A stretch of DNA of 64,000 bases from assembly GCA_021741325.1 (NCBI GenBank), contig JAIOYC010000001.1, positions 3,906 through 67,905 on the forward strand, in the 5' to 3' direction. Positions 1 through 64,000 of the stretch are shown piece by piece. Both the position numbers and the translations under genes were made by a program. How positions within the stretch are numbered: position 1 is the first letter of the stretch; each line of letters starts with the position of its first letter. This DNA comes from Alphaproteobacteria bacterium (GTDB lineage Bacteria; Pseudomonadota; Alphaproteobacteria; Micavibrionales; Micavibrionaceae). A model generated the notes under the pieces. The model made no database searches and was not told the origin of the DNA. It saw only the letters and a list, made by a program, of their open reading frames with translations.

Positions 1-443
1 ACCGCCGGCAAAGCCCTGAGTGGGCGGATCTTTCCTTCGATCATGTGATTTGCAATCCTCCCTATATGGACGCGGGTGCGCACATGATTTCTCCTCATGA
101 GGCCAAAGCCGTGGCCCATGGCCATCAAGACAAAGGGGCCTCGATCAAGGACTGGCTCGATGCGGGTTATTACGCGCTGAAATCCGGGGGAAGCCTTACC
201 CTCATTCACCGGGCGGATCAGACCGATAAAATCGTGCGGGGGCTGGGCCAGCGGTTCGGTGCGGTGGAGATTATTCCGCTCTGGCCGCGCACGGGCGTTC
301 CCGCCAAACGGGTTATTATCCGCGCGATCAAACACCGGAAATCCCCCGCCCTGCTTCATCAGGGCCTTGTTTTGCACGGCGGTGATGGCGCCTACACGCC
401 GGAGGCTGAAAATATATTGCGCGGGGGCGCGGCGTTGCTGTAG
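1..443 (+). CDS. SAM-dependent N6-adenine-type methyltransferase (NPPY motif), 3' part; the 5' end lies left of the window
   Basis: The frame is open from base 3 (..SFDHVICNPPYMDAG..). It carries the NPPY catalytic tetrapeptide of N6-adenine/TrmN6-like methyltransferases. Stop codon at 441-443. Confidence 0.7.
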   Translation, partial: RRQSPEWADLSFDHVICNPPYMDAGAHMISPHEAKAVAHGHQDKGASIKDWLDAGYYALKSGGSLTLIHRADQTDKIVRGLGQRFGAVEIIPLWPRTGVPAKRVIIRAIKHRKSPALLHQGLVLHGGDGAYTPEAENILRGGAALL

Positions 444-453
444 GACTGGGCCC

Positions 454-1728
454 ATGAAAATCCTTCTTGTGGGCTCGGGCGGACGGGAACATGCGCTGGC
501 ATGGAAGCTGGCGCAATCGCCGTCTTGTGAAACGCTTTATTGCGCCCCCGGCAATCCGGGGATTGAATCGGTCGCCACCTGCGTGAAAATCGACGCGGAA
601 GATGTCGAGGGGCTGACTGCCTTTGCGGTGGCAAATAAAATAGACCTGGTGGTTGTGGGACCGGAAGGCCCTCTTGTGGCCGGACTGGCCAGCAGCATAG
701 CCGCCGCGGGTATTCCGGTTTTCGGTCCCAGCACCATGGCCGCGCAGCTGGAAGGCTCCAAAGCCTTCATGAAGGATCTCTGCGCGAAATACGGCATCCC
801 GACGGCCGCCTATGGCCGGTTTACCGATTTTGAAAAAGCCGCCGCCTTCATCGAAACCCGGACTCCGCCCATTGTGGTCAAGACGGACGGGCTGGCCGCC
901 GGGAAAGGCGTTTTGATCTGCATGACCCATAAAGAAGCCCGGGAAGCCGCGCAGGGGATGCTTTCCGGTCAAAGCTTCGGGAAATCCGGCACGGAGATCA
1001 TCATCGAGCAATTCCTGGACGGAGAAGAGCTGAGCTATTTCGCGCTGGCGGATGGAAAAACGGTTCTGCCCTTCGGATCCGCTCAAGACCATAAGCGGGC
1101 TTTCGACGGCGACAAAGGGCCCAACACCGGCGGCATGGGGGCTTATTCGCCAGCCCATATGATGAATGCGGAGCTGGAGGATAAAATCCTGGCCCGGATC
1201 ATCACCCCGACCGTCGAAGCGATGGCCCGCGAAGGAGCGCCGTTCACAGGCGTTTTGTTCGCCGGAATCATGGTGGTGAAAGGCGAGCCGCTTTTGATTG
1301 AATTCAACGCGCGCTTCGGGGATCCGGAATGTCAGACCCTCATGATGCGCCTGCAAAGCGATCTGGTGGAGATCCTGAACGCGGGTGCGCGCGGACATCT
1401 TGCCGAAATTAAAGATCAGGTCCGCTGGGCGCCGGACATCGCCTTGTGTGTCGTGATGGCCGCCAATGGTTATCCCGGAACGTATGTGAAAAACACGCCC
1501 ATTCAAAATCTGGACGAAGCCGCAAAGGCCAGGGACGCGATCATATTTCATGCCGGAACGGCGCGGAATGAAAAGGGAGAGATCATGAGCACGGGTGGGC
1601 GTGTTCTGGGTATAACGGCCCGTGGAAAAACCGTCGAGGATGCGCGCAAGGGGGCCTATGCGACGGCAGACATGATCGAATGGCCGGAGGGTTTTTACCG
1701 CCGGGATATCGGAGCGCGGGCACTTTGA
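454..1728 (+). CDS. purD: phosphoribosylamine--glycine ligase
   Basis: The internal ATG at 454 gives MKILLVGSGGREHALAWKL. ATP-grasp blocks GPNTGGMGAYSP and EFNARFGDPE are present. The longer track ORF from 259 is an upstream extension overlapping the previous gene. Confidence 0.95.
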   Translation: MKILLVGSGGREHALAWKLAQSPSCETLYCAPGNPGIESVATCVKIDAEDVEGLTAFAVANKIDLVVVGPEGPLVAGLASSIAAAGIPVFGPSTMAAQLEGSKAFMKDLCAKYGIPTAAYGRFTDFEKAAAFIETRTPPIVVKTDGLAAGKGVLICMTHKEAREAAQGMLSGQSFGKSGTEIIIEQFLDGEELSYFALADGKTVLPFGSAQDHKRAFDGDKGPNTGGMGAYSPAHMMNAELEDKILARIITPTVEAMAREGAPFTGVLFAGIMVVKGEPLLIEFNARFGDPECQTLMMRLQSDLVEILNAGARGHLAEIKDQVRWAPDIALCVVMAANGYPGTYVKNTPIQNLDEAAKARDAIIFHAGTARNEKGEIMSTGGRVLGITARGKTVEDARKGAYATADMIEWPEGFYRRDIGARAL

Positions 1729-1746
1729 ATTTCTAAGGGCCGGGCG

Positions 1747-2493
1747 TTACTGACCCAGGATATCATCAAAGACAGGAATATCTTCCACCAGAAGCTCTTC
1801 GTTCTCCAGCGTGACGAATCCTTCTTTTGTCACGTTCACGTCGCTTCGAAACAAAGAGTCCTTGAACATCATATGGGCGACCAGATGAAACGTTCCCGCA
1901 GAATCCATGGTCTTGAGCATGATCGGTTTTAAAATTTTCCCGATCGCCATGCGGGCCGCCGGCGGGGGTTCCTCTTTCCAGGCAATGTCATCCACATTCT
2001 CGGAAATGAGAAACCGGCCATGGCGTCCCCGCACATAGGTGAAGAAAAACCGGACATACTCGCCGACATTTTCTTCCTCAAGCCGGAGAGGGGCCGTTTT
2101 GTTCAGCGCATACACAGGAACATTCGTGAAATCCAAAACAATGGCTTTTCCAGGCTTGCGAACGGCATAACAAGACAGGGTGGATCCTGGCGCGGTGGAA
2201 GAGACTTCAAAAAATGAAAATCCGGGATAAAAAGGGATGTCGACGCTGAGGATCTCCGTTTCCACGGGATCGAATGAAAATCCGGAGAGAGCAGAATTCA
2301 CATCTTCCAGAACGGCGGCAATCTGAGACAGATCCAACCTTTGATAAGCATCTCTGAACATGAAAATCCATACTAAGACAAACATTATCCGCCCGGTCGA
2401 GCGCCCGGTTCCGGAGCCTATCACGTTCTGATAACCCTGTGGAAGAATCGAGGTGAGAATCGGAGAATAAATCCGGGATAACATTATCCGCAT
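1747..2493 (-). CDS. hypothetical protein, start uncertain (alternative ATGs at 2385 and 2361)
   Basis: Long ORF convergent with purD. I recognise no motif. No candidate start has a convincing SD. Confidence 0.5.
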   Translation of the reverse strand: MRIMLSRIYSPILTSILPQGYQNVIGSGTGRSTGRIMFVLVWIFMFRDAYQRLDLSQIAAVLEDVNSALSGFSFDPVETEILSVDIPFYPGFSFFEVSSTAPGSTLSCYAVRKPGKAIVLDFTNVPVYALNKTAPLRLEEENVGEYVRFFFTYVRGRHGRFLISENVDDIAWKEEPPPAARMAIGKILKPIMLKTMDSAGTFHLVAHMMFKDSLFRSDVNVTKEGFVTLENEELLVEDIPVFDDILGQ

Positions 2494-2709
2494 TTAAAAA
2501 GAAAACGAGAGCGATTCGCCCACCTGTAGAAAAGTAAAAAACGGATCTTTGTATAAAAGGGATCAAAGAAAGCGAATCGCGAGGCTTTCAGGAAGGAGAG
2601 ATGATTTCTTCTGTGTGCTGAATCAGGGATAAAACATATACCCGTGACTCACAGGCCCTACTATCTAAATAAACCTTCTTAAATAAGAATAAAGAAGTAC
2701 TATCTGAGC

Positions 2710-3756
2710 ATGGCTGGAAGCGTACATGAAAAACCAATTCTTCAAACCCTGAGGGGACGGAAGACGGAGTCTATTCCCTTCTGGCTGATGCGCCAGGCGG
2801 GTCGCTATCTGCCGGAATACCGTGCAGTGCGCGCCTCCAAAAACGGATTTTTAGATATGGCGTTCGATCCGTCTTCCGCTGCTGAAATAACGATGCAGCC
2901 GGTGAGAAGGTTCCGCATGGACGGCGCGATTATTTTTTCCGATATTCTCGTCATCCCCTGGGCGCTGGGACAAAATCTTGAATTTCTGGAAGGCGAAGGG
3001 CCAAGGCTTGGGGAGTTAAATCCTGGAAAACTCGAAATGCGGGATCTGGAGGAAAAGCTCTCTCCGGTGTTCGAAGCGCTCTCCCGTACGCGGGATTGCC
3101 TCGCGGCGGAAGGTTACGATCGTACGGCCCTGATCGGATTTGCGGGCGCGCCCTGGACGGTGGTGACCTACATGGTCGAAGGCGGGGGAAGCAAGGATTT
3201 TGCGAAGGTCAAAACCATGGCCTACGCGCAGCCGGAAAATTTTGCGCGGCTGATGGATATTCTGGTGGAATCGACCGCGATGTATCTTATCGCGCAGGTT
3301 CGGGCCGGCGCGGAAATTCTTCAGATTTTCGACACATGGGCCGGAGCCTTGGACCCGCACGGGTTCCAGCATCAGGTGATCGAGCCCACGCGAAAAATCG
3401 TGGAGCGCGTGAAAGCGGCGCACCCGGACATTCCCATCATCGGTTTTCCGCGCGGAGCCGCGATGCATTATCCGGCTTACGTGGCGCAGACGGGTGTGGA
3501 CGCCGTGGGTCTGGACGGGCTGGTCTGCACGAAATGGGCGGCGGCGCATCTGCAGACGAAATGTCCGGTGCAGGGCAATCTTGATCCCATGCGGCTTCTG
3601 GCCGGTGGGGAAGGACTGGAAAAAGCAGCGCGGAAGATTCTGCGGGATTTTTCGGGCGGGGCACATATTTTCAATCTCGGCCACGGCATTCACAAGGACA
3701 CGCCCCCGGCGCATGTGGAGCGTCTGGCGGAGATCATCCGGGAGTTTCCGGCATGA
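2710..3756 (+). CDS. hemE: uroporphyrinogen decarboxylase
   Basis: IPFWLMRQAGRYLPEYRAVR signature, 348 aa, 4-nt overlap with the following hemH. Confidence 0.95.
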   Translation: MAGSVHEKPILQTLRGRKTESIPFWLMRQAGRYLPEYRAVRASKNGFLDMAFDPSSAAEITMQPVRRFRMDGAIIFSDILVIPWALGQNLEFLEGEGPRLGELNPGKLEMRDLEEKLSPVFEALSRTRDCLAAEGYDRTALIGFAGAPWTVVTYMVEGGGSKDFAKVKTMAYAQPENFARLMDILVESTAMYLIAQVRAGAEILQIFDTWAGALDPHGFQHQVIEPTRKIVERVKAAHPDIPIIGFPRGAAMHYPAYVAQTGVDAVGLDGLVCTKWAAAHLQTKCPVQGNLDPMRLLAGGEGLEKAARKILRDFSGGAHIFNLGHGIHKDTPPAHVERLAEIIREFPA

Positions 3757-4811
3757 GTGAAAAAATCGCCGTGGTGCTGTTCAATCTGGGCGGCCCGGAT
3801 TCGAGGGAGGCTATTCGTCCGTTCCTGATGAATTTCTTCATGGATAAAAACATCATCCGTCTGCCCCTGATTTTTCGTTTTCTTCTGGCGTGGCTTATCA
3901 GCCGACGGCGCAGCCGCAAGGAAGCCGGCGTGAGCTATGGAGAGCTGGGCGGGAAATCGCCTCTGCTGGAGAACACACAGGCACAGGCGAGCGCGCTGGA
4001 AGACAGGCTCAATCTTTCGGGACAAACATTCAAGGTTTTCGTCTCCATGCGCTATTGGCATCCCATGGCGAAGGAAACCCTCCGCGCCGTAGGGGATTGG
4101 GAGGCCGATAAAATTATCCTCCTGCCGCTCTACCCTCAATTTTCAACCACGACGACAAAATCATCTTTGGGCGTATGGGCCAGAGAAATCCGGAAGTCGG
4201 GATTTAAAAAACCGACCAGTATGATTTGCTGCTATCCGGACAATGAGGGTTTTATCCGCGCCTCGGCGGAGAATATTCGGGCGCAGTATGACCGGGCGGT
4301 GAAAGACGGACATGCGGCGCCCCGGCTTTTGCTCTCCGCGCACGGTCTGCCGGAAAGCGTCATCACCGACGGCGATCCGTATCAGTGGCAATGCGAATAC
4401 ACGGCGGCGGCTATCATACAAAAGCTCGGTATTGAGGATCTGGACTGGATTGTTTGTTACCAGAGCCGCGTCGGGCCGATGAAATGGATCGGGCCTTCTA
4501 CGGAAGATGAAATCCGGCGCGCGGCGACGGAGGGGAAGGCCGTGGTGATCTATCCCCATGCCTTCACGCAGGAGCATGTGGAAACGCTGGTGGAGCTGGA
4601 CATCGAATATAAACATTTGGCGCAGGAGATCGGCATTCCGGGCTATTACCGTGCGCAGACTGCGGGGACGCATCCGGATTTTATCGAGGGGCTGGCCGGG
4701 ATGGTGCGGGATCATCTGGAACAGGGCGGTATTTCTGCCGAAAAAACGAAACGCCTCTGTCCGGGACAGTTCAAGCGGTGCTGCCAGGAAGATGGCCGGA
4801 TGGATTTTTAA
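3753..4811 (+). CDS. hemH: ferrochelatase
   Basis: VVLFNLGGPDS N-terminus and LLSAHGLPES motif, 352 aa, ATGA overlap with hemE. Confidence 0.93.
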   Translation: MSEKIAVVLFNLGGPDSREAIRPFLMNFFMDKNIIRLPLIFRFLLAWLISRRRSRKEAGVSYGELGGKSPLLENTQAQASALEDRLNLSGQTFKVFVSMRYWHPMAKETLRAVGDWEADKIILLPLYPQFSTTTTKSSLGVWAREIRKSGFKKPTSMICCYPDNEGFIRASAENIRAQYDRAVKDGHAAPRLLLSAHGLPESVITDGDPYQWQCEYTAAAIIQKLGIEDLDWIVCYQSRVGPMKWIGPSTEDEIRRAATEGKAVVIYPHAFTQEHVETLVELDIEYKHLAQEIGIPGYYRAQTAGTHPDFIEGLAGMVRDHLEQGGISAEKTKRLCPGQFKRCCQEDGRMDF

Positions 4812-4877
4812 GATTTGACGAAAACACAGAAGTGTAATAGGCATGGGGTCGTGATTTTCTAATCCGAGGATGCGCTG

Positions 4878-5423
4878 ATGAGTAAAAACATAGAGGAAAT
4901 GGCCCAGAGCGGGCTTGCTTATCTTCTGAACTTAAAGAAGAAAAGATATAAAGAAGAGATCAATATTTACCAAGGTGAAGGCGAGGAAAGATTAAATTTC
5001 GGCGGGACGAGAAAAACCCTGGAGTTGGAAAGCGCGATGGCCCGGGGGGCCGGAAAATCGTCCTACTGGGATCTGAAGGAGCCTTTTGTGGATGCGGCTT
5101 TGAGCACAAAGCGTCCCGGCACGAAAGTCGCCTGCGAATATCTTCAAAAAGATATGGCCTGGAAGCATTGGTTTGAAGAAATTCAAGAATCCCTTCAGGC
5201 GGAGGTCGGCGTACCGACCGCGCCGGACGTCAAGGAGGCTTTCCGGCAGATGTGCCTGAAGGCGCGGCAAGGGGGCATATCCACAAGCCACAGTTACAAT
5301 GCGCACGAGGGGACGTTCATGCACTGGATTTATCTCGATGGGGACAAGCATGAAAATATGCCGCCGGATGAAAATCTAAGAACCGGTACGCCCTATCCTT
5401 TTTTTCCCGGCTGGCAGGTTTAA
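4878..5423 (+). CDS. orphan protein, paralog A of a three-member tandem family
   Basis: GAGGA SD about 9 nt upstream. The N-terminal IEEMAQSGLAYL and C-terminal VKEAFRQMCLKARQGGISTSHSY blocks are shared with the ORFs at 5516 and 5956. Confidence 0.7.
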   Translation: MSKNIEEMAQSGLAYLLNLKKKRYKEEINIYQGEGEERLNFGGTRKTLELESAMARGAGKSSYWDLKEPFVDAALSTKRPGTKVACEYLQKDMAWKHWFEEIQESLQAEVGVPTAPDVKEAFRQMCLKARQGGISTSHSYNAHEGTFMHWIYLDGDKHENMPPDENLRTGTPYPFFPGWQV

Positions 5424-5451
5424 TTTTTTGATAGGATCGCAAGAATAAAAT

Positions 5452-5480
5452 TTGACAGAAGATTTTTCCTTCAATAAAAA
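5452..5480 (+). promoter_or_regulatory. sigma70-like promoter of paralog B (TTGACA-N17-TAAAAA)
   Basis: aaaTTGACAgaagatttttccttcaaTAAAAAgg. It has nearly the same architecture and flanks as the element at 5891-5919. Confidence 0.5.
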
Positions 5481-5515
5481 GGATCATTCGTATTCCCTAA
5501 AAGAAAGAGATGCCT

Positions 5516-5824
5516 ATGAGCAGCATAGAGGAGATGTCCCAGCGGGGACTGGATTTTTTAAGAAATGTTCCGGCTCCTTCGGAAGATGGAAAAAGCGCGT
5601 TTTGGGCGGATTTTGAACAAAAGTCAGATGGAAGCATACGCACTAGCGCTGATGCATCCATGTTAGGAAATGCAATGCGGGGCGAGGATCAAAGCACTCT
5701 GCCCGAGGACTTTAAAAAAGCCGTGGACAAGGTTTATCACGAATCCAGAAAACTCGGTTTCTGGACGTCATACTCGCCCGACGGCCCATGGAACCGGGGC
5801 ATCACAAATTGCAACGTCTATTGA
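5516..5824 (+). CDS. orphan protein, paralog B of the tandem family (alternative ATG at 5510)
   Basis: MSSIEEMSQRGLDFL.. and FKKAVDKVYHESRKLGFWTSYS align with paralogs A and C. The DNA start atgagcag matches paralog C. Confidence 0.7.
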   Translation: MSSIEEMSQRGLDFLRNVPAPSEDGKSAFWADFEQKSDGSIRTSADASMLGNAMRGEDQSTLPEDFKKAVDKVYHESRKLGFWTSYSPDGPWNRGITNCNVY

Positions 5825-5890
5825 TGAAATAATAGTACACCGGCTCCTTTTTCTCCGGCGTGGTGGATGCATATTTTTCTATATATCAAA

Positions 5891-5919
5891 TTGACAGAAA
5901 AGGTATTTTTCAATAGATA
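5891..5919 (+). promoter_or_regulatory. sigma70-like promoter of paralog C (TTGACA-N17-TAGATA)
   Basis: caaaTTGACAgaaaaggtatttttcaaTAGATAagg. It shares AAATTGACAGAA...TTTT.CAATA.A.AAGG with the element at 5452-5480. Confidence 0.5.
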
Positions 5920-5955
5920 AGGCGTTAAAATATCCCATGGAAGAGGAGTAAATTC

Positions 5956-6324
5956 ATGAGCAGAGGCGATAAAATGTTCCAGCGGGGCGTTGATTTTCTT
6001 GAAAAGGCAGTCAACCCGGAACCCCAGAGCCCCGCAGAGGCCTTCTATGCCGGCTTTACGCGGAATATGCAGGAGAAGGGCTCCCCTCTTGTTCCGTCGG
6101 ATTCGCATGCCAATACGTTGAAGGGAGCCATGCGCGCCAAATTCGAAAGATTGCCGCCGCAAGATTTTCGGGAGGCTTTTAAACAAATCTGTGTTAAAGC
6201 CAGAATGATCGGCCTTAAAACGATGCACTCATACGACGAACGGAACGAAGTCTGGGATCATGCGATTCTCAATCTTTCTCGCAGCGAAAATGTCCCCTCG
6301 GACCGGATTCCGGGGCTCGATTGA
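5956..6324 (+). CDS. orphan protein, paralog C of the tandem family
   Basis: AGGAG SD 8 nt upstream. MFQRGVDFL and FREAFKQICVKARMIGLKTMHSY blocks are shared with paralogs A and B. Confidence 0.7.
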   Translation: MSRGDKMFQRGVDFLEKAVNPEPQSPAEAFYAGFTRNMQEKGSPLVPSDSHANTLKGAMRAKFERLPPQDFREAFKQICVKARMIGLKTMHSYDERNEVWDHAILNLSRSENVPSDRIPGLD

Positions 6325-6338
6325 CGGGCAGCGATCAT

Positions 6339-6785
6339 ATGCCTGAATTCCTCCTCCTCCACTACGACTGGCTCCGGGCTCTGCACATCATCGCGGTGAT
6401 GTCGTGGATGGCCGGGATGCTGTATTTGCCCCGCCTGTTCGTCTATCACGCCGGAGCGGCGAAGGGCTCGGAAAGCTCGGAGACCTTCAAGATCATGGGG
6501 CGCAGGCTCCTGAAGATCATCATGAATCGGGCCATGGCGGGCGCCTGGGTGTTCGGGGGGCTGATGCTGTGGGCCAATCCCGCCCTTCTTCAGGCGCCGT
6601 GGATGCACGGAAAGCTCGCGGCGGTGCTGATCATGACGGGGCTTCATCACGGGTTGGGCATGTACGTAAAGAAATTCGCGCGGGACGCCAACACACGTAC
6701 ACAAAAATTCTATAGAATTCTCAATGAGATACCGGCTTTTTTGATGGCGGTGATTGTTATTCTGGCCGTGGCGGAGCCTTTTTAG
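6339..6785 (+). CDS. hemJ: protoporphyrinogen IX oxidase, HemJ type (UPF0093/CopD-like membrane protein)
   Basis: LRALHIIAVMSWMAGMLYLPRLFVYH and GKLAAVLIMTGLHH blocks, about 4 TM segments, about 148 aa. It sits in heme-gene context directly upstream of rho. Confidence 0.85.
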   Translation: MPEFLLLHYDWLRALHIIAVMSWMAGMLYLPRLFVYHAGAAKGSESSETFKIMGRRLLKIIMNRAMAGAWVFGGLMLWANPALLQAPWMHGKLAAVLIMTGLHHGLGMYVKKFARDANTRTQKFYRILNEIPAFLMAVIVILAVAEPF

Positions 6786-6804
6786 GCCCGTCCTTGAAAA
6801 GCGC

Positions 6805-7032
6805 TTGACTCGGGGAAATGCTTGGCTTAAGAATGGACTCGTCTTTGTTATAAATCCGTAAAATCGAAATGATTTACACCGCTGGCAAGACAGCGTGATT
6901 TGGAAAGTTTATTTTCCGGTCTTAGCAGCGCGGCGGTTTTTACGGCACAAAGCCTTGACCCCTTTTATTTTTTAACCCCTTTGGACCGTTAGAAAACCGT
7001 ATCTCAACTCCCTCTCCCCGAATGGACACCCC
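6805..7032 (+). promoter_or_regulatory. putative rho promoter (TTGACT-N17-TAAGAA at 6805-6833) plus a leader of about 195 nt
   Basis: cTTGACTcggggaaatgcttggctTAAGAAtgg. The leader ends in a C-rich, G-poor tract (ctcaactccctctccccgaatggacacccc). Confidence 0.4.
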
Positions 7033-8289
7033 ATGAATTTACAGGAACTCAAAATGCGCTCGCCCGCGGAACTTCTCGCTTTTGCGGAGGAGCTGGGCAT
7101 AGAGAACTGCAGCACGATGCGCAAGCAGGAGATGATGTTCGCCATTCTCAAGCAGCTGGCCGAACAGGACGTGCCCATCTCCGGCGTGGGCGTGCTGGAA
7201 GTGCTTCAGGACGGGTTTGGATTTTTGCGCTCGCCCGAGGAGAATTACCTGCCCGGTCCCGACGATATTTATATCTCACCCTCGCAGGTGCGGCGTTTCG
7301 GGCTGCGCACGGGGGACATCGTGGAAGGCGGTATTCGCGCACCGAAGGATTCCGAGCGCTATTTCGCGCTTTTGAAGGTCAACACCATCAGCAGCGAAGT
7401 GCCTGAGAAGATCCGCCACAGGATCAATTTCGACAATTTGACGCCGCTTTACCCGGACCGGAAAATCAAGCTGGAGATCGAAGATCCCACAAAGAAAATG
7501 TATCTCCAGCGGGTCATCGAGCTGACCTCGCCGCTCGGTTTCGGCCAGCGCGCGCTCATCGTCGCGCCGCCGCGCACCGGAAAGACCGTGATGCTGCAGC
7601 AGATCGCCCATTCGATCGCCGCCAACCATCCGGAAGCGTATCTGATCGTTCTGCTCATCGACGAGCGGCCCGAGGAGGTGACAGACATGGCGCGCTCCGT
7701 CAGGGGCGAAGTGATTTCCTCCACCTTCGACGAGCCGGCCTCCCGGCACGTACAGGTGGCCGAGATGGTCATGGAAAAAGCCAAGCGTCTGGTCGAACAA
7801 AAGCGCGACGTCATTATCCTGCTGGATTCCATCACGCGTCTTGCGCGCGCCTACAACACGGTCGTTCCCTCCTCCGGGAAGGTTCTGACGGGCGGTGTGG
7901 ACGCCAACGCTCTCCAGCGGCCCAAGCGTTTCTTCGGCGCGGCCCGGAACATCGAACAGGGCGGCTCGCTCACGATCATCGCCACGGCGCTGATCGACAC
8001 GGGCTCGCGGATGGACGAGGTGATCTTCGAGGAATTCAAGGGCACCGGGAATTCGGAAATCGTTCTGGACCGCAAGATCGCGGACAAGCGCGTCTTCCCG
8101 GCCATCGATATCCAGAAATCCGGCACGCGGAAGGAAGAGCTGCTGGTCAGCAAGGACGTCCTGCAGAAAATGTGGGTCCTGCGCCGGATTCTCAATCCGA
8201 TGGGCACCGTGGACGCGGTGGAGTTCCTGCTCGACAAGATGAAGACCTCGAAGAACAACGACGATTTCTTCACGGGAATGAATCAGTAG
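7033..8289 (+). CDS. rho: transcription termination factor Rho
   Basis: 418 aa, Walker [29 protein letters not shown]-terminal RNA-binding domain. Confidence 0.97.
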
Positions 8290-8458
8290 AGGAATTGTTG
8301 GCGAAAATGCTCCGCAAGCCTTTTTCGGAAGGGCTCAGGCGTTTCCTCTGTCAGCCCAGAAGCGATCTTATATAAAATACTTGCCAGCCGTAATTTATTA
8401 AGGTACAGGTCTGCCTCTGTCGTAGAATAGACGTATTCGAACAATTAGAGGATGGCCC

Positions 8459-9451
8459 ATGCGCAGAAGAGATTTTTTAAAGGCTGCTGGCATAAGCACG
8501 GCTATCCCTCGTGCTTTGTTTGCGCAGACCCAGGAACCCCCGGGACAAGGGCTTCTCAACAAAGACCATAAGGAGCTGATCAGACGCTCGCGCCTGTACC
8601 AAATGGAGATGGATTTTTACGGGACGGAGAACAACACCGATCCATCGAGATACCTAACCAAAATGGATATTTCGGGGATCGATACTCAAAATCTGGGGCG
8701 TCTTCGTACGGATGGCCTATATCTGGCGGATCTGGATCTGAGCGGTTCGAATTTTAGCCGGTCCGTGTTCTATAGACCCAATCTTGGGTCTACAAATTTT
8801 TCAGGAGCGAATTTCTCGGGCGCATCCAAATACAACGAGGGATCTTTCTTTGGATATGGAGATGCGTCGCGCGCCAATTTCTCAAATTCCTCAATGGTTT
8901 ATACGTATTTCTCTGACATGGACCTTTTTGAGGCAGATTTTAAAAACGCCAACCTGCTGAAATCCGTTTTCTCCGGAAAAAGGACCAAGTTCAGTGGCGT
9001 AAGGCTGGAAGGCGCGAATTTACAAGAAGCACAATTTACAAACATCGACTTGTCGGGAGAGGATTTCTCAAAAGCGGGATCTCTTAATCGGGCAGATTTC
9101 AGCGAGTGCGATTTGGGTAACACAACATTCAACTTGAACGAAGACCTTCTCTTCACCAAATTCTACGAACCTAAAAATTTCGACAGCGCGCGGTTTTTAT
9201 ATAAAAACAGAATTGTTCACGGGGTGATAGTATCAGACCCCGCGTATCCGTCCTGCCTGACTTATGAACCCAAACCGGATGACTGGAATGAGAGCCATTC
9301 AGGTCAAATTCACGCGGCGGATATCATGCCGAAACTTGCGCTCAGTGTGTATAATAAGGAAAATTATTGGCTGGGCACGGAGCACCCTCTTTATAAAGAT
9401 GTCCTGAAATTGAAAGAAAAAGGGCTGCCCCCGGCTCTGGATAAGCATTAA
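8459..9451 (+). CDS. pentapeptide-repeat protein with a twin-arginine (Tat) signal peptide
   Basis: MRRRDFLKAAGISTAIPRALFAQ is an RRxFLK Tat motif. A central run of A(D/N)LxX-type pentapeptides follows (LSGSNFSRSVFYRPNLGSTNFSGANFSGAS.., ANLLKSVFSG.., ANLQEAQFTNIDLSGEDFS..). The region is AT-richer than its neighbours. Confidence 0.8.
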   Translation: MRRRDFLKAAGISTAIPRALFAQTQEPPGQGLLNKDHKELIRRSRLYQMEMDFYGTENNTDPSRYLTKMDISGIDTQNLGRLRTDGLYLADLDLSGSNFSRSVFYRPNLGSTNFSGANFSGASKYNEGSFFGYGDASRANFSNSSMVYTYFSDMDLFEADFKNANLLKSVFSGKRTKFSGVRLEGANLQEAQFTNIDLSGEDFSKAGSLNRADFSECDLGNTTFNLNEDLLFTKFYEPKNFDSARFLYKNRIVHGVIVSDPAYPSCLTYEPKPDDWNESHSGQIHAADIMPKLALSVYNKENYWLGTEHPLYKDVLKLKEKGLPPALDKH

Positions 9452-9479
9452 GCCTTAAAATCCTAATCTGGATAAATAG

Positions 9480-9507
9480 AAAAACCGGCTCAAGGCCGGT
9501 TTTTTTC
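9480..9507. terminator. bidirectional rho-independent terminator between the pentapeptide gene and rpmJ
   Basis: aaaaaCCGGCtcaagGCCGGttttttt: a GC stem flanked by an A-run and a T-run, so it reads as a terminator on both strands. Confidence 0.85.
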
Positions 9508-9530
9508 GCTCCCGTGGTAACAGGGAGGGT

Positions 9531-9656
9531 TTAACCCTGGCGCGCCTTATAGCGGGGGTTTTTCTTGTTGATCACGTACAGGCGGCCCTTGCGGCGGATG
9601 ACGCGGCAATTGCGGTCACGGGTTTTAAGGGTTTTCAGCGAGCTTACGACTTTCAT
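9531..9656 (-). CDS. rpmJ: 50S ribosomal protein L36
   Basis: The internal ATG gives the 41-aa [41 protein letters not shown]. The longer track ORF is an upstream extension. Confidence 0.93.
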
Positions 9657-9841
9657 GGCATTGTCCTGTTTGTAGATTAGGGCGGAAAATAACCATCTAC
9701 GGGCGTGTTTGTCAAGCACTCTCTGTTAAGAATGCGGATTGATTTGGGGGACGAACACCCGCATCATTAACCAGATCATAACCGTAGGTTGTTTATGATA
9801 CGGGGGACAGGGCTATAAAATTCGAGAAAATTCGAGGAATA

Positions 9842-11047
9842 ATGACAAATTCAGAGGAAAAAAAGTCGTTCAAGGCCGGCGAAATCATCATGAGGCAGGG
9901 CGAAGAAGGCCATGCCGCGTATGTTATAGAAAAAGGCCGGGTGGAGATCCTGATTCAGCGTCCCGACGGCGTGGAGCAATCTGTGGGAACGCGCGGCGTG
10001 GGCACGATGATCGGGGAAATGGCCATCGTGGACCGCGCGCCCCGGACGGCCACCGTTCGAGCTATTGAGGATTGTTCCCTGCTGGAGATCACGGCGGAGG
10101 ATTTTTCCCGCAGGCTGGAAGAGACAGATCCTATTTTACGGATGACGGCGCAGGTGATCCTGACCCGCTACCGCGACACCCTCACCCGGGCGCATATCAG
10201 CGGCGAGAACAGATCCTGGCCACCCGTGGAGGCTGTGGAGTTGAATTACGCAGGGCAATCCCACGCGGTTGAATCCATCAAGATCGCCAACGAATTCAAG
10301 GATGCGCTGGACCGGAAGCAGCTTTTGCTTCATTACCAGCCGATTATGAACCTGCAGACGGGCGTCGTTGCAGGATTTGAGGCGCTTATGCGCTGGAATC
10401 ATCCCGAGCGCGGGCCTATTTCGCCGGGCGTCTTCATCCCGATTGCGGAAAAAAGCGGCCTGATCGTGCAGGCCAGCCAGTGGGCTCTGCGGGAAGCCTG
10501 CGCGGCGCTGAAGCGCACGGAGGCGCGCACCGGCTATGACCGGCATTTGTTCATGAGCGTGAATTTCTCAAGCTCTGATTTTGCCTCGGACGATTTTGTA
10601 AACAGCGTCTACAACACGATCAGCGAAAGCGATGTGCGCCCCGACCAGGTGCATCTGGAGATTACCGAGCGGTTGCTCATGGATCAGCCGGACAATGCCC
10701 GGGAAACTCTCATGATGTGCCGCAAGGCAGGCATGAGCATTGCCATCGACGATTTCGGGACGGGTTATTCGTCTCTCAGCTATTTGCATTATTTCCCGAT
10801 CGACACGCTGAAGATCGACCAGAGTTTCGTGCGGGACATGCGCAAGAATGCCAACAGCATGGCCCTGATCCGCTCGATCATCGCGCTGGGGAAGAACATG
10901 GGCATGAAGATCATCGCCGAAGGGGTGGAAGAGGCCGTGGAGGGTGATACGCTTCGCGAGCTGGGCTGCGACATGGCGCAGGGTTATTATTTCGCGCGCC
11001 CCATGGCGGAGGCGGATCTGGTGAAGTTTGTCAGGGATTCCCTCTAA
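9842..11047 (+). CDS. cyclic-nucleotide-binding domain / EAL-domain protein (putative c-di-GMP phosphodiesterase)
   Basis: N-terminal cNMP-binding fold (GEMAIVDRAPRTATVRA). C-terminal EAL domain with EALMRW, DDFGTGYSSLSYL and IAEGVEE. No GGDEF domain. Confidence 0.88.
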   Translation: MTNSEEKKSFKAGEIIMRQGEEGHAAYVIEKGRVEILIQRPDGVEQSVGTRGVGTMIGEMAIVDRAPRTATVRAIEDCSLLEITAEDFSRRLEETDPILRMTAQVILTRYRDTLTRAHISGENRSWPPVEAVELNYAGQSHAVESIKIANEFKDALDRKQLLLHYQPIMNLQTGVVAGFEALMRWNHPERGPISPGVFIPIAEKSGLIVQASQWALREACAALKRTEARTGYDRHLFMSVNFSSSDFASDDFVNSVYNTISESDVRPDQVHLEITERLLMDQPDNARETLMMCRKAGMSIAIDDFGTGYSSLSYLHYFPIDTLKIDQSFVRDMRKNANSMALIRSIIALGKNMGMKIIAEGVEEAVEGDTLRELGCDMAQGYYFARPMAEADLVKFVRDSL

Positions 11048-11052
11048 CTGTT

Positions 11053-11199
11053 TAGGGCGTGCGGTCAATTATCGTCTTTTGGCCTGCAAATAACGGTTTT
11101 CTGCGCTTCCGCTTCTCAAATACGTCTCTGTATTCTGCGATGCGGTTCTCGAAAACCGCCATTTTCGGCTCAAAATCCTTCAATTGACCGCACGTCCTA
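11053..11199. repeat. long imperfect inverted repeat (18-bp arms, 17/18 match) in a convergent intergenic region; REP/MITE-like element or structured RNA
   Basis: tagggcgtgcggtcaatt (11053-11070) versus the reverse complement of aattgaccgcacgtccta (11182-11199). A nested 8-bp pair cggttttc/gaaaaccg lies at about 11093-11100 and 11151-11158. Confidence 0.5.
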
Positions 11200-11239
11200 G
11201 TCCCCATGCCAGCTACGGGGGGGCTAAATAGACGGTTTT

Positions 11240-11965
11240 CTAATGAGCCGCCTCGACCAGCGATAGAAATTCGGTGAATCGCGGTGTCTGGGGACGGGTT
11301 AAAATAGAGGACGGGCCCTGTTCCACGATTTTGCCTTCATCCATGAATACAATGCGGTCCGCCGCCTTGCGCGCGAAATTCAACGCGTGGGTGATGAGAA
11401 AAACTCCAATGCCGCGCTCCTTGAGGGTGGAAAGCTTGGCAAGAATGCGCACGGTTTGTTCCACGTCCAGCGCAGAGGTAATTTCATCCATCAGGATATA
11501 ACGGGGATTAAGGATCAGGGCGCGCGCCAGAGCCACGCGTTGACGTTGCCCCACGGAAGCCTGATTGGGATAATTTTCGATGAAATTTCCCATCTCAAAA
11601 AACGAGATCAGCTCTTCAATATCAGCGGCGGCGTCAGGGTTCCGCCCGCGCGCGGGGAGCATGATATTTTCCCGCAACGTCAAATGCGGCCACAGGAACA
11701 GGGATTGAAACACAACGGTCAGGTGCGGCCATGGAGGCTCTATCGGAACTGTCGCCGCGCCCGGAAATTCATGAATCCGCCCATCGATTTCAACGGAGCC
11801 TTTGTCCGGATAATCCAGAAGCGCCAGAGCCCGCAGCAACGTCGTCTTGCCCGTGCCGGATGGACCGATGACACAGGTGATCTCCCCGGGCGCGATCGCG
11901 ATATCGACCCCGCGCAAAACCTGCTTGTTTCCGAAAGATTTTTCTATCCCGGAGGCGATAAGCAT
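11240..11965 (-). CDS. ABC transporter ATP-binding protein (polar amino acid type) with an atypical signature motif
   Basis: Walker A GPSGTGKTT. The signature reads ASVGQRQR instead of LSGGQ. Walker B/D-loop is ILMDEITSALD, H-loop is ITHAL. Its start overlaps the stop of the upstream binding-protein gene by 1 nt. Confidence 0.9.
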   Translation of the reverse strand: MLIASGIEKSFGNKQVLRGVDIAIAPGEITCVIGPSGTGKTTLLRALALLDYPDKGSVEIDGRIHEFPGAATVPIEPPWPHLTVVFQSLFLWPHLTLRENIMLPARGRNPDAAADIEELISFFEMGNFIENYPNQASVGQRQRVALARALILNPRYILMDEITSALDVEQTVRILAKLSTLKERGIGVFLITHALNFARKAADRIVFMDEGKIVEQGPSSILTRPQTPRFTEFLSLVEAAH

Positions 11966-12804
11966 CAGTTGATAACCTCGTAAGGCTTGGCAACAAGAGA
12001 GTACGATTCCAAGCTCGGATCATATTTTCTTATTATTTTCTCGATCGTCCCATTGAGCAAAAGTGTCCGGATTCCGGAATCGCAAAGATGTTTAAGCTTT
12101 ATTTCATCCGGATGAAAAGCCAGTGGCGGAGACGCGTAAGCCCTTATCGGCTCTTCGCTTAACAGCTTTATTTTTCCCGGATTATTTTCAGTATAGATCT
12201 TAGCTGAGGATTTATGCAGGAAGGCAACATCCGCTTTTCCCGTGGCCACCGCTTCCAGGACCATTGAATTGTCATTCATTTGGGCCAGCGCGTATTGCTG
12301 CGCTTGGGGAAACATTTCGGTCGCAATACTCTGCCCTATTTCCCCGTCAATGGTGCTGATTTTAACCAAAGGATCGTTAAGGGGCCCAAATCCTTTGTTA
12401 AAACGGTTCTCATCGGCCCGCACAAAGGCGTGGGTCACCCCAAAATTCGAAGGTATGGAGAAAAGCACCACTCTTGCTCTTTCCGGTTTCTCTAGTAATC
12501 CTGAACATAAGGCGTCATACCGCCCGGATTGAAGCCCTTCGTACATGTTGGCAAAAGCGACTTCTTCAGTCCATTCCACTTTTAGATTAAGCACTTTCCC
12601 CAGCGCTTCCATTTTCTCAACCATAATGCCAGAAAGCGCGCCCGTGTTTACATCCTTCACCGTTTCGGGAGGATAAACGATATAGCCGCATCTTAGCGTA
12701 TTGGTTTTGAGAACGCGCTCGTAAGCGCTTTCCGCGTGGGCGGGAGCGGCGAAGAGAAACGCCAGCAATGTCAGAAGAGCTTTTTTCATGTTCCTTTTCC
12801 TCAT
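11965..12804 (-). CDS. ABC transporter substrate-binding protein (family 3), tandem paralog 3
   Basis: Signal peptide MKKALLTLLAFLFAAPAHA. YERVLKTNTLRCGY..KVEWTEEV..GRYDALC blocks are shared with the two upstream paralogs. ATGA overlap with paralog 2. Confidence 0.85.
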   Translation of the reverse strand: MRKRNMKKALLTLLAFLFAAPAHAESAYERVLKTNTLRCGYIVYPPETVKDVNTGALSGIMVEKMEALGKVLNLKVEWTEEVAFANMYEGLQSGRYDALCSGLLEKPERARVVLFSIPSNFGVTHAFVRADENRFNKGFGPLNDPLVKISTIDGEIGQSIATEMFPQAQQYALAQMNDNSMVLEAVATGKADVAFLHKSSAKIYTENNPGKIKLLSEEPIRAYASPPLAFHPDEIKLKHLCDSGIRTLLLNGTIEKIIRKYDPSLESYSLVAKPYEVIN

Positions 12805-13622
12805 GGTTGATAAGGTTTCGCCAGAGGCAGGTACAAATCCTGCGCCTTGTGGTTTTTCAGGATTTTACCAAAGGTCCCATCGTCGAGAATATCGGTGATG
12901 GTGTTGTTGATCATGTCGGCAAAGCGCAGATCCCCCGCGGGCAGGAGCATCACGTTCGGCTTGATCGCCACGGGCTCTTCGAAAAGGCTGACCAGTGTGC
13001 CGGGATTTCCCTGCAGATAGTCGTGCAGCGTGACCTGGTCGACGAAAGCGACCTGCCCCTTGCCCGCGGTCAGCCCGACCAACATGTCGGAAATCTGTGT
13101 CTGTTCGGTATAGCTTACGGTCTTCGCAGCGGAATAATCCCGCTGAATGATCTGCGACGGCACGGTGCCGTCGACATACGCGAACGTAATCTCCTTTGCA
13201 TTCAAACCTTCTAGATTCTTGATAGTCCCAAGTAAGGGATCGCCCTTGCGAACCACCGCGCGCAGATAGGAATAACTGACCGGCACCGAAAACGCCACCA
13301 GCCGCGCGCGCGCGGGCGTAGGCCAGAAATTCGCGCATACGGCATCATATCGTCCTGTCGCCATGCCCTCGATCGCCGTGGCCCATCCCACTTCTTCGAC
13401 CCATTCGACACCCAGGCTCAGGCGCTTGGCCATTTCCATCGTGAGGTCATAGAAAATGCCGCCCAATTGTTTGGTATTGGGATCAATGGTGAAGGCGGGC
13501 TCCCACTGCACATAGCCGCAGCGGATTTTCCCGCTTGCCATCACGCGGTCGTAGACGGTTTCCGCGCGGGCGGGAAAAGCCGTTGCCAGAAAAAGCCCCA
13601 GCGTCAGAAAAAATTTTTTCAT
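12801..13622 (-). CDS. ABC transporter substrate-binding protein (family 3), tandem paralog 2
   Basis: Signal peptide MKKFFLTLGLFLATAFPARA. YDRVMASGKIRCGY..GVEWVEEV..GRYDAVC. Confidence 0.85.
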   Translation of the reverse strand: MKKFFLTLGLFLATAFPARAETVYDRVMASGKIRCGYVQWEPAFTIDPNTKQLGGIFYDLTMEMAKRLSLGVEWVEEVGWATAIEGMATGRYDAVCANFWPTPARARLVAFSVPVSYSYLRAVVRKGDPLLGTIKNLEGLNAKEITFAYVDGTVPSQIIQRDYSAAKTVSYTEQTQISDMLVGLTAGKGQVAFVDQVTLHDYLQGNPGTLVSLFEEPVAIKPNVMLLPAGDLRFADMINNTITDILDDGTFGKILKNHKAQDLYLPLAKPYQP

Positions 13623-13741
13623 TCCTTCGTTTCCTTCTTACGGCCTTTGTATCTTACATAGTTGAATTTTTTTCTTTTTCATTTCTTTCTTCTACGCTGC
13701 TTCCTGCTCCCGGAAAGGAGAGAGGAAGAGCGGCGGGTCCG

Positions 13742-14581
13742 TTATTCCCCCGCCATCGGTGCGAGAGGACGTTTGAAATCGCCCTTCGGATCGTGTTTTT
13801 TAAACATGTTCTCCAGCTCCCCCGAAACCGTCAATTGCCGCATCACATTGTCGATCAGGGCCTTGAAGGCGGGCTGTTCAGGGGCTATTCCGAAACTGAC
13901 CGCATAGGTGTAGAGAGGCTTGTCGAGGGTCGCCTTGCGCAGGATTCCGGGATTGGCTTTCTCGAAAGCCTCGAACACGGTGGGCAGCACGAAGCCGATA
14001 TCGGACTTTCCGGTGGATACTTGTAGCAGCATCTCGGAAATGCTCGCGTTCTGCGGCAGGATATCCATGTGCGCTTCCGGAAGGAGTTTTTGGGCGGCCA
14101 CGGTGGCTCCCTCGCCATCCAGCCCCGCGACCTTCACGCTTTTCCAGTCCACGGACTCGAACGACATGTCGAATTTCGTGTTGTCCGTCTTCACATAGCC
14201 GTTCACCGGCACATAGGCATAGGGCGTGGTGTAATCCATCTGCCCGGCGCGCGGCAGAGTGAACACGCTGCTGCACACCATGTCGAAGCGCCTGTTTTTG
14301 AGATCCTGGGGGAAGGTCGCGAAACTGACCTGCTCCGCCCACTCCACTTTCAAACCCAGCTCCTTGGCGATGGTCTCAATAAGATCGACGCTCAGGCCGG
14401 AGAAGGCTCCCGTATTTTCATCATGGAGCGTGAAGGGGGGCTCTATAAAATAACCGCACCGGATCACGCCGGATTGGAGGACTTTCTGATAGACGGATTT
14501 TGCGGTATCCACTTCATCCTGAGCAAAAGCTGGAAAACAGAACATGCTGAAAAGCAGTGTAAAAATTACAGGCAATTTCAT
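13742..14581 (-). CDS. ABC transporter substrate-binding protein (family 3), tandem paralog 1
   Basis: The internal ATG at 14581 gives signal peptide MKLPVIFTLLFSMFCFPAFA. YQKVLQSGVIRCGY..KVEWAEQV..RRFDMVC. The track extension to 14764 overlaps sufT and is rejected. Confidence 0.85.
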   Translation of the reverse strand: MKLPVIFTLLFSMFCFPAFAQDEVDTAKSVYQKVLQSGVIRCGYFIEPPFTLHDENTGAFSGLSVDLIETIAKELGLKVEWAEQVSFATFPQDLKNRRFDMVCSSVFTLPRAGQMDYTTPYAYVPVNGYVKTDNTKFDMSFESVDWKSVKVAGLDGEGATVAAQKLLPEAHMDILPQNASISEMLLQVSTGKSDIGFVLPTVFEAFEKANPGILRKATLDKPLYTYAVSFGIAPEQPAFKALIDNVMRQLTVSGELENMFKKHDPKGDFKRPLAPMAGE

Positions 14582-14607
14582 TATTCTCTCCCTGGTTTTT
14601 GTCCTGT

Positions 14608-15033
14608 TTAAAAAAACATGTTCAGTTGCATCTTTGCCGTCTCGGCCATCATGGAAGGGTCCCAGGAGGGATCCCATACAATCTCGACGGTTACCCCGCC
14701 CACGCCTTCCAGCGGCAAAACGGCGGCCTGCACCCAGCCCGGCATTTCCTGCGCCACCGGGCATCCCGGCGATGTAAGGGTCATCTTGATGTCCACGTCA
14801 TGGACCCCGTTTTCCGGTTCGGCAACCGCAACGCTGTAGATCAGGCCCAGCTCATAGATATTGACCGGGATTTCGGGATCGTAGATCTCCTTGATCGCCG
14901 CCTTGATCTTTGGCCAAAGCACATGATCCAGCGGGGCGGAGACATGGGTGGGCTCGGCGAGCTCGTCGTAGCCCTCCTCGCCCAGCGCGTTTTTTACCAT
15001 CTCTTCGCTTGCCACCGGCTCCAGCTTTGTCAT
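14608..15033 (-). CDS. sufT: DUF59/MIP18-family Fe-S assembly protein (SufT-like)
   Basis: DPEIPVNIYELGLIY and MTLTSPGCPV motifs. 4-nt overlap with sufS. Confidence 0.8.
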   Translation of the reverse strand: MTKLEPVASEEMVKNALGEEGYDELAEPTHVSAPLDHVLWPKIKAAIKEIYDPEIPVNIYELGLIYSVAVAEPENGVHDVDIKMTLTSPGCPVAQEMPGWVQAAVLPLEGVGGVTVEIVWDPSWDPSMMAETAKMQLNMFF

Positions 15034-16253
15034 GCGAACATGTCCTGCACTTTTCTTAAGCCTTCCGTCAATTGATTTATGTCGTTCTCGTTCGAATACA
15101 AACCAAACGATGCCCGCACCGTGGCCTCAAGACCCAAGGCCTGCATCAGGGGCATGCAGCAATGATGCCCCGTGCGCACCGCCACCCCGCAGCGATCCAG
15201 AACCATCCCGATATCGGAGGGATGAGCCCCTTCCATCGTGAAGGATATTATACCCGCTTTCTCGGGCGCGGTGCCATGAATCCGCAGGCCCTTGATCGCG
15301 CAGAGCTGTTCGGTGGCCTGGGAAAGAAGGCGGGCCTCATGGGCTGCCACGGCCTCCATCCCTATGGCGGAGAGATAATCGAGCGCCGTCCCCAGACCGA
15401 TCACCTCGACAATCGGAGGCGTTCCGGCCTCAAAGCGGAAGGGGGCTTCCTTGTAGGTCGTGCGCTCGAAGCTCACGCGCTCGATCATGTCCCCGCCGCC
15501 CTGATAAGGCGGCATGGATTCCAGAATTCCGGACTTGCCGTACAACACGCCGATGCCCGTAGGCCCGTAGAGCTTGTGGCCGGTGAAGACATAGAAATCC
15601 GCGCCGAGGGCGGAGACATCCACCGAACCGTGCACAACCGCCTGCGATCCGTCGATCAGGATTTTAATATCCGGATTATATGATTTTGCCGTTTCAACAA
15701 TTTTCCTGACGGGATTAAGGGTGCCCAGCGCGTTGGAGACATGCACCGCGCCGATGAATTTCGTTTTCGCGCTCAGAAGCTTTTCAAACGCCCCTAGATC
15801 CAAAACACCGCGCGCATCGAAGGGAATCGTTTTAATCACAATCCCGGTCTGATCCCGCAGCAATTGCCACGGCACGATGTTGGCATGGTGCTCCATGGCG
15901 GTGAGGAGAATTTCATCCCCGGCCCTGAGATGCGTGCGCCCCCAGCTTTGCGCGACGAGGTTGATAGCCTCGGTGGCGTTCCCCGTAAAAACAATATTCT
16001 TTTCCGAAGGCGCGCCGATGAAGCGGGCGATTTTCCCCCGTACCGCTTCATAATCGGCGGTCAGGTTTTGAGAAAGACTGTAGAGGCCCCGGTGGATATT
16101 GGCGTAGCCCGATTCCAAAACCCTGTTCATGGCCTCGATCACGGCCCGCGGTTTTTGAGCGCTGGACGCGGAATCGAGAAACGCCAGGGACCGCCCGTTC
16201 ATCATCGTCTGAAGAATGGGGAAGTCAGCGCGGTAGTGCGAGATATCGGTCAA
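15030..16253 (-). CDS. sufS: cysteine desulfurase, SufS type; start proposed at TTG 16253
   Basis: PLP-lysine block FTGHKLYGPTG and catalytic Cys block RTGHHCCMPLM. The conserved YRADFPIL N-terminus lies upstream of the first internal ATG. TTG at 16253 has AGGGA 5 nt upstream and gives 407 aa. The track start at 16409 adds a non-conserved extension. Confidence 0.88.
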   Translation of the reverse strand: MTDISHYRADFPILQTMMNGRSLAFLDSASSAQKPRAVIEAMNRVLESGYANIHRGLYSLSQNLTADYEAVRGKIARFIGAPSEKNIVFTGNATEAINLVAQSWGRTHLRAGDEILLTAMEHHANIVPWQLLRDQTGIVIKTIPFDARGVLDLGAFEKLLSAKTKFIGAVHVSNALGTLNPVRKIVETAKSYNPDIKILIDGSQAVVHGSVDVSALGADFYVFTGHKLYGPTGIGVLYGKSGILESMPPYQGGGDMIERVSFERTTYKEAPFRFEAGTPPIVEVIGLGTALDYLSAIGMEAVAAHEARLLSQATEQLCAIKGLRIHGTAPEKAGIISFTMEGAHPSDIGMVLDRCGVAVRTGHHCCMPLMQALGLEATVRASFGLYSNENDINQLTEGLRKVQDMFA

Positions 16254-16438
16254 GTGTTTCCCTGTAAAATCGTTTCCAGCATGAGCGCGAAAGGCACCAC
16301 AGGCCAGATATATACTCTCTGGCCTCAGCAAAAAACAACAAAGCGCAGATGCAGGCGACCATACATTATGTTTTCTAATGCCGTGGAATAGATATCCCCG
16401 CCTTGCCAAAAGCCTATTAATCCCTTATTTCCTTATGT

Positions 16439-16630
16439 ATGAACCTTTTATCCTCCATAATTCTGGGCAGCGCTCTTTTGGCGGTGGCAGGCGTTTTGGT
16501 TCTGGGCATTCTCTCCATGGCGCGGGGCGGGGAGTTCAACAAAAAATACGGCAACCGGCTGATGCAGGCGCGCGTCATTCTGCAAGGGCTGGTTCTGGCC
16601 CTCCTGGCCGTGGCTTACCTGGCTTCCTGA
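16439..16630 (+). CDS. HIG1-domain twin-transmembrane-helix small protein
   Basis: 63 aa, two TM helices separated by ARGGEFNKKYGNRLMQARVILQG, the HIG1-like R-x-R-x3-Q region typical of alphaproteobacteria and mitochondria. Confidence 0.75.
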   Translation: MNLLSSIILGSALLAVAGVLVLGILSMARGGEFNKKYGNRLMQARVILQGLVLALLAVAYLAS

Positions 16631-16712
16631 GATCGCTTATCCAAACGCCGGTTGACGCTTCCTCCCGAAAGACGTAGGGTTTTTTCTTCGTGATTTCATT
16701 GGACAGCACCTC

Positions 16713-16745
16713 GCCCCGCCGGGCGGGTTGTTGTTTTTTTGTTTG
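16713..16745 (+). terminator. putative rho-independent terminator after the HIG1-like gene
   Basis: CCCGC-cgg-GCGGG followed by ttgttgtttttttgtttg. The stem is short, hence moderate confidence. Confidence 0.45.
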
Positions 16746-16769
16746 TGAAAAGAAAGGATTTTCACCGCT

Positions 16770-17273
16770 ATGGATAAGGTGCCCATGACCCAGGAAGGTT
16801 TTCACGCTCTTCAAGACGAGCTCAAAACCCTCAAAACCGTTGCGCGCCCGACTGTCATCCAGGCGATTGCGGAAGCGCGCGCCCACGGAGATTTGTCAGA
16901 AAATGCAGAATACCACGCCGCGCGCGAACAACAGAGCTTCATTGAGGGCCGGATTATCGAACTGGAGGCGGTCATAAGCAAAGCCCAGATCATTGATCCA
17001 TCTTCTTTCAGCGGTCAAACGGTCAAGTTCGGTGCTACGGTTCTGCTGGTCGATGAAAGCACGGAAGCGGAGGAATCCTATACCATCGTCGGAGAGTACG
17101 AGACCGATACGGAACAGCGGAAAATCTCCATCACCGCGCCGATCGCGCGGGCCTTGATCGGAAAATCAGTGGGCGACAGCGTCGAAGTGCGTACGCCCAA
17201 GGGATTGCGAACTTATGAAATTCTGGAAGTCGGCTTTCCCAAAGGATCTGATGAAAAAAGGAAACAGGGGTAA
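16770..17273 (+). CDS. greA: transcription elongation factor GreA
   Basis: [22 protein letters not shown] and [20 protein letters not shown]. Confidence 0.93.
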
Positions 17274-17385
17274 TATTTTACCCATCATCCTGTTTTTATA
17301 CCCCTATTTATTGTTCTTTTGATGGCTGTGCTGTACGCGAAGTCCTGCACGTGATATTTTTAGAAAAAATTCGGGAAGATCGAAT

Positions 17386-18531
17386 ATGCCGCGCTCCAGC
17401 TCCCAGATCGTTCATGAATCGGAAACGCAACGACAGCATGTACGTGTGGGAATTCCGGCCATTGTACGTCTCAATGGGCGTGAATATCAGGTCAAGGATT
17501 TATCCGTGGGCGGGGTCAGCCTTGCGGATATGGGGGATATTTACCGGTCCCGACAAAATCTGAATCTTCAGCTTGTTTTTCGATTTACGGATTTTGGCTT
17601 TACGCTCGACCTCAAAGCCCAGGTCGAGTACTTTGATAAATCAAGCCGCTCTCTGGGCTGCCGTTTCCTAAATTTGACGGAGTCGCAGCTTTCCATTCTG
17701 AACTTCATCATAAAGTCGCACATGAACAATGCGATCGTAACGGAAGGAGATCTCTTGCATGTAGCGGGACGCTCGAACTTCGTTCAGGCGCGATCTTCTT
17801 TGGGGGTCAGCCCCGAGGAAGACCGGACTTCCCGGGTACGCAAGGCCGTTTTTATCGCCTTCATCGCCCTTTCTGGAATGCTGGGATTGTTTTTTATTCT
17901 CGGAAATATTTATGAAAGCGTATCCATCATCAAGTCTTATCAAGGAACGGTGAAAGGAGACACCGTTCTTTCGCGGACCGCCAGCGAAGGAACCTTCCAC
18001 TCGCTCTTGCCTCCTGGCACCAAGCGCGTTGGACAGGGCCAGGCTCTTGCGGAAATTAACGGGCTTACAATCGGGCCAGCGAGCGCGGACACAAGCCCCC
18101 CGCTTAAGCCTTTTCCTGACAATGTGGGTCTGGCCCCAACCACGGCCGCACCTCCAGCAACAGGGCTTCCTCCCCAATTCTATACGGTCAAGAGAATCGT
18201 CAAAAGTCCTTGTGATTGCTATGTCGTTCATCAGTTCGTTAGAGATGGGGAATTCCGTGGTGTGGGTGAGCCGCTTTTCAAATTGATGCCTGTGAATTCC
18301 CGTCCCTGGATTACAGCGACCATTCTGCCCAGGGACGCCCACCGCCTCAATCTCCGGAATGAGGTGAATATCCGCATCGCCGGAGAAACCGCCTTCGTTC
18401 CCGGTCATGTCGTCAGCATCGATTCTCGAGATGAGGATGTACCGATCACCACCGTCAAAATTCTTCCGCAGGCAGATCTTCCCCAAGAAGTTGTGGGGCG
18501 GCCCGCCTATGTGGAGTTTTTAATTTATTAA
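17386..18531 (+). CDS. Alg44-like protein: N-terminal PilZ (c-di-GMP receptor) domain, one TM segment, C-terminal membrane-fusion (HlyD-like) domain
   Basis: PilZ motifs RQHVR (RxxxR) and DLSVGG (DxSxxG). IVHESETQRQHVRV and SPCDCYVVHQFV are collinear with my recollection of P. aeruginosa Alg44 (VVHESEAQRQFARV, SPCDCRVVQQLV). TM segment VFIAFIALSGMLGLFFILGNIY. Confidence 0.85.
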   Translation: MPRSSSQIVHESETQRQHVRVGIPAIVRLNGREYQVKDLSVGGVSLADMGDIYRSRQNLNLQLVFRFTDFGFTLDLKAQVEYFDKSSRSLGCRFLNLTESQLSILNFIIKSHMNNAIVTEGDLLHVAGRSNFVQARSSLGVSPEEDRTSRVRKAVFIAFIALSGMLGLFFILGNIYESVSIIKSYQGTVKGDTVLSRTASEGTFHSLLPPGTKRVGQGQALAEINGLTIGPASADTSPPLKPFPDNVGLAPTTAAPPATGLPPQFYTVKRIVKSPCDCYVVHQFVRDGEFRGVGEPLFKLMPVNSRPWITATILPRDAHRLNLRNEVNIRIAGETAFVPGHVVSIDSRDEDVPITTVKILPQADLPQEVVGRPAYVEFLIY

Positions 18532-18579
18532 AATCAGGCGAACACTTATAATTTAGCGTAGCGCGCGGGAAAATTTTTA

Positions 18580-20025
18580 ATGAGTGTAATCGTCCCTGTG
18601 ATCTTGAATGGCGGTACGGGCGCCCGCCTCTGGCCCCTGAGCCGCCGGAATCAGCCCAAGCAATTTTTAAAGCTGCTGGGGGGCCGTACGCTTTTTCAGG
18701 CCACTATCCTGCGCGCGCTTGAAACATCCGGCGTGTCCGCTTCTCAGATCGTGACCGTGACGCTGGGACGTCTCAAGAAGAAAACCATCGAAGAATTATC
18801 AGCATTGGATCAAAGCTTGGCCATGCATGTTCTTGGAGAACCGGAGGCCCGAAACACTGCCGGAGCTTTTTTGTTCGCGGCGCATTATGTGCGCCGGCAC
18901 TGGGGGAAAGACGCCCTGATGTGGGTGCTTCCCTCGGATCACAATGTGGGAGATATCCAGGCCCTGAAAGAGGCCCTGAGGATCGCGCTACCCCTTGCCG
19001 CGAAAGGCTTTCTGGTAACATTTGGCATCAACCCGACCCGGCCGGAAACGGGCTATGGCTACATTCATGCCGGAGAGTCCCTGCCCGAAGAGCAAACGCG
19101 AAGAGTGAAGAGCTTTTTTGAAAAGCCCCCCAAAAAACTGGCTGAGGAACTCTATGAGTCTGGCGAATATCTCTGGAGCAGCGGCGTTCATCTTTTCAAC
19201 GCGGGCAGTCTCATTGATAATTTTATTGCATATGCGCCAGAAACCGCCGCGCTGATGACACAAGCGCTTTCTTCCAGCGCGGACGGCAAAATGCCCTCCA
19301 TGGAACTGTATGCGACCCTTAAAAAAGAACCCTACGAGAAAGCCGTTCTTGAGAAAGCCGCAGAGCAAGGTGAAAACGTCGCGGTGGTGCCGTGCGATCC
19401 GCGATGGTCAGATATAGGATCATGGCAAAGCCTTTGGGAGATCAGGGAAAAAGATCCGGAAGGAAACGCCGTCGAGGGCCGTGTCTTGTGCAAGAATACA
19501 CAGAACTGTTTCATTCACTCTTCCACCGACAGGCTGATTGCCTGTATTGGGCTACGTGACCTGGTGATCGCTGACATGGGCGATGTTGTCATGATTGCCG
19601 ATAAGAACGACAATGAGGGGATACGGACTGTCGCGGAGACGCTTGAGCAGGCTCGCATGAAAGAAGGAATCGCGCTTTCGGACGAGGAGTTTCAGTGGGG
19701 AGGCGTCAAAACGATTTCCGAGGCCCGGGGATTCAAACTTCGGGAAGTCCTTATAAAACCAGGCCAGCGGCGCAATTTCAGGATGCACCGCCACCGGACC
19801 GAATTTTGGGTTATTGCCTCCGGAGAGGCCCTTGTCGCGCTGAACGGGCAGACGCAAACCCTGGTCGCCCAGGACAGCGTTTCCGTACCGCCCGGCATGG
19901 TCCATGAAATCCAAAATCCGGGTGTTCTCGATCTGCGGATATTCGAGTTTCAGTATGGCGATCATCTGGATGAGAATGATACCCTCCAGTTTGAAGATCC
20001 GTACGGCCAGGAACTTGCGGCGTGA
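18580..20025 (+). CDS. mannose-1-phosphate guanylyltransferase / mannose-6-phosphate isomerase (ManC/AlgA type)
   Basis: ILNGGTGARLWPLSR nucleotidyltransferase N-terminus, C-terminal cupin, 481 aa. Confidence 0.9.
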   Translation: MSVIVPVILNGGTGARLWPLSRRNQPKQFLKLLGGRTLFQATILRALETSGVSASQIVTVTLGRLKKKTIEELSALDQSLAMHVLGEPEARNTAGAFLFAAHYVRRHWGKDALMWVLPSDHNVGDIQALKEALRIALPLAAKGFLVTFGINPTRPETGYGYIHAGESLPEEQTRRVKSFFEKPPKKLAEELYESGEYLWSSGVHLFNAGSLIDNFIAYAPETAALMTQALSSSADGKMPSMELYATLKKEPYEKAVLEKAAEQGENVAVVPCDPRWSDIGSWQSLWEIREKDPEGNAVEGRVLCKNTQNCFIHSSTDRLIACIGLRDLVIADMGDVVMIADKNDNEGIRTVAETLEQARMKEGIALSDEEFQWGGVKTISEARGFKLREVLIKPGQRRNFRMHRHRTEFWVIASGEALVALNGQTQTLVAQDSVSVPPGMVHEIQNPGVLDLRIFEFQYGDHLDENDTLQFEDPYGQELAA

Positions 20026-20639
20026 TGAAGAAAAAAATACCAAATCGTTTGAACGCCGCCCTTGTGCGGTCTGGATTTTGCTTTGCTGTTTTCTGGCTGC
20101 TCCTGAGCGGGTGCGCAGATATGAAGACCGCAAACAGCGCGCACAAAAACGGGGATTACGAGACAGCCGCCGCCCATTGGGAAACGCTGGCTGAATTTGG
20201 CCTTCCGAAAGCCCAACTTTCCCTGGGAAGAGCCTATATGAAAGGCCGGGGTGTGAGCGCTGATCCCGTGCGGGCGCGGGCGCTTTTCGAGGCCGCCGCC
20301 GCGCAAGGGGAAGCCGCCGCGCTCTACGAACTGGGGTACATCTACGAGAAGGGCGCGGGGGTGGAGCCGGACGGTGTCCGTGCGCTTTCTTACTATGGAC
20401 AGGCCAGCGACAAGGGCTATGTCCGCGCTGATTATGCGATGGCGCGCCTGTATGACCGAGGGCGAATAATACCCCCCAATCCTGAGCTCGCTCATGCTCA
20501 TTATATGATCGCGGCCCAGGGCGGCCTTGAAAAAGCCCGGGCTGATCTGGAGCGAAAAGCACCGATTGCCTCTGGGCCCCGTTGGCGCGCCCGGGGAAAT
20601 ATTATAGAACAATCCGACATGACGCCTGCTGACGAATAA
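20022..20639 (+). CDS. Sel1-repeat lipoprotein (short AlgK-like)
   Basis: Lipobox LLSGC. Repeated A..LG..Y..G.GV..D units (Sel1/TPR-like). The start overlaps the manC-like stop (GTG 20022 or ATG 20025). Confidence 0.7.
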   Translation: MMKKKIPNRLNAALVRSGFCFAVFWLLLSGCADMKTANSAHKNGDYETAAAHWETLAEFGLPKAQLSLGRAYMKGRGVSADPVRARALFEAAAAQGEAAALYELGYIYEKGAGVEPDGVRALSYYGQASDKGYVRADYAMARLYDRGRIIPPNPELAHAHYMIAAQGGLEKARADLERKAPIASGPRWRARGNIIEQSDMTPADE

Positions 20640-20669
20640 TAAAGTTTAAGAACGGGAAAGTCCCAATCT

Positions 20670-22082
20670 ATGCATCGTCTCTTTTTTATTTTTACCGCGC
20701 TCGTCCTCCTGCCGCTCAAGGCCCGCGCGTTCGATCCGGACTTCAAACTCAACGGGCAGATAACCGCCCAGTATAATGGTTTTGAAAACAGCGACCTGGG
20801 AACGCTCAACCGGGACTTCCAGAGCAGCGGCTCCTTGCAGCCGCGCCTGCGCCTGAGCGCTGACCTGACCGATACCCTGAGCGCCTATGTGGATGCCGGA
20901 GCCCTTCTGATCCAGGGAGATTCCGGCGCAGAAGATGAAACCGGAGAGGTCTTTAATGAAAGTTTTTCCGAACTTCGAAATTTCTGGATCAAGAAAAAGG
21001 AATTGTTCAGGGTCCTTCCTCTCAGTCTTCAGATCGGACGTCAGCGTATAAGAGAAGACAGAGCCCTGTGGTGGAACCGGGATCTGGATGCCGCCCGCCT
21101 AAATTATGACACAACGTTGTTTCATGGATTTGTCGGGCTGGGAGAAAATCTCTCTTCCTACCGCACCGGCCAGGGAAGTGATTTCAGGCAGGATGACAAA
21201 AACCGTCTGCGCGCGCTCGGCGAGGGGTCTTGGCAGTGGGCGCGGAATCATCATTTCGACCTGCGCGCCCTGTACGAGCACGACCATTCCGGCATCGAAA
21301 ATCCCGGCACGAGAATTCGCGCCGATGATCGGGATGAGGAAGACGGGAATTTTTTCTGGCTGGGTGCGCGCGCGCACGGCATCATCGCAAAAGCCGATTC
21401 CCTGGCACAGGCCATCCATTACCGCGCCGATCTCATTGGTGTGGGCGGAAAAGAAGACACGCTGACAACAATCTCCGGTCTGGGAAGCGATTTCAGGGCC
21501 GTGACAGGGGCCGTGGAGCGCGATGTTTCCGGCTGGGCTGTGGACGCGGAGATGGATGTGGAGATTAAATCTCCCCGGAAACCGCTCTTGACGCTTGGCT
21601 ACGCCTATGGGTCCGGGGATGATGATACGGCGGACAATAAGGACCATGCCTTTCGCCAGACCGGCCTTCACGGAAATTCAAGCCGACTGGGGCTTTCCAG
21701 CGGATCCGTGCGCAATTACGGCGAAGTCCTGCGCCCCGAGCTCTCCAATCTTCACATCCTTACCGCAGGGGCCGGTGTGGCGTTGACAGACTATACGAAT
21801 CTAAGTCTGTTCTATCATTATTACCACCTCGACAAGCCCGCGACGTCCCTGAGGCAGGGATCAATTTCAGCCGCCTTGAATGGCCGGGACAAATCCTTGG
21901 GCCATGCGGCCGATCTGATCTTGAACACGAACGTCACCAGCCTCCTGACCCGGAAACCTGAAAAACCGGAAGATGTCCGCCTCAAAATTTCTCTGGGAGG
22001 TTTCAGCGCGGGCGAAGCTTACGGTCCCGCAAAAGATGAAACGGCGCTCCGGGCATTTTCAGAGCTTCAGGTGCGGTTTTAG
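20670..22082 (+). CDS. alginate-export-family outer-membrane beta-barrel porin (AlgE-like)
   Basis: Signal peptide ..LLPLKARA/FD and C-terminal ..ELQVRF. Blocks LQIGRQRIREDRALWW, FRQTGLHGNSSR, YGEVLRPELSNL and GEAYGPAKDETALRAF match remembered AlgE blocks (LRFGRQRLREDSGQW, FQQTGLESNRS, FGEAFRGELSNL, GDAYGPGTDSTMHRAF). Confidence 0.85.
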   Translation: MHRLFFIFTALVLLPLKARAFDPDFKLNGQITAQYNGFENSDLGTLNRDFQSSGSLQPRLRLSADLTDTLSAYVDAGALLIQGDSGAEDETGEVFNESFSELRNFWIKKKELFRVLPLSLQIGRQRIREDRALWWNRDLDAARLNYDTTLFHGFVGLGENLSSYRTGQGSDFRQDDKNRLRALGEGSWQWARNHHFDLRALYEHDHSGIENPGTRIRADDRDEEDGNFFWLGARAHGIIAKADSLAQAIHYRADLIGVGGKEDTLTTISGLGSDFRAVTGAVERDVSGWAVDAEMDVEIKSPRKPLLTLGYAYGSGDDDTADNKDHAFRQTGLHGNSSRLGLSSGSVRNYGEVLRPELSNLHILTAGAGVALTDYTNLSLFYHYYHLDKPATSLRQGSISAALNGRDKSLGHAADLILNTNVTSLLTRKPEKPEDVRLKISLGGFSAGEAYGPAKDETALRAFSELQVRF

Positions 22083-22097
22083 CGAAATCCTTCGGCC

Positions 22098-23924
22098 TTA
22101 TACCTTTGTCTCTTCAAACAATTCCGCCAATTTTCCAACTAGGGCCTGCGCCAGCTCGTCCGCGTCGGTGATGGTTAGGGCGCGTCCGTAGTAGCGCGTC
22201 ACATCGTGTCCGATGCCAATCGCGGTTAACTCCACCATGCTGCGATCCTCGATCCAGCGAATGACGCTGCGCAGATCCATCTCCAGAAGGGCCGAAGGAT
22301 TCACGGAAAGCGTGGAATCATCCACGGGGGCGCCGTCGGAAATCACCATCAGAATCTTCCGGGCTTCAGGTCGGCGGGCCAGACGGTTATACGCCCAGAC
22401 CAAGGCCTCCCCGTCGATATTCTCCTTCAGAATTCCTTCCTTCAGCATCAGGCCCAGATTTTTGCGCGTGCGGCGGATGGGAGCCGCTGCGGATTTATAG
22501 ACAATGTGGCGAATATCGTTCAGGCGGCCGGGATTCTCCGGACGGCCGTTTTGCATCCAGAGTTCCCGGGATTTCCCCCCTTTCCAGGTGCGGGTGGTGA
22601 ATCCGAGAATCTCGCTTTTCACTCCGCAGCGCTCCAGCGTCCGGCTGATGATATCCGCGCTCATAGCCGCGATAGCGATGGGACGGCCCCGCATGGAGCC
22701 GGAATTATCAATCAGAATGCTCACCACCGTGTCGCGGAAATCCATCGTCTTTTCCTGCTTGAAGGTAAGCGGCACCGTGGGATTGGCCACAATGCGCGCC
22801 AGGCGGGAAGAATCGATGATCCCTTCGTCGAGATCAAAAATCCAGGAGCGTTTTTGGCGCGCCATGATCTTGCGCTGGAGCCGGTTGGCAAGCTTCGTGA
22901 TAACGCCCTGATGACCCGCAAGCTGGCGGTCCAGCAACGCGCGCAGACGGGTCAGTTCTTCCGGATCGGCGAGATCCTGCGCGTCGATCTCCTCGTCGAA
23001 CTGCGTGGTGTAGATCCTGTACACGCCGCCGGGGCCGGAGACATACCCCTCCGGGCGTGGTGCGGGTGCACAAAAACCATCCTCCTCGCCCGCGCTGTCT
23101 CCCGGCGATTCCTTATCCGCGCCGGTCAGGGATTCATCCTCTCCCGGCAGAGAATCATCCTGCCGGTCTCCCTGATCGGCCTCGGTCTCCTGGTCGCCGC
23201 CTTCCTCTGAGTGCTCAGCCGGCTTCTCAGACCCCGGCGCTTCGGGAGATGCGCCCGAAGACCCTTCCGCGCCTTCTCCAGCCTCAAATCCCAGTGCGGC
23301 CAGAAGTTTTCTGGAGCGCGCGGCGAAGCCGGCCTGGTCGTGGATGGAGAGAAAAAATTCATCGAGCCGCTGGCCGAGCCGTTCCTCGATCCAGGGACCC
23401 CACAGCGCGGCCAGCGTCCGGGCGGACTCGGGAACGGGCTCCCCGGTGAGGGCCAGGCGGCCCAGCACATGAAACGCGTCAAAGGCCGGAATTTGTTCCC
23501 GCGCAGAAGCCTGGGCATAGCCGGTCCGCGCGCATTTTTCCGCCAGAACGGCGTTCATATTCGCGCCCGCGCCTCGCATCTCCGCGAAGCCCAGCGCTTC
23601 GCAGCGCGCCTGCTCCAATGCCGCGAAGACCTGGGCGGCCTCACCCTCTTGGGGCGCGGCGCGGACATGAATTTCCGGATCATGATGAGCGAGATAGAGC
23701 GCGTTGGCGTCCGCGCATCCCCGCGCCAGCCGCAGAGACCCGGGCTCAATCCTACGATCCTGGTCCAGGGCGGGCAAAGGAAGGCGGGGGATTTTACGTC
23801 CTTCTACCCTTCCGGTGGGCGGTTCATCGACCGAGAAAGAGGAGTCCAATTCTTTCCGACCCGCGATCGTGCGCACGACGGCGGCGGTGACGGACTTAAA
23901 ATTCTCAAGAAACGGTTGAGTCAT
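22098..23924 (-). CDS. cobT: cobaltochelatase subunit CobT-like protein (acidic linker plus C-terminal vWA domain)
   Basis: 608 aa. MIDAS-type [14 protein letters not shown], a central acidic low-complexity region, and an N-terminus typical of alphaproteobacterial CobT. Confidence 0.85.
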
Positions 23925-24025
23925 GCTGACTTTTTACAGGGCGCAGCGAGTGGCGTCGAGTGCGGTTACAGGTAGGATCTTAAAAACATTTGACAAACCT
24001 CTTCAAATAGGGTTTTCATATCTTC

Positions 24026-24109
24026 ATGACAAACCTTCGGACAAACACGCCGCGCCGACCACGACCACGTACCGCCTGACCCGCGCGCCGTGATATTTTT
24101 GTTTGTCTG
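24026..24109 (+). promoter_or_regulatory. candidate arginine attenuator: 17-codon Arg-rich uORF (24026-24079) overlapping a terminator-like hairpin plus T-run
   Basis: The uORF encodes MTNLRTNTPRRPRPRTA* with 5 Arg codons (cgg, cgc, cga, cga, cgt). Arm cacgccgcgc (24046-24055) pairs 9/10 with gcgcgccgtg (24083-24092), followed by atatttttgtttg. The element lies in the 280-nt leader of the arg operon. Confidence 0.35.
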
Positions 24110-24205
24110 AATCCCCAGACTTTTAATTTCCCCAAAAATAAAACGCCGCGCCGGGCTTCCGCCCCGGACAGCCCTGTTGTACGTTTAAACAAGAAAGACA
24201 AGACC

Positions 24206-25264
24206 ATGAAAAAGAGCCAAAAAACAATTCATCTCGATAAAATCAGCTCCGTCACGCGGAACCTGAATCTTACGCACGAAGAAGCGCTGACCGACGATCT
24301 GTCCACCGCCATGGGCACGGTTCTGGCCGTCCAGGTGCTGGAAGACAAATCCATTTACAACGAGATGGAGCTGCCCTCAGGCCGGATGTCGCGCCTCAAG
24401 AAAGGTGACGTGATCGCCGTGGCGCTGGGCGAGCGCATGGCCCTGAAGGGCTTTGCCGGGCACCTGCCCAAGAGCCTGAAAACCGATGATGTTATCCACC
24501 TTCTGAATTTCGGCGGGATCGCCGGCGAATGCACCAGCGCCAACACGAAGGAGGTCGGCGACCCCCTGCGGATCCGGGTTCTGGGCGGGATCGCGCGCAA
24601 GGGAAAGCTTGTGAATATAGGAGATGCGCGGCTGTTCAGCGAGGCTGATCGCCTGACCAACGACATTCCCCTCATCATTACGACGGGTAGCAGCATGGAC
24701 AGCGGCAAGACCACGGTGGCGGCGGAGATGACCAAGACCCTTGTGCGCATGGGCATGAAACTGGCCGGCGCGAAGGTGACGGGCGTAGGGGCAATGCGGG
24801 ATCTCTACAAGATGGAGGATTACGGCATTCGCGAAACCGTGTCCTTCGTGGATTGCGGCATTACCTCCACCGCGAATATCGGCGCCGACCAAGTCATCCG
24901 CATGACCAAGGGCGCCCTGAACTATCTCGCCAAGGGACGGCCTGATGCGATCGTCGTGGAATTCGGGGACGGGCTGATGGGCCGCTACGGCGTGCGCCCC
25001 ATTCTGGAAGACCGCGAAATTCAGAAAAATGTGCGCCTTCATGTCGGCTGCGCGCGCGATCCCGTGGGCGCGGTGAAGCTGGGCGAGGATTGCGCGGCCC
25101 TGGGCCTGCCCATCGACGTGATGAGCGGTCCCGTGACCGACAACGAGGTAGGGCAGGATTTGATCCGGGAGCATATGGACGTCCTAGTCTACAACGCCTT
25201 CAACCCCAACAACCGGTGGCTGGACCTGGTGCTGTCCCGGTGGGCGGTGGATTATGCGGCATAA
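24206..25264 (+). CDS. hypothetical protein with a BioD/CobQ/DUF1611-type P-loop; first gene of the arg operon
   Basis: 352 aa. TTGSSMDSGKTTVAAEM fits G[ST]xxxxGK[TS]. 11-nt overlap with argC. No GNAT, ArgJ or ArgE motifs recognised. Confidence 0.75.
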   Translation: MKKSQKTIHLDKISSVTRNLNLTHEEALTDDLSTAMGTVLAVQVLEDKSIYNEMELPSGRMSRLKKGDVIAVALGERMALKGFAGHLPKSLKTDDVIHLLNFGGIAGECTSANTKEVGDPLRIRVLGGIARKGKLVNIGDARLFSEADRLTNDIPLIITTGSSMDSGKTTVAAEMTKTLVRMGMKLAGAKVTGVGAMRDLYKMEDYGIRETVSFVDCGITSTANIGADQVIRMTKGALNYLAKGRPDAIVVEFGDGLMGRYGVRPILEDREIQKNVRLHVGCARDPVGAVKLGEDCAALGLPIDVMSGPVTDNEVGQDLIREHMDVLVYNAFNPNNRWLDLVLSRWAVDYAA

Positions 25265-26261
25265 AATCAAAGCTTCCATCATCGGCGCGACCGGTTATAC
25301 CGGGCTGGAACTTATCCGGTTTCTGGCCGCTCACCCGCGCGTGGAGATCGTGCATCTGACATCCCGTCAGCATAAGGACGAGGCCATCGGCGCTGTGTTC
25401 CCGCATCTGTCCCATATGAAGGCGCGGATCACGGATGCGGACCATAAAACCGCCGCCCGGGACAGCGATGTTGTCTTTCTGGCCCTTCCCCACAAGGCGG
25501 CGCAGGATGTGGTGGCGGATTTGCACGGAACGGTGAAGCTCATCGACCTGTCCGCCGATTACCGGCTGGACGACCCCGCTTCGTATGAGAAATATTACGA
25601 GGCGCATAAGCATCCCGGCCTGCTGAAAGAAGTGGTCTACGGCCTGCCTGAAATAGTGGATCACGAAAAAATTGCGGCCGCGCAAACGGTCGCCAATCCC
25701 GGCTGCTTCGCGCTGCTCGCCCAGCTTTTGCTGCACCCGTTTAAAGGTCAAATAAAGCACGCCGATATTTTCGCTGTGACCGGCTCCAGCGGCGCGGGCA
25801 AGGCCCCTACGGAGGGGACGCATCATCCGGTGCGCAACCACAACATCAAAAGCTACAGCGTCAACACCCACCGCCACATCCCGGAGATCGTCCGAGGCGC
25901 GGGAATATCGGAGGCGCAGCTCAATTTCGTGCCATCCTCCGGCCCCTTCACCCGGGGCATCTTCGCGCAGGCCTTCATCACTCTGGCTTCTCCGTCCTCA
26001 CTCTCTTTTTCTGCGGGAGAAGCCGCCTACGCCCCCGCGCCCTTTGTACGGGCGATGGACACGGTCGCCCTTGCCAATGTCATGGGCTCCAATTTCGCGG
26101 ATCTGAGCTTTAAAATGGGAACCGATGGCCGTATTCTGGCGCAAGGCGTGATCGACAATCTCGTCAAGGGCGCGGCGGGGACCGCGGTGCAAAACATGAA
26201 TTTGATGTTCGGCCTTCCTGAAACCGAAGGCCTAATGGCCCTTTCCCCTTTATATCCTTAG
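25254..26261 (+). CDS. argC: N-acetyl-gamma-glutamyl-phosphate reductase
   Basis: IIGATGYTGLELIRFL NAD(P)-binding N-terminus and catalytic-Cys block ANPGCFALL. Confidence 0.92.
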   Translation: MRHKIKASIIGATGYTGLELIRFLAAHPRVEIVHLTSRQHKDEAIGAVFPHLSHMKARITDADHKTAARDSDVVFLALPHKAAQDVVADLHGTVKLIDLSADYRLDDPASYEKYYEAHKHPGLLKEVVYGLPEIVDHEKIAAAQTVANPGCFALLAQLLLHPFKGQIKHADIFAVTGSSGAGKAPTEGTHHPVRNHNIKSYSVNTHRHIPEIVRGAGISEAQLNFVPSSGPFTRGIFAQAFITLASPSSLSFSAGEAAYAPAPFVRAMDTVALANVMGSNFADLSFKMGTDGRILAQGVIDNLVKGAAGTAVQNMNLMFGLPETEGLMALSPLYP

Positions 26262-26270
26262 GATGAAGAC

Positions 26271-27173
26271 ATGAAAAAAAACACGATTCCAAAATTCCTG
26301 ATCAATGCTTTTTACGAGAGCAAGTTCAGTGACAACCTTTTCATCGTCAAGGCGGGCGGGAAGATTGTCGAGGACGATACGGCGCTGGACAGCCTGATCC
26401 GCGATATCCGCGATCTGACCTTGCACGGAATCAAGATTATTTTGGTCTATGGCGGCGGCCACGCGCTCGATGAAGCGGCGGCAGCGCGCGGCGTTCCGGT
26501 AGAGAAGCGGGACGGACGGAGAGTGACCAGCGCGGCTAGCATGGGCATTATGAAAGAAATCGTGGGTGGCGCGCTCTCGCTGCGGCTTTACCAGTCCATG
26601 GCACGCAACAATCTGGAAGGCCTGACCTTCAACGCCGTCCCGCCGGGCTGGATGAATGTAGAGCTTCGCCCGAAAGCCCCGGTCGATTTCGGTTTTGTAG
26701 GGGATATCCATGCCGTTCATGCCCGCCCTATCCGCCGCCTGCTCAAGACGGCGGATTTTATCGCCGTGCCCTGCCTGGCCTGGGCGCAGGATGCGCAAAC
26801 GCTCTGCAACATCAATGCCGACACCATCGCCACGGAACTGGCCATCGGCACACAGGCTGACAAGCTGATTTTCCTAAGTGACGTGGACGGGGTCCATATC
26901 GGCGGGCAGACCGCCTTTATCATCACGGCGGAAGAAATCCCCGCCCATATCCAAAGCGGCGCCGTCACAGGCGGCATGAAGGTGAAGCTGGAGAACTGCA
27001 AGCGGGCCATGGAGGCCGGCGTCCGGCGCATTCACCTGATCAACGGCCTGCGGGAGGACGCGCTGCGCAAGGAAATTTACGAACCCGTCGGTCCTGGTAC
27101 GATGCTGATGCAGGAGTCCGAGCGGGCAAGCTATATGACGGAAATCGAGACGCAAAAACTGATCGAGGGATAA
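26271..27173 (+). CDS. argB: acetylglutamate kinase (amino-acid kinase family)
   Basis: FIVKAGGKIVED, ILVYGGGHALDE, NINADTIA and GGMKVKL blocks. 300 aa with no fused acetyltransferase domain. Confidence 0.85.
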   Translation: MKKNTIPKFLINAFYESKFSDNLFIVKAGGKIVEDDTALDSLIRDIRDLTLHGIKIILVYGGGHALDEAAAARGVPVEKRDGRRVTSAASMGIMKEIVGGALSLRLYQSMARNNLEGLTFNAVPPGWMNVELRPKAPVDFGFVGDIHAVHARPIRRLLKTADFIAVPCLAWAQDAQTLCNINADTIATELAIGTQADKLIFLSDVDGVHIGGQTAFIITAEEIPAHIQSGAVTGGMKVKLENCKRAMEAGVRRIHLINGLREDALRKEIYEPVGPGTMLMQESERASYMTEIETQKLIEG

Positions 27174-27174
27174 C

Positions 27175-28374
27175 ATGACCGATAGCACCCAAAACATCAT
27201 CAATGAAACCAAAAACCTCCTGATCGAGACCTATGCCCCTCAGCCTGTTGTTCTGACCCATGGCGAGGGCGCGTATGTCTGGGACACGGACGGGAAGAAA
27301 TACCTGGATTTTGCAATCGGGATCGCCGTGGCGTCTCTGGGCCACGCGCCCCAAGCGGTTTTAAAGACGATCAACGATCAGGCCGCCAAAATGATGATCT
27401 GCCAGGCCTCTTACGCGACGGAGCCTAAACTGTGCGCGGCGAAACTCCTGACCGAAAACAGCTGCTTCGACCGCGTTTATTTCTGCAACAGCGGCACGGA
27501 ATCGGTCGAGGCCGCCTTGAAATGCGCGCGCAAATGGGCCTATGACGCCAAGGGCGAGCATTGCAACGAGATCATCGCGTTCCGGAACAGTTTCCACGGG
27601 CGCACGTACGGCGCGGCCAGCGTGACCGAAAAACGGATGAGCCAGCCTTATTTTGGCCCCTATATTCCCGGTGTTCATTTCGCAACCTTCAATGACCTAG
27701 ACTCCGTGAAGGCCTTGGTGAGTGAGAACACGGCAGCGATCATCGTGGAGCCCATTCAGGGTGAGGGTGGGCTGACTCCTGCCACGCAGGATTTCATGAA
27801 GGGCCTGCGCGCGTTGTGCGACGCGCATAAAATCGTCTTTATTCTTGATGAGGTCCAGGCCGGATCGGGCCGGATTGGAACACTCTTCGCCTATCCGCAA
27901 TTCGGAATAGAGCCTGATATCGCCTGTGTGGCCAAGGGACTTGGGGCGGGCTTTCCCGTGGGCGCGATGCTGGCGAAGGAAGAAGTCGGCCGTGCTATTG
28001 TGCCCGGGACGCACGGCACCACATTCGGGGGAAATCCCCTGGCGTGCGCCGTGGCGGCCACGGTCCTCACCGAGATGCTGAAAAAAGGCTTCATGGAGAA
28101 TGTGCAAAAAGTCAGCGCTTATTTCGTGGAGGGACTGAAGAAAATCCAGCGAGATTCCAACAAGATCACCGATATTCGCGGCATGGGCCTCATGATCGGT
28201 GTGGACACAACCATCGAGATCAAACAATTCATGCGCGCGCTGCAGAAAAACGGGCTCCTGACCACGCAGGCGGGCTCCAAAACTCTGCGGCTTACGCCCC
28301 CGCTGGTGATTACGCCAGCCCATGCGCAGGAAGCGCTGGATATTCTTGAAAAAACACTGCGCGAAGAAAGTTAA
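27175..28374 (+). CDS. argD: acetylornithine aminotransferase
   Basis: Class-III aminotransferase: ILDEVQAGSGRIGTLFA and PLP-Lys block DIACVAKGLGAGFPVGA. Starts 1 nt after the argB stop. Confidence 0.92.
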   Translation: MTDSTQNIINETKNLLIETYAPQPVVLTHGEGAYVWDTDGKKYLDFAIGIAVASLGHAPQAVLKTINDQAAKMMICQASYATEPKLCAAKLLTENSCFDRVYFCNSGTESVEAALKCARKWAYDAKGEHCNEIIAFRNSFHGRTYGAASVTEKRMSQPYFGPYIPGVHFATFNDLDSVKALVSENTAAIIVEPIQGEGGLTPATQDFMKGLRALCDAHKIVFILDEVQAGSGRIGTLFAYPQFGIEPDIACVAKGLGAGFPVGAMLAKEEVGRAIVPGTHGTTFGGNPLACAVAATVLTEMLKKGFMENVQKVSAYFVEGLKKIQRDSNKITDIRGMGLMIGVDTTIEIKQFMRALQKNGLLTTQAGSKTLRLTPPLVITPAHAQEALDILEKTLREES

Positions 28375-28378
28375 ATCC

Positions 28379-29293
28379 ATGCCCCCTCCCATCCGCCACT
28401 TCATCAACCTGCCTGACATTCCCCCTGAGACTCTCAAGGGCATTCTCGCCCACGCGCACGAGATGAAGCGCAGCAAGTTCCGCCCGCCCCAGATCTTCGA
28501 CGGTCTCTCCCTCGCCATGGTGTTTGACAAACGCTCCACCCGTACGCGCATGAGCTTCGAGGTCGCCATGAAGCAGCTCGGCGGTCACACGATCGTCATG
28601 AACGCGGAGGAAATGCAGATCACGGGATCGGAGAGCCTGGAGGACACGGCCAAGGTGCTTTCGCGTTTCGTGGACGGGGCCATGTTCCGGATCTCAAGTC
28701 ATGAGAAGATAGAGGAAATCGCGCGCCACGCCACGATCCCCATCATCAACGGCCTGACCGACCGATCCCATCCCTGCCAGATCATGGCCGATCTGATGAC
28801 CATCGAGGAAAAACTCGGAAGCGTACAGGGCCGGAAAATCGTCTGGCTGGGGGATTACAACAACGTGGCCATGACCTTCGCGCAGGCCGCCCCCGTATGG
28901 GATTTCGAGCTGGTGGTATCATGCCCGGCGGATCTCAAGCCGGAAGCGACAGCGGCGCACGTTGTTTATATCGAGGATGCTTCCAAGGCCGCCGCCGGGG
29001 CGGACGTCATCGTCACCGACACCTGGGTGTCCATGGGACAGGAAGGCAAATCCATTGAAAAATTCATGCCCTATCAGGTCAATCCGACGCTGATGAAAAA
29101 GGCGAAGAACGACGCCATCTTTATGCACTGCATGCCCATCCACCGGAACGAGGAAGTCACCGACGACGTGCTGGCCACGTCCGCCAGCGTCATCTACGAC
29201 GAGGCCGAAAACCGCCTGCACGCGCAAAAGGCCATTCTGGCCTGGTGCCTGGAGGAATCCGGCGTCTCGGTGCAGAAGAGCTTTGGGTTTTGA
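28379..29293 (+). CDS. argF: ornithine carbamoyltransferase
   Basis: The internal ATG 4 nt after the argD stop. STRTR, HPCQ, DTWVSMGQE and HCMP motifs. Confidence 0.92.
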   Translation: MPPPIRHFINLPDIPPETLKGILAHAHEMKRSKFRPPQIFDGLSLAMVFDKRSTRTRMSFEVAMKQLGGHTIVMNAEEMQITGSESLEDTAKVLSRFVDGAMFRISSHEKIEEIARHATIPIINGLTDRSHPCQIMADLMTIEEKLGSVQGRKIVWLGDYNNVAMTFAQAAPVWDFELVVSCPADLKPEATAAHVVYIEDASKAAAGADVIVTDTWVSMGQEGKSIEKFMPYQVNPTLMKKAKNDAIFMHCMPIHRNEEVTDDVLATSASVIYDEAENRLHAQKAILAWCLEESGVSVQKSFGF

Positions 29294-29408
29294 GCACCTC
29301 AGTTTTTATTAAGAAAATATATAAAGATCTTTATACAGAATTTATTGACAGATAGTTCCATTGTATATAGGGTTTTGCGCTATATAGAAATTCTATTTGG
29401 GGACAAAA

Positions 29409-29840
29409 ATGTTTGAAAGCAAACATTATGAAACAGGCTGGTTAAAGCCGATGACGGATTCAGACAAGAAGAACAACGAATCCTTCTTGAAGCAACACCG
29501 TCTTTCACAAAAATTTGTCGTATCAACCAGAATTGGCCACGCGAAAACAGATGAAGCCGTCTTAAACAGCGGTGACGACGTTTTTCCTATGTCTTCTTCT
29601 TGTAATCTGAAAGCCGAAAGATTGATGGCCAAAAATACAGAACTGAATAGACTGTCTCGGGCTAAAAACAGTCTTAAAATTTCTTTTACAACATTCGCCT
29701 GTGGCGGAGATGAAAAGGTTGAACGGGTCTACGATATCGCCTCCGTGGACAATATAGAGGCTCAAATCGCAACGCTCCGAGGAAACGAGACAATTATAAA
29801 ACAGAATGCCGCCATCCTCAAAAAGCTCGAAAATCGCTAG
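29409..29840 (+). CDS. orphan hypothetical protein in an AT-rich islet
   Basis: ATG at 29409 (the track used TTG at 29397). Upstream TTGACA (29345-29350)-N17-TAGGGT. No recognisable domain. Confidence 0.55.
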   Translation: MFESKHYETGWLKPMTDSDKKNNESFLKQHRLSQKFVVSTRIGHAKTDEAVLNSGDDVFPMSSSCNLKAERLMAKNTELNRLSRAKNSLKISFTTFACGGDEKVERVYDIASVDNIEAQIATLRGNETIIKQNAAILKKLENR

Positions 29841-29858
29841 AAGGGCCCCGCGCATTTC

Positions 29859-30713
29859 TTGATCCCCACCGTCCACATCATCTGCGGCCCAACGGCGGGG
29901 GGGAAGTCCGCCCGGGCGATAGAGTTGACCGCCCAGACAAACGGCGTTGTTATCAACGCGGATTCAATGCAGCTGTATGACGCCCTGCCGATTCTGACGG
30001 CGCAACCCTCTGCCGAAGACCGCCACGCCGCGCCGCACAGGCTTTACAGTGCCCTGCCTCCCGGGGCAACCTGCTCCGCGGGGGAGTGGCGTACGCGCGC
30101 AGCGGCGGAGATCGAAACAGCCTTCGCCGAGGGACGTACGCCCCTTATCGTGGGGGGCTCGGGCCTGTATATCTCCGCGCTCGTCAAGGGACTCTCCCCC
30201 ATGCCCCGGATTCCAGAAGACATCCGCCGCGCGGCCACACAAAAACAACAAGAGCTGGGGAATGCCGCCTTTCATACCGCGCTGGCCGCGCGCGATCCGG
30301 TCATGGCCGCCAGGCTGGACCCCGCCAACACGGCGCGCCTGATCCGCGCGTGGGAAGTTCTTGAGGCCACAGGACGAAGCCTTGCCGACTGGCAGGCGGA
30401 ACCGCCGGTCCCGCCGCCCGCCCACTGGCGCTTTGAAATCCATAAAATCATGCCGGAGCGGGAAACCCTCTACCGGAATTGCAACGCGCGTTTTGAGTGG
30501 ATGATGGAAAACGGAGTCATAGAGGAAGTGGAAAATTTCCTGACCCGCACGGATATTCCCGAAGACAGGCCGATCCGCAAGGCGCTGGGTCTACGACCTC
30601 TGCGAGATTATCTGGAAGGACGAATTTCCAGGGAAACGGCCATCACGCTGGCCCAGAACGAAACCCGGCACTACGCCAAACGGCAGGTCACCTGGTTCCG
30701 CCATCAGCTTTGA
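29859..30713 (+). CDS. miaA: tRNA dimethylallyltransferase
   Basis: P-loop IICGPTAGGKSARAIEL, 284 aa, non-ATG (TTG) start as in the track. Confidence 0.92.
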   Translation: MIPTVHIICGPTAGGKSARAIELTAQTNGVVINADSMQLYDALPILTAQPSAEDRHAAPHRLYSALPPGATCSAGEWRTRAAAEIETAFAEGRTPLIVGGSGLYISALVKGLSPMPRIPEDIRRAATQKQQELGNAAFHTALAARDPVMAARLDPANTARLIRAWEVLEATGRSLADWQAEPPVPPPAHWRFEIHKIMPERETLYRNCNARFEWMMENGVIEEVENFLTRTDIPEDRPIRKALGLRPLRDYLEGRISRETAITLAQNETRHYAKRQVTWFRHQL

Positions 30714-30988
30714 GTCTTCTTTCTCCACCTCTTTGAAGTGTGCGAGAGCGACCTGGAAACAGTCCTCTTCACTTTTCCTGGTCGAAGGGTCATTAAATAT
30801 TTTCAATCTCAATAATATAAAGTTTAATCGGATGTGATCTGAAAGGCACAAAACCACTCCTCTTACCTATTAATTTCTTATGTTAATGTAGTGTTTACCA
30901 TCTGCCCCTTACAGTATATCCATAAAACAAAGATTATACGCGCAACAGTTGCGTAGATCAGAAAAAACGGTTGTACGGGGAAGACATC

Positions 30989-31990
30989 ATGGCTCTGGGA
31001 GACAAAGAGCATAGCCGCCTTACAGGAGACGCCACCGGGCTGACCGGCGGCCTGCGCGGGTCTTTTGCGGCGGCCAACAAGTTGCCGTCCTCCGATCTGC
31101 CCACCTTTGAGGAGCTGACCGAGAAACGCCGCAACGATTACGCGCTGAACGGACTTCTCAACGGAGAGGGCGAAGCGGATTTCGCGGGCCTGATGGGCAG
31201 GTACGGCGTTGCGGAGAAGAGCTTTCACGGTGTGACCGAACACAAGCGGAAAGAAGAGGATTTCTACCGGATTTTGATACGGCAGGCTATACTGGAAAGC
31301 CTGCAACGGCTGAACGAGCACATCCAATGGTTGACGGATCAGATTGAGCTTCTGCGCCTGGATATCGCTGAAATCGATGCGGACATGGCCAAGAATACAG
31401 GCCGGATCGATGAAATCAAACTCAGGCGCGCCGCGGGGGAAGACGCCCTGTCCTATTTCAACAAATATGGCGTTCTGGAACGCAACCCGGACGGAACACT
31501 CAAGAACCCCCGCGCGCAAGCTCTTTTGGATGATTACAAGGCCCGGACCGGGAAAGAGCCGGAAGACGATTATATCGCGGCCTATTTTATACAAGAACAG
31601 CTTAAATTCGATAAAGCCGAAGAAGATGGTTGCCGGAAGGACAACGACCATCTCGAAGAGAAACGCACGGAAAAGGAAATCCTGCTGGAACAGATGGAAC
31701 GGGATAAAGACCGGTTTCTCCGGGAGCGGGACCGTATTCTGAAGATAGAGGATCCCGCAGAGCAGGCAAAGCAGATGGAAGCACTGAACACCCAATTCAG
31801 CCAAGCCGTTCTTGAAGCTGCACAAGACTCTTTGAACAGTGAAGACAAAGACCTAAAACAGGCTCTAGATGAAAAACCTCATAAAAACGAAACAATTGAA
31901 ACAAGCGCGGACGAGCTGTGGGCCCTGGAGGGTGAATCAAAATCAAATACTCTTACATCCACAAATCCCCTGAAACCGATGGGCCCTTGA
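30989..31990 (+). CDS. orphan, highly charged coiled-coil protein
   Basis: The ATG at 30989 lies inside the track ORF (30971). E/K/D/L-rich heptad-like sequence (..LQRLNEHIQWLTDQIELLRLDIAEIDADMAK..). The antisense ORF 30878-31825 looks like an F/L-rich shadow frame. Confidence 0.65.
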   Translation: MALGDKEHSRLTGDATGLTGGLRGSFAAANKLPSSDLPTFEELTEKRRNDYALNGLLNGEGEADFAGLMGRYGVAEKSFHGVTEHKRKEEDFYRILIRQAILESLQRLNEHIQWLTDQIELLRLDIAEIDADMAKNTGRIDEIKLRRAAGEDALSYFNKYGVLERNPDGTLKNPRAQALLDDYKARTGKEPEDDYIAAYFIQEQLKFDKAEEDGCRKDNDHLEEKRTEKEILLEQMERDKDRFLRERDRILKIEDPAEQAKQMEALNTQFSQAVLEAAQDSLNSEDKDLKQALDEKPHKNETIETSADELWALEGESKSNTLTSTNPLKPMGP

Positions 31991-31995
31991 AGAAA

Positions 31996-32577
31996 TTACT
32001 GTATTTCGAGTGACGTCAAAGTCACGCCCGGCGTGGAGGATTTGGGTAGATGCTCCCTATTTTCTTTTCCAAAGCTGCCATCTTCTATGTTTTGAATGGC
32101 TTTAATAGGTGTATATGAACCTTGGAGCTTATGATCTTCTACAATATAGAAAATTCCACCATCTTGTCTGATAAGGCTCGTGCTTATATAAGGTCCTTCA
32201 TAGCCTCCTGAAACCAAAGCCCCTGTCGGATCCTTGAATATAACCGCTGGAATTCCCTCTTTTCCCAGTTTTTTTGCAATTAACCGCCCAACACGCTCGG
32301 CTGGCAATTTCTCAAAATCTTCCTTCCCCTCTATGATATAAATAACAGCCACCTTATTTTTAGCCGCGTAATCCTTCGCGTCCGTAATTTTACCTGTGAG
32401 AACAGGAATGTTCTCGGCCGGCACCCCGATTGAGTCTGGGGATGATGCCGCCTGGAAAGGAAGGGAAACGGAGGAGGGGGAAGACGCAGGAGACGTCTTC
32501 GCCTCCAATGTGGTGGCTGAGAGAGTTAAGGCGACAGCCAACGCCGCCGCCGCCGTAAAGGCGCGCTTGATAGACAT
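31996..32577 (-). CDS. orphan secreted protein (Sec signal peptide)
   Basis: The internal ATG at 32577 gives MSIKRAFTAAAALAVALTLSATTLEA. It is convergent with the coiled-coil gene, with a 5-nt gap. Confidence 0.65.
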   Translation of the reverse strand: MSIKRAFTAAAALAVALTLSATTLEAKTSPASSPSSVSLPFQAASSPDSIGVPAENIPVLTGKITDAKDYAAKNKVAVIYIIEGKEDFEKLPAERVGRLIAKKLGKEGIPAVIFKDPTGALVSGGYEGPYISTSLIRQDGGIFYIVEDHKLQGSYTPIKAIQNIEDGSFGKENREHLPKSSTPGVTLTSLEIQ

Positions 32578-32765
32578 GAATTTCCCTGTTCTTTTATTGT
32601 TATTTTCGCGATTTATATCACGAGATGCTTCAAAAGGCAAGCTTTTGAGTCCCGAAAGTTGCGAAAGACCGGATTTCCGGGCGCGTCGGCGCAGGGATCC
32701 ATTGATGTGAAGGAAAATCGGTATAGATTGTTCCTCAGAATACTTATACCGGATAAGGAAAAACT

Positions 32766-33332
32766 ATGTTCATCCAGACGCAGGCTACGCCCAACCCCGC
32801 CACCGTCAAGTTTCTGCCGGGGCGCGATGTTCTGGCGCACGGCACCGCGGAGTTCAAATCGCCTGAATCCGCGGCGCGCTCCCCCTTGGCGCAGCGGCTT
32901 TTTGCGTTGCAGGGCGTGACCGGGGTGTTTTTTGGCGGCGACTTTGTGTCCGTTTCCAAGGCGGGAGACACCGACTGGTCCATGCTCAAGCCGATGGTTC
33001 TGGCGGCCCTGATGGAGCATTTCTCCCTGGACAGGCCCGTGATGCTTGACACCCCTACGCCCACAACCCCTGAAAATTCCGACAATGGCCCGGACAGCCC
33101 GCTCATCGCGCAAATTCGGGAGCTGATCGAAACCCGGGTGCGCCCGGCGGTCATGATGGACGGGGGCGATATCGTCTTTGAGAGCTTTGAAGATGGAATT
33201 GTGTACCTGCGCATGCAGGGGGCCTGCTCGGGCTGCCCCAGCTCCACCATGACCCTGAAATCCGGGATCGAGAACATGTTAAAGCACTATGTGCCGGAGG
33301 TTCTGGAGGTTCGCGCCGCGCCTTCCTCTTAA
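32766..33332 (+). CDS. NifU/Nfu-type Fe-S cluster scaffold/carrier protein
   Basis: MFIQTQATPNPATVKFLPG (Nfu N-terminal domain) and C-terminal GACSGCPSSTMTLK CxxC motif. Confidence 0.9.
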   Translation: MFIQTQATPNPATVKFLPGRDVLAHGTAEFKSPESAARSPLAQRLFALQGVTGVFFGGDFVSVSKAGDTDWSMLKPMVLAALMEHFSLDRPVMLDTPTPTTPENSDNGPDSPLIAQIRELIETRVRPAVMMDGGDIVFESFEDGIVYLRMQGACSGCPSSTMTLKSGIENMLKHYVPEVLEVRAAPSS

Positions 33333-33384
33333 AAAAACCCAGATTTCTTGCTCTTTTACGCAATTCGTATTATAAAGCGGCACC

Positions 33385-34770
33385 ATGAAGAGCACGCCCG
33401 CCCTTTCCGCCAAAGACCCCCATGCCCCGGCTGATTCTCCGGTGATCGGCATGGTGTCTTTGGGCTGCCCGAAGGCCCTCGTGGATTCCGAGCGCATCCT
33501 CACCAAGCTTCGCGCCGACGGCTACCGCTTCACGGACACGCATGAGGGCGCGGATCTGGTGATCGTCAATACGTGCGGATTCCTCGACAGCGCCAAGGCG
33601 GAATCCCTGCATGCGATCGGGGAAGCCATGAACGCCAACGGCCGTGTCATCGTGACGGGCTGCATGGGCGCGGAACCCGAACAGATTGAACGCGAACACC
33701 CCAAGGTTCTGGCGGTCACCGGCCCCCAGCAATACGAGCAGGTCGTAAAGGCCGTCCATACGCACCAGCCGATTGTGCACAATCCCTATATTGACCTGGT
33801 GCCGCAATCCTACGAAGAAGCCGGAATCAAGCTCACCCCGCGCCATTACGCCTATTTAAAAATTTCAGAAGGCTGCAACAACCGTTGCAGCTTTTGCATT
33901 ATCCCCTCCCTGCGGGGCGACCTGGTCAGCCGGCCCGTGCACCGCGTGCTTTATGAGGCCGAGCAGCTCGCCGCTTCCGGTGTGAAAGAACTTCTGGTCA
34001 TTTCGCAAGACACCAGCGCTTACGGCGTGGATCTCAAATATGCGCAAAGTCCGTGGAAAGGCGGAAAAGTCGCCGCGAAGTTTTATGATCTGTGCGAGGA
34101 ACTGGGAAAGCTCGGCATCTGGGTGCGCCTGCACTACGTGTATCCCTATCCGCATGTCGACTCTGTGATCCCGCTGATGGCGGAGGGTAAAATTCTTCCC
34201 TATCTGGACATCCCGTTCCAGCATGCCAGCCCTTCGGTTCTCAAGGCGATGCGCCGGCCCGCCGCGCAGGAAAAAACACTGGAGCGTATTCGCAGATGGC
34301 GTGAAATCTGCCCGGAACTGACCATCCGTTCCAGCTTTATCGTCGGCTTCCCCGGCGAAACCGAAGAAGATTTTGAATTTCTCCTGAACTGGCTGGACGA
34401 AGCCCAAATCGACCGCGCGGGCGCGTTCAAGTACGAACCGGTGAAGGGTGCCCGCTCCAACGATCTGGAGGGCCATGTGCCCGAGGAGATCAAGGACATA
34501 CGCTGGGAACGCTTCATGGAAAAGCAGCAGGATATCGCCGCGCGCGCGTCCCAGGCAAAGATCGGAAAAACACTGGAATGCATTATCGACGATGTCAGCG
34601 AGCCCGATGAGAACGGCCTGTGCGGCGCGGACGCGCGTTCCAAGGCCGATGCTCCCGAGATCGACGGGGCCGTGTATATACGGGACATCGCCGGCGCGAA
34701 ACCCGGCGACATCGTGTCCGTCAAAATAGAGGACGCCGAGGATTACGACCTGTTCGGAGCCCCCGCATGA
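33385..34770 (+). CDS. rimO: ribosomal protein S12 methylthiotransferase
   Basis: Radical-SAM motif [16 protein letters not shown]-terminal UPF0004 Cys triad, C-terminal TRAM domain, 461 aa. Confidence 0.93.
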
Positions 34771-35171
34771 TACAGGGCGAGGACAGAAAACTGACGGGGG
34801 AGCGTTTCGAGGAACTCTACGAAGCGCTAGATATTCTCTACATCCGTAACAATATCAGCGGACGCCTGCAGTTTTTGAAAGCATGGCCCGCCGTTGCCGC
34901 TCATGTGTTCGGCCAGGAGCTCATAGTAGCCGACACAGAGGGAACGGATGACCGGAAAGGCCGTGCGGTCCTGGAGGGCGAAGCCGAAAACCGCCGCGCC
35001 AGCTTGTTGATTTTGATGAAGAACCTGGAGGCAAAAAGCGCTTCCGACGGAGTCCTTCAAAAAGAATATGTCTCTGGAGTCGTTCAAACTCTTGGAATTG
35101 AAATAGCCCGAATTCTCTATGCAGAAAAAATCACAGAGCGTTTTACGCCGGATTTGAAACATTCCGGTTGA
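34767..35171 (+). CDS. hypothetical protein, translationally coupled to rimO (ATGA overlap)
   Basis: The in-frame ATG at 34767 overlaps the rimO stop. 134 aa, no recognisable motif. Confidence 0.5.
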
Positions 35172-35205
35172 TTTCAGGCGGCGCGCGCCCGATGATTCTT
35201 TTATC

Positions 35206-36612
35206 ATGAAAAAAGCCATGCGCCCCCTTACGCTTTTTACTATTATTGTTCTGGAAGGCTACGTTGTGCTTTCCGCCGAACTTTTGGCCATACGCGAGAC
35301 CATCCCCTATCTGGGGGGCGGAACGGATACGATCTCGATCATTATCGCGGCCGTCCTCATGCCTCTAGCCCTGGGCTATTACATCGGCGGGCAATTCAAG
35401 CCCCAAGCAGGGCAGAGCCTTCGGAAGAAACTCATATTCAATATACTGAGCGCGATGATATTTCTGATACCCGCGCTCTCTTCCCTTATCCTGGCCCATA
35501 TTTACATCACCCTGATGGAAGCCGGGATCACAAACAGGCTGATTCACGCGGGATTATACGGCGGGCTTCTGATCGCACCCCCCGTTTATCTTCTCGGTCA
35601 GACAATTCCATTGGTAAGCAATTATTTCCGCGCGCAAAGCCTCTCGCGGATCACCGGAAAAATCCTGTTTTTTTCCACGCTGGGTTCCTTCCTTGGCGCG
35701 GTGTTTTCCACGCTGGTGCTGATGAGCCATTTTGGCGTGAACAACACCGCGTGTTTTATTTTCGTCATCTTGCCTTTTCTGGTATTCCTGCTCAGCAAGG
35801 ATAAGGGCGATTCCCCTGTGCGGTTGGCTGTGGGACTGGGGGTTTTTGCGCTGGCGGTGAACTCGAATTTCGCCACGGGGATGTACGGAACCATCAAAAG
35901 CAATCCCTACAATACAATCGGGGTTCTGGAACAGGACGGCGCGCGCCACCTGATCTTGAACAACAATTATTCTTCTAAATACGACGATCAGGGCCGCAAA
36001 TACGACATTATCGAGTTTTGTGAAAAGCTGGCTATCAACCCCATCCTGCAGGCGACTCCCCCCAAAGAAATTCTCGTGATCGGCGCGGGAGGTTTTACGT
36101 TTGGCCATCATGATCGCAACAATCATTACGATTTCGTGGACATAGACAAGGACCTGAAAGAGATCGCGGAGAACTATATCCTGAGAGAAAAGCTCCCTCC
36201 CAATAAAGTCTTCCATGCTGTGCCTGGGCGTGCCTTCCTGTCCGGAACGAAAAAAAAATACGACGTGATTTTCCTGGACACGTACCTGGGATATCTCAGC
36301 ATTCCTGAGCAACTCGTCACGCGGGAATTTTTCCAGCAGGTAAAGGACCGCCTCAAAGACAAGGGCCTGATGCTGGCCAACATCGTGACAACGCCCAATT
36401 TCGGAAGCCCCTTCTCGCGCCATCTGGACGATACAATCCGCAGCGTCTTTCCCAACATATCGCGGGACGTCATGCGGGACGATTACGCCCTGTGGAACGA
36501 TGACCCAAAGGCGCTGGGGAATATCGTTTATATTTACCGGCATCATGCGGAGGCCGATGCCCCGGCGGTCTATACGGATGACTTAAACCGCTCGTTTCTG
36601 GATAAACCTTAA
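35206..36612 (+). CDS. membrane protein fused to a spermidine-synthase-like (class I SAM-fold) domain
   Basis: About 7 N-terminal TM segments, then ILVIGAGGFTFG...YDVIFLDTY, which resembles the aminopropyltransferase/methyltransferase fold. Confidence 0.7.
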   Translation: MKKAMRPLTLFTIIVLEGYVVLSAELLAIRETIPYLGGGTDTISIIIAAVLMPLALGYYIGGQFKPQAGQSLRKKLIFNILSAMIFLIPALSSLILAHIYITLMEAGITNRLIHAGLYGGLLIAPPVYLLGQTIPLVSNYFRAQSLSRITGKILFFSTLGSFLGAVFSTLVLMSHFGVNNTACFIFVILPFLVFLLSKDKGDSPVRLAVGLGVFALAVNSNFATGMYGTIKSNPYNTIGVLEQDGARHLILNNNYSSKYDDQGRKYDIIEFCEKLAINPILQATPPKEILVIGAGGFTFGHHDRNNHYDFVDIDKDLKEIAENYILREKLPPNKVFHAVPGRAFLSGTKKKYDVIFLDTYLGYLSIPEQLVTREFFQQVKDRLKDKGLMLANIVTTPNFGSPFSRHLDDTIRSVFPNISRDVMRDDYALWNDDPKALGNIVYIYRHHAEADAPAVYTDDLNRSFLDKP

Positions 36613-36636
36613 GTCTGGTTTTTTTGGGCATCTGCC

Positions 36637-37407
36637 TTAGCCGCCGCCCAAAAAATAAACCATGCTGTCTTCGAATTCATGCGCCCAGTATAAAAGCCCC
36701 ACCGAAAGAGTCATGGTCATCAGAATAAGAGAGAGCACGATTTGCAGCGGCAAGGCAATCATGAACACCTGCACCTGGGGCATCAAACGCGAGAGCACCC
36801 CCATCCCCACATAAATGAGCGTGGTTAAGATGATAAAAGGCGCGCTGATTTCTATTCCGATCAAAAAACTGCTCGCCACGGCGCGCGCCATCAGATCCGC
36901 CATCGACCCTGAATCCGGAAGAACTCCTATGGGAAACAGTTCGTAGCTTTCCACCACGCCCATGATCAAAAGATGATGGAGATTGGTTGCAAACAAAAAG
37001 ACCACCCCCGTCACCGACAGGAACGCCCCCATCAAAGATCCCTGCGACGCCAGGGAGGGATTGAAAAGCTGCGCGTTGCTGAGCGAGGACGAAAAAGAAA
37101 TGATCATGCCCGCCGTGTCCATCGCCGTCATGAAAATCCGCGCGATCGTGCCGATGAACAAACCCACGATAAATTCCATCCCTATCAAGGGTAACAGCAT
37201 GGCCGGACCCGGCATGGGAGCGGGCACTTTTCCGATCACCAGCGGAAAAAGAACCAGGGAAAGGCCCAGCGCCATATGGAGGCGGATTTTTTGCGGAACG
37301 AAAGAATCGCCCAGTCCCGGCATAATCATGACCGCCGTGCCCATGCGCATAAAAACCAGCATGAAGGCCAAAACGCCGGAGACAAGAAAATCTTCAAGAG
37401 CGTTCAT
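36637..37407 (-). CDS. fliR: flagellar export-gate protein FliR
   Basis: 256-aa polytopic membrane protein with the N-terminus typical of FliR (..FMLVFMRMGTAVMIMPG..). It lies directly downstream of fliQ. Confidence 0.88.
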   Translation of the reverse strand: MNALEDFLVSGVLAFMLVFMRMGTAVMIMPGLGDSFVPQKIRLHMALGLSLVLFPLVIGKVPAPMPGPAMLLPLIGMEFIVGLFIGTIARIFMTAMDTAGMIISFSSSLSNAQLFNPSLASQGSLMGAFLSVTGVVFLFATNLHHLLIMGVVESYELFPIGVLPDSGSMADLMARAVASSFLIGIEISAPFIILTTLIYVGMGVLSRLMPQVQVFMIALPLQIVLSLILMTMTLSVGLLYWAHEFEDSMVYFLGGG

Positions 37408-37410
37408 GCT

Positions 37411-37677
37411 CTATCCCAAGCCTATGATCCGGTCGGCAAGCGTCTCCATGAAAACGGTAAGGGTCTTCATCATGGAGGGCAAAAATACGAACATCGCCAG
37501 AAAAATGGCTAGGATCTTCGGGACGAACACGAGGGTAATTTCCTGAATCTGAGTGAGAGCCTGCAAAAGCGCGATACTCACGCCCACGACCAGGCCAACC
37601 AGCAAAATAGGAGCGCCGATCTCGATGGAAATCATGATGGCTTCCCGAGCCGTCTGGATAACTTCCTCTTCGTTCAT
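37411..37677 (-). CDS. fliQ: flagellar export-gate protein FliQ
   Basis: 88 aa, two TM segments, LLQALTQIQEITLVFVPKI block characteristic of the FliQ/SctS family. Confidence 0.9.
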   Translation of the reverse strand: MNEEEVIQTAREAIMISIEIGAPILLVGLVVGVSIALLQALTQIQEITLVFVPKILAIFLAMFVFLPSMMKTLTVFMETLADRIIGLG

Positions 37678-37743
37678 CCGGTTATCCTAGAGAAGTTTGC
37701 CAATCCTGTCATCCTCGGCGTTTTCTTCCTTCTCTCTCTCTTT

Positions 37744-38865
37744 TTAATCCGTCCATCCGCTTGCCAGCGCGGTGACCAGATTGCCGAGTTTCCGGGCGGC
37801 GTCCGGACGGCCGCACGAGCGCGATTTCTCCGCCGCCCTGAACAAAGTCTGGGGATTTTGCAAAAACGTCTCGATACGCGCCAGAAGCGCGTCCTGGGTA
37901 AACCCGCTTTCCGTCATCATCCAGGCGCCTCCGGCATCGGCCACGGCTTCGGCATTCATCTTTTGCTGCTGGTCCTTATGATGGGGGTAGGGCACAAAAA
38001 TCGCGGGCCGTCCCGCGGCTGTCACCTCCGCCACAGTGCTTGCCCCTGAACGCGCAATCACCAGATGCGCCTCTCTCAGCTGTGTGGCCACATCATCGAA
38101 AAATACCAGAAGGTCCGCTCTTATCCCGCTTTGCGCATACAGCGCGCGCACCCTTTCCTGATCTTCCTCCCGGCATTGCTGTACGATATGAAGGCGCGCC
38201 TTATAGTCAGCCGGCAGCCGGGTGAGAGTCGGGGGCACGACATCCGCAAACACCCGCGCCGCCTGAGAGCCCCCCATGATGAATATCCGCAATGCTCCGT
38301 TGTCCCGAACGGACGGATATGGCGCGGTATACAGAGCCGCGATTTCGGGCCGCACTGGATTCCCAGTCAGAACGGCCCGCGCCTTGTCCGCATCGTCCAG
38401 CCCCGAAACGGCGGGCAGGGACAGCGCTATGCGCGACGCCCGCGACGCCAGGAAAGCATTGGCCTTCCCGATAATGGCGTTTTGCTCATGAATGACCGTG
38501 GGAATTTTCAAAAGCTGCGCCGCGTAGACCATAGGAAACGATGAGTATCCTCCAAAGCCGACAACCACAGCGGGCTTAAGTCTCCGGATCAGGCGAAAAG
38601 CCTGGAACAGGCCCAACCCCACCGCCGCCAGACCCGCAACCTTCCCCTTCAGCCCCGGGCGCAATGTTCCGGCACTGATGAGGTGCGCCCGCATTTCTTC
38701 AAAAAGGCCCGTGTACGCCATACCCCGGCGATCCGTGACCATCTCGACCAGATAGCCACGGGAGAGAAGATCCCGCGCCAGGGCTTGCGCGGGCATGATG
38801 TGCCCTCCGGTTCCCCCGGCGCTCAGCAAAATCAATTTCAAATCCCCTATGGGCCGGGTGTTCAT
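37744..38865 (-). CDS. murG: UDP-N-acetylglucosamine--N-acetylmuramyl-(pentapeptide) pyrophosphoryl-undecaprenol GlcNAc transferase
   Basis: GGTGGHIMPAQALARDL N-terminal motif, 373 aa, 4-nt overlap with ftsW. Confidence 0.93.
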   Translation of the reverse strand: MNTRPIGDLKLILLSAGGTGGHIMPAQALARDLLSRGYLVEMVTDRRGMAYTGLFEEMRAHLISAGTLRPGLKGKVAGLAAVGLGLFQAFRLIRRLKPAVVVGFGGYSSFPMVYAAQLLKIPTVIHEQNAIIGKANAFLASRASRIALSLPAVSGLDDADKARAVLTGNPVRPEIAALYTAPYPSVRDNGALRIFIMGGSQAARVFADVVPPTLTRLPADYKARLHIVQQCREEDQERVRALYAQSGIRADLLVFFDDVATQLREAHLVIARSGASTVAEVTAAGRPAIFVPYPHHKDQQQKMNAEAVADAGGAWMMTESGFTQDALLARIETFLQNPQTLFRAAEKSRSCGRPDAARKLGNLVTALASGWTD

Positions 38866-40085
38866 TTCTGTTTCTCTCCCGCGCTGTTTGAAGGGCCTGC
38901 CATTGGGAAAACGAGCAATCCCGCGCCTCGGGACAGACCGGTTTTCACCTGTCGCCGCGTGAGAGCAAGGATCGCGCCCGTGGCAAATCCGATAGAGAGC
39001 AAGGAGGATCCCCCGTAACTGATAAAAGGCAGCGTCATCCCCTTCGCGGGGAGAATATTAAGGCTGGACCCCATATGCACAAACGCCTGCAGGCCGAACA
39101 TGGTGAGTAAACCGCCGCCCGCAAGCAGGGGAAACATATCTCCGGCCTCCATCAGCCGCCCAAATCCGCGCAGAAAAATAAAGGCAAATACGCCGATCAG
39201 GATCAAGGAAAAGATTAGACCCATTTCTTCCCCGCCCACCGCGAAAATAAAATCCGCATGAGCATCGGGCAAATGCATCTTGACGGTCCCTTGTCCCGGC
39301 CCTGTTCCTAGAAACCCCCCGTTCTGAAAAGCTTCTATGGATTTTTCCACCTGGTAATTATCGCCGATCTCGGGATTGAAAAAACGATCGATTCTGCTCT
39401 GCACGTGCGAAAAGGACAAATACGCGACCACCACGCCCCCCGCTCCAGCGCCCGCCAGAACGATCAGGTAACGCAGCGGCAGGCCGGCCAGAAAAATCTG
39501 GGCGGCCCAGCCGCATGTAATGGTAAACGTCATCCCGAAATCTGGCTGAAGCAGCAAAAGCGCGGCCACCATCGCATACAGCCCCGCCGCCATCAGGGTG
39601 CCCCGCCCGCCCACGCGCGGCCGCGCGCGGGCATCCTCTTCCTGGGGCCGGGGGCGCTGGCTCATGAGCCAGGCCGCCATGATCAGGAAAGAGGGCTTGA
39701 TGAACTCGCTGGGCTGCAGGGAAAAACCGGGCAGATGAATCCAGCGGCGCGCACCCTTGATCTCCATGCCCGAGACCAAAACCAGAACCAGGCCTAGGGC
39801 GCTTAAGCTGAACAGCACGACAGACACACGCCAAACCTGCCGGTGGCCCAGCGTGGAGATGCCCAGAAGCAAGGCCAGCGCGGGAATCAGGACGGCCAGA
39901 TGGCGGACCAGAAAATGGTAATGCCACAGATTGAGGTGTTCCGCGATGGGAGGGCTGGCCGTGGCGATGAGCGCCACGCCGATCGCCACCAGAATCAGGA
40001 AAGCGGCCAGCAGGCCGCGATCAACGGTCCACCACCACTGCGCCAGAAAGGAACTGTCCGTACGGTCAAACAGGCTCATGTGCAA
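38862..40085 (-). CDS. ftsW: SEDS-family peptidoglycan glycosyltransferase FtsW
   Basis: About 10 TM segments, LPDAHADFIFAVGGEEMG SEDS motif, adjacent to murG. Confidence 0.9.
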   Translation of the reverse strand: MHMSLFDRTDSSFLAQWWWTVDRGLLAAFLILVAIGVALIATASPPIAEHLNLWHYHFLVRHLAVLIPALALLLGISTLGHRQVWRVSVVLFSLSALGLVLVLVSGMEIKGARRWIHLPGFSLQPSEFIKPSFLIMAAWLMSQRPRPQEEDARARPRVGGRGTLMAAGLYAMVAALLLLQPDFGMTFTITCGWAAQIFLAGLPLRYLIVLAGAGAGGVVVAYLSFSHVQSRIDRFFNPEIGDNYQVEKSIEAFQNGGFLGTGPGQGTVKMHLPDAHADFIFAVGGEEMGLIFSLILIGVFAFIFLRGFGRLMEAGDMFPLLAGGGLLTMFGLQAFVHMGSSLNILPAKGMTLPFISYGGSSLLSIGFATGAILALTRRQVKTGLSRGAGLLVFPMAGPSNSAGEKQK

Positions 40086-40173
40086 AGCCTATCCGCAAAC
40101 CACGTGTTTGAGAACCCCGATTTCAATGGGTTCCCCGTTTGACGGCGCACAGAAATAAAAGTAACCTCCCGCC

Positions 40174-41148
40174 ATGACCGCACACACCCTTACCCGTGAA
40201 ATCGTCGCGGAGCTTTACCGCCGCCCCCTCTTGGATCTCGTGTTCGAGGCCGCCGGAATTCACCGCGCGCACCATAACCCCGCCGAGATGCAGATGTGCA
40301 CTCTGCTTTCGATCAAAACGGGCGGTTGCCCCGAGGATTGCGGTTATTGCTCCCAGTCCATCCACAACAATGCGGCTCTGGAAAAAGAGACGCTCCTGAA
40401 GACCGATGATGTCCTGATCCAGGCGCAAAAAGCCGCCGCAGCCGGCTCCACCCGTTTTTGCATGGGCGCGGCCTGGCGTGATGTAAAGGATGGTCGGGGA
40501 TTTGACCGTGTCCTGGACATGGTGCGCGGCGTGCGCGATCTGGGCATGGAAGCCTGCTGTACGCTCGGCATGTTGAGCGCGGAACAGGCCAAAAAGCTCA
40601 AGGATGCCGGACTGACCGCCTATAATCACAATCTCGACACGTCCGAGGAATTCTACGGCAAAATCATCACCACGCGCACCTATCAGGATCGCCTCGACAC
40701 CATCGAAAATGTGGCCAAAGCGGGGATCTCTCTGTGCTGCGGGGGGATCTTGGGCTTAGGAGAATCGCAGGATGACCGTGTGTCCCTTTTGCACCGACTG
40801 GCCACCCTGGACCCGCAGCCTGAATCCGTACCCATCAACATGTTGGTTCCCGTGGAAGGCACCCGCCTTGAAAATGCGCCTCCGCTGGATATTTTTGAAT
40901 GGATTCGCTGTATTGCCGTGGCCCGTATTCTGATGCCGCGCGCCATGGTGCGCTTGTCCGCCGGACGGCTATCCATTGGCCGGGAAGCGCAGGCGCTTGC
41001 TTTTCTCGCAGGCGCGAACGCCATTTTCACGGGCGACAAGCTTTTGACGACCCCCAACCCCGATGCGAACGAAGATTCGGCCCTTCTGGCTGAACTGGGC
41101 CTGCGACCCCGCGCGCCGGACAAGGAGTCCGAACAGAAAGCGGCTTAG
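40174..41148 (+). CDS. bioB: biotin synthase
   Basis: Radical-SAM motif [15 protein letters not shown], 324 aa. Confidence 0.95.
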
Positions 41149-41150
41149 CG

Positions 41151-41732
41151 TTGGAAACCGTGCCCCATCCCAAAGACGATTTGCGCAAGGAAGCACGGCG
41201 CCACCGCGCCTTCGCCAGCCCGAAACCCGGGGATTTCGATGCGGCGGCAGATCTTTTTTTTGAAAGCCTTAAGCCTGTGCTTCCTCACATCATCGGGGCC
41301 TACTGGCCCAAGGGGCGCGAATTCGACCCCATGCCCGTCCTGGAACGATTCCACGCGCAGGGCGGCCTGTGCGCGCTTCCCGTCATGCAGGGGGAAAGCC
41401 GTATATTGAAATTCGCCCCCTGGACGCCGCAGACGATCATGATCGAAGGCCCCCACCATATTCTCCAGCCCGCGACCGATGAAGGAGCCCCCTGGGTGGA
41501 GCCCGATATCCTCATCGTTCCGTTGCTGGCCTTCGATCGGCGCGGCGGACGCCTCGGACAGGGCGGAGGGTATTACGACGCGACGCTGGCGGCCCTGCGG
41601 GCATCAAAAACAATCCGGGCGGTCGGTTTTGCGTATGCGGAGCAGGCCTGCCTCTTCAATCTGCCCCTGGAACCCCACGACCAGCGGCTCGACTGGGTTA
41701 TCACGCCGGAGAAGGCGCATTCTTTCGGTTGA
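41151..41732 (+). CDS. 5-formyltetrahydrofolate cyclo-ligase
   Basis: LLAFDRRGGRLGQGGGYYD C-terminal motif. Non-ATG start as in the track (TTG 41151; GTG 41160 is possible). Confidence 0.8.
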   Translation: METVPHPKDDLRKEARRHRAFASPKPGDFDAAADLFFESLKPVLPHIIGAYWPKGREFDPMPVLERFHAQGGLCALPVMQGESRILKFAPWTPQTIMIEGPHHILQPATDEGAPWVEPDILIVPLLAFDRRGGRLGQGGGYYDATLAALRASKTIRAVGFAYAEQACLFNLPLEPHDQRLDWVITPEKAHSFG

Positions 41733-41793
41733 TTTGTCCGGGCGGATCTTCCTATAATCCGTTTCAATTTTATGTCACAAAAAATAGAATGTT

Positions 41794-42039
41794 ATGAATA
41801 TAAAGAATTCCACCATACAATTTAGACTTAAATCTCTTTGGTGGCCCTTGGTGAGCGCAGGGGTACTTATACTTTGCACGACTTTTAATGTCGCCAACGA
41901 CGCATCCAAGTTCCAGAAAGAATTCCACGAGGACACAAACACCATTATCCGGAATCTTGAAAAAATAGAGAAGGATGAGAAGCAAAAGGGTCTCGCTTCT
42001 CCTCCGTCTTTGCAAAGTCCGAAAAAACCGGGCCTTTAA
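41794..42039 (+). CDS. small hypothetical membrane-anchored protein
   Basis: 81 aa, one TM segment (LWWPLVSAGVLILCTTF), AT-rich. It ends 4 nt before the ymdB-like start. Confidence 0.4.
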   Translation: MNIKNSTIQFRLKSLWWPLVSAGVLILCTTFNVANDASKFQKEFHEDTNTIIRNLEKIEKDEKQKGLASPPSLQSPKKPGL

Positions 42040-42043
42040 AGAT

Positions 42044-42862
42044 ATGCGCATAATTTTTATTGGCGATATTATGGGACGGTCCGGGCGCGACGCGCTGGAA
42101 GCGCATCTGCCTTCCCTGCGCGAACGCCTCAGGCCCGACATCGTCATCGTCAATGGCGAGAACGCGGCCAACGGCGCGGGCATCACTGAGAAAATCTGCG
42201 CTCAGTTCTACGGCTGGGGGGTGGATTGCATCACCACGGGCAATCATGTCTGGGACCAGCGGGAAGCGCTCTCTTACATCAACCGCGACAAAAAGCTCCT
42301 GCGCCCCGCGAATTTCCCGGACGGCACGCCGGGACACGGAGTTTTGCGCCATACCTTATCCGACGGACGCGTGATCGTGATCGTCAACGCCATGGGCCGG
42401 CTGTTCATGGACGCGCTGGACGACCCCTTCCGCGCCGTCGCGCAGGAAATCAAAAACGAACGCCTCGGCCAGACCGCGCAGGCGATTTTCGTGGATTTCC
42501 ACGCCGAAACCACCAGCGAGAAAATGTCCTTCGGGCATTATTTCGACGGGCGGGTCTCTGCTGTGATCGGCACGCACACCCATATCCCGACGGCGGACGC
42601 GCATATTCTGCAAGGCGGCACGGCGTACATGACCGACGCCGGCATGACGGGCGACTACAACAGCGTCATCGGCGTGGAAAAAGACATAGCGGTTCATCGT
42701 TTCGTCAAGAAAACCCCCACCGAGAAAATGAGGCCCGCCGACGGCGAAGCCACCTTGTGCGGTGCTCTGGTTATAACCAACGACCGTACGGGCCTGGCCG
42801 AGAGCATCGAGCCGCTCAAGATGGGGGGAATTTTGCCTCCTGCCTGGCCTGATCTGGGGTGA
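42044..42862 (+). CDS. YmdB-like metallophosphoesterase (TIGR00282 family)
   Basis: The internal ATG gives MRIIFIGDIMGRSGRDAL. VIVNGENAANGAGIT and GTHTHIPTAD motifs. Confidence 0.88.
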   Translation: MRIIFIGDIMGRSGRDALEAHLPSLRERLRPDIVIVNGENAANGAGITEKICAQFYGWGVDCITTGNHVWDQREALSYINRDKKLLRPANFPDGTPGHGVLRHTLSDGRVIVIVNAMGRLFMDALDDPFRAVAQEIKNERLGQTAQAIFVDFHAETTSEKMSFGHYFDGRVSAVIGTHTHIPTADAHILQGGTAYMTDAGMTGDYNSVIGVEKDIAVHRFVKKTPTEKMRPADGEATLCGALVITNDRTGLAESIEPLKMGGILPPAWPDLG

Positions 42863-42893
42863 ATATCGGCCCGAATTCCTGTAGACTGCGTTC

Positions 42894-44348
42894 ATGAGCA
42901 AGCCCTCGCAAAATCTCGACCTGAGGCAATCACAAAACCTCGTCATGACGCCGCAGCTCCAGCAGGCGATCAAGATGCTTCAGCTCAATAATATCGAGCT
43001 GACCGCGATGGTCGAGGAGGAGCTGGCGCAAAACCCTCTCCTGGAGAAAGCCGAGCCCGAAAATGAATCCGGCGCGGAAAATCAACCCGAGCCTGAATCC
43101 AAAGACCAGGTCCAGGCCGAATTCGACGATGCCTGGACCGGCAATGAATCGGGCCCCGGCGATTTTGATCCGGGATCTTCCATGGCCGATATGGGCGCAG
43201 GCGGAAGCCTGAAATTTGAGCTCATGGAGGATAGTTTCGAAAACCGCATGAGCCGGCCGGAAACACTGCGTGAACATCTGACGGAGCAGCTTTATCTCAG
43301 CCTGGACGATCCGCGCGACCGCATGATCGGCAGCCTTCTGATCGATCAGCTTGACGAGGCGGGTTATATGCGCGGCGACCACGCCGAGATCGCGGCGCAG
43401 CTGGGTTGCTCGGCGGAGCGCATGGAGCGCCTGCTTGCGATTTTGAAAAAATTCGATCCGGCGGGCGTGTTTGCGGCGGATCTCAGCGAATGCCTCGCAC
43501 TCCAGCTTGAGGAGCGCGGCCAGCTGGACGGACCGATGCGCGCCCTGCTGCGCAATCTGGACCGGTTGGGACAGCGGGATTATAAGGGGCTGGCGGCTTT
43601 GTGCGGCGTGAACGAAACCTATGTGCGCGACATGGCGGAGGAAATCCGGGCGCTCAACCCGAAACCCGCCGGGGATTTCGACCATCTGGTGGTTCAGACC
43701 GCCATTCCCGACGTCCTGATGAAGCGCCTGCCCAAAAATCTTGGCGGAGGATGGCGGGTGGAGCTCAATCACGAAACCCTGCCCCGGGTACTCATCAACC
43801 AGGAGTACTACACGCAGGTCGCGGGCTCCGCCACGCAAAAAAAAGACAAGGAGTATCTGAGCACTCAGCTTAACTCGGCCAACTGGCTGGTCCGCGCCAT
43901 GGATCAGCGTGCGCAGACCATCCTGAAAGTCGCGGGCGAAATCGTGGAACAGCAAGACGCCTTCTTCAATTACGGGATTGAATTCCTGCGCCCCATGAAA
44001 CTGCGCGACATTTCCGAGATCATCGACATGCATGAAAGCACGGTCAGCCGGGTGACCACCAACAAGTATATAGGTACCCCGCGCGGCCTTTTCGAACTCA
44101 AATTTTTCTTCACGACCGCCCTGGGGGGTGAAGACGGGGGTATGGCGCATTCTGCCGAATCGGTGAAGGCCCGCATCCGCACGCTGATCGAGGAAGAAAA
44201 CCCGAAAAAAATTCTTTCGGACGATAAAATCGTGGACATTCTCAAGAAGGAAGGCGTCGATATCGCCCGGCGCACAGTGGCCAAATACCGGGAAGGATTG
44301 AATATAGGATCATCGGTGGAACGGCGGCGGGACAAAAAGAACCCTTGA
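42894..44348 (+). CDS. rpoN: RNA polymerase sigma-54 factor
   Basis: N-terminal Q/L-rich region I, acidic region II, C-terminal RpoN box ARRTVAKYREGL. Confidence 0.95.
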   Translation: MSKPSQNLDLRQSQNLVMTPQLQQAIKMLQLNNIELTAMVEEELAQNPLLEKAEPENESGAENQPEPESKDQVQAEFDDAWTGNESGPGDFDPGSSMADMGAGGSLKFELMEDSFENRMSRPETLREHLTEQLYLSLDDPRDRMIGSLLIDQLDEAGYMRGDHAEIAAQLGCSAERMERLLAILKKFDPAGVFAADLSECLALQLEERGQLDGPMRALLRNLDRLGQRDYKGLAALCGVNETYVRDMAEEIRALNPKPAGDFDHLVVQTAIPDVLMKRLPKNLGGGWRVELNHETLPRVLINQEYYTQVAGSATQKKDKEYLSTQLNSANWLVRAMDQRAQTILKVAGEIVEQQDAFFNYGIEFLRPMKLRDISEIIDMHESTVSRVTTNKYIGTPRGLFELKFFFTTALGGEDGGMAHSAESVKARIRTLIEEENPKKILSDDKIVDILKKEGVDIARRTVAKYREGLNIGSSVERRRDKKNP

Positions 44349-44352
44349 GACG

Positions 44353-44382
44353 TTGGTTGTTCAGGGGGTTTTGTGCTATAAT
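44353..44382 (+). promoter_or_regulatory. putative sigma70 promoter of hpf with an extended -10
   Basis: TTGGTT-N18-(tgc)TATAAT at 44377-44382, about 40 nt upstream of the hpf ATG. Confidence 0.45.
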
Positions 44383-44423
44383 GGTACAGTCGATCCCGAA
44401 AATTAAAATCAAAGGAAAAACCG

Positions 44424-45017
44424 ATGGAACTGAACGTTCATGGAAAGCAGATGGATGTGGGCGATGCTTTGCGCACGCATGTCAATGAAAAGCTCGAAGA
44501 GCTGAACCATAAATATTTTAACCACGGTACGTTTGCGAATGTGACATTCTCCCGCGAGGGCCATGGGCACAAACAGACCAAAGTGCACATCTCCATCAAA
44601 ATGGGGCGCAATATCATGGTGGTGGCAGATACGACCGAACTGGACCCGTACGTGGCCTTCGATGCCGCCGCGGGAAAGGTAGGCAAGCAGCTTCGCCGCT
44701 ACAAGCGCAAACTGCGCGACCATCATGAGCGTCTGGAAAAAACCCCGGAAACCGAACTCACCAAGGCCACGGACTATGTGCTGGCCGCCGCTCCCGAGCA
44801 GGACGATGAACCGCAGGAAATGCACGAAGAGCCCATCGTCATAGCGGAAATGGCCGTGCATATCGTGAGCATGAGCGTGTCCGAGGCGTCCATGCGCCTG
44901 GACTTGAGCGGCCAAAACGCGATCCTCTTTAAAAATGCCAGCCACGGCGGGCTGAATATGGTGTATCGCCGTCCCGACGGCAATATCGGCTGGGTCGATC
45001 CCACAGACCGAGGATAG
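44424..45017 (+). CDS. hpf: ribosome hibernation promoting factor (long form)
   Basis: MELNVHGKQMDVGDALRTHVNEKL N-terminal S30AE domain plus a C-terminal dimerisation domain. Canonical position after rpoN. Confidence 0.92.
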   Translation: MELNVHGKQMDVGDALRTHVNEKLEELNHKYFNHGTFANVTFSREGHGHKQTKVHISIKMGRNIMVVADTTELDPYVAFDAAAGKVGKQLRRYKRKLRDHHERLEKTPETELTKATDYVLAAAPEQDDEPQEMHEEPIVIAEMAVHIVSMSVSEASMRLDLSGQNAILFKNASHGGLNMVYRRPDGNIGWVDPTDRG

Positions 45018-45049
45018 ACCAGCGGCCTTCTGGATCTTGGCCCTGTGTC

Positions 45050-47056
45050 TTAATCGTTGTACTTATATTGGGGGGCTGCCCGCGACGGGGGGGCCTCCCT
45101 TTTCCATGAAGCGGATCCGGATTTTTCCAGTTCCCCTTTGCCTGTGGAGGGAGAAGATGTCCAGATCAGCCGGTCCAGCAAGCTGTTGAATCCGGACGGC
45201 GCTGACGGCGCCCCGCTCTCCTGCCCGGCCTGGAAAATGAAAGCCGGGGCGGCCGGATAAAGACCCTGACCCGCGCTGACGGCCTGCCGCCAGATCTGAG
45301 CGGGGAAACTGCCTCCGGTGACGCCCTTCATGGGAGAATCGTCATCATTCCCGAGCCATACACCTGCGGCCATCTCCGCCGTGAATCCCAAAAACCAGGC
45401 GTCCCGGCTGCTTTGGCTGGTACCCGTTTTGCCCGCGACGGGCACGGACAGCATCGCGCCCCGGCCCGTGCCATATTCCACCACATGGCGCATCATCCCG
45501 GTCAGTTCCCGCACATAGGATTCCCCCACCACGCGCCGGGTGGGGCGGTCCGGTGTGCGCTGATAATAAAGCGTGCCCTTCTTGTCGGTGATCTTGGTGA
45601 TCGCATAGGGGTATACCGCTAGACCTCCGGTGCCCAACGTGGCATACGCCGCCGTCATTTCCAGCGGAGACACGGTGCTGCTGCCCAGCGCAAGGCTTAG
45701 ATTCTCATCAAGCTTCGAATGAATACCCAGGCGGTGGCCCATGTTCACCACGGGCGCGGGCCCTACCGCCTGCATCAAACGCACGGCGGCGGTGTTAAGC
45801 GAGTTTGTCAGGGCGGTATCCAGCGTGACCTCCCCCAGATACTCGTTGCCGAAATTTTGCGGCCTGTAACGGCCTTCCATGGGGGCATCCAGAATCAGAC
45901 TCTGGCTGGTCCAGCCTTGCTCCAGAGCTGTCAGATAAACGACCGGCTTGAAAGAAGATCCCGGCTGCCGGCGCGCCTGCACCGCACGGTTGAACTGGCT
46001 GCGGCTGTAATCCGCGCCCCCCACCAAGGCCACCACGGCGCCATCCAGACGCATGACCACGGCAGCGCCCTGTGAAATCTTACGCTCCGCGCCATGGGCA
46101 TTTATAACCCCCGTCAAAGCATTTTCGGCGGCGTTTTGGATTTTGGGATTGAGCGTCGTGTGTATAATAAGGTCGTCGGTCGGCGTGCCAATCAGATCGT
46201 CCAGCCCATCCACCACCCAGTCGGCAAAATAACGGGACGCGTCTCTTGGGCTTCCGGGTTTCTGGGAAGGGCGCGGAGGCCTGCCCGTCAAGGTATCGGC
46301 CTCATCCGGTTGAATAAATCCGGCATCCTCCATAGCGGAAATCACGACATCGGCCCGCTGGCGGGCCAGCGTCGGATTGCTCAGCGGGGAATAGCGGGAA
46401 GGGGCCTTGAGCAATCCCGCTATGATCGCGGACTCCCGTAAATCAAGATCTTTAGGTTCTTTATCAAAATAGAGCCGTGCGGCGGCATCAATCCCGTATG
46501 TGCCCGATCCCAGATAGACCCGGTTTAAATAAGCGCTCAGGATTTCATCCTTGCTAAGGATGCTCTCCAGCCATAGAGCCAGCAGGGCTTCTTGAATTTT
46601 CCGCTTGATGGTGCGCTCCTGGCTCAGGAAGAGATTTTTGGCCAGCTGCTGGGTAATTGTAGATCCGCCCTGCACCGTCTTTCCCGCTTTGATGTTGGTG
46701 GCGAAGGCCCGAACGAGGCCCACAGGGTCGAGGCCGAAATGGCTATAGAATCGCCGGTCCTCAATGGCCAGAACGGCGTTGACCAGATTTTCCGGCAGAT
46801 CCTCAATACCGAGATTTTGTCCCTTCATCTCGCCGTAGCGGGCAATGACCGAGCCATCGGCCGCCTGCACGGTGATGGATGTCTTGCGCTCGAATGTCGC
46901 TTTTTTCGTGATGTCGGGAAGTTCCTGCGCATACCAGGCCATCACTCCGCCTAAAACGAGTACGCTCCAGATTCCGGCGACGAACAGCCATTTAATGGTT
47001 CCTCGAAACACGGAGCGAGTCTGAGAAGAGGATTTTTTGGTTTTCCTTCGGGCCAT
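45050..47056 (-). CDS. class A penicillin-binding protein (glycosyltransferase/transpeptidase, PBP1A family)
   Basis: GT51 motifs AIEDRRFYSHFGLDP and GGSTITQQLAKN. Transpeptidase motifs SSFKP and KTGTS. Confidence 0.9.
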   Translation of the reverse strand: MARRKTKKSSSQTRSVFRGTIKWLFVAGIWSVLVLGGVMAWYAQELPDITKKATFERKTSITVQAADGSVIARYGEMKGQNLGIEDLPENLVNAVLAIEDRRFYSHFGLDPVGLVRAFATNIKAGKTVQGGSTITQQLAKNLFLSQERTIKRKIQEALLALWLESILSKDEILSAYLNRVYLGSGTYGIDAAARLYFDKEPKDLDLRESAIIAGLLKAPSRYSPLSNPTLARQRADVVISAMEDAGFIQPDEADTLTGRPPRPSQKPGSPRDASRYFADWVVDGLDDLIGTPTDDLIIHTTLNPKIQNAAENALTGVINAHGAERKISQGAAVVMRLDGAVVALVGGADYSRSQFNRAVQARRQPGSSFKPVVYLTALEQGWTSQSLILDAPMEGRYRPQNFGNEYLGEVTLDTALTNSLNTAAVRLMQAVGPAPVVNMGHRLGIHSKLDENLSLALGSSTVSPLEMTAAYATLGTGGLAVYPYAITKITDKKGTLYYQRTPDRPTRRVVGESYVRELTGMMRHVVEYGTGRGAMLSVPVAGKTGTSQSSRDAWFLGFTAEMAAGVWLGNDDDSPMKGVTGGSFPAQIWRQAVSAGQGLYPAAPAFIFQAGQESGAPSAPSGFNSLLDRLIWTSSPSTGKGELEKSGSASWKREAPPSRAAPQYKYND

Positions 47057-47233
47057 GAAAAGCTGTTTAACACAGACGGCTGAAGAAGTGGTATCGATTT
47101 TAAGGCGGGAGTTTTCAGCGCCGATAAAGGGGGATCATTTCTCTGTTTCTTAAAAAAGATCCGCGAAAGAAATGAGGTCTATTTCCTCCTTGCCGTGCAA
47201 ATTGTAAGATGCCGAAGGGAGAGGTTTTATTTT

Positions 47234-48376
47234 ATGAAAAATATAAATATTTCTTCGCGGCAATTGATCGATTTTCTCGCCGGGCCGCAAACGGTTTTCT
47301 ACCTGCTGCCCCTCTTGATGGGAGTTCTTGTGGCCGGGACCGTGGCCCAGAAAGACCTCGGTCTGTATGAAGCCCACAGGCGCTTTTTTGAATCGCCGCT
47401 GATTTGGGCAGGGCCTCTTCCAATCCCGGGTGGGTATATGCTCATCGGGCTTCTCGCTCTGTGTCTGACGCTGAAGCTTCTTTTTAAAAGCGAGTGGCGC
47501 CTTCCAAGGGCCGGGATCATCCTCGCGCATCTGGGGGTTCTCGTCTTGCTGATCGGTGCGCTCATAAGTCTTTTTCACATGCGCGAAGGATTCATGGTCA
47601 TCGCGGAGGGAGAGCGTACTCCGTACATATATGATTACCGGGAGCGTGCGCTCCTGCTCACGGCGCCCAATACCCCGGATCAGCCTATCCCGTTCAGCGA
47701 TATCCTCAGAAATCAGCCCCTTCCAGGAATCTCTTTGCCTTTCCGTCTTGAGATCGAGAGCCTCTGCGCAAATTGCACCATTGTCCGCCGCCTGCCCGAA
47801 GAGGCCGAAGGAACAATCGGGATGGCTCGCTTCATGAAATTGCAAGCCGGGCGCCCGGCAAAGGACCCGGAAGAGAACCTTGCGGGCCTTACATTTTCAG
47901 TATCCGGTCTGGATAAAGACCAAAATGGTCTTTATATTGCTTTTGAGGGAATGCCCAAGCCCGTAAACCTGACCCACGGCGGCACGACCTACAGCCTTAT
48001 TCTGGGCCGGGCGCAGCGGAGCCTTCTTTTCAGCCTCCGCCTGGATAATTTCACCAAGGAATCCTATCCCGGCACGGACAAGGCCCGCTCCTACCGGTCG
48101 GACATCACCGTAATGGACGGCGCTTTGGAATGGCCCGCAAGGATCTCTATGAATAAGCCCCTTTACTACAAGGGGTATAAATTTTACCAGTCCTCCTTCG
48201 AACAGGGGCCGACCGGAGAGCAGATCTCCATTTTGTCCGTTGTAGAAAATGAAGGCCGCCTCTTCCCGTATATCGCGGGCGCGCTGGTTGCGGCGGGCCT
48301 TATTCTCCACCTGGCGCTTATGGCTCTGGCCCGGCACATACCGGGCGGAAAGCCCCCGAACGGAGAATCGCCGTGA
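47234..48376 (+). CDS. ccsB: System II cytochrome c biogenesis protein ResB/CcsB (compact form)
   Basis: The internal ATG at 47234. Three N-terminal TM segments, a periplasmic domain, the conserved NKPLYYKGYKFYQSSF block and a C-terminal TM segment. Confidence 0.8.
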   Translation: MKNINISSRQLIDFLAGPQTVFYLLPLLMGVLVAGTVAQKDLGLYEAHRRFFESPLIWAGPLPIPGGYMLIGLLALCLTLKLLFKSEWRLPRAGIILAHLGVLVLLIGALISLFHMREGFMVIAEGERTPYIYDYRERALLLTAPNTPDQPIPFSDILRNQPLPGISLPFRLEIESLCANCTIVRRLPEEAEGTIGMARFMKLQAGRPAKDPEENLAGLTFSVSGLDKDQNGLYIAFEGMPKPVNLTHGGTTYSLILGRAQRSLLFSLRLDNFTKESYPGTDKARSYRSDITVMDGALEWPARISMNKPLYYKGYKFYQSSFEQGPTGEQISILSVVENEGRLFPYIAGALVAAGLILHLALMALARHIPGGKPPNGESP

Positions 48377-50256
48377 AAAATATTCTGCTTTTCTTGCTGG
48401 CCATTCTGTTTCTTTTACCTTTCCCGGCCGCGGCGCAGGAGCGTCCGGACCTCTCCGATTTTCAGCGCCTCCCGATTGTCCATGAAGGGCGGGTGCAGCC
48501 CCTGGACAGTTTTGCGCGCCTCTATCTGAAGCAGATCTCCGGAAGGGAAACGCTTGATAAACTTTCCGCTGTTCAATGGCTCGCAGAGACCGTATTTACA
48601 CCTGAAATAGCGGCCGAAAAGCCCGTTTTCCGGGTGGTGGATAAATTCCTGAAAGAGCGCCTGAAGCTTAACGAACGCCGGAAGCTTTTCAGTTTGCGCG
48701 ATCTGGAAGAGGGGTTGCAGATAACCGCACCCCAGATTCAGGAACTTCTCCAGAGCGATCCGGGGCGCCTGACGGCGGAACAGCAGGGCCTCATGGATCT
48801 CCACGAGAAGGTTGTGTCCTTTCTGCAAATCCTCCGAAGCCTGTCGCTCATTCATCCGCTGGCGGTGGAACTGCCCGAAAAATACCGTGCCCTGTCGGGA
48901 GCGCCCCCCTACAGCTATGAGAGCCTCCTCACGCTGAAAGCCCCCATGGAAAAAGACCTGCGCGCCCTGGTGGCACGAAAAGGCGATAATCCGGAACTTT
49001 ATACAGGAGAAGAGAAAAAACTGACCCTGCTGGCCTACAATCTGGATCTCATACGCGATGCAGCGCGCGGCAATCAGCTTTTGCGCATCCTGCCGGCAGG
49101 GCTGGCCGGAGAAGAATGGGTTGCGCCCTGGGCTTTGCTGGAAAGCGGACAGGGCTCGCCCGCCAGCGCATCCTATTTCATCCTTTGGAAGGACATGGCG
49201 GCCGCCTACCGGAGCGGAAACCACCGCGAATTTGAAAAGGCGGCTGTAAAGGCGCGGGTCTTCATTACAAAGGAAAGAGGAGAAGATCTTTCCTCCTTCC
49301 GCATGAACCTGGAAATCCTTTTCAATCTTGTCCGTCCGCTGAGAATTGCACTTGTTCTTTATGGGTTCGCGATTTTAGGGTCCCTTATCCCTATTCACGC
49401 GGGAAAGGCTTTTGAAAAACTGAAATTACATGCGCCGACGGCATCTTTCATGTTCATGATAGGCGGGCTGGCGCTGCACGGAACGGCTCTTATGGCCCGC
49501 ATTCTTATTCTCCAGCGCCCCCCGGTGGGAACGCTCTACGAGTCGGTTTTGTTCGTGAGCTTCCTCTGTGCCCTTGCAGGCGTGGGATTTTCACGGATGA
49601 GCGGGCTCAAATTTATCCGGATAATCGGGGTATTATGTGGTTTTGGCCTTCTCGCGATTTCCCCATTCTTCAGCAGCGGAGGGGAAAGCATGGACATGCT
49701 GGCCGCCGTGCTCAACACCAGCTTCTGGCTTTCGACCCATGTGATCTGCATCATGCTGGGTTACGCGGCTTGTATTTTCTCCGCGGCCCTGGCCCATGGC
49801 TGGCTGATCCTGCGCGCGCGCAAAATGGGAGAACGAACGTGCCGCAAACTTCAGGCCGCGATTTATCTTTCTTCTCTGCTCGCTCTGTTCTTGATGGCCG
49901 TCGGCACTGTGCTGGGCGGATTGTGGGCGGATCAGTCCTGGGGACGATTTTGGGGATGGGATCCGAAGGAAAACGGTGCGCTGCTGATTGTCCTGTGGAT
50001 CGTGTGGCTGCATCACGGACGACTGGGCGGCAATCTCCGGGGACGGTCCTTCATCGCCGCCGTGGCGGCCTTGAATATCGTCGTGGCGCTGGCCTGGTTC
50101 GGGGTAAACCTCCTCAATGTCGGTCTGCATTCCTATGGATTCATCTCGGGAATTGCGGCGGGACTGGCTGGATTTTGCCTTGCCGAAACCTTGTTGATTG
50201 GCGCATTGTGGTTTTTTGCGGGAAAGGAGAAAGCCCATGAACAAATCGCCCTATAA
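48373..50256 (+). CDS. ccsA: System II cytochrome c biogenesis protein CcsA/ResC with an N-terminal extension of about 330 aa
   Basis: WWD heme-handling motif WGRFWGWDPKENGAL, polytopic C-terminal half, signal peptide MKNILLFLLAILFLLPFPAAA. 4-nt overlap with ccsB. Confidence 0.85.
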   Translation: MKNILLFLLAILFLLPFPAAAQERPDLSDFQRLPIVHEGRVQPLDSFARLYLKQISGRETLDKLSAVQWLAETVFTPEIAAEKPVFRVVDKFLKERLKLNERRKLFSLRDLEEGLQITAPQIQELLQSDPGRLTAEQQGLMDLHEKVVSFLQILRSLSLIHPLAVELPEKYRALSGAPPYSYESLLTLKAPMEKDLRALVARKGDNPELYTGEEKKLTLLAYNLDLIRDAARGNQLLRILPAGLAGEEWVAPWALLESGQGSPASASYFILWKDMAAAYRSGNHREFEKAAVKARVFITKERGEDLSSFRMNLEILFNLVRPLRIALVLYGFAILGSLIPIHAGKAFEKLKLHAPTASFMFMIGGLALHGTALMARILILQRPPVGTLYESVLFVSFLCALAGVGFSRMSGLKFIRIIGVLCGFGLLAISPFFSSGGESMDMLAAVLNTSFWLSTHVICIMLGYAACIFSAALAHGWLILRARKMGERTCRKLQAAIYLSSLLALFLMAVGTVLGGLWADQSWGRFWGWDPKENGALLIVLWIVWLHHGRLGGNLRGRSFIAAVAALNIVVALAWFGVNLLNVGLHSYGFISGIAAGLAGFCLAETLLIGALWFFAGKEKAHEQIAL

Positions 50257-50809
50257 AGGCTTGATCGTCAACGCCGTTCTGATAGGTGTTGTGGGCATTC
50301 TGGGATATGTCCTGAGCGCGTACTTTAAAGAGCGCCCGCCCACCGTCACCTCTGTTCCCGTCGCCGTGCGCTCCAATCCGAACACTCTTAAATTTCCTGA
50401 TTTTTCTTTTACGGACCTGAAGGGGAAAACATATGAGAGCACGGATTTCAAAGACAAAATCCTGATCGTGAATTTCTGGGCCTCGTGGTGCCCGCCCTGT
50501 CTGAAGGAATTTCCCGCTCTTCTGAACGCCGCCGCGAAAAATCCGGATATTGTTCTGATTGCCTTTTCTTCCGATCATGACAGGAACGCCCTGACAGGAT
50601 TTTTGAACACCCTCGGGGGGAATCCCGCCCGCCAGAAAAACGTCATCCTCGCCATGGACGAAAAAGGGCGGATCACGCGCGAGCTTTTCCAAACATATCG
50701 CCTTCCCGAAACAATTCTGGTCGGCCGGGACGGTCTGCTGAAACACAAGCTGATCGGCGCGGACTGGCAGCCCGATGATCTTCAAAGCCTTGTGGATGAA
50801 CTGCGATGA
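50237..50809 (+). CDS. TlpA/ResA-family membrane-anchored thiol:disulfide oxidoreductase
   Basis: The internal ATG at 50237 overlaps the ccsA 3' end by 20 nt. FWASWCPPCLKEFP thioredoxin CxxC motif and one N-terminal TM segment. Confidence 0.85.
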   Translation: MNKSPYKGLIVNAVLIGVVGILGYVLSAYFKERPPTVTSVPVAVRSNPNTLKFPDFSFTDLKGKTYESTDFKDKILIVNFWASWCPPCLKEFPALLNAAAKNPDIVLIAFSSDHDRNALTGFLNTLGGNPARQKNVILAMDEKGRITRELFQTYRLPETILVGRDGLLKHKLIGADWQPDDLQSLVDELR

Positions 50810-50898
50810 TTTTATATTGGGCGGCGAGGGATTATGCGCTATATTACGCACGACCTGAACATACCATTCTCCTTCCCTGTGAATTCTGAAGGCGGGAC

Positions 50899-53800
50899 AT
50901 GCCACAATCTCTTATCCAGAAAGCTCTTAAAAAGCTTCCGGCCAACGCTCCCGAGCAACAGAAAATCCTTCTGAAGGAGCTTGCCGGGGATCTCAGAAAA
51001 GACGACCTGGATCAGATTGATGACCAGCTCCTCGCGGCCACGGCCCTTTCTCACTGGTCTCTTTTAAAAAACGTGACTCAAAATGTCTCCGATATAAAAA
51101 TATACGCGCCCGCGACCCAAAACCCGAAATTCCGAAAAACTCTCATCGATATCGTCAGCGCCGACCGGGCCTTTCTGGTGGACTCGGTGGCGGCGGAAAT
51201 CAACCGAAACAAGCTGCTGATTGATTTTCTCCTTCACCCCATTTTGCATGTTAAATACAACCAGAAGGGCCAGCCTGTCGCGATCTCCCGCAAACCCATG
51301 AAGGGCTACCAGCGTCAGTCGCACATTCATATTCAGATCAAGGATACGATATCTGAAGACGATCTGGCAGAGCTGGAGAAAAGTTTGCGCAAAGTCCTGG
51401 AGGATGTGTATTTCTCCAACCGCGACTGGGCCGCGATGCTCGACAAGCTCCGGGAAACCCGGAGCGATCTTTCCAACGCCCGTACGCGCACCCCTAAGGA
51501 AGAAGTTCAGAAATACTGTTCGTTTCTGGATTATTTATACAACAACAATTTCACCCTTTTGGGATACCGGGAATATCTCTTTTCAAAGGACAAGGGCGAA
51601 TCCGGAGTACGCATCGCCAAAGGCAAGGGCCTGGGGATTTTGCATGAAGATGTGACGCCGGCCTTTATTTGCGAAAAAGACGAGGGCCTCCCCCGCCATA
51701 TACAGCCTCTCAAACGGGCGCTCCCTCCTCTGTCTGTCTCCAAAACGAACCGCCTGAGCACCGTCCACCGCCAGGTGCCGATGGATGTCATCGCAGTGGC
51801 GACCTACGATAAGGATGGAAACGTCAACGGTGAGCGGCTGTTTCTGGGTCTGTTTACATCGGTAACATATTCCCGCAGCGTGGCCGACATCCCTTTCCTG
51901 CGGGAAAAAGTGGAAGAAGTGGTCAGCCTCTCCGGGTTCATTCCGGCTTCCCACGATGCCAAGGCGCTGCGGCATATCTTGGAGAAATATCCACGTGACG
52001 AGCTTTTCCAGATCTCAGAAAAAGAGCTCTTCAGCACGGCGGTCAGCATCCTGCGCCTGCAGGAACGCCAGCGCATCGCACTGTTTATGCGCCGCGATGT
52101 TTTCAGCCGTTACATTTCCTGTCTCATCTATATTCCCCGCGACCGTTTCGGAACAACGTTCAGAAAGCGTATCGGGCGCATCCTGGAAGAAGAACTGCAA
52201 GGGGAAAGTCTTGGGTTCACGACCAGACTCGATGATTCCGTATTCGCCCGGGTGATGTTCATCATCAGGACTCCCCCCGGCAATGGAGTGAAATACGACC
52301 CTGCCCGCATCGAGAAATTGCTCCAGGAGGCCGGGAAAACATGGACGGAACAGCTTTTCGACGCTTTTTCGCAAACGCTGGACAACATCAAAGAGGTTAC
52401 GGATATCTCCCTTAAATACGGCGAAGCCTTTCCCTCGGGCTATACCGGGCATTACTCCGCCAAGGAAGCCGTCTTCGACATCCGGAAGATAGAAACCGTT
52501 CTGGAAAGCGGGCAGGTCGCCCTGGATCTGTATCGTCCCAAGGACCTGGAGCCGCACAGGTTCCGGCTGAAGGTCTTTCATCCCACCGTATCCCTGACCC
52601 TTTCGGACATCATGCCCATTCTGGAGAATATGGGCCTGCGGGTGATTTCCGAGTTGCCGTTTGAAATCAAGCCCCAGGGCGCGGACGCTTCCGTGTGGGT
52701 TCATGATTTTCTGTTGGAAACCCCCGATTCTTCTGAGGTGATCCACGCCGCGGATGTAAAAGAGATTTTCGAAGATGCCTTCGCGAAAATATGGGCCGGT
52801 AAGATGGAGAGCGATTCCCTGAACGCTCTGGTTCTGAGCGCACGGATGAACTGGCAGGAAATTATCGTGCTGCGCGCTTACGTCCATTACCTCAAGCAGC
52901 TTCGCTACCCTTTTGAGCAGCCTTACATCCAAAAAGCCCTCACGGACCACCCGGTTCTGAGCCGCCTGATGGTGAATCTTTTCAAGGCTTTTCACGATCC
53001 CCGGCAAAAGGAACAGCCGGAAAACTACGATAAGGCCATCCGGTACGGCTTGGAAAAAGTCGTTTCCCTGGACCAGGACCGCGTTCTGCGTAGCCTGAAG
53101 GCCCTGATCAACGCCACGCTGCGGACAAATTTCTATCAGCGCGACGAAAACGGCGACCCGAAAGGCTGGCTGTCTTTCAAGCTGGACTGCAAGGCCGTTG
53201 AGGACATGCCCACGCCGCGTCCCTACCGGGAAATTTTTGTCTACTCCCCCCGGGTCGAAGGGGTTCACCTGCGGGGCGACAGGATCGCGCGCGGAGGCAT
53301 CCGTTGGTCCGACCGCTACGAGGACTACCGCACGGAAATCCTGGGCCTAATGAAGGCCCAAATGGTGAAGAACGCCGTGATCGTGCCTATGGGGGCCAAG
53401 GGCGGCTTTATCCTGAGACACCCCCCGGCCGAGCGCGAAGCGCTGCGGAAAGAGGGCATCGAATGTTACCGGATTTTCATACGCGGCCTTTTGGATCTCA
53501 CGGACAATAGACGGGGCGCCAAAATCACCCCCCCTCCCAAGACGGTCCGCCGGGACGAGGACGATCCTTACCTGGTGGTCGCTGCGGACAAGGGAACGGC
53601 TACATTCTCGGACATCGCCAACAGCCTTTCTGCGGAATATGAGTTCTGGCTGGGGGATGCCTTTGCCTCAGGCGGATCCGCCGGATACGACCATAAAAAA
53701 ATGGGCATCACGGCCAAAGGCGGCTGGGAATCGGTCAAGCTTCATTTCCGGCAGCTCAACCACAATATCCAGACCCAGCCCTTCAATGTCGTGGGTGTAG

Positions 53801-55704
53801 GCGACATGGGGGGCGATGTTTTTGGAAACGCGATGCTCCTCTCTCCCCAAATCCGGATGATCGGAGCCTTCAATCATATCCATATTTTCTGCGATCCCGA
53901 CCCCGATCCCGCCGTCAGCTTCGAGGAACGGAAGCGACTCTTTGAAAATGTTTTGGGATGGGATCATTATGATCTGGCCAAACTCTCCACGGGCGGGCGT
54001 ATCTACTCCCGCTCTGAAAAAACCCTTCAGCTCACGCCTGAAATTCAAAAACGCTTCGGGCTCGCCAACGCACAGGTTTCTTCGAGCGATCTGATCCAGG
54101 CTATGCTGACCGCCGGCACGGATCTGCTTTGGTTCGGGGGGATCGGCACGTACATCAAGTCTTCCCGCGAAACCCACGCTGATGTGGGCGATAAGGCCAA
54201 TGATACGCTCCGCGTTAATGCCTCTGCCATACGCGCCAAGGTCATCGGCGAAGGGGCCAATCTGGGCATAACCCAGCTGGGGCGGGTGGAGCTCGCGGAA
54301 CGGGGCGTACGGCTCAACACCGATTTCGTGGACAACTCCGGTGGGGTCGATTGTTCCGACCACGAGGTCAACATCAAGATCCTCCTGACCGAGGTCATGC
54401 AACGGAAAACACACACGCTGACCCTCAACGCGCGCAATAAACTTCTTGAATCCATGACGGGTGATGTGGCGGCCAAAGTGCTCACCGACAATTATCAGCA
54501 GGCCCTAGCCATAAGCCTAGCCGAGCTTCAGGCCGCCGAAAATCTTCCCCTGCACGAAGAATTCATGCAGGATCTCGAACGCGAAACCGGCCTGGACAGA
54601 AAGCTCGAAGGCTTGCCGGATTCCGAAACCGTCGCGTTGCGTCTGCGCATCGGCAAGGGGCTGACCCGTCCGGAGCTATGCCTCCTGCTCTCCCACGCAA
54701 AGACCAGTTTTGCGCGCTCTCTTCTTTATACGGATCTGCCTGACGATCCGGACATGCAGAGCTGGCTGGTCCGCTATTTCCCGGAAAGTCTTCAAACCAG
54801 ATACGCCGAGGAAATTTCTCATCATCTTTTGCGGCGCGAGATCATCGCCACGGTCATGACCAATTCATTCGTCAACCGGATGGGGCCGACTTTTTTGAAG
54901 TCCCGCATGAAAAAGACAGGAAGCGGCCCGGCCGCCATTGCGCGCGCCTATGTGAACATCCGCGCGGCCTTCGGCCTGCAAACTCTCTGGAGCCGGATAG
55001 AGGGCCTGGACAACCTTGTGCCTACCCATGTCCAGCTCCGCGCCATGGCGGAGATTTCAAAACTGACGGATTACGCCGTGACCTGGCTCCTCATGCACGG
55101 GGGTACGGCTCTTACAAATCATCCCGAAGCCTTTCGCAAGAACATTGTTCAGCTGCAAAAGAATTTCGAGCGCCTTATCCCGCCGGGGCTGCAGGAAAAA
55201 ATCCGCACCGCCGCCGACAGCTGGGAAAAAGACGGCTTCCCGAAAGATCTGGCCCAAGATCTGGCCCTTATCCCCGTGCTGGCCCGGGCCTGCGACATTC
55301 TTCGCATCTCCCTGGAAAACAAGGTGGATCTCGAAGACACCGCCTCCGTTTATTTCGACATCGGGGAAACCTTCCATATGGACTGGCTGCGCCGCCAGGG
55401 GGGGTTTCTCACATCCGACGACCCCTGGTACTCCGAGGCGCTCAACGGGTTGATCGATAGGCTGTATGGCTGTCAGGCCAGCATGGCGCTGCGCGTCCTC
55501 ACGGAGATGGAAAAATCCAAGGGAAAAGACAAGGGAAAGAAGAAGCCCCGCGGCCAAACCATTTTGCAGTCCTGGCTCGAAAAGCACCCCGCGCTGCGCG
55601 ATCAGGTGATTTTGTTCCTAACGGATCTCAGAAAAAGCGGAACGGTCGATCTGCCTATTCTGGTAATTGCGGAACAACGGCTCCGGAGCTTTTGCTGCGA
55701 TTAA
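50899..55704 (+). CDS. gdhB: NAD-specific glutamate dehydrogenase, large (about 180 kDa) class
   Basis: 1601 aa. Central GDH catalytic core (..RGGIRWSDRYEDYRTEILGLMKAQMVKNAVIVPMGAKGGF.., GDMGGDVFGN) inside long N- and C-terminal extensions typical of this class. Confidence 0.93.
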   Translation: MPQSLIQKALKKLPANAPEQQKILLKELAGDLRKDDLDQIDDQLLAATALSHWSLLKNVTQNVSDIKIYAPATQNPKFRKTLIDIVSADRAFLVDSVAAEINRNKLLIDFLLHPILHVKYNQKGQPVAISRKPMKGYQRQSHIHIQIKDTISEDDLAELEKSLRKVLEDVYFSNRDWAAMLDKLRETRSDLSNARTRTPKEEVQKYCSFLDYLYNNNFTLLGYREYLFSKDKGESGVRIAKGKGLGILHEDVTPAFICEKDEGLPRHIQPLKRALPPLSVSKTNRLSTVHRQVPMDVIAVATYDKDGNVNGERLFLGLFTSVTYSRSVADIPFLREKVEEVVSLSGFIPASHDAKALRHILEKYPRDELFQISEKELFSTAVSILRLQERQRIALFMRRDVFSRYISCLIYIPRDRFGTTFRKRIGRILEEELQGESLGFTTRLDDSVFARVMFIIRTPPGNGVKYDPARIEKLLQEAGKTWTEQLFDAFSQTLDNIKEVTDISLKYGEAFPSGYTGHYSAKEAVFDIRKIETVLESGQVALDLYRPKDLEPHRFRLKVFHPTVSLTLSDIMPILENMGLRVISELPFEIKPQGADASVWVHDFLLETPDSSEVIHAADVKEIFEDAFAKIWAGKMESDSLNALVLSARMNWQEIIVLRAYVHYLKQLRYPFEQPYIQKALTDHPVLSRLMVNLFKAFHDPRQKEQPENYDKAIRYGLEKVVSLDQDRVLRSLKALINATLRTNFYQRDENGDPKGWLSFKLDCKAVEDMPTPRPYREIFVYSPRVEGVHLRGDRIARGGIRWSDRYEDYRTEILGLMKAQMVKNAVIVPMGAKGGFILRHPPAEREALRKEGIECYRIFIRGLLDLTDNRRGAKITPPPKTVRRDEDDPYLVVAADKGTATFSDIANSLSAEYEFWLGDAFASGGSAGYDHKKMGITAKGGWESVKLHFRQLNHNIQTQPFNVVGVGDMGGDVFGNAMLLSPQIRMIGAFNHIHIFCDPDPDPAVSFEERKRLFENVLGWDHYDLAKLSTGGRIYSRSEKTLQLTPEIQKRFGLANAQVSSSDLIQAMLTAGTDLLWFGGIGTYIKSSRETHADVGDKANDTLRVNASAIRAKVIGEGANLGITQLGRVELAERGVRLNTDFVDNSGGVDCSDHEVNIKILLTEVMQRKTHTLTLNARNKLLESMTGDVAAKVLTDNYQQALAISLAELQAAENLPLHEEFMQDLERETGLDRKLEGLPDSETVALRLRIGKGLTRPELCLLLSHAKTSFARSLLYTDLPDDPDMQSWLVRYFPESLQTRYAEEISHHLLRREIIATVMTNSFVNRMGPTFLKSRMKKTGSGPAAIARAYVNIRAAFGLQTLWSRIEGLDNLVPTHVQLRAMAEISKLTDYAVTWLLMHGGTALTNHPEAFRKNIVQLQKNFERLIPPGLQEKIRTAADSWEKDGFPKDLAQDLALIPVLARACDILRISLENKVDLEDTASVYFDIGETFHMDWLRRQGGFLTSDDPWYSEALNGLIDRLYGCQASMALRVLTEMEKSKGKDKGKKKPRGQTILQSWLEKHPALRDQVILFLTDLRKSGTVDLPILVIAEQRLRSFCCD

Positions 55705-56583
55705 GCCCAGCCCCGCCAGAACCAGCAGGCCGCAGAGCGGGTTCGTTCGGAAAATCCAAAGGGAATTCTCAGCATCGTCCGGCCGCCAGATATAAACCTG
55801 CCGGATCAGATGCAGGGCCGCAGGCAGCAGGACAATCGGGGCCCCCGGCTCGCTCATGATCATTCCCGCCGCCGCGAGAAAACACCAGGCCAGGGCATAA
55901 AATATCATCACCCAGACCTTGCTATAAGCCCCCAGTTTCAGAGCCGTCGACTTAATTCCGGCGATCAGGTCGTCGGCCCGGTCCTGATGCGCGTACACCG
56001 TATCATATCCCAAGGTCCAGAAAATCCCTGATACGTACAGCAAGAAAGCCGGCAGCGCGAGGGTTCCGGTGGCCGCGCTCCATCCCATCAGCGCGCCGAA
56101 ATTAAAAGTCAGCCCCAGAAAAGCTTGGGGCCACCAAGTCCAACGCTTCATCAGGGGATAAATCACAATCAGCGGAAGACTCAAAAATCCCAAAAAAATC
56201 GTCGTTCCATTCATTTGAAGAAGAATTAAAAATCCCACCAGCAAAAGCGCGGCCAGGAAACACAGTGCCGCCCGTACGGAAATATCCCCCGCCGCCAGGG
56301 GCCGCAAGCGCGTGCGCTCAATGCGCCGGTCCACATCCCGATCCCAAAGATCATTAATCACACAGCCCGCCGCCCGCATAACGACCGCCCCCGCGCCGAA
56401 CAGGGCAAACAAATCCCAGCGGGCCGGAAAAGCGCCCGCCAGGGTCAGACTCCACCAGCCCGGCAGCAGGAGCAGCCATATGCCCACGGGCCTGTCCAGG
56501 CGCGCGAGAAGAACGTACGGCCTCAGGAAAGTCGGAAGACGCCTCAGGATGGGATGGTCGGTTCGCATATCAGTGTGAGTCAT
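55618..56583 (-). CDS. ubiA: 4-hydroxybenzoate polyprenyltransferase
   Basis: NDLWDRDVDRRIERTRLRPLA (NDxxDxxxD) motif, polytopic. Its 3' end overlaps the gdhB 3' end by 87 nt. Confidence 0.9.
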   Translation of the reverse strand: MTHTDMRTDHPILRRLPTFLRPYVLLARLDRPVGIWLLLLPGWWSLTLAGAFPARWDLFALFGAGAVVMRAAGCVINDLWDRDVDRRIERTRLRPLAAGDISVRAALCFLAALLLVGFLILLQMNGTTIFLGFLSLPLIVIYPLMKRWTWWPQAFLGLTFNFGALMGWSAATGTLALPAFLLYVSGIFWTLGYDTVYAHQDRADDLIAGIKSTALKLGAYSKVWVMIFYALAWCFLAAAGMIMSEPGAPIVLLPAALHLIRQVYIWRPDDAENSLWIFRTNPLCGLLVLAGLGLIAAKAPEPLFRNYQNRQIDRSAFSEIR

Positions 56584-56671
56584 CTCAACATTTCCAGTTC
56601 CATAAGCATCGCCGTAAATTTTTTTAGATCCCCGCGCTGCGCCCGGGACGACAATATAGTAGGATCGAATA

Positions 56672-57391
56672 ATGAGCGAATTATACGGGACATTGCAACG
56701 TCTGTACGTGCGGGAGGATTTAGCCGCAGAAGGCGTTATCCTTCTGGATTCAAAAGCCTGCCATTATTTTAAAAACGTTCTGCGGCGTCAGGAAGGCGAG
56801 TCTTTCCGCGTCTTCAATGGACGGGACGGGGAATTTATCGCCCGGATCGAAACGCTGGGCAAGAAGGAAGGCCGCGCGTGCATCGTCTTGAAACTCAAGG
56901 ATCAACCGGCGACCGTCCTGCCTCTCCACCTGCTTTTCAGCCCGCTGAAAAAAGATCGCATGGATTTCCTGATCGAAAAGGCGGTGGAGCTTGGCGTAAC
57001 AGATCTCCACCCTGTTCTCATGCGCCGGACTTCCAACCGTAAAATCAATGAAGACCGGCTGCACGCCCAGATCATTGAAGCCGCCGAGCAATGCGAACGC
57101 CTGACCATGCCCACGCTGCATCCTCTTAGTTCTCTGGAGCGAGTGATAACCTCCTGGAGCGGTCTGCCCCTCTGCTGGGCGCGGGAACGGGGAAACGCCC
57201 AAGAGCTGGGAACGCTCACAGAAATCCCCCAGGCCTTCCTGCTTGGGCCGGAAGGCGGGTTTGACGAGGCGGAATGCGCATTTTTGGAATCAAAAACGGC
57301 CGTGAAGGCTGTTTCCCTAGGCGAGCGGATCTACAGGGCGGAAACTGCCGCGCTGGTCTGCCTGGCCTATCGGAGCCTGCTTCCCTCTTAA
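56672..57391 (+). CDS. rsmE: 16S rRNA (uracil1498-N3)-methyltransferase
   Basis: 239 aa, SPOUT-type C-terminal block LLGPEGGFDEAE...LGERIYRAETA. Confidence 0.88.
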   Translation: MSELYGTLQRLYVREDLAAEGVILLDSKACHYFKNVLRRQEGESFRVFNGRDGEFIARIETLGKKEGRACIVLKLKDQPATVLPLHLLFSPLKKDRMDFLIEKAVELGVTDLHPVLMRRTSNRKINEDRLHAQIIEAAEQCERLTMPTLHPLSSLERVITSWSGLPLCWARERGNAQELGTLTEIPQAFLLGPEGGFDEAECAFLESKTAVKAVSLGERIYRAETAALVCLAYRSLLPS

Positions 57392-57478
57392 ATCGTGAGG
57401 TTTTGAGCAGTTCTCACGGGTGCGGGCACCGCTGTCAAATCGCCGGGCCGGGCCGGACTGATGGAATTGCAAAAGGCG

Positions 57479-57886
57479 CTAGCCAGATTTTTCAGAGTCA
57501 TCGAAAACACCCTTGTTTATGGTCAATATCGCATTTTCTTTCGAGACACCCTGACCATCATACGTTCTAAAAACGATCTTTTGTTGCTCAGAATCACTGG
57601 TATCTAAAATAATATTATACAATACCCGAGCCGTTGTCAAGTTTGTGAAGTCCACGAGGCGCTTTTTTCCGTTCATGAGCGCAACAAGATTGATGATCTT
57701 TTTCTCTGTAATATCAAAAGCCTCGCCTGTATCCAGCAGCGTATAGTCCCCCACCGGCTCATAATCGTTCCTGTCATCCACAAGGGCGAAAATCTGCCAG
57801 GAATGCGGCACCAGCGGATTGTGCTTGCTGATGAACCGGGGCTTGCGCCCTTCCTCGTTAAAACTGTCGTTGAAATCCATGTTCAT
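57479..57886 (-). CDS. orphan hypothetical protein
   Basis: 135-aa ORF in an AT-richer spacer between rsmE and ahcY. No signal peptide or known motif. Confidence 0.55.
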   Translation of the reverse strand: MNMDFNDSFNEEGRKPRFISKHNPLVPHSWQIFALVDDRNDYEPVGDYTLLDTGEAFDITEKKIINLVALMNGKKRLVDFTNLTTARVLYNIILDTSDSEQQKIVFRTYDGQGVSKENAILTINKGVFDDSEKSG

Positions 57887-57931
57887 GTCTCTATAGTAAG
57901 CCCGCCATAAGCCATATCAAAGGAGATTTTT

Positions 57932-59242
57932 ATGACCGCCAAGCCCCGCGCCGTTGAAAACGACTACAAGGTAAAAGATATCAGCCTCGCCGACTGGGGC
58001 CGCAAGGAAATCACGCTGGCCGAGGCGGAAATGCCCGGCCTGATGGCGCTGAGATCCGAATATGGCGCGAAGCAGCCCCTGAAAGGCGCGCGCATCGCGG
58101 GATGCCTGCACATGACCATCCAGACCGCCGTTCTGATCGAGACGCTCCAGCATCTGGGCGCGCAGGTCCGCTGGTCGTCCTGCAACATCTTCTCGACGCA
58201 GGATCACGCCGCCGCCGCGATCGCCGCGAAGGGCACGCCCGTCTTCGCCTGGAAAGGGGAGACAGAAGAAGAATATGAATGGTGCATCCTCCAGACCATC
58301 GAAGGTCCGGACGGATGGCGGCCGAATATGATCCTGGATGACGGCGCGGATCTTAGCCTTATCTTGCATGAGCGCTATCCCGCCCTGTTCAAGGACATCA
58401 AGGGAATTTCCGAGGAAACGACGACTGGCGTCCTGCGCCTGCACGATCTGGCGAAGACGGGGAAATTGCTGGCCCCCGTCATTAATGTGAACGACTCGGT
58501 CACAAAATCCAAGTTCGACAACAAATATGGCTGCCGCGAGAGCCTGGTGGATTCAATCCGCCGCGCCACTGATATCATGATGGCTGGAAAAGTGGCCGTG
58601 GTCGCGGGTTTTGGCGACGTGGGCAAGGGCTCGGCTGAATCCCTGCGTCATGCCGGCGCGCGCGTGATGGTCACGGAAGTCGACCCGATCTGCGCACTGC
58701 AGGCCGCCATGGAAGGCTTCGAGGTCGTCACGATGGAAGACGCGGCGCCGCGTGCGGACATCTTCGTGACCGCGACGGGCAACAAGGACGTCATCACGGT
58801 CGACCATATGCGCGCCATGAAGGATCTGGCCATCGTGTGCAACATCGGGCACTTCGACAATGAAATTCAGGTCGAGCCCCTGCGCAACATGAAATGGATT
58901 AACATCAAGCCCCAGGTCGACCAGATCGAATTCCCCGGCGGCAAGCGCATCATCCTTCTGGCTGAGGGACGTCTGGTCAATCTGGGCTGCGCGACCGGGC
59001 ATCCGTCCTTCGTCATGAGCGCGTCTTTCACCAACCAGACCCTCGCGCAGATCGAGCTGTGGACGAACCCCGGCAAGTACGACAAACAAGTCTACGTCCT
59101 GCCCAAGGCGCTCGATGAAAAAGTCGCGGCGCTTCATCTGGAAAAAGTCGGCGCGAAACTCTCGAAACTCTCGAAAGAACAAGCCGCCTATATCGGCGTA
59201 CAGGCAACCGGCCCCTTCAAGAACGACACGTACAGATATTGA
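57932..59242 (+). CDS. ahcY: adenosylhomocysteinase
   Basis: [18 protein letters not shown]-terminus, NAD-binding [21 protein letters not shown] block, 436 aa. Confidence 0.96.
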
Positions 59243-59261
59243 TCGCCCGAGGAGACGTTTC

Positions 59262-59687
59262 TTAATTCACAAGAACCGTCTCCAGCGTGATCTCCGCCTT
59301 CAGCAGCTTGGAGAGGGGGCAGCCTTTCTTCGCGGCCTCGGCGGCGGCTTCAAAGGCTTCCTTGTCCGCATCGGGCAGGGTGGCCTTGAGGTCGAGGTGA
59401 ACGCTTGTAACCGCAAACCCGTTTTCCACTTTCTCCAGCGTCACCGTCGCGGTGGTCTCGATCTTGCCCGGCGAAATGCCTGCGTTCTCAAGCTCCTTGG
59501 ACAAGGCCATGGAAAAACATCCGGCGTGCGCCGCGCCGATCAACTCTTCGGGGTTGGTCTGTTTTTCATCGCCGAATCGGGAGTTGAAACCGTAGGGCGC
59601 GTTGTTCAGGGCTCCCGTTTCCGTGGATATTTTCCCCTGACCTTCTTTCAATGTGCCTTGCCAGACGGCCGATCCTGATTTTTTCAT
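59262..59687 (-). CDS. osmC: OsmC-family peroxiredoxin
   Basis: 141 aa, AHAGCFSMAL and KGCPLSK Cys-containing blocks typical of OsmC. Confidence 0.85.
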   Translation of the reverse strand: MKKSGSAVWQGTLKEGQGKISTETGALNNAPYGFNSRFGDEKQTNPEELIGAAHAGCFSMALSKELENAGISPGKIETTATVTLEKVENGFAVTSVHLDLKATLPDADKEAFEAAAEAAKKGCPLSKLLKAEITLETVLVN

Positions 59688-59833
59688 GATGATGTCTCCT
59701 TTGTGATTGTTGGATCACACCCTACCAACGATCAAACCGGAAGAAAAGGCGGGATACTTCTTCAGAGGTGCTGTCTACGTCCCAATCCAGCCAGCGCTAC
59801 CATGAATGACGAAACGAACCAGCGAATGTCTAA

Positions 59834-61159
59834 TCAGCGCTTGGTTTTCCGTCCACCCGTTCCCCCACCTTCGCGGATCGTCTCGCGCTCCCGCGCGATG
59901 GCCAATGCGTCTGCCGGGATATTCCGGGTGATCGTGCTGCCCGCCGCGATATACGCGTTTTTCCCGATCTCCACCGGGGCGACCAGATTGACGTTCGAGC
60001 CGATCATCGCGCCCTCTCCGATCACGGTGCGATGTTTGTCCACCCCGTCGTAATTGACGGTGATCGCGCCTGCGCTAAAATTCACCTCCGCGCCCATCGC
60101 GCAATCCCCGACATAGGCCAGATGCCCCACCTTGCTGCCCGCGCCGATGGATGAATTCTTGATCTCCACGAAATTCCCGATCCGCGCGCCCTCTCCTATT
60201 TCGGAACCCGGACGCAGGCGCGCGAAGGGCCCCACGGAGGCGCCCTCCCCGATTACGACTCCCTCCAGATAGGAAAATGCCCGGATGACCGCGCCGCGCT
60301 CCACCCGAACGCCGGGACCGAAGAACACCTGCGGTTCGATCAGGACATCGGGCGCTATGAAGGTGTCATGGTTGAAATAAACGCTCTCCGGATCCATCAT
60401 CGTGACCCCGTCCCGCAGCGCTTGGCGCCGCAGCCTGTTCTGCACAGTCTTCTCTAGCGCCGCCAGATCTTCCCGCGCGTTGCAGCCCCGGACTTCCGTA
60501 ACATCCTCCGTCACTGTCACAACCACCGCCCCTCCCTCCGCCGCCGCCGCAGGAATTTGAGTTATGTAAAATTCTTTCTGCGCGTTTCCGTCGTCCAGCC
60601 GCCCGGCCCAGCCCGCCAGCCTCGCCCCGTCCAGGCAAAACGCGCCCGTGTTGACCAGCTTCACCGCCCGCTCCTCCGCCGTGGCGTCCTTTTCCTCCAC
60701 AATGGTCCGTAACGTGCCGTCTGCGTTCAGCAAAACCCGGCCATAGCCGGCACTGTCCTCGACCACGCATCCCAGAAGCGAAAGTGCAGAGCCTCCTTTC
60801 CTGGCCTTTATAAGCCCGCGCAGTGTATCGGGCGAGATCAGCGGCGTATCGCCCAGAAGGACCAGCACATCCCCCCCAAAGCCCTCCAGCGCCGGCAAAG
60901 CGGCCTTCAGAGCGCCCCCGGTGCCATTGGCAACGGGCTGGATGGCGATCTCATGGGGGGTGACCGCTTTTTCCAGGTCCGGCATGTCCGGACTCACGAC
61001 AATTATGATTTTTTCAGGATCGAGAGATTCCGCCGTTTTCAAAAGCCAGCCAATCATCGGCAGGCCCGCCAGCGGATGCAGAACCTTCGGCAGGCCCGAT
61101 TTCATCCGGGAACCGCGGCCCGCGGCCAAAATTACAATGCGCAGTGATTTTTCACTCAT
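59834..61159 (-). CDS. glmU: bifunctional UDP-GlcNAc pyrophosphorylase / GlcN-1-P N-acetyltransferase
   Basis: LAAGRGSRMKSGLPKVLHPLAG N-terminus and C-terminal left-handed beta-helix hexapeptide repeats. Confidence 0.94.
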   Translation of the reverse strand: MSEKSLRIVILAAGRGSRMKSGLPKVLHPLAGLPMIGWLLKTAESLDPEKIIIVVSPDMPDLEKAVTPHEIAIQPVANGTGGALKAALPALEGFGGDVLVLLGDTPLISPDTLRGLIKARKGGSALSLLGCVVEDSAGYGRVLLNADGTLRTIVEEKDATAEERAVKLVNTGAFCLDGARLAGWAGRLDDGNAQKEFYITQIPAAAAEGGAVVVTVTEDVTEVRGCNAREDLAALEKTVQNRLRRQALRDGVTMMDPESVYFNHDTFIAPDVLIEPQVFFGPGVRVERGAVIRAFSYLEGVVIGEGASVGPFARLRPGSEIGEGARIGNFVEIKNSSIGAGSKVGHLAYVGDCAMGAEVNFSAGAITVNYDGVDKHRTVIGEGAMIGSNVNLVAPVEIGKNAYIAAGSTITRNIPADALAIARERETIREGGGTGGRKTKR

Positions 61160-61255
61160 GTATGAGTTTTACCATTCCCCTGCGTCGCGGAACAGGCCTT
61201 TTACGGTTGACCTTGACCCTCCTCATATGAAATATACCTTTCACGGTATAATGGT

Positions 61256-62287
61256 GTGAACATTCAAAGAACGACCATGGAAAATCAGCGGCTGGAGTAC
61301 ACCGCCGAAGTCGCCGCAGCGACCGGGCCGGTTTTTGAAAAACTGCGCCGCCAGTACAAGGACGATCACTGGCGGACTCTGGCGCCCTATATTTACGCGA
61401 TCAACCTCCTGAAGGCCCAAAAGAACGCCGTCATCCTGGCACATAACTACATGACGCCCGATATTTTCTTCGGCGTGGCCGATATCGTAGGGGATTCCCT
61501 TAAGCTCGCCCAGGAAGCCGCCAGGACGGACGCCGCGATCATCGTCCAGTGCGGTGTGCATTTCATGGCGGAAACGTCCAAAATTCTTTGCCCCGACAAG
61601 AAAATCCTCATCCCGGATCTTCTGGCCGGTTGTTCGCTGGCCGAATCCATCACCGGCGCCGATGTCCGCGCCCTGAAAGTCCGGCATCCCGGCATCCCCG
61701 TTGTAACCTACGTAAACACATCCGCCGAGGTGAAAGCAGAATCGGATGTGTGCTGCACCTCCTCCAACGCCCTGAAGATCGTCGAGGCGCTCGGGCGCGA
61801 AGGGCATGACACCGTCATCATGACGCCGGATAAGTTCCTGGCCCAAAATGTTGCGGCCCAGACCAAGATTAAGATCCTCTTCTGGGAGGGCACCTGCATC
61901 GTGCATGAGCGCTTTACGTCGGAGGATATCATCCGCATCAGAACCCAGCACGAAGGGGCGGTGATCTTGGCCCATCCCGAATGCCCGCCGGATGTGCTGC
62001 AGCAGGCTGATTACGCCGGCTCCACCGCGCAAATGGATGAGTATATAAAGACGCACCAGCCCGCCAAGGCCGTGCTGCTGACCGAATGCTCCATGAGCGA
62101 CAACATCGCCGCGGCCAATCCGGAGGTGGAGATGATCGGCACCTGCCAGATGTGTCCGCACATGAAGCGCATCACTTTGCCGAAAATCCTGAAAACGCTC
62201 CAGACCGAAGCGCCGGAGATCACCGTGGACCCTGAAATCGCAGCTCGCGCCCGCCGGGCGGTCGACCGGATGCTCGCGCTCAGCTAA
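61256..62287 (+). CDS. nadA: quinolinate synthase (start uncertain: GTG 61256 or ATG 61277)
   Basis: ILAHNYMTPDIF, VTYVNTSAEVKA and HPECPPDV blocks. A TATAAT at 61246-61251 argues for the downstream ATG. Confidence 0.92.
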   Translation: MNIQRTTMENQRLEYTAEVAAATGPVFEKLRRQYKDDHWRTLAPYIYAINLLKAQKNAVILAHNYMTPDIFFGVADIVGDSLKLAQEAARTDAAIIVQCGVHFMAETSKILCPDKKILIPDLLAGCSLAESITGADVRALKVRHPGIPVVTYVNTSAEVKAESDVCCTSSNALKIVEALGREGHDTVIMTPDKFLAQNVAAQTKIKILFWEGTCIVHERFTSEDIIRIRTQHEGAVILAHPECPPDVLQQADYAGSTAQMDEYIKTHQPAKAVLLTECSMSDNIAAANPEVEMIGTCQMCPHMKRITLPKILKTLQTEAPEITVDPEIAARARRAVDRMLALS

Positions 62288-62293
62288 ACCGCC

Positions 62294-62821
62294 TTACCGG
62301 AGCGTTGTCCTGACAAGCCTCGCCTTGCTCTCGTTCCGCCGCTGCTGGTCATTGCGGCGGGCCGCGCGGTCTTCCTTCTTGCGCTGATATTCCATGAGGC
62401 TGGTCACGTTCTCCACATCATTGGCAAGGGCCAGCATCATGACTTCTTCTTGCGTACTGGGTTCCCGTCCGCTGAATCTGTATAGATCAGGATCGATTTT
62501 CAGGGCCGCGCGGTAAATCTCCGCATTTTCTTCCTGCAGCATGGAAAGGGCTCTTGTATCCCTTTTTATCGGAGATGCTTTTTTCAGGGCGTAATAATTT
62601 TTAACGGGCGCGGGCGTACGCGCGGACGAGGCCTTGGGCGGGAGAGCGTAGCTTCGCAGGGTTTGGCCGTTATCCGGAACTGGAGCCGCAGGCTGCGTTT
62701 TTTGGGAATCCTCGGCGTGGGGAGTCAAAAAAAGCTTGGTCTGGGCGGCAGCGGACCATCCGGTCCCCACAGCAAGAGCCAACGTCAAACAATAAAAAAT
62801 AATGCGCGAACTGTGCTTCAT
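62294..62821 (-). CDS. orphan secreted protein (start uncertain; track start 62887)
   Basis: The ATG at 62821 gives signal-peptide-like MKHSSRIIFYCLTLALAVGTGWSAAAQ. Basic C-terminus. Confidence 0.55.
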   Translation of the reverse strand: MKHSSRIIFYCLTLALAVGTGWSAAAQTKLFLTPHAEDSQKTQPAAPVPDNGQTLRSYALPPKASSARTPAPVKNYYALKKASPIKRDTRALSMLQEENAEIYRAALKIDPDLYRFSGREPSTQEEVMMLALANDVENVTSLMEYQRKKEDRAARRNDQQRRNESKARLVRTTLR

Positions 62822-63018
62822 AAACCCTGCCTCATTTTTCATGATAGCAGAAACCGGTCTTTTTCTCAAAAAAGCGTCCTTCTGCAAGATATTTCCGTAT
62901 TTTTATTCTTCTTAACCATTTGTTAACCTTTTTGAGCGATTATGGAGACAATCCGCAGAAAAAGCAGATGCAGACGGTAGAAGAAACGGACAAACGTCGA
63001 TAAAAGAGGAGTGATCTT

Positions 63019-63687
63019 ATGTATATGAATATCCAGGAATTTCTTACGGAATCGGGCATCACCGAAAGCTTCTATCCCGGCAAGCGGCTGGTTCAGCCGT
63101 GCAAGCAGCTGGGTGAGTTTAAAAGCCACTGCGTGGTTCTGGATTGGAGAAGCCCGGAAAGAGTTCGTATCGAGATCAAGGCGGGCCTGAGCGGCAGGGA
63201 TCTGGAGCCCCGGAAACTTAAATACTATCCCGTCTGCTTCCAAAGCCCCACCTACGTCGAAATCGAGCTTGTGAACGACAACAAGGAGGATGAGGGAGAA
63301 GAAGACAAGGGCTCCGCCAGCGGAAAAGGAAGCGCGGGGGGCAAGGGGCTGAAGAAAAAATCCCTCTCGGACCTGCAAAACCTGGCGAGCGAAGCCTTCG
63401 GCACGGTCAGGGAAGGTAAAATCCCCGCCGTCGGCAAAATTGTCGAGATGGTTGTGATGGGCAAGCAAATTGCGGCCGAAGCCTTTGGAAACGTCATGGA
63501 GAAGCTGTCCCAGCAAATCGGGCACGCGAAAATTTCCGCCACGGATCTTCTGGCGCAGGCCGGCAAGTTCGTCACTACTTACACGCCGCCCGCTTTTCTG
63601 AAGCCCAAGGGCACGGAAGACAAAGTGTACAAATATGACCGGCTGAAAAACGAGAATATCGGTTACAACCGTTCAGGGCCGGGATAA
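63019..63687 (+). CDS. orphan hypothetical protein with a central acidic/Gly-Lys-rich linker
   Basis: AGGAG SD 8 nt upstream of the ATG. 222 aa, no known motif. Divergent from the secreted orphan at 62294-62821. Confidence 0.55.
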   Translation: MYMNIQEFLTESGITESFYPGKRLVQPCKQLGEFKSHCVVLDWRSPERVRIEIKAGLSGRDLEPRKLKYYPVCFQSPTYVEIELVNDNKEDEGEEDKGSASGKGSAGGKGLKKKSLSDLQNLASEAFGTVREGKIPAVGKIVEMVVMGKQIAAEAFGNVMEKLSQQIGHAKISATDLLAQAGKFVTTYTPPAFLKPKGTEDKVYKYDRLKNENIGYNRSGPG

Positions 63688-63779
63688 CCGCCGCCTCGGA
63701 TCATAAACAAAATCGCCGGAATCTTCTTGGCAAGGTCCTTCGTCTTTGATCCATTCAAGCGCATCGGGGGGCTAAATAG

Positions 63780-64000
63780 CTAGGCCGCCGTCCAGCCGCC
63801 ATCCACAGACAAGGCGGAACCCGTTACGTTCTCCGCCGTTTCAGAGCAGAGAAACAATGCGATGCCGGCCACTTGTTCGACGGTCACGAATTTTTTTGTC
63901 CATTGGGCTTTCAGCATGACGTCGTTGATAACCTCTTCTTCGGTTATGCCGCGCGCGCGCGCCGTGTCCGCGATCTGGTTTTTGACGAGGGGCGTAAACA
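63780..64000 (-). CDS. short-chain dehydrogenase, 3-hydroxybutyrate-dehydrogenase-like, C-terminal part (5' end beyond the window; not in the ORF track)
   Basis: Manual minus-strand translation gives ..ARGITEEEVINDVMLKAQWTKKFVTVEQVAGIALFLCSETAENVTGSALSVDGGWTAA*, stop at 63780-63782. The VDGGWTA C-terminus and KKFVTVEQ block are typical of BdhA-type SDRs. Confidence 0.8.
   Translation of the reverse strand, partial: FTPLVKNQIADTARARGITEEEVINDVMLKAQWTKKFVTVEQVAGIALFLCSETAENVTGSALSVDGGWTAA

Follow-up and report, generated by a model that had tools for sequence, protein, structure and literature searches.

Three paralogous small open reading frames in a variable slot between hemH and hemJ of a Micavibrio-like alphaproteobacterium

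The DNA analyzed here, a stretch of 64 kb that we call the window, carries a heme biosynthesis block in which three small open reading frames (ORF1 to ORF3, together the trio) lie between hemH and hemJ (Table 1). The first-pass annotation had placed these ORFs on the plus strand and described them as interrupting an otherwise coherent block. All three were found there, and the flanking genes hemE, hemH, hemJ, and rho were each confirmed by profile matches. hemE occupies the corresponding position in all 80 related loci, and rho is 87 to 93% identical to nearly all relatives that have a complete match. For HemH, the best identity to any genome is 67 to 68%, reached in MAGs of Micavibrio and other Alphaproteobacteria. 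The host is a Micavibrio-like alphaproteobacterium. The trio fills the slot up to 0 to 14 nt from hemJ, which starts either at a TTG (position 6321) overlapping the stop codon of ORF3 or at an ATG (position 6339) located 14 nt past that stop. The TIGR00701 alignment begins at residue 15 of the 154-aa hemJ ORF.

Table 1. Genes and promoter-like elements of the hemE-rho region, in positions of the window.
Feature	Position	Strand	Description
hemE	2710..3756	+	Uroporphyrinogen decarboxylase; PF01208 (URO-D), E 2e-113; first gene of the conserved block
hemH	3753..4811	+	Ferrochelatase; TIGR00109, E 3e-86; left flank of the trio insertion
ORF1 weak promoter-like element	4815..4843	+	TTGACG-N17-TAGGCA; read from sequence
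ORF1	4878..5423	+	181 aa; family member lengthened by two insertions within it and by an extension of the C terminus
ORF2 promoter-like element	5449..5482	+	TTGACA 5452-5457, 17-nt spacer, TAAAAA 5475-5480; repeat D4
ORF2	5516..5824	+	102 aa; smallest family member; alternative start at 5510
ORF3 promoter-like element	5888..5922	+	TTGACA 5891-5896, 17-nt spacer, TAGATA 5914-5919; repeat D4
ORF3	5956..6324	+	122 aa; connects ORF1 to ORF2 in similarity
hemJ	6321..6785	+	Protoporphyrinogen oxidase; TIGR00701, E 4e-45; right flank of the trio insertion
rho	7033..8289	+	Rho_N, Rho_RNA_bind, and ATP-synt_ab domains; closes the conserved block

The sequences show all three ORFs to be protein coding in the plus frame, which scored best by codon usage in each of them. 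Two minus-strand ORFs (4992-5351 and 5818-6228) were considered as genes and rejected, since codon-position conservation and codon scores both favored the plus frame. The ATG start of ORF2 agrees with the N termini of ORF1 and ORF3, as all three begin with ATG-AG[CT] (Met-Ser), and the gene call of an independent assembly likewise gives ORF2 a length of 102 aa. Each ORF had been credited with a good Shine-Dalgarno sequence. Direct reading upheld this for ORF1 (GAGGA, 7 nt before the ATG) and ORF3 (GAGGAG, also 7 nt before the ATG) but not for ORF2, where the region is merely purine rich (AAGAGA). The trio is known from one lineage, represented by two assemblies that are 99.97% identical and show zero polymorphism in the ORFs; sequencing run SRR12088351 contains the locus.

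The proposed paralogy was significant in pairwise alignment. The products of ORF2 and ORF3 matched with a BLASTP E value of 2e-13 (30% identity over 108 aa), and those of ORF1 and ORF3 with an E value of 3e-11 (44% identity over the 48-aa C-terminal block). Direct similarity between ORF1 and ORF2 was limited to the N-terminal block (E value of 5e-4), and these two are therefore tied together through ORF3. Smith-Waterman z-scores against shuffled sequences were 20.8, 15.9, and 4.1 for the three pairs. Nucleotide identity between the paralogs was 0.49, 0.60, and 0.31 at codon positions 1, 2, and 3, respectively, with pS of ~0.95 to 1.0 and pN of ~0.42. Because third codon positions are randomized while positions 1 and 2 are conserved between the copies, the trio bears the mark of purifying selection following an ancient duplication. 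This pattern, of old copies with saturated synonymous sites, does not bear out the earlier description of the proteins as diversifying. The direct repeats D1 and D4 lie in a common register of 439 to 440 nt, and the copies derive from a ~440-nt unit, duplicated in tandem, that included the upstream promoter-like element.

That element, of the form TTGACA-N17-TAnAnA, is found ~64 nt upstream of both ORF2 and ORF3. When positions 5449-5482 were aligned with 5888-5922, TTGACAGAA and TTCAATA were identical, and an indel separated the conserved blocks. The repeat follows the 440-nt register that is common to the start codons. Its alignment score was reached by 5 of 2,000 shuffles, and the pattern TTGACN-N16-18-TANAWW occurs three times in 64 kb, with the ORF2 and ORF3 elements accounting for two of the occurrences. 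The claim that one AT-rich element precedes both ORFs thus withstood the comparison. A private promoter had also been proposed for ORF1. A TTGAC sequence does lie 63 nt before its ATG, a spacing like that of ORF2 and ORF3, but the ORF1 upstream region aligned with the other two no better than shuffles did, and the promoter scan was silent, so that this part of the claim was not sustained. All three upstream candidates escaped a generic sigma-70 scan of the E. coli type, which demands T at position 6 of the -10 hexamer, where they have A; TAAAAA and TAGATA may fit a -10 sequence of the alphaproteobacterial TANAW type (the Caulobacter consensus). A pattern search found the promoter-like element in none of the related loci.

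Terminator-like sites were absent from the spacers, including that between ORF3 and hemJ, and the folds after ORF1 and ORF2 were weak and nonsignificant. Besides being reached by read-through from hemE-hemH, ORF2 and ORF3 would each be transcribed from their own predicted sigma-70-type promoter. That of ORF3 probably also supplies hemJ, since the start of hemJ 0 to 14 nt after ORF3 leaves no space for a promoter of its own. Such a role would explain why the element has been conserved although synonymous sites were randomized. Most likely, the trio encodes predicted soluble accessory proteins that are cotranscribed with hemJ.

We evaluated the hemH-hemJ junction in the related loci, 72 of which are collinear. 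hemH abuts hemJ with a gap of <100 bp in 43 of the 72, and the gap is usually <60 bp, an operon junction; the ancestral order was hemH followed directly by hemJ. Inserts of at least 250 bp, with sizes of 0.3 to 2 kb, are present at the same junction in 26 of the 72 collinear relatives. Among the unrelated cargo of these sister lineages are genes for a metallophosphoesterase, an RraB-like protein, and small membrane proteins; the junction has repeatedly acquired such unrelated genes. Searches of the 80 related loci with tblastn, hmmsearch, and Smith-Waterman alignment detected no trio homologue. Given 43 relatives without an insert and 26 with unrelated inserts, the trio is best read as a lineage-specific insertion in a recurrent variable slot, in agreement with the first-pass view of it as an insertion. 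An ORF of 137 aa in the slot of a near relative (L003) resembled the trio by eye, a likeness ruled out by hmmsearch, hhalign, and shuffled Smith-Waterman comparisons. The hemJ-rho junction is likewise a recurrent variable slot among the Micavibrio-like relatives sampled.

The composition of the insert differs from that of its surroundings. The GC content of the trio island is 0.43 to 0.53, as opposed to 0.55 to 0.63 for the flanks, and GC3 is 0.52 to 0.59 in the trio ORFs versus 0.65 to 0.81 in the flanking genes. Elsewhere in the window there are further low-GC segments, with genes that look lineage specific by eye. Boundary hallmarks of mobile element cargo (integron cassette, insertion sequence, prophage, or tRNA-linked island) were not found at the island. 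The 64-kb window contains no tRNA, and inspection of the ORF list by eye revealed no integrase-like ORF within 1 to 12 kb. Inverted repeats at the island are short and imperfect, with a maximum of 14 nt for those spanning it and of 21 nt at 76% for those anywhere in 4700-6400. In its low GC content, its position between syntenic core genes, and its lack of homologues outside the lineage, the trio resembles the inserts of genomic islets and ORFan slots, which also carry differing cargo at one junction across related genomes. It differs from them in being a three-member paralog family that has reached synonymous saturation, in the conserved promoter-like element that ORF2 and ORF3 each retain, and in its site, which in the relatives is an operon junction.

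The trio was described at first as orphan, with no recognizable domain, and searches of protein families and structures likewise place it nowhere. Pfam gave no match at E values up to 1, PADLOC gave none, the single NCBIfam match had an E value of 0.13 (for a model with a cutoff of 512 bits), and the best PHROGs match (E value of 0.049) was to a family of unknown function. A full HMMER search of 1.84 billion protein representatives returned just the trio itself and two repeat-protein artifacts. A 1,900-aa repeat protein (P0004; library E value of 1e-5) was dismissed as spurious, its score being the sum of ten domains of no more than 4 bits each. Word-index protein searches and scans of genomes, metagenomes, and viral contigs with degenerate patterns found no relatives, and a six-frame search of the window found no further family member. 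The suggestion of something undescribed therefore stands insofar as no described family matches; it must be tempered because orphan status in part reflects a poorly sampled lineage, in which even HemH has a best identity of 68%. The titles and abstracts of the Micavibrio genome literature held nothing bearing on the trio locus.

All three proteins are hydrophilic, with GRAVY values of -0.73 to -0.81 and pI values of 4.9 to 7.9; ORF2 has a pI of 4.9 and a GRAVY of -0.81. As noted in the first-pass annotation, neither a signal peptide nor a membrane segment is apparent. The maximum Kyte-Doolittle(19) value is ≤0.26, and by hydropathy and AlphaFold2 the N termini are charged and helical rather than hydrophobic, with no Sec, Tat, or lipoprotein signal. 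AlphaFold2 runs on the three-sequence alignment gave pLDDT values of 55 for ORF3 and 42 for ORF1. These low-confidence models agree on the secondary structure of the conserved blocks, and that of ORF3 consists of an N-terminal helix and, in the C block, a helix (residues 69 to 84) and a beta-hairpin (residues 88 to 105). Foldseek searches of the PDB with the models returned nothing at an E value of 0.001 or better. ORF1 and ORF3 have a common histidine in the C block (T-S/M-H-S-Y), which is tyrosine in ORF2, and the three-protein alignment contains no invariant Cys or His.

We consider it somewhat better than an even chance that the trio is a true family of small soluble proteins, duplicated long ago and restricted to one lineage, in a variable hemH-hemJ slot, acting as cytoplasmic adaptors or accessories and not in heme biosynthesis. 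In their architecture, a variable, flexible linker would join two conserved parts, an amphipathic helix at the N terminus and a C-terminal module of helix and beta-hairpin; this tentative outline is taken from the low-confidence models. The N-terminal helix and the C-terminal module may bind a protein or nucleic acid partner, with specificity that diverged among the three copies. The adaptor or accessory role itself is the weakest part of this proposal and is suggested by composition and conservation pattern.

The location between hemH and hemJ, on one strand and probably in one transcript, invites the idea of small partners of HemH and HemJ that handle heme or porphyrin, for example, in substrate channeling or as chaperones, and the C-block histidine common to ORF1 and ORF3 could be read in the same way. 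We regard such a role, which had been offered at the outset, as very improbable. A relative of the trio is encoded in none of the 80 related loci, which have the same hem genes, the two genes hemH and hemJ are adjacent in 43 of 72, the histidine is replaced in ORF2, and the composition of the trio is foreign to the operon. Since the same junction carries unrelated genes in 26 lineages, position is uninformative about heme function. A role in predation or competition, as effectors exported by a nonclassical route or as immunity or chaperone partners, is unlikely, though less so. Micavibrio is a genus of epibiotic predators, with which the host groups, and the trio shares with many effector and immunity families its lineage specificity, tandem duplication, and atypical composition; the N-terminal block, the only part common to all three copies, would serve as an export or docking signal. 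This MAG is itself at most a presumed predator. The ORF list places no secretion-system genes next to the locus, the N-terminal motif occurs in no other protein of the window or the global library, and the proteins lack Sec, Tat, and lipoprotein signals as well as membrane segments. No toxin, immunity, or defense model matches them, PADLOC and PHROGs included, so the effector or anti-defense role first entertained gained no positive evidence. It is most improbable that the ORFs are not functional units and that each promoter and 5' segment instead encode a short RNA or attenuator. Sites consisting of a hairpin and a T run (4901-4915, 5536-5549, and 5973-5991) do lie ~50 to 70 nt past each promoter-like element, at equivalent positions of the three N-terminal coding blocks, and the first 15 codons show a slight enrichment of identical codons (5 of 7, versus 7 of 21 elsewhere). 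Yet the folding energies of the three leaders were no better than those of shuffles (z of -0.4 to +1.0), Rfam gave no match, the codon enrichment was nonsignificant at such counts, and similarity runs through the whole proteins with a coding-type codon-position signature. An attenuator or small RNA in the N-terminal coding block is thus largely refuted.

A link to phages was also weighed, in which the C-terminal block is a domesticated nucleic-acid-binding repeat of the free-standing homing-endonuclease-like proteins of large phages and the trio encodes small DNA- or RNA-binding regulators. We hold this to be quite unlikely. It originates from one protein (P0005), the sole nonself, nontrivial match to the trio in 1.84 billion proteins, which has four repeats of ~53 aa in its N-terminal part and a homing-endonuclease PHROG domain in its C-terminal part; its relatives sit on phage-like contigs, flanked by genes for primase and topoisomerase. 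When the trio family was compared with 17 repeat units of this type, hhalign gave a probability of 90% and a score of 37, as opposed to 10 ± 1.8 for column-shuffled controls, over 43 columns (P-x-DF-x-x-x-F...R-x-x-G...Y...W-x-H). The low GC content of the island is suggestive of foreign origin as well, and the best PDB sequence match of the trio is also a homing endonuclease, I-TevI. However, the library HMMER E value of P0005 (1.4e-4) adds up one weak match that is present four times, its best single domain scoring 12.7 bits (library-wide i-E-value of 1.5e4), and the hhalign target was chosen out of ~2.4e11 residues, a choice that removes its significance on correction by a rough extreme-value estimate. 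Near relatives of P0005 score much lower against the trio, the repeat module has no Pfam model and no known function, and the trio proteins are acidic to neutral rather than basic.

The likeness to the P0005-type repeat, a lead that is not significant at library scale, covers ~43 residues (P-x-D/E-F-x-x-x-F-x-x-x-x-x-x-A/V-R-K-x-G ... Y ... W-x-H). The hallmark of that type is a phage-encoded repeat array, usually fused to a PD-(D/E)XK-type endonuclease domain. The trio proteins, in contrast, are encoded on an alphaproteobacterial chromosome, contain one block each instead of a tandem array, and have neither a nuclease domain nor the first half of the repeat (T-x-DDFNKFI). Against I-TevI (GIY-YIG; PDB 1LN0), ORF3 residues 54 to 107 align with residues 7 to 63, including the D-F-x-x-x-[FW]-K helix, with an E value of 0.53. 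The trio lacks the GIY/YIG tyrosines, the beta1-beta2 strand region is unconserved in it and predicted to be helical or disordered, and the position of the catalytic Arg27 is taken by an invariant Ala. With catalytic residues missing, the trio was rejected as a GIY-YIG nuclease. One can imagine a DNA-binding module of a phage homing endonuclease that lost its nuclease, was triplicated, and was long kept under its own promoters as regulators, with the trio as the only sampled remnant, or, equally, a fold born de novo from the hemH-hemJ spacer, with one promoter co-opted for the essential hemJ in either case; we give this scenario little credence.

In our preferred reading, that of a lineage-restricted family of small soluble accessory proteins, the trio is a real yet fairly ordinary lineage-specific gene cluster. 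It would add one more family of unknown function to those restricted to a poorly sampled alphaproteobacterial clade that is probably predatory. It also calls for caution, in that the hemH-hemJ position looks suggestive of function but the junction, as the comparison of relatives shows, receives unrelated genes of all kinds. The hemH-hemJ and hemJ-rho slots may serve as places to collect genes specific to single lineages of Micavibrio-like predators. Should the homing-endonuclease link prove true, the trio would be a case of domestication of a phage DNA-binding module. The promoter-like element, kept while synonymous sites were randomized, would represent a clean natural case of regulatory constraint, possibly because the inserted promoter took over an essential downstream gene.

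The three small genes ORF1, ORF2 and ORF3 (the trio) lie between hemH and hemJ, with ORF3 ending 14 nt before the hemJ ATG or overlapping a TTG start of that gene. The identities of the flanking genes are secure; in addition to the matches of hemH and hemJ listed in the table, hemE matched PF01208 (2e-113), and rho had all three of its Pfam domains. Judged from its proteins, the source is a Micavibrio-like alphaproteobacterium that lacks a close sequenced relative. The best HemH matches (67-68% identity) were in MAGs labelled Micavibrio or Alphaproteobacteria, and Rho shared 87-93% identity with almost every relative for which the match was complete. The locus was also present, at 99.97% identity, in an independent Logan assembly (SRR12088351, a 6.6-kb contig). 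Over these 6.6 kb only two positions differed, 6499 and 6529, 30 nt apart and both in hemJ; they may reflect strain polymorphism or assembly noise.

Positions of the trio, its upstream blocks and other features discussed in the text
Feature	Position	Strand	Description
Hypothetical gene	1747-2493	-	248 aa, divergent from hemE
hemH	3753-4811	+	TIGR00109, 3e-86
ORF1	4878-5423	+	181 aa
Block before ORF2	5449-5482		TTGACA, 17-nt spacer, TAAAAA
ORF2	5516-5824	+	102 aa; alternative ATG 5510
Block before ORF3	5888-5922		TTGACA, 17-nt spacer, TAGATA
ORF3	5956-6324	+	122 aa
hemJ	6321 or 6339 to 6785	+	TIGR00701, 4e-45
Pentapeptide-repeat gene	8459-9451	+	330 aa, just downstream of rho
Low-GC segment	29397-29840
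Low-GC segment	30971-31990
Low-GC segment	31996-32640

Eighty related loci (L002-L081) shared a conserved block composed of a minus-strand conserved hypothetical gene followed by hemE, hemH, hemJ and rho. Among the 72 with hemJ downstream of hemH, the gap between the two genes was shorter than 100 bp in 43, 100-250 bp in 3, and 289-2048 bp in 26. The inserts belonged to many unrelated families on either strand, including a calcineurin-like phosphoesterase (metallophosphoesterase; 4 loci), an RraB-like protein (3 loci), two or more families of small membrane proteins, a 367-aa lipoprotein-like protein and numerous singletons. None was trio-like by tblastn, hmmsearch, hhalign or Smith-Waterman alignment with shuffles. 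The hemJ-rho spacer, which has a normal length of 247 bp in the window, was likewise expanded by unrelated cargo in 18 of 63 loci, so that variable slots recur at both junctions. The gaps and unrelated inserts of the relatives indicate that hemH ancestrally stood next to hemJ and that the trio is a lineage-specific insertion; the insertion claim of the first-pass annotation is thereby supported.

One of the closest relatives (L018:1378-1918) had a 542-bp hemH-hemJ spacer of normal GC content (0.55) in which no ORF exceeded 77 aa; a decayed gene or a non-coding element may account for it. The 248-aa hypothetical protein had no Pfam or NCBIfam match and was found, at 28-58% identity, in the same place beside hemE in nearly all 80 loci; its family is clade-wide, syntenic and uncharacterised. 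The pentapeptide-repeat gene has a low GC content (about 0.45), had no tblastn match in the 80 loci and is another lineage-specific gene next to the conserved block. The N-terminus of its product is weakly twin-arginine-like (TAT_signal E 0.066, below threshold).

The G+C content of the trio DNA is 0.43-0.53 versus 0.55-0.63 in its flanks, and the 64-kb window (0.557 overall) has about ten such low-GC segments, this island included. Three others lie between housekeeping genes which, by eye, include a miaA-like ORF and one resembling an ornithine/aspartate carbamoyltransferase. Their ORFs, which by eye also look lineage specific, encode proteins of 147 aa, 339 aa (charged, coiled-coil-like) and 214 aa (with an N-terminus resembling a signal). 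Such segments limit the distinctiveness of the trio. No hallmarks of a mobile element were found at the trio: the 64-kb window contained no tRNA genes, no meaningful terminal repeats surrounded the island, and inspection revealed no integrase-like ORF nearby. The window also contained no Rfam families at the gathering threshold.

The paralogy of the three ORFs noted earlier was confirmed. BLASTP aligned ORF2 and ORF3 at 30% identity over 108 residues (E 2e-13) and ORF1 and ORF3 at 44% identity in a 48-residue C-terminal block (E 3e-11); direct similarity between ORF1 and ORF2 was limited to the N-terminal block (E 5e-4). Smith-Waterman scores of the pairs exceeded those of shuffles by 20.8, 15.9 and 4.1 standard deviations. 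When codons were aligned, positions 1, 2 and 3 had nucleotide identities of, respectively, 0.49, 0.60 and 0.31 for ORF2-ORF3 and 0.53, 0.62 and 0.28 for ORF1-ORF3, and the proportion of synonymous differences was ~0.95-1.0 versus 0.41-0.43 for non-synonymous ones. Thus, third positions have been randomised while the protein was kept, which shows the duplications to be old, the + frame to be coding and the proteins to have been under purifying selection. Codon-usage scores were also highest in the + frame for each ORF, and we rejected the overlapping minus-strand ORFs as by-products on both grounds. The GC3 of the trio is atypical (0.52-0.59 versus 0.65-0.81 in housekeeping neighbors).

The regions upstream of ORF2 and ORF3 have in common a 34- to 35-nt block in which AAWTTGACAGAA and TTCAATA are identical or nearly so, with 64-65 nt from TTGACA to the ATG. 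The blocks are 439 nt apart and the start codons 440 nt, so that the duplicated unit comprised the promoter-like element plus the gene. The alignment score was attained by 5 of 2000 shuffles. TTGACN-N16-18-TANAWW occurred three times in 64 kb, with 0.5 expected, and two of the three were at ORF2 and ORF3. Among all the related loci, the exact element recurred only in the organism's second assembly. Survival of the block despite saturated synonymous sites in ORF2 and ORF3 argues for its function. Both sites were missed by a generic sigma-70 scan, as their -10 hexamers end in A; TAAAAA and TAGATA would fit a TANAW-type alphaproteobacterial -10, as in the Caulobacter consensus. Of the upstream elements described in the first-pass annotation, the near-identical ORF2/ORF3 pair held up as a conserved promoter-like repeat. 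The weaker TTGACG-N17-TAGGCA before ORF1, although at the right distance, was not above chance. No terminator-like sites were found in the trio spacers, and those after ORF1 and ORF2 folded no better than shuffles. Given the position of its start, hemJ must be transcribed through ORF3, and the candidate ORF3 promoter probably now contributes to hemJ expression.

The trio proteins are hydrophilic (GRAVY -0.73 to -0.81; pI 4.9-7.9), with no membrane segment or hydrophobic N-terminus. Between their conserved N- and C-terminal blocks lies a variable region that contains a weak G-K-S-x-[FY]-W block; ORF1 also carries two insertions and is extended at its C-terminus. Among the thirteen invariant residues (ORF3 numbering) are Q9, G11 and L15 of the N-terminal block and D70, A74, R83, G86, T89, S92 and I104 of the C-terminal one. 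AlphaFold2 models from the shallow alignment were unreliable (ORF3, pLDDT 55; ORF1, pLDDT 42), yet each had an N-terminal helix and a C-block of a helix followed by a beta-hairpin. Foldseek against PDB returned nothing meaningful.

Pfam, NCBIfam, PHROGs and PADLOC contained no credible match, so that profile searches did not assign the trio to any described family, an outcome that would have counted against the first-pass annotation. A word-indexed search of 5.8 billion clusters returned only the trio itself, a six-frame search of the window revealed no further copy, and scanning collections of genome, metagenome and viral contigs with patterns yielded no relatives. Full HMMER with the three-sequence profile against 1.84 billion representatives yielded the trio and two repeat proteins, P0004 and P0005. 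P0004 was rejected, since its score adds up ten domains, none above 4 bits, and is not significant as a single match. P0005 was likewise a sum, of four domains (best 12.7 bits, library-wide i-E-value 1.5e4), and not significant as a single match.

P0005 bears on the possibility that the trio is a domesticated phage nucleic-acid-binding module. It has four N-terminal ~53-aa repeats with no Pfam model and a C-terminal homing-endonuclease PHROG domain, and its relatives lie on phage-like contigs between primase-like and topoisomerase genes, a classic position for free-standing homing endonucleases. These phage proteins (P0005-P0015) consist of tandem repeats of the form W-S-H-L-N-T-x-DDFNKFI...P-x-DF...Y-x-[KR]-A-x-[KR]-L-G-x-L-x-x-L-I-Y, with the endonuclease domain present in some and absent in others. 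With hhalign, the trio family matched 17 repeat units at a probability of 90% (score 37, 43 columns), as opposed to 10.0 +/- 1.8 (maximum 15.3) for column-shuffled controls and 12.9 for the reversed alignment. However, P0005 was selected from about 2.4e11 residues, and a rough extreme-value extrapolation of the shuffle distribution predicts on the order of 1-10 such scores by chance. We therefore treat the likeness as an unproven lead, and true homology to the repeat is quite unlikely. The best PDB sequence match was also a homing endonuclease, the I-TevI GIY-YIG domain (E 0.53), but its catalytic Arg aligned to an invariant Ala of the trio. We consider a phage-derived module quite unlikely.

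Within the conserved N-terminal coding block of each ORF, the promoter scan had marked a small hairpin with a T-run after it, which suggested an RNA element. Both forms of such an element, attenuator and short RNA, were rejected: folding energies of the three leaders were ordinary (z -0.4 to +1.0), Rfam had no match, the excess of identical codons among the first 15 (5/7 versus 7/21) was too small, and the similarity spans whole proteins. That the trio is an RNA element or spurious ORFs is extremely improbable. A heme-handling role is very unlikely; in a recurrent variable slot, adjacency to heme genes is no evidence for it. Predation-related effectors or immunity-like proteins are unlikely.

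The genomic position of the trio is uninformative, and poor sampling of the clade accounts for part of its orphan status. The feature is real but of an ordinary kind, and the trio is best read as a family of small soluble proteins, old and confined to its lineage, that occupies a variable slot. The genes would be transcribed by read-through from hemE-hemH, ORF2 and ORF3 additionally from their own promoters, the last of which probably serves hemJ too. Very tentatively, their products may be cytoplasmic partner-binding accessory proteins whose specificity has diverged among the three copies.

Follow-up and report, generated by a model that had tools for sequence, protein, structure and literature searches.

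An alg44-algA-algE block with a short AlgK-like lipoprotein gene in an alphaproteobacterial genome: probable receptor and export part of a divided alginate-type system

Four genes at 17386-22082 of the 64-kb stretch of DNA from an uncultured alphaproteobacterium analyzed here (the window) follow the order alg44-algA-algK(short)-algE and would represent a conserved sub-operon from a synthase-dependent exopolysaccharide secretion system, the alginate (polymannuronate) type of Alphaproteobacteria. On balance, we regard the block as probably one half of a split system, comprising receptor and export; the partner genes most likely map to a different locus of this genome. All four ORFs are co-directional and lie at exactly the coordinates first given in an earlier sequence-only reading of this DNA; they are separated by 48 bp, a 4-bp overlap and 30 bp, and are flanked by greA and cobT according to Pfam and profile scans of the window ORFs. 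The packing, strand and flanks described in that reading were borne out, as was its assignment to an alphaproteobacterial genome, which agrees with the NCBI label; its suggestion of a possibly host-associated organism found no support. The features are:

17274-17385, + strand: AT-rich intergenic spacer (112 bp) between greA and the alg44-like gene, putative promoter region of the block
17386-18531, + strand: alg44-like gene (381 aa); PilZ domain, one TM helix and periplasmic membrane-fusion-like domain
18580-20025, + strand: algA/manC (481 aa); bifunctional mannose-6-phosphate isomerase / GDP-mannose pyrophosphorylase
20022-20639, + strand: short Sel1/TPR outer-membrane lipoprotein gene (205 aa), AlgK counterpart; start possibly the ATG at 20025
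20670-22082, + strand: algE-type porin gene (470 aa); outer-membrane beta-barrel, alginate export

The protein encoded at 17386-18531 had been described as an Alg44-like fusion of PilZ domain, transmembrane segment and membrane-fusion domain, and the searches agree: Pfam recognizes PilZ (5e-9) and HlyD_3 (1.6e-4), a precomputed match to PF25964 BSH_ALG44 is on record, and phmmer aligns the protein with the Alg44 PilZ crystal structures 4RT0/4RT1 (2e-9). Both motifs of the N-terminal PilZ domain are whole, RxxxR as RQHVR (R16, R20) and D/NxSxxG as DLSVGG (D38, S40, G43). The protein carries SPCDCYVVHQFV; SPCDCRVVQQLV, with which the earlier reading had compared it, has an exact match in P. paraeruginosa Alg44, and the SPCDC motif is invariant across 34 homologues. 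The AF2 model (pLDDT 87.4) consists of a PilZ domain (25-113), a helix (147-180) and then a beta-rich domain. Foldseek returns Alg44 PilZ as the best match to this model (TM 0.87, rmsd 1.7 Å), followed by the periplasmic adaptors BesA, EmrA and MexA, which match its beta-rich C-terminal domain. The single TM helix followed by a membrane-fusion-like domain (PF25964/PF25965) that characterizes Alg44 is accordingly present by PF25964, HlyD_3 and AF2/Foldseek; an Alg8 GT2 synthase encoded alongside, a further hallmark, is absent from the 64-kb window, which has no other GT2 either. Compared with Pseudomonas Alg44, identity is about 30%, with PilZ motifs and fold in common.

The assignment of 18580-20025 as a ManC/AlgA-type GDP-mannose pyrophosphorylase/PMI holds at the equivalog level (TIGR01479 GMP_PMI, 404 bits against a cut-off of 373), with NTP_transferase, ManC beta-helix, MannoseP_isomer and Cupin_2 domains all present in Pfam. 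Similarly, the AlgE-like signal-peptide beta-barrel ending in VRF that had been proposed for 20670-22082 matches PF13372 Alginate_exp (5e-27, 95 bits against a cut-off of 25.2) and crystallized AlgE (4AFK/3RBH, 8e-40 over residues 89-469), and combines the signal peptide MHRLFFIFTALVLLPLKARA with an aromatic C-terminus (...QVRF), as is characteristic of the AlgE family. The profile searches thus place the first and last proteins of the block in the Alg44 and alginate-export families. We take the electropositive pore lining of P. aeruginosa AlgE to comprise K47, R74, R129, R152, R353, R362, R459, R461 and R481, with residue identities checked on P. paraeruginosa AlgE. The window protein keeps R74, R129, R152 and R481 and has lysine for R459; no basic residue aligns with K47, R353, R362 or R461, and arginines lie two positions off near 353 and 362. 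The same pattern is found in alphaproteobacterial relatives with complete clusters, most closely in loci L002 and L086.

The product of 20022-20639 is, as the sequence-only reading had it, a Sel1-repeat lipoprotein (4e-22; lipobox LLSGC) of less than half the length of AlgK, with 205 aa against 470-475 aa in Pseudomonas. It has the repeats and lipobox of an AlgK-type TPR/Sel1 lipoprotein and aligns with the AlgK structure 3E4B in one stretch (AlgK residues 265-419, 7e-19), generic Sel1 proteins scoring higher. Against NF038194 AlgK_TPR_lipo it reaches 64 bits at a cut-off of 700, short of a full-length AlgK, for which we expected ~450-475 aa, ~10 TPRs and a score above this equivalog cut-off. 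We therefore classify it as a predicted functional counterpart of AlgK, not as an AlgK equivalog. A short Sel1 gene occupies the same place in 17 related loci, and the Sel1 repeats and the AlgE porin are fused into one ORF in the Micavibrio loci L013 and L018, which ties the short protein to the porin. PelB, PgaA and BcsC of other synthase-dependent systems likewise couple a TPR/Sel1 module to an outer-membrane barrel, comparable to these fusions, whereas the window encodes Sel1 protein and barrel separately and its barrel belongs to the AlgE family. A single-sequence AF2 model of the Sel1 protein was poor (pLDDT 60.7).

By homology, AlgA would provide GDP-mannose, and Alg44 would reside in the inner membrane, bind c-di-GMP through its PilZ domain and activate an Alg8-type GT2 synthase while its membrane-fusion-like domain spans the periplasm. 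The short Sel1 lipoprotein would dock on or assemble the AlgE barrel, the presumed exit of the anionic polymer from the cell. Both the nature of this polymer and the c-di-GMP gating of its production are what we infer from the gene set. In P. aeruginosa, contacts between Alg8 and Alg44 and between Alg44 and AlgK have been shown by experiment (PMC4436075).

The lack of synthase and modification genes stated in the earlier reading is true of the 64 kb: neither Pfam, run on 38 ORFs picked to cover the likely genes of the whole window, nor tblastn with Alg8, AlgD, AlgG, AlgX, AlgL, AlgI, AlgJ-like and AlgF references (E<=1e-4) detected alg8, algD, algG, algX, algL or algI/J/F. This leaves 17 kb upstream and 42 kb downstream of the block free of alg8, algD and the modification genes, and the linkage of this set to alg44/algK/algE that defines a canonical alginate locus is not found within the window. 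Relative to the Pseudomonas/Azotobacter operon (algD-alg8-alg44-algK-algE-algG-algX-algL-algI-algJ-algF-algA), the window has homologous Alg44, AlgE (basic pore partly kept) and AlgA, a TPR/Sel1 lipoprotein gene between receptor and porin genes and presumably an export logic that likewise depends on a synthase and is gated by c-di-GMP. It differs in having only 4 of the 12 genes in 64 kb, in the position of algA, which lies within the block and is not the last gene of the operon, and in a lipoprotein that matches AlgK in its C-terminal third and falls short of the AlgK equivalog cut-off; on these points the architecture is indeed unlike that of Pseudomonas/Azotobacter, as had been claimed.

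Could four such genes be mere neighbors, that is, unrelated housekeeping and envelope genes assembled by chance? Apart from ManC and Sel1 proteins both being widespread, nothing speaks for this, and we give it almost no credence: the tight spacers and the strong matches to Alg44 and AlgE structures, which are specific to these families, argue against it, and the order alg44-algA-short Sel1-algE, which repeats in ~20 related loci from several orders of Alphaproteobacteria, effectively refutes chance. Exceptions are L012 and L093, which lack the Sel1 gene, and a few other loci that are truncated or lie on short contigs; algA precedes the Sel1 position, next to alg44, in all related loci. The synteny comparison proposed in the earlier reading further reveals that most of the loci with this order contain more alg genes. 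In 19 of them, from Micavibrio-like MAGs, other alg genes adjoin the block, and Alg8 is seen in 9 of the 19 at a distance of 0-17 kb (L005, L012, L017, L018, L079, L083, L086, L091, L094), with 5-10 kb between alg44 and alg8 in the two closest relatives. By these comparisons, the four genes form the predicted conserved core sub-operon of an alginate cluster that in the 19 loci is complete, though rearranged, and the window has the core order of this alphaproteobacterial alginate-type cluster, a class defined in the present analysis from MAG loci. With the Micavibrio-type clusters (for example, L083 on ENA contig ctg340537, L086, L005 and L094) the window shares block order, pore pattern and short lipoprotein; within 0-17 kb these clusters add algL, algX/algJ, algI and algF, several of them algD and alg8 as well, whereas the window has none of these and continues directly after algE, across a gap of 15 bp, with cobT, at a place taken by algL or algG in relatives. 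L003, L004 and L092 have a greA-like gene 1 kb upstream of alg44; with 34-36% identity to the window GreA and an opposite orientation, it was dropped as a synteny anchor and regarded as a paralogue or coincidence.

A neighbor-joining tree of Alg44, AlgE and ManC groups the window with L002 and L086 (bootstrap 79), and its four proteins share 43-52% identity with those of L002, the best-matching relative. In a leave-one-out comparison they keep 41/44, 82/88, 16/16 and 84/88 (93-100%) of the positions conserved to at least 85% among relatives, a mid-range value within the clade. Tajima relative-rate tests detected no acceleration on the window lineage (p>0.1 in 16 of 18 comparisons, the two exceptions having a faster sister lineage), and neither approach revealed relaxed constraint on the block. 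The grouping with complete clusters and the unrelaxed constraint together mark the isolation of the block as a derived state, one apparently reached independently in L084 (a Gemmobacter MAG, with a phosphomannomutase gene) and in L093 (GCA_054009635.1). As the genes are intact and no less constrained than those of complete clusters, we consider the partners most likely to reside at a second site in the source genome, where the block would have become separated from the remaining transcription units of the ancestral cluster (algL, algX-algI-algF-algJ, algD-alg8).

Composition and surroundings of the block add further detail. Its GC3 (0.56-0.64) is below that of most neighboring genes (0.67-0.81; greA 0.60), which counts against the split-system reading, as it could be the mark of a separately acquired fragment. 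Directly past the greA stop, the upstream spacer contains the short hairpin GGGTAATATTTTACCC and, after it, a T-rich stretch; this spacer, which holds no consensus promoter, is presumed to be the promoter region of the block. Promoter and terminator scans gave nothing beyond shuffled expectation, a sigma-54-like match upstream of alg44 was rejected on inspection, and Rfam and tRNA scans found no RNA genes in the window. A copy of the locus is also present on a 4.1-kb Logan contig.

The derived isolation, nested among complete clusters, would also be expected if algL, algXIFJ and algD-alg8 had recently been deleted in this lineage, leaving four genes that make no polymer; algA may then stay for GDP-mannose supply, the rest being without lesions yet. 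We hold such a remnant to be possible but doubtful. The position of cobT where relatives have algL or algG fits a deletion, and the isolated block of L093, whose algE has an in-frame premature stop 45 codons before the gene end, demonstrates that isolated blocks can decay. Moreover, losses of subsets of functionally related genes are known from "atypical" alginate operons of environmental bacteria (Bundalovic-Torma et al. 2020, PMC7112194), which are rearranged as in the window, although what has been lost there is either the export pair algKE or the modification set algGXLIJF, while the window keeps the export pair plus alg44 and has the synthase unlinked. The remnant reading also draws on our search for the synthase itself: two Alg8 profile searches returned >2000 homologues, and among the NCBI-nr-flagged matches in the best 120 of each list, assigned mostly by accession, none falls to the source MAG (accession block MCF8495045-092), all belonging to other assemblies, nor does any candidate among the matches listed share with the sister Alg8 the ~65-67% identity that would be expected. 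This is weak evidence against partners in the source MAG, because it covers only the best 120 of >2000 matches and the MAG may be incomplete. One match, P0196, was ruled out as the Alg8 of the source MAG, as it belongs to GCA_009929775.1. In contigs of GTDB species representatives, which do not include the source MAG, the best Alg44 match has 39% identity. Against a remnant stand the four intact ORFs across 4.7 kb, the retained conserved positions, the unaccelerated rate, the intact PilZ motifs and a set of pore residues like that of relatives.

The sequence-only reading had instead raised the possibility of a minimal set that exports another mannose-containing polymer or depends on an unlinked or novel synthase. 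Taken together, this would be a self-standing module whose synthase is not Alg8, or is novel and unlinked. Isolated blocks with housekeeping flanks do occur in three unrelated alphaproteobacterial lineages (the window, L084 and L093), and algD, encoding GDP-mannose dehydrogenase, is linked in none of the three. However, these blocks are scattered in the tree, each nearest to complete alginate clusters, and no alternative GT2 gene lies near any of them. The window Alg44 and AlgE have not diverged from Alg8-partnered ones, and the basic residues that the AlgE pore keeps, as in relatives, would suit an anionic uronate polymer. A novel system is thus improbable in our view, given that the same block sits inside complete clusters in 19 loci and that the window proteins are typical of their clade in conserved positions, pore residues and rate.

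If the partners of the split system are simply elsewhere, the window is an ordinary case of a known exopolysaccharide system divided between loci. Should the genome truly lack alg8 with the block under purifying selection, which we think unlikely, the block may be a portable c-di-GMP-gated export half for a synthase other than Alg8 or for a different anionic polymer derived from mannose, and L084 and GCA_054009635.1 would be further cases. Alg44/AlgK/AlgE would then form a transferable export cassette, and the co-evolution of synthase-dependent systems would have to be viewed anew, an outcome that the present data make unlikely. Our literature search found no description of alphaproteobacterial or Micavibrio alginate clusters or of run SRR12088351. 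The alphaproteobacterial cluster, with algA in its core, an AlgK of one-third length and, in some Micavibrio, an AlgK-AlgE fusion, is therefore a seemingly undescribed variant that widens the known host range and modularity of the alginate machinery.

The four open reading frames proposed by the sequence-only reading were recovered at exactly the coordinates claimed, all on the + strand; the first two are 48 bp apart, the second and third overlap by 4 bp, and 30 bp separate the third from the fourth:

17386–18531, +: Alg44-like protein, 381 aa; Pfam PilZ (5e-9) and HlyD_3 match
18580–20025, +: AlgA/ManC, 481 aa; passes the TIGR01479 (bifunctional GMP/PMI) equivalog cut-off, 404 vs 373 bits
20022–20639, +: short Sel1 lipoprotein, 205 aa; Sel1 repeats, lipobox LLSGC
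20670–22082, +: AlgE-like porin, 470 aa; Pfam Alginate_exp (5e-27), signal peptide, C-terminal VRF

The proposed Alg44-type PilZ and membrane-fusion identity of the first protein was borne out by several lines of evidence: Beyond its Pfam domains, it has a precomputed match to the Alg44-specific family PF25964 (BSH_ALG44), its N-terminus matches the crystallised Alg44 PilZ domain (2e-9), and both the RxxxR (RQHVR) and the DxSxxG (DLSVGG) motif are intact. An AlphaFold2 model built with 34 homologues (pLDDT 87.4) comprises a PilZ barrel, a long helix (residues 147–180), and a β-rich C-terminal domain; in Foldseek searches, the PilZ part was matched to Alg44 4RT1 (TM 0.87, rmsd 1.7 Å) and the remainder to periplasmic adaptors, BesA, EmrA, and MexA among them. 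The earlier assignments of the other three genes likewise stand: ManC/AlgA by its TIGR01479 score, the Sel1-repeat lipoprotein by Pfam and its lipobox, and the VRF-terminated barrel by Alginate_exp and its match to crystallised AlgE (8e-40). The short Sel1 protein aligns with AlgK (3E4B) in one stretch, AlgK residues 265–419 (7e-19), and scores far under the AlgK equivalog cut-off (64 vs 700 bits). In two Micavibrio MAG loci, Sel1 repeats and an Alginate_exp barrel form one ORF (L013:12538–14841, 767 aa; L018:12433–14241, 602 aa). This AlgK–AlgE fusion, which resembles PelB, PgaA, and BcsC and of which we found no description in the papers searched, supports a predicted role of the short Sel1 protein as functional AlgK counterpart despite its failed AlgK membership.

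As had been noted, the block is flanked by housekeeping genes, greA upstream and a convergent cobT 15 bp downstream. The GC3 of the four block genes is 0.56–0.64, compared with 0.67–0.81 in most neighbouring housekeeping genes (greA, 0.60), which fits low expression or separate acquisition. In three related loci (L003, L004, L092) a GreA/GreB-family gene of 188 aa lies ~1 kb upstream of alg44 on the opposite strand; its products are 34–36% identical to the window GreA, and this placement, reminiscent of the greA–alg44 neighbourhood in the window, probably reflects a paralogue or coincidence.

The absence of alg8, algD, algG, algX, algL, and algI/J/F from the window was confirmed in two ways. 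Pfam scans of 38 ORFs, picked to take in the likely genes over all 64 kb, returned only housekeeping functions outside the alg block (including purD, hemE, hemH, rho, an amino-acid ABC system, sufS, arg genes, miaA, miaB, murG, ftsW, bioB, rpoN, a class A PBP, cytochrome c assembly genes, NAD-GDH, ubiA, ahcY, and glmU). Moreover, tblastn with Pseudomonas and alphaproteobacterial queries gave no window match at E≤1e-4 for Alg8, AlgD, AlgG, AlgX, AlgL, AlgI, AlgJ-like, or AlgF proteins. Consequently, the alg partners are absent from the 17 kb upstream and the 42 kb downstream of the block. Three further window genes are recorded here:

9842–11047, +: cyclic-nucleotide-binding domain (Pfam 2e-23) fused to an EAL domain (3e-74), a putative c-di-GMP phosphodiesterase under cNMP control; the Alg44-like gene follows 6 kb downstream
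24206–25264, +: 352-aa ORF with no match in Pfam (E≤0.01) or NCBIfam, divergent from cobT and ahead of an argC-argB-argD-argF run
30971–31990, +: 339-aa ORF with no Pfam match at E≤0.01

We then compared the block with related loci. An Alg44 profile scan of 185,579 species-representative genomes (GTDB), a set to which the window's genome does not belong, ranked 17 alphaproteobacterial loci first, followed by Pseudomonas; these 17 take in Micavibrio, unclassified MAGs, and one Gemmobacter MAG, and additional loci were added through look-ups of individual homologues. The closest homologues of the window Alg44 are 43–47% identical to it, and at 90% identity, the six window proteins that were looked up each stand alone in their cluster; run SRR12088351 contains a copy of the locus on a 4.1-kb Logan contig. 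According to tblastn mapping, the order alg44-algA-short Sel1-algE is kept throughout the alphaproteobacterial group, and in 19 loci it is surrounded by a rearranged, otherwise complete alginate cluster, with Alg8 seen in 9 of these 19 genomes. Examples are:

L083, 2.36-Mb contig: alg44-algA-sel1-algE-algL (+), then algX-algI-algF-algJ (−), then algD-alg8 (+)
L086: algX, alg44, algA, sel1, algE, algL, then alg8 and algD (−), then algJ, algX
L094 and L005: Pseudomonas-like algD-alg8-alg44 junction
RFNZ01 organism: one long cluster, with alg8 ~17 kb downstream of alg44

The four block genes thus correspond to a single transcription unit within an alginate cluster made up of several, and the short AlgK and the central algA are features of the clade. 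The reading of the block as a distinct minimal system, as initially proposed, finds no support in these 19 loci. Many alphaproteobacterial clusters also differ from Pseudomonas, where algC is unlinked, in carrying an algC-like PGM/PMM gene (directly 3′ of algE in L006–L009, L016, L019, and L010; 3′ of manC in L017) and hence bring their own phosphomannomutase. In two loci, alg8 is directly adjoined by genes for RTX-type proteins of very large size (HemolysinCabind, as long as 2221 aa) (L089:11621–21562, L091:11575–16457).

Is the window block a normal member of this clade? In a neighbour-joining tree of concatenated Alg44, AlgE, and ManC, it groups with loci L002 and L086 (bootstrap 79), in both of which alg8 lies 5–10 kb from alg44. 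In a leave-one-out test of positions with ≥85% conservation among the other loci, the window keeps 41/44 in Alg44, 82/88 in ManC, 16/16 in Sel1, and 84/88 in AlgE, scores in the middle of the range seen in relatives whose clusters are complete. When the window was compared with L002 or L086 in Tajima relative-rate tests, using three outgroups, its lineage had no surplus of unique changes: p>0.1 in 16 of 18 comparisons, the sister lineage being faster in the other two. Pore-lining positions of P. aeruginosa AlgE were located on a P. paraeruginosa AlgE: The window protein keeps R74, R129, R152, and R481, has K for R459, and replaces D162/N164 by a WWNRD motif that occurs in nearly all alphaproteobacterial AlgE proteins; the remaining positions follow the alphaproteobacterial pattern, closest to L002 and L086. 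Together, conserved positions, rates, and pore pattern do not point to weakened constraint, and there is no clear sign of a changed substrate. The suggestion that the block serves a truly different polymer or a novel synthase partner has no positive support and, given the complete alginate clusters around the same block in 19 loci, appears improbable.

Two further isolated blocks were found:

L084, Gemmobacter sp. MAG, JBIICI010000007.1, 10001–16504: alg44-like, GMP-only ManC (no PMI domain), Sel1, AlgE-like, phosphomannomutase; housekeeping flanks
L093, GCA_054009635.1, JBPNAX010000074.1, 3316–7041: thiC, then alg44, GMP-only manC, algE, then recF-like, gyrB; no Sel1 gene

The L084 Sel1 protein keeps 12/20 clade-conserved positions, and L093 algE is interrupted by an in-frame stop (L093:6889–6891) 45 codons short of the conserved C-terminus, either pseudogene decay or an assembly error. 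Because the three isolated blocks are scattered in the tree, isolation is a derived state with at least three origins.

We searched for this genome's Alg8 with two profiles, the second built from Alg8 proteins of two sister lineages, in a collection of 5.8 billion proteins, considering the best 120 of >2000 homologues each. As all window proteins are flagged NCBI nr, every nr-flagged Alg8 match in both lists was checked, most by accession; the other two match loci L019 and L003. None of these matches carries an MCF849xxxx accession, the series of the window proteins, which are identical to NCBI entries MCF8495045–MCF8495092 from a 75,228-bp contig of a MAG labelled “Alphaproteobacteria bacterium”. 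From Alg44/Alg8 identity relationships, a window Alg8 would be expected at ~65–67% identity to P0119, a sister-lineage Alg8, and among the matches listed no NCBI or Logan candidate lies there. Drawn from the best 120 of >2000 homologues and short Logan contigs, this speaks weakly against the deposited MAG containing an annotated Alg8. The main rival, a recent orphan remnant, is a possibility to which we give appreciably less credence: Since the genes are intact and under normal constraint, we judge it most likely, at somewhat better than an even chance, that the system is split and that another locus holds alg8, algD, and the modification genes.

In P. aeruginosa, Alg44 is bound by Alg8 and, across the periplasm, itself binds AlgK (PMC4436075); at the outer membrane, AlgK works together with AlgE, and TPRs R9–R10 of AlgK hold AlgX (PMC9734138). 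By homology, the block would supply a secretion machine of the polymannuronate/alginate type with four of its parts: the receptor for c-di-GMP, which is also the co-polymerase (Alg44-like), the precursor enzyme (AlgA/ManC), the outer-membrane lipoprotein part (short Sel1 protein), and the porin (AlgE-like). Without a synthase, it cannot make polymer. Alginate operons that are rearranged and have lost subsets of their genes are already on record as “atypical” (PMC7112194); no description of the alphaproteobacterial variant turned up in our literature search. Clusters of the Micavibrio-like clade do carry algG. No gene for this C5-epimerase was found within the fetched clusters of L002/L083, L086, L003/L092, L004, and L005, and the window's closest clade may therefore make an unepimerised, acetylated polymannuronate.

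Follow-up and report, generated by a model that had tools for sequence, protein, structure and literature searches.

The arginine operon of a Micavibrio-like bacterium, within the analysed stretch of DNA (64 kb; hereafter the window), raises the question of how its kinase ArgB is supplied with N-acylglutamate. Five genes follow one another in the order X-argC-argB-argD-argF, all on the plus strand and with spacings of −11, 9, 1 and 4 nt, in exact agreement with the distances given in the first-pass annotation. The leading gene, X (24206–25264), encodes a 352-residue candidate N-acyl-L-glutamate synthase for step 1 of arginine synthesis and is translated together with argC (25254–26261; TIGR01850, 320.9 bits against a cut-off of 233.6; Pfam Semialdhyde_dh). 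The N-acylglutamate kinase gene argB (26271–27173) matched PF00696 only, devoid of a fused GNAT domain; with a TIGR00761 score of 145.7 bits, just below the cut-off of 151.3, compared with 189–231 bits for the ArgB proteins of relatives, it appears somewhat divergent. The argD gene (27175–28374; TIGR00707, 463 bits) encodes an acetylornithine/succinylornithine-family aminotransferase, and argF (28379–29293, ATG at 28379) a canonical ornithine carbamoyltransferase (OTC), scoring 388 bits with NF001986 (cut-off 306) and carrying the motifs STRTR, HPCQ, DTWVSMG and HCMP. Assignment of this ArgF as an N-acylornithine carbamoyltransferase (ArgF') was ruled out by its NF003384 score of 152.8 bits, below the cut-off of 288, and by the lack of the typical insertions upon alignment with the Xanthomonas enzyme and the ArgF' of relatives. 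The intergenic segment 23925–24205, separating X from a divergent CobT-like gene of the ORF listing (22098–23924, minus strand), presumably holds the operon promoter and leader; neither a sigma-70 consensus site nor a LysW-like small ORF was found in it.

We searched for the known first-step and deacylase enzymes in the 64-kb window and in the 10-kb flanks of related loci. Six-frame tblastn of the window with M. tuberculosis ArgJ and E. coli ArgE yielded no match, and the sole match of E. coli ArgA was the ArgB kinase domain. Pfam scans of 35 window ORFs, including the five operon genes, detected no ArgJ, GNAT, M20 or AstE domain. The first-pass annotation had described an operon lacking ArgA, ArgJ, ArgE and a GNAT fusion on ArgB, and these searches extend this description to the window. 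Likewise, ArgA, ArgJ and GNAT were not found in any of the ~96 X loci covered. About 70 Micavibrionales-type loci showed no ArgE, ArgJ or AstE-like deacylase within 10 kb of X, and the Steroidobacteraceae cluster contained no deacylase candidate either. As the operon encodes a canonical OTC, a gene located elsewhere must supply the enzyme that releases ornithine from N-acylornithine; ArgE, a monofunctional ArgJ and a DapE-like desuccinylase are candidates. This OTC-required enzyme is unaccounted for across the Micavibrionales-type loci, an observation counting against a first-step role of X.

The genomic neighbourhood of X is strongly conserved. Of the 97 sequences with X that were examined, window included, 86 have it next to argC, a recurrence showing that the arrangement is not due to chance. 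Homologs directly adjoining arg genes occur in Micavibrionales, Haematospirillum, Peregrinibacteria-type bacteria, Chloroflexota, Steroidobacteraceae and others, so that arg linkage elsewhere, on which the first-pass proposal depended, recurs across distant phyla and in varied gene orders. The order X-argC-argB-argD-argF was observed in 66 loci (Micavibrionales, Haematospirillum and similar MAGs), in 51 of which argG follows, with or without argH. Further sampled contexts comprise argR-argG-X, argR-X-argC-argD-argB-argG, argR-X-argC-argD-argF'-argB and argR-X-argC-argB-argG-argH, along with argG-X-argF'-argH-carAB in Chloroflexota, argR-argG-X-argC-argD-argF'-argB-argH in Steroidobacteraceae and argG-argF'-X-argC-argD-argB-AstE-like-argH in Peregrinibacteria. 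In the last of these, an eight-gene operon, ArgB, ArgC, ArgD, ArgF', the deacylase, ArgG and ArgH all have their genes, leaving X for step 1. Arg linkage is absent in a few homologs, of which one lies behind genes for ribosomal proteins in a Planctomycetes MAG, one adjoins CoA-transferase genes and one a RimK-like (ATP-grasp) ligase.

No Pfam or NCBIfam model matched X, although the protein has more than 400 close homologs at ~70% identity and its family, as collected by profile search, comprises 1413 representative clusters at 50% identity. The mean column identity of 73% among 32 homologs indicates that X is under purifying selection. The AF2 model (pLDDT 83.8, pTM 0.86) consists of two domains. 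The N-terminal domain (residues 1–148; 24206–24649, plus strand; domain model pLDDT 91.6) is all-β and includes the family-wide invariant residues K12, Y51, E55, R60, D68, R77 and P88. Foldseek found no match for it in the PDB (best E 0.6, TM ≤0.32); we presume it to be a substrate-binding domain, with glutamate, the acyl donor or both as the probable ligands. The P-loop GSSMDSGKTT, a motif already noted in the first-pass annotation, is located at residues 161–170 (24686–24715, plus strand); its G-x5-GK[ST] spacing is that of dethiobiotin-synthetase-like NTPases. When family profile A2 was aligned with E. coli BioD by hhalign (probability 80%, E 1.5e-5), the residues K190 (24773–24775), D199 (24800–24802) and E252 (24959–24961) of the segment 24773–24961 (plus strand) matched BioD K37, D54 and E115, which handle phosphate and Mg2+ in BioD structures. 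Among 75 diverse family members K190 and E252 never vary and D199 is retained in at least 90%, and in a set of 159 sequences each of the three is at least 95% conserved. Together with K168/T169 of the P-loop, they form a BioD-type set whose positions are mostly invariant family-wide, none falling below 90% conservation.

The C-terminal domain is closest to dethiobiotin synthetase, retaining its P-loop, Lys, Asp and Glu. Profile A6 reached no PDB family other than BioD, and the Foldseek TM-scores, normalised to the target, were 0.54–0.59. X shares with BioD the P-loop spacing and the Lys after strand 2 (K190, corresponding to K37), but differs from BioD-like amidoligases (CobQ/CobB, the CTP synthase N-domain) by its additional 150-residue N-terminal β domain, by failing to reach the Pfam thresholds for CbiA and AAA_26, and by wholly different substrates and genomic context. 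The first-pass suggestion that X is DUF1611-like did not hold: PF07755 scored 12.3 bits against a cut-off of 25, the N-terminal domain is all-β and the profiles lead to BioD. Weak PF07755 matches occurred in 21 of 75 family members, and DUF1611_N matched none of the members examined. DgcN (PF07755 plus PF17396, PDB 7XRJ), correctly described there as a D-glutamate N-acetyltransferase, does share the G-x5-GK[ST] P-loop and a SIMIBI-type domain with X, and its reported product from D-glutamate is an N-acylated glutamate. Its structure was nevertheless neither among the 50 Foldseek matches listed for X nor reached by the family profile searches of PDB sequences, and the all-β N-terminal domain of X sets the two proteins apart.

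A first-step role for this family has already been predicted for a homolog, independently of the first-pass annotation, in the GapMind 2026 preprint (2024–2026). There, a Steroidobacter member is assigned as an alternative N-succinylglutamate synthase, which the preprint itself labels a prediction. It reports that homologs of ACG33_RS14135 never occur in the same genome as ArgA homologs, that S. denitrificans lacks both ArgE and ArgA, and that the clusters carry ArgF', whose position 92 is of the succinyl type in 90% of them. Over 348 residues, window X shares 38% identity (E 5e-69) with the Steroidobacteraceae homolog P0456, encoded in the argR-argG-X-argC-argD-argF'-argB-argH cluster, which served for this comparison in place of the preprint's exact sequence A0A127FCT3. 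Both the Steroidobacter-type member and window X are hypothetical proteins without a named domain that sit in arginine operons and are proposed to replace ArgA. They differ at residue 163 of the P-loop, a Cys in preprint-type members and 98–100% conserved as such in ArgF'-linked subfamilies, which is Ser in the window.

Taken together, the arg linkage, elimination within complete operons, the preprint, the lack of a rival gene nearby, the catalytic residues and the purifying selection argue that X probably produces N-acyl-L-glutamate for ArgB, replacing ArgA or ArgJ. The core of the first-pass proposal, a non-orthologous first-step enzyme, is therefore well supported by the neighbourhood across distant phyla and by the preprint, its DUF1611 component excepted. 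X would occupy the same place in the pathway as ArgA (GNAT) and ArgJ (ornithine acetyltransferase), without any sequence or fold relationship to either and without a GNAT or ArgJ domain. In many bacteria argJ sits beside argC, the operon position held here by X.

For the reaction, acyl group and cofactor, we infer as the preferred mechanism an ATP-dependent amide ligase. K168/T169, D199 and E252 would hold Mg-ATP, ATP would activate free succinate or acetate by converting its carboxylic acid group into an acyl phosphate, with K190 stabilising the latter, and the α-amino group of L-glutamate would then attack this intermediate, whereupon ArgB, ArgC and ArgD would yield N-acylornithine. BioD, CobQ/CobB and CTP synthase perform NTP-dependent carboxylate activation, which the conserved BioD-type set fits. 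The ATP-dependent N-protection that the first-pass annotation had listed as its second option is at least as compatible with these residues as CoA-dependent acetyltransfer. Granted a first-step role, the ligase would be slightly favoured, with DgcN-like acyl-CoA-dependent transfer nearly as probable. DgcN, the only characterised analogue offered, is described as an acetyltransferase, not a ligase, which speaks against the ligase mechanism. As for the acyl group, relatives of X are predicted to use succinyl rather than acetyl.

Other roles have to be weighed against this assignment. X could fill two gaps as ArgJ does, with glutamate receiving the acyl group of N-acylornithine (in relatives, of N-acylcitrulline), which would dispense with a separate deacylase in Micavibrionales and Steroidobacter-type clusters. 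In its favour, no deacylase was seen within 10 kb of X in ~70 loci whose OTC needs free ornithine or in the Steroidobacteraceae cluster, and S. denitrificans lacks ArgE as well as ArgA according to the preprint. We consider this improbable, as Peregrinibacteria-type operons hold both X and an AstE-like hydrolase, arguing for separate synthase and deacylase roles, an intact NTP/Mg2+ site is unexpected for an energy-neutral transacylation, and the cycle would still need priming. Equally improbable is an accessory NTPase, that is a chaperone, assembly factor or regulator of ArgC/ArgB comparable to the SIMIBI GTPases HypB, UreG and MeaB, with step 1 left to an enzyme encoded elsewhere. SRP/FtsY, HypB and MeaB-like GTPases are among the top Foldseek matches of the C-terminal domain, and X lies nearly always directly upstream of argC, often overlapping it. 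However, ArgB, ArgC and ArgD are not known to need such factors; the G-x5-GKT spacing and K190/D199/E252 align with the ligase dethiobiotin synthetase and not with G3E GTPases, the sequence has no NKxD guanine-specificity motif, and the anticorrelation with ArgA in the preprint is likewise contrary to an accessory function.

X might instead catalyse another ATP-dependent, arginine-linked reaction, such as attachment of a different protecting group or carrier to glutamate, salvage or modification, with N-acetylglutamate made by an ArgJ encoded elsewhere. Alphaproteobacteria commonly have argJ at a distance from their arg operons, the ArgB of the window is divergent, and the distant homologs beside a RimK-like ligase or CoA-transferases would fit such chemistry. 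This reading is unlikely, considering that no LysW-like carrier or ATP-grasp gene lies within or beside the window operon and that complete eight-gene clusters leave a single gene, X, and a single step, step 1, without an assignment. An accident of genome organisation, placing an X without any arginine role beside argC, is very unlikely: the few homologs that are not arg-linked are set against linkage in several phyla, in different gene orders and often under argR, and against the 11-nt overlap in the window.

The new point beyond the preprint is the partner enzyme of the proposed first-step synthase. X relatives (Peregrinibacteria-type, Chloroflexota, Steroidobacteraceae and others) are paired with ArgF' (NF003384, 370–403 bits), some also with an AstE-like hydrolase, resembling in this respect the Xanthomonas (acetyl) and Bacteroides (succinyl) pathways. 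At the specificity position 92, the ArgF' beside the closest non-Micavibrio relatives of X carries Gln, matching neither the Glu of acetyl-type enzymes nor the Ala, Pro, Ser or Val of succinyl-type ones. Micavibrionales X, in contrast, is paired with the canonical OTC with no deacylase nearby, and the window shares this classical enzyme with the other Micavibrionales-type and the Haematospirillum loci. Should a bifunctional ArgJ be encoded elsewhere in the genome, the first-step role of X would be unnecessary in this organism. With the canonical OTC in place of ArgF', it is N-acylornithine that has to be deprotected, and the pathway may use another acyl group than the preprint clusters.

The five genes of the arginine operon all lie on the plus strand, in the order X (24206–25264; 352 aa), argC (25254–26261; TIGR01850, 321 bits), argB (26271–27173), argD (27175–28374; TIGR00707, 463 bits) and argF (28379–29293, starting with ATG; ornithine carbamoyltransferase NF001986, 388 bits). 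X, the unnamed P-loop protein heading the operon, overlaps argC by 11 nt and the subsequent gaps measure 9, 1 and 4 nt, confirming the spacing described in the first-pass annotation. Domain and family scans likewise confirmed that ArgB comprises the bare amino-acid-kinase domain without a fused GNAT domain. Its TIGR00761 score of 145.7 bits lies slightly below the cut-off of 151.3 bits, compared with 189–231 bits for ArgB in X-containing clusters of other phyla, and may reflect an altered substrate or regulation in Micavibrionales.

The reported lack of argA, argJ and argE in the operon was borne out as well, and six-frame tblastn and Pfam scans extended it to the whole 64-kb window. The M. 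tuberculosis ArgJ query (identical in sequence to PDB 3IT4) and the E. coli ArgE query yielded zero matches in six-frame tblastn of the entire window, the E. coli ArgA query matched only the kinase domain of ArgB and not X, and Pfam scans of 30 further ORFs revealed no ArgA-, ArgJ- or ArgE-type candidate. The 10-kb flanks of X in relatives were equally devoid of ArgA, ArgJ and ArgE. A promoter and terminator scan gave counts at chance level. Elsewhere in the window we observed a 1601-aa ORF (50899–55704, plus strand) and, on the minus strand, three consecutive family-3 solute-binding protein genes (11965–14764) beside an ABC ATPase gene (11240–11965), the latter set being notable because Micavibrio aeruginosavorus is reported to lack known amino-acid transporters.

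X is a real and strongly conserved gene whose large family has no name. At E ≤0.001 it matches over 400 proteins, of which the best 120 are 68–78% identical, and the mean column identity among 32 close homologs is 73%. Searched with a family profile, 1.84 billion cluster representatives yielded 1413 clusters (clustered at 50% identity) at E ≤0.001, 158 of them at E ≤1e-30, and 352 X relatives were confirmed among pattern matches to one-genome-per-species contigs. The top homologs stem from metagenome-assembled genomes (MAGs) named Micavibrio sp., Alphaproteobacteria or Rhodospirillaceae; some MAGs are labelled 'Bdellovibrionales' or 'Pseudobdellovibrionaceae' because the NCBI taxonomy places Micavibrio under Bdellovibrionota. 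Named family members extend to Chloroflexota, Candidatus Peregrinibacteria, Peribacteria, the Patescibacteria group, Planctomycetes, Deltaproteobacteria, Steroidobacteraceae and Haematospirillum (isolates H4485 and H1815), every one of them annotated as 'hypothetical protein'. Almost the whole arginine pathway has been reported missing from the type species M. aeruginosavorus ARL-13 (PMC3189940), so that the arg operon belongs to other lineages of the Micavibrionales. Both Haematospirillum isolates, H4485 (locus L060) and H1815 (L066), carry the same X-argC-argB-argD-argF operon with an X 67% identical to that of the window. A further Micavibrio-type X-argCBDF-argG-argH cluster (68% identity) sits at one end of a contig of 555 kb in a MAG labelled Alcanivorax sp. 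MAG10 (L082); possible explanations are incorrect binning, horizontal transfer or a chimera.

The genomic context provides the strongest evidence for the function of X. The arrangement X-argC-argB-argD-argF was present in 66 of 80 loci from one-genome-per-species contigs, which were found via a narrow X alignment and are mostly Micavibrionales, and was followed by argG in 51 of these 66, with or without argH. Of 97 sequences carrying X, the window among them, 86 have argC adjoining it. Linkage of homologs to arg genes elsewhere, raised in the first-pass annotation as a point to check, is present. Distant homologs sampled for context at 25–50% identity displayed related arrangements, in which argF' denotes the gene for an N-acylornithine carbamoyltransferase: argR-argG-X (L001), argR-X-argC-argD-argB-argG (L005), argR-X-argC-argD-argF'-argB (L008), argR-X-argC-argB-argG-argH in a 7-Mb genome, argG-X-argF'-argH-carA-carB in Chloroflexota and argR-argG-X-argC-argD-argF'-argB-argH in Steroidobacteraceae. 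An exception is a Planctomycetes copy of X downstream of ribosomal protein genes. Two further non-arg contexts comprise a RimK-like ATP-grasp ligase gene divergent from an X homolog (L003:267–1202, minus strand) and two CoA-transferase subunit genes divergent from a remote one (L102:119–1848, minus strand). The amidohydrolase upstream in L005 and L006 is a TRZ/ATZ-type deaminase-like protein.

In the eight-gene operon of the Peregrinibacteria type, argG-argF'-X-argC-argD-argB-(AstE-like hydrolase)-argH, a recognisable gene exists for every step but the first, leaving X for step 1. The AstE/aspartoacylase-family hydrolase between argB and argH (L011:14055–15089; also L012, L090, L093 and L095) is likely an N-acylcitrulline deacylase acting in place of ArgE. 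At 11 Micavibrionales loci, among them L019, L020, L039, L040, L050, L052, L068, L071 and L080 (L080:12277–13371), a gene of 337–364 aa ending in GGGAHCM is inserted between argD and argF; it belongs to the guanidino-modifying superfamily, resembling DDAH and arginine deiminase, and is absent from the window.

A step-1 role for this family has essentially already been published as a prediction, in the preprint 'GapMind 2026', and X accordingly does not represent a novel type of system. Despite lacking ArgA, Steroidobacter denitrificans grows in minimal medium, and its arg cluster includes the hypothetical protein ACG33_RS14135 (A0A127FCT3), whose homologs show zero co-occurrence with ArgA homologs and weak Foldseek similarity to the D-glutamate N-acetyltransferase DgcN (PDB 7XRJ, E 1.4e-7) (doi 10.1101/2024.10.14.618325, Appendix 2). 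Position 92 is of the succinyl type in 90% of the neighbouring ArgF' proteins, for which reason the authors put forward, purely as a prediction, a role as N-succinyl-L-glutamate synthase (doi 10.1101/2024.10.14.618325). Our literature search found no experimental characterisation of the X family, nor of N-acyl-L-glutamate formation by its members. The window X is 38% identical over 348 aa (E 5e-69) to the Steroidobacteraceae homolog P0456, which comes from a MAG, lies in a cluster of the kind described for S. denitrificans, and is a family-level relative of ACG33_RS14135 and not A0A127FCT3 itself. The two types are thus alike in homology, via P0456, and in their location within an arg cluster, but differ in their neighbour, which is an ArgF' with a succinyl-type residue 92 for the ACG33_RS14135 type and a canonical ornithine carbamoyltransferase (OTC) in the window.

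The full-length AlphaFold2 model of X (pLDDT 83.8, pTM 0.86) predicts an all-β amino-terminal domain of about residues 1–150 and a carboxy-terminal α/β P-loop domain. Modelled alone, the amino-terminal domain (residues 1–148; window 24206–24649) reached a pLDDT of 91.6, and Foldseek found nothing significant for it in the PDB (best E 0.6, TM ≤0.32), suggesting that it may represent an undescribed fold. For the full model, PDB matches covered the carboxy-terminal domain alone and consisted of generic SIMIBI P-loop proteins, those listed being SRP54/FtsY, HypB, MeaB-like proteins, dethiobiotin synthetase (BioD) and CTP synthase, with TM values of about 0.38 normalised to the query and, for BioD, 0.54–0.59 normalised to the target. 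The structure search suggested by the first-pass annotation therefore placed the P-loop domain next to BioD, among others, and left the amino-terminal domain unmatched; DgcN (7XRJ) was absent among the best 50 (E 2.8e-6 to 5.7e-5) of 152 matches at E 0.001.

Sequence comparisons gave a consistent picture. X as a single sequence matched no PDB sequence, and of the family profiles one reached FtsY and BioD and another BioD only, DgcN never being retrieved. No Pfam or NCBIfam model matched the window protein at E <0.01. When E values of up to 10 were admitted, its only matches were CbiA (PF01656; 14.7 bits, cut-off 25.4) and DUF1611_C (PF07755; 12.3 bits, E 0.11, gathering score 25 bits), both far below threshold, and the threshold of AAA_26 (PF13500) was likewise not reached. 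Across 75 diverse members, weak Pfam matches were distributed over CbiA (30), MobB (29), DUF1611_C (21, at E <0.01, best 1.3e-5) and AAA_26 (10), and none matched the Rossmann-like DUF1611_N (PF17396). The proposed DUF1611 membership is thus not upheld: the PF07755 score is insufficient, and where DgcN and other DUF1611 proteins possess a Rossmann-like amino-terminal domain, that of X is predicted to be all-β. We conclude that the relation of X to DUF1611 and DgcN is remote, and that to BioD closer. X as a form of ArgA or ArgJ was also rejected, as the GNAT and PF01960 folds of these enzymes were both missing from X in Pfam and NCBIfam scans and tblastn gave no similarity.

Aligning the family profile with E. 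coli BioD by hhalign (probability 80%, E 1.5e-5) paired K168/T169 of the G-x5-GK[ST] P-loop with K15/T16, K190 with K37, D199 with D54 and E252 with E115. K168, K190 and E252 are invariant in the X family, and T169 and D199 are at least 90% conserved. In BioD structures, these residues hold the phosphates, Mg2+ and the activated carboxyl group. A few positions that are otherwise conserved distinguish the Micavibrionales subfamily. The P-loop reads GTCM in 98–100% of ArgF'-linked homologs versus G[ST]SM in 32 of 32 Micavibrionales sequences, the exchange of Cys for Ser at residue 163 (window 24692–24694) correlating with the OTC-type operon. Furthermore, Asn/His284, beside the conserved Asp285, is replaced by Arg, and Leu338 by Trp.

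The partner carbamoyltransferase differs between these lineages. ArgF' of L008, L009 and L011 is an N-acylornithine carbamoyltransferase (NF003384, 370–403 bits), in which the equivalent of Xanthomonas position 92 is Val in L008 and Gln in the Peregrinibacteria-type and Chloroflexota proteins. This Gln, found at the E92 equivalent in 5 of 5 ArgF' (L009, L011, L090, L093 and L095), is of neither the acetyl nor the succinyl type. In contrast, the window ArgF displays the motifs STRTR, HPCQ, DTWVSMG (SMG loop) and HCMP and lacks the insertions typical of N-acylornithine carbamoyltransferases, and X is paired with such a canonical OTC in the window, at the other Micavibrionales loci and in both Haematospirillum isolates. 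Since a true OTC needs free ornithine, N-acylornithine must be deprotected in these organisms, and the 10 kb around X contain no gene for ArgE, ArgJ or an AstE-like hydrolase at any OTC-type locus. As deacylase candidates we considered the extra genes of the Micavibrionales arg clusters, encoding the DDAH-like protein, small membrane proteins, a Cys/Met-metabolism PLP enzyme, YjdM and an RtcB-like protein; a role as N-acylornithine deacylase is implausible for all of them. The LysW/ArgX carrier pathway, which uses an ATP-grasp LysX/ArgX ligase and a small LysW carrier, was rejected as well: the operon gaps are at most 9 nt, no LysW-like ORF lies upstream, and the window ArgB scores higher as ArgB than as LysZ.

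Taken together, X is very probably an arginine-biosynthesis protein, and we predict, with fair though lesser confidence, that its product is the N-acyl-L-glutamate on which ArgB acts. Phosphorylation activates a carboxyl or carbonyl group in BioD, CobQ/CobB and CTP synthase. Because these characterised relatives activate by phosphorylation and the BioD-type NTP/Mg2+ set is conserved, we slightly favour, on the strength of the conserved residues, an ATP-dependent ligase in which an acid and ATP would yield an acyl phosphate that is then attacked by the α-amine of glutamate. The alternative is a DgcN-like acyl-CoA transfer, as the acetyltransferase analogy of the preprint points to. Unlikely rivals are that X is an accessory NTPase, or that it catalyses another arg-linked ATP-dependent reaction, with ArgJ encoded elsewhere.

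The deprotection route would depend on the acyl group. A succinyl group could be removed by a DapE-like desuccinylase; an acetyl group would require an ArgE or a monofunctional ArgJ encoded elsewhere. An unlikely alternative is that X itself performs both missing steps, as a transacylase of the ArgJ kind. Returning to the ligase, a further-reaching and rather doubtful version would make X a new step-1 enzyme class, an ATP-dependent N-acyl-L-glutamate ligase guided by a β-domain of a kind not seen before and activating free succinate or acetate as an acyl phosphate on the BioD-like domain, without acyl-CoA; Micavibrionales and Haematospirillum would then run a hybrid pathway ending in the classical OTC, with deprotection by a moonlighting enzyme, e.g. 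DapE, or by X itself.

We regard the finding as moderately interesting, the function, cofactor and acyl group all being putative. New from the window are a well-populated X subfamily in Micavibrionales and Haematospirillum, its coupling to a classical OTC instead of ArgF', a predicted architecture that is not DUF1611 but a BioD-like P-loop domain joined to a β-domain without solved relative, and a cultured genus, Haematospirillum, whose isolates offer a system for testing the prediction. The pairing with a classical OTC shows that the N-acylornithine carbamoyltransferase route is not the only setting of the family. If true, glutamate N-acylation by a BioD-like P-loop enzyme, possibly driven by ATP and not by acyl-CoA, would be new chemistry for the pathway. 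Reconstructions of the arginine pathway repeatedly lack ArgA/ArgJ, a long-standing gap that confirmation of X would close for hundreds of species, among them the predatory Micavibrionales, bacteria of the Peregrinibacteria type and Haematospirillum, a genus of human pathogens, and predictions of arginine auxotrophy for X-bearing organisms would need correcting.
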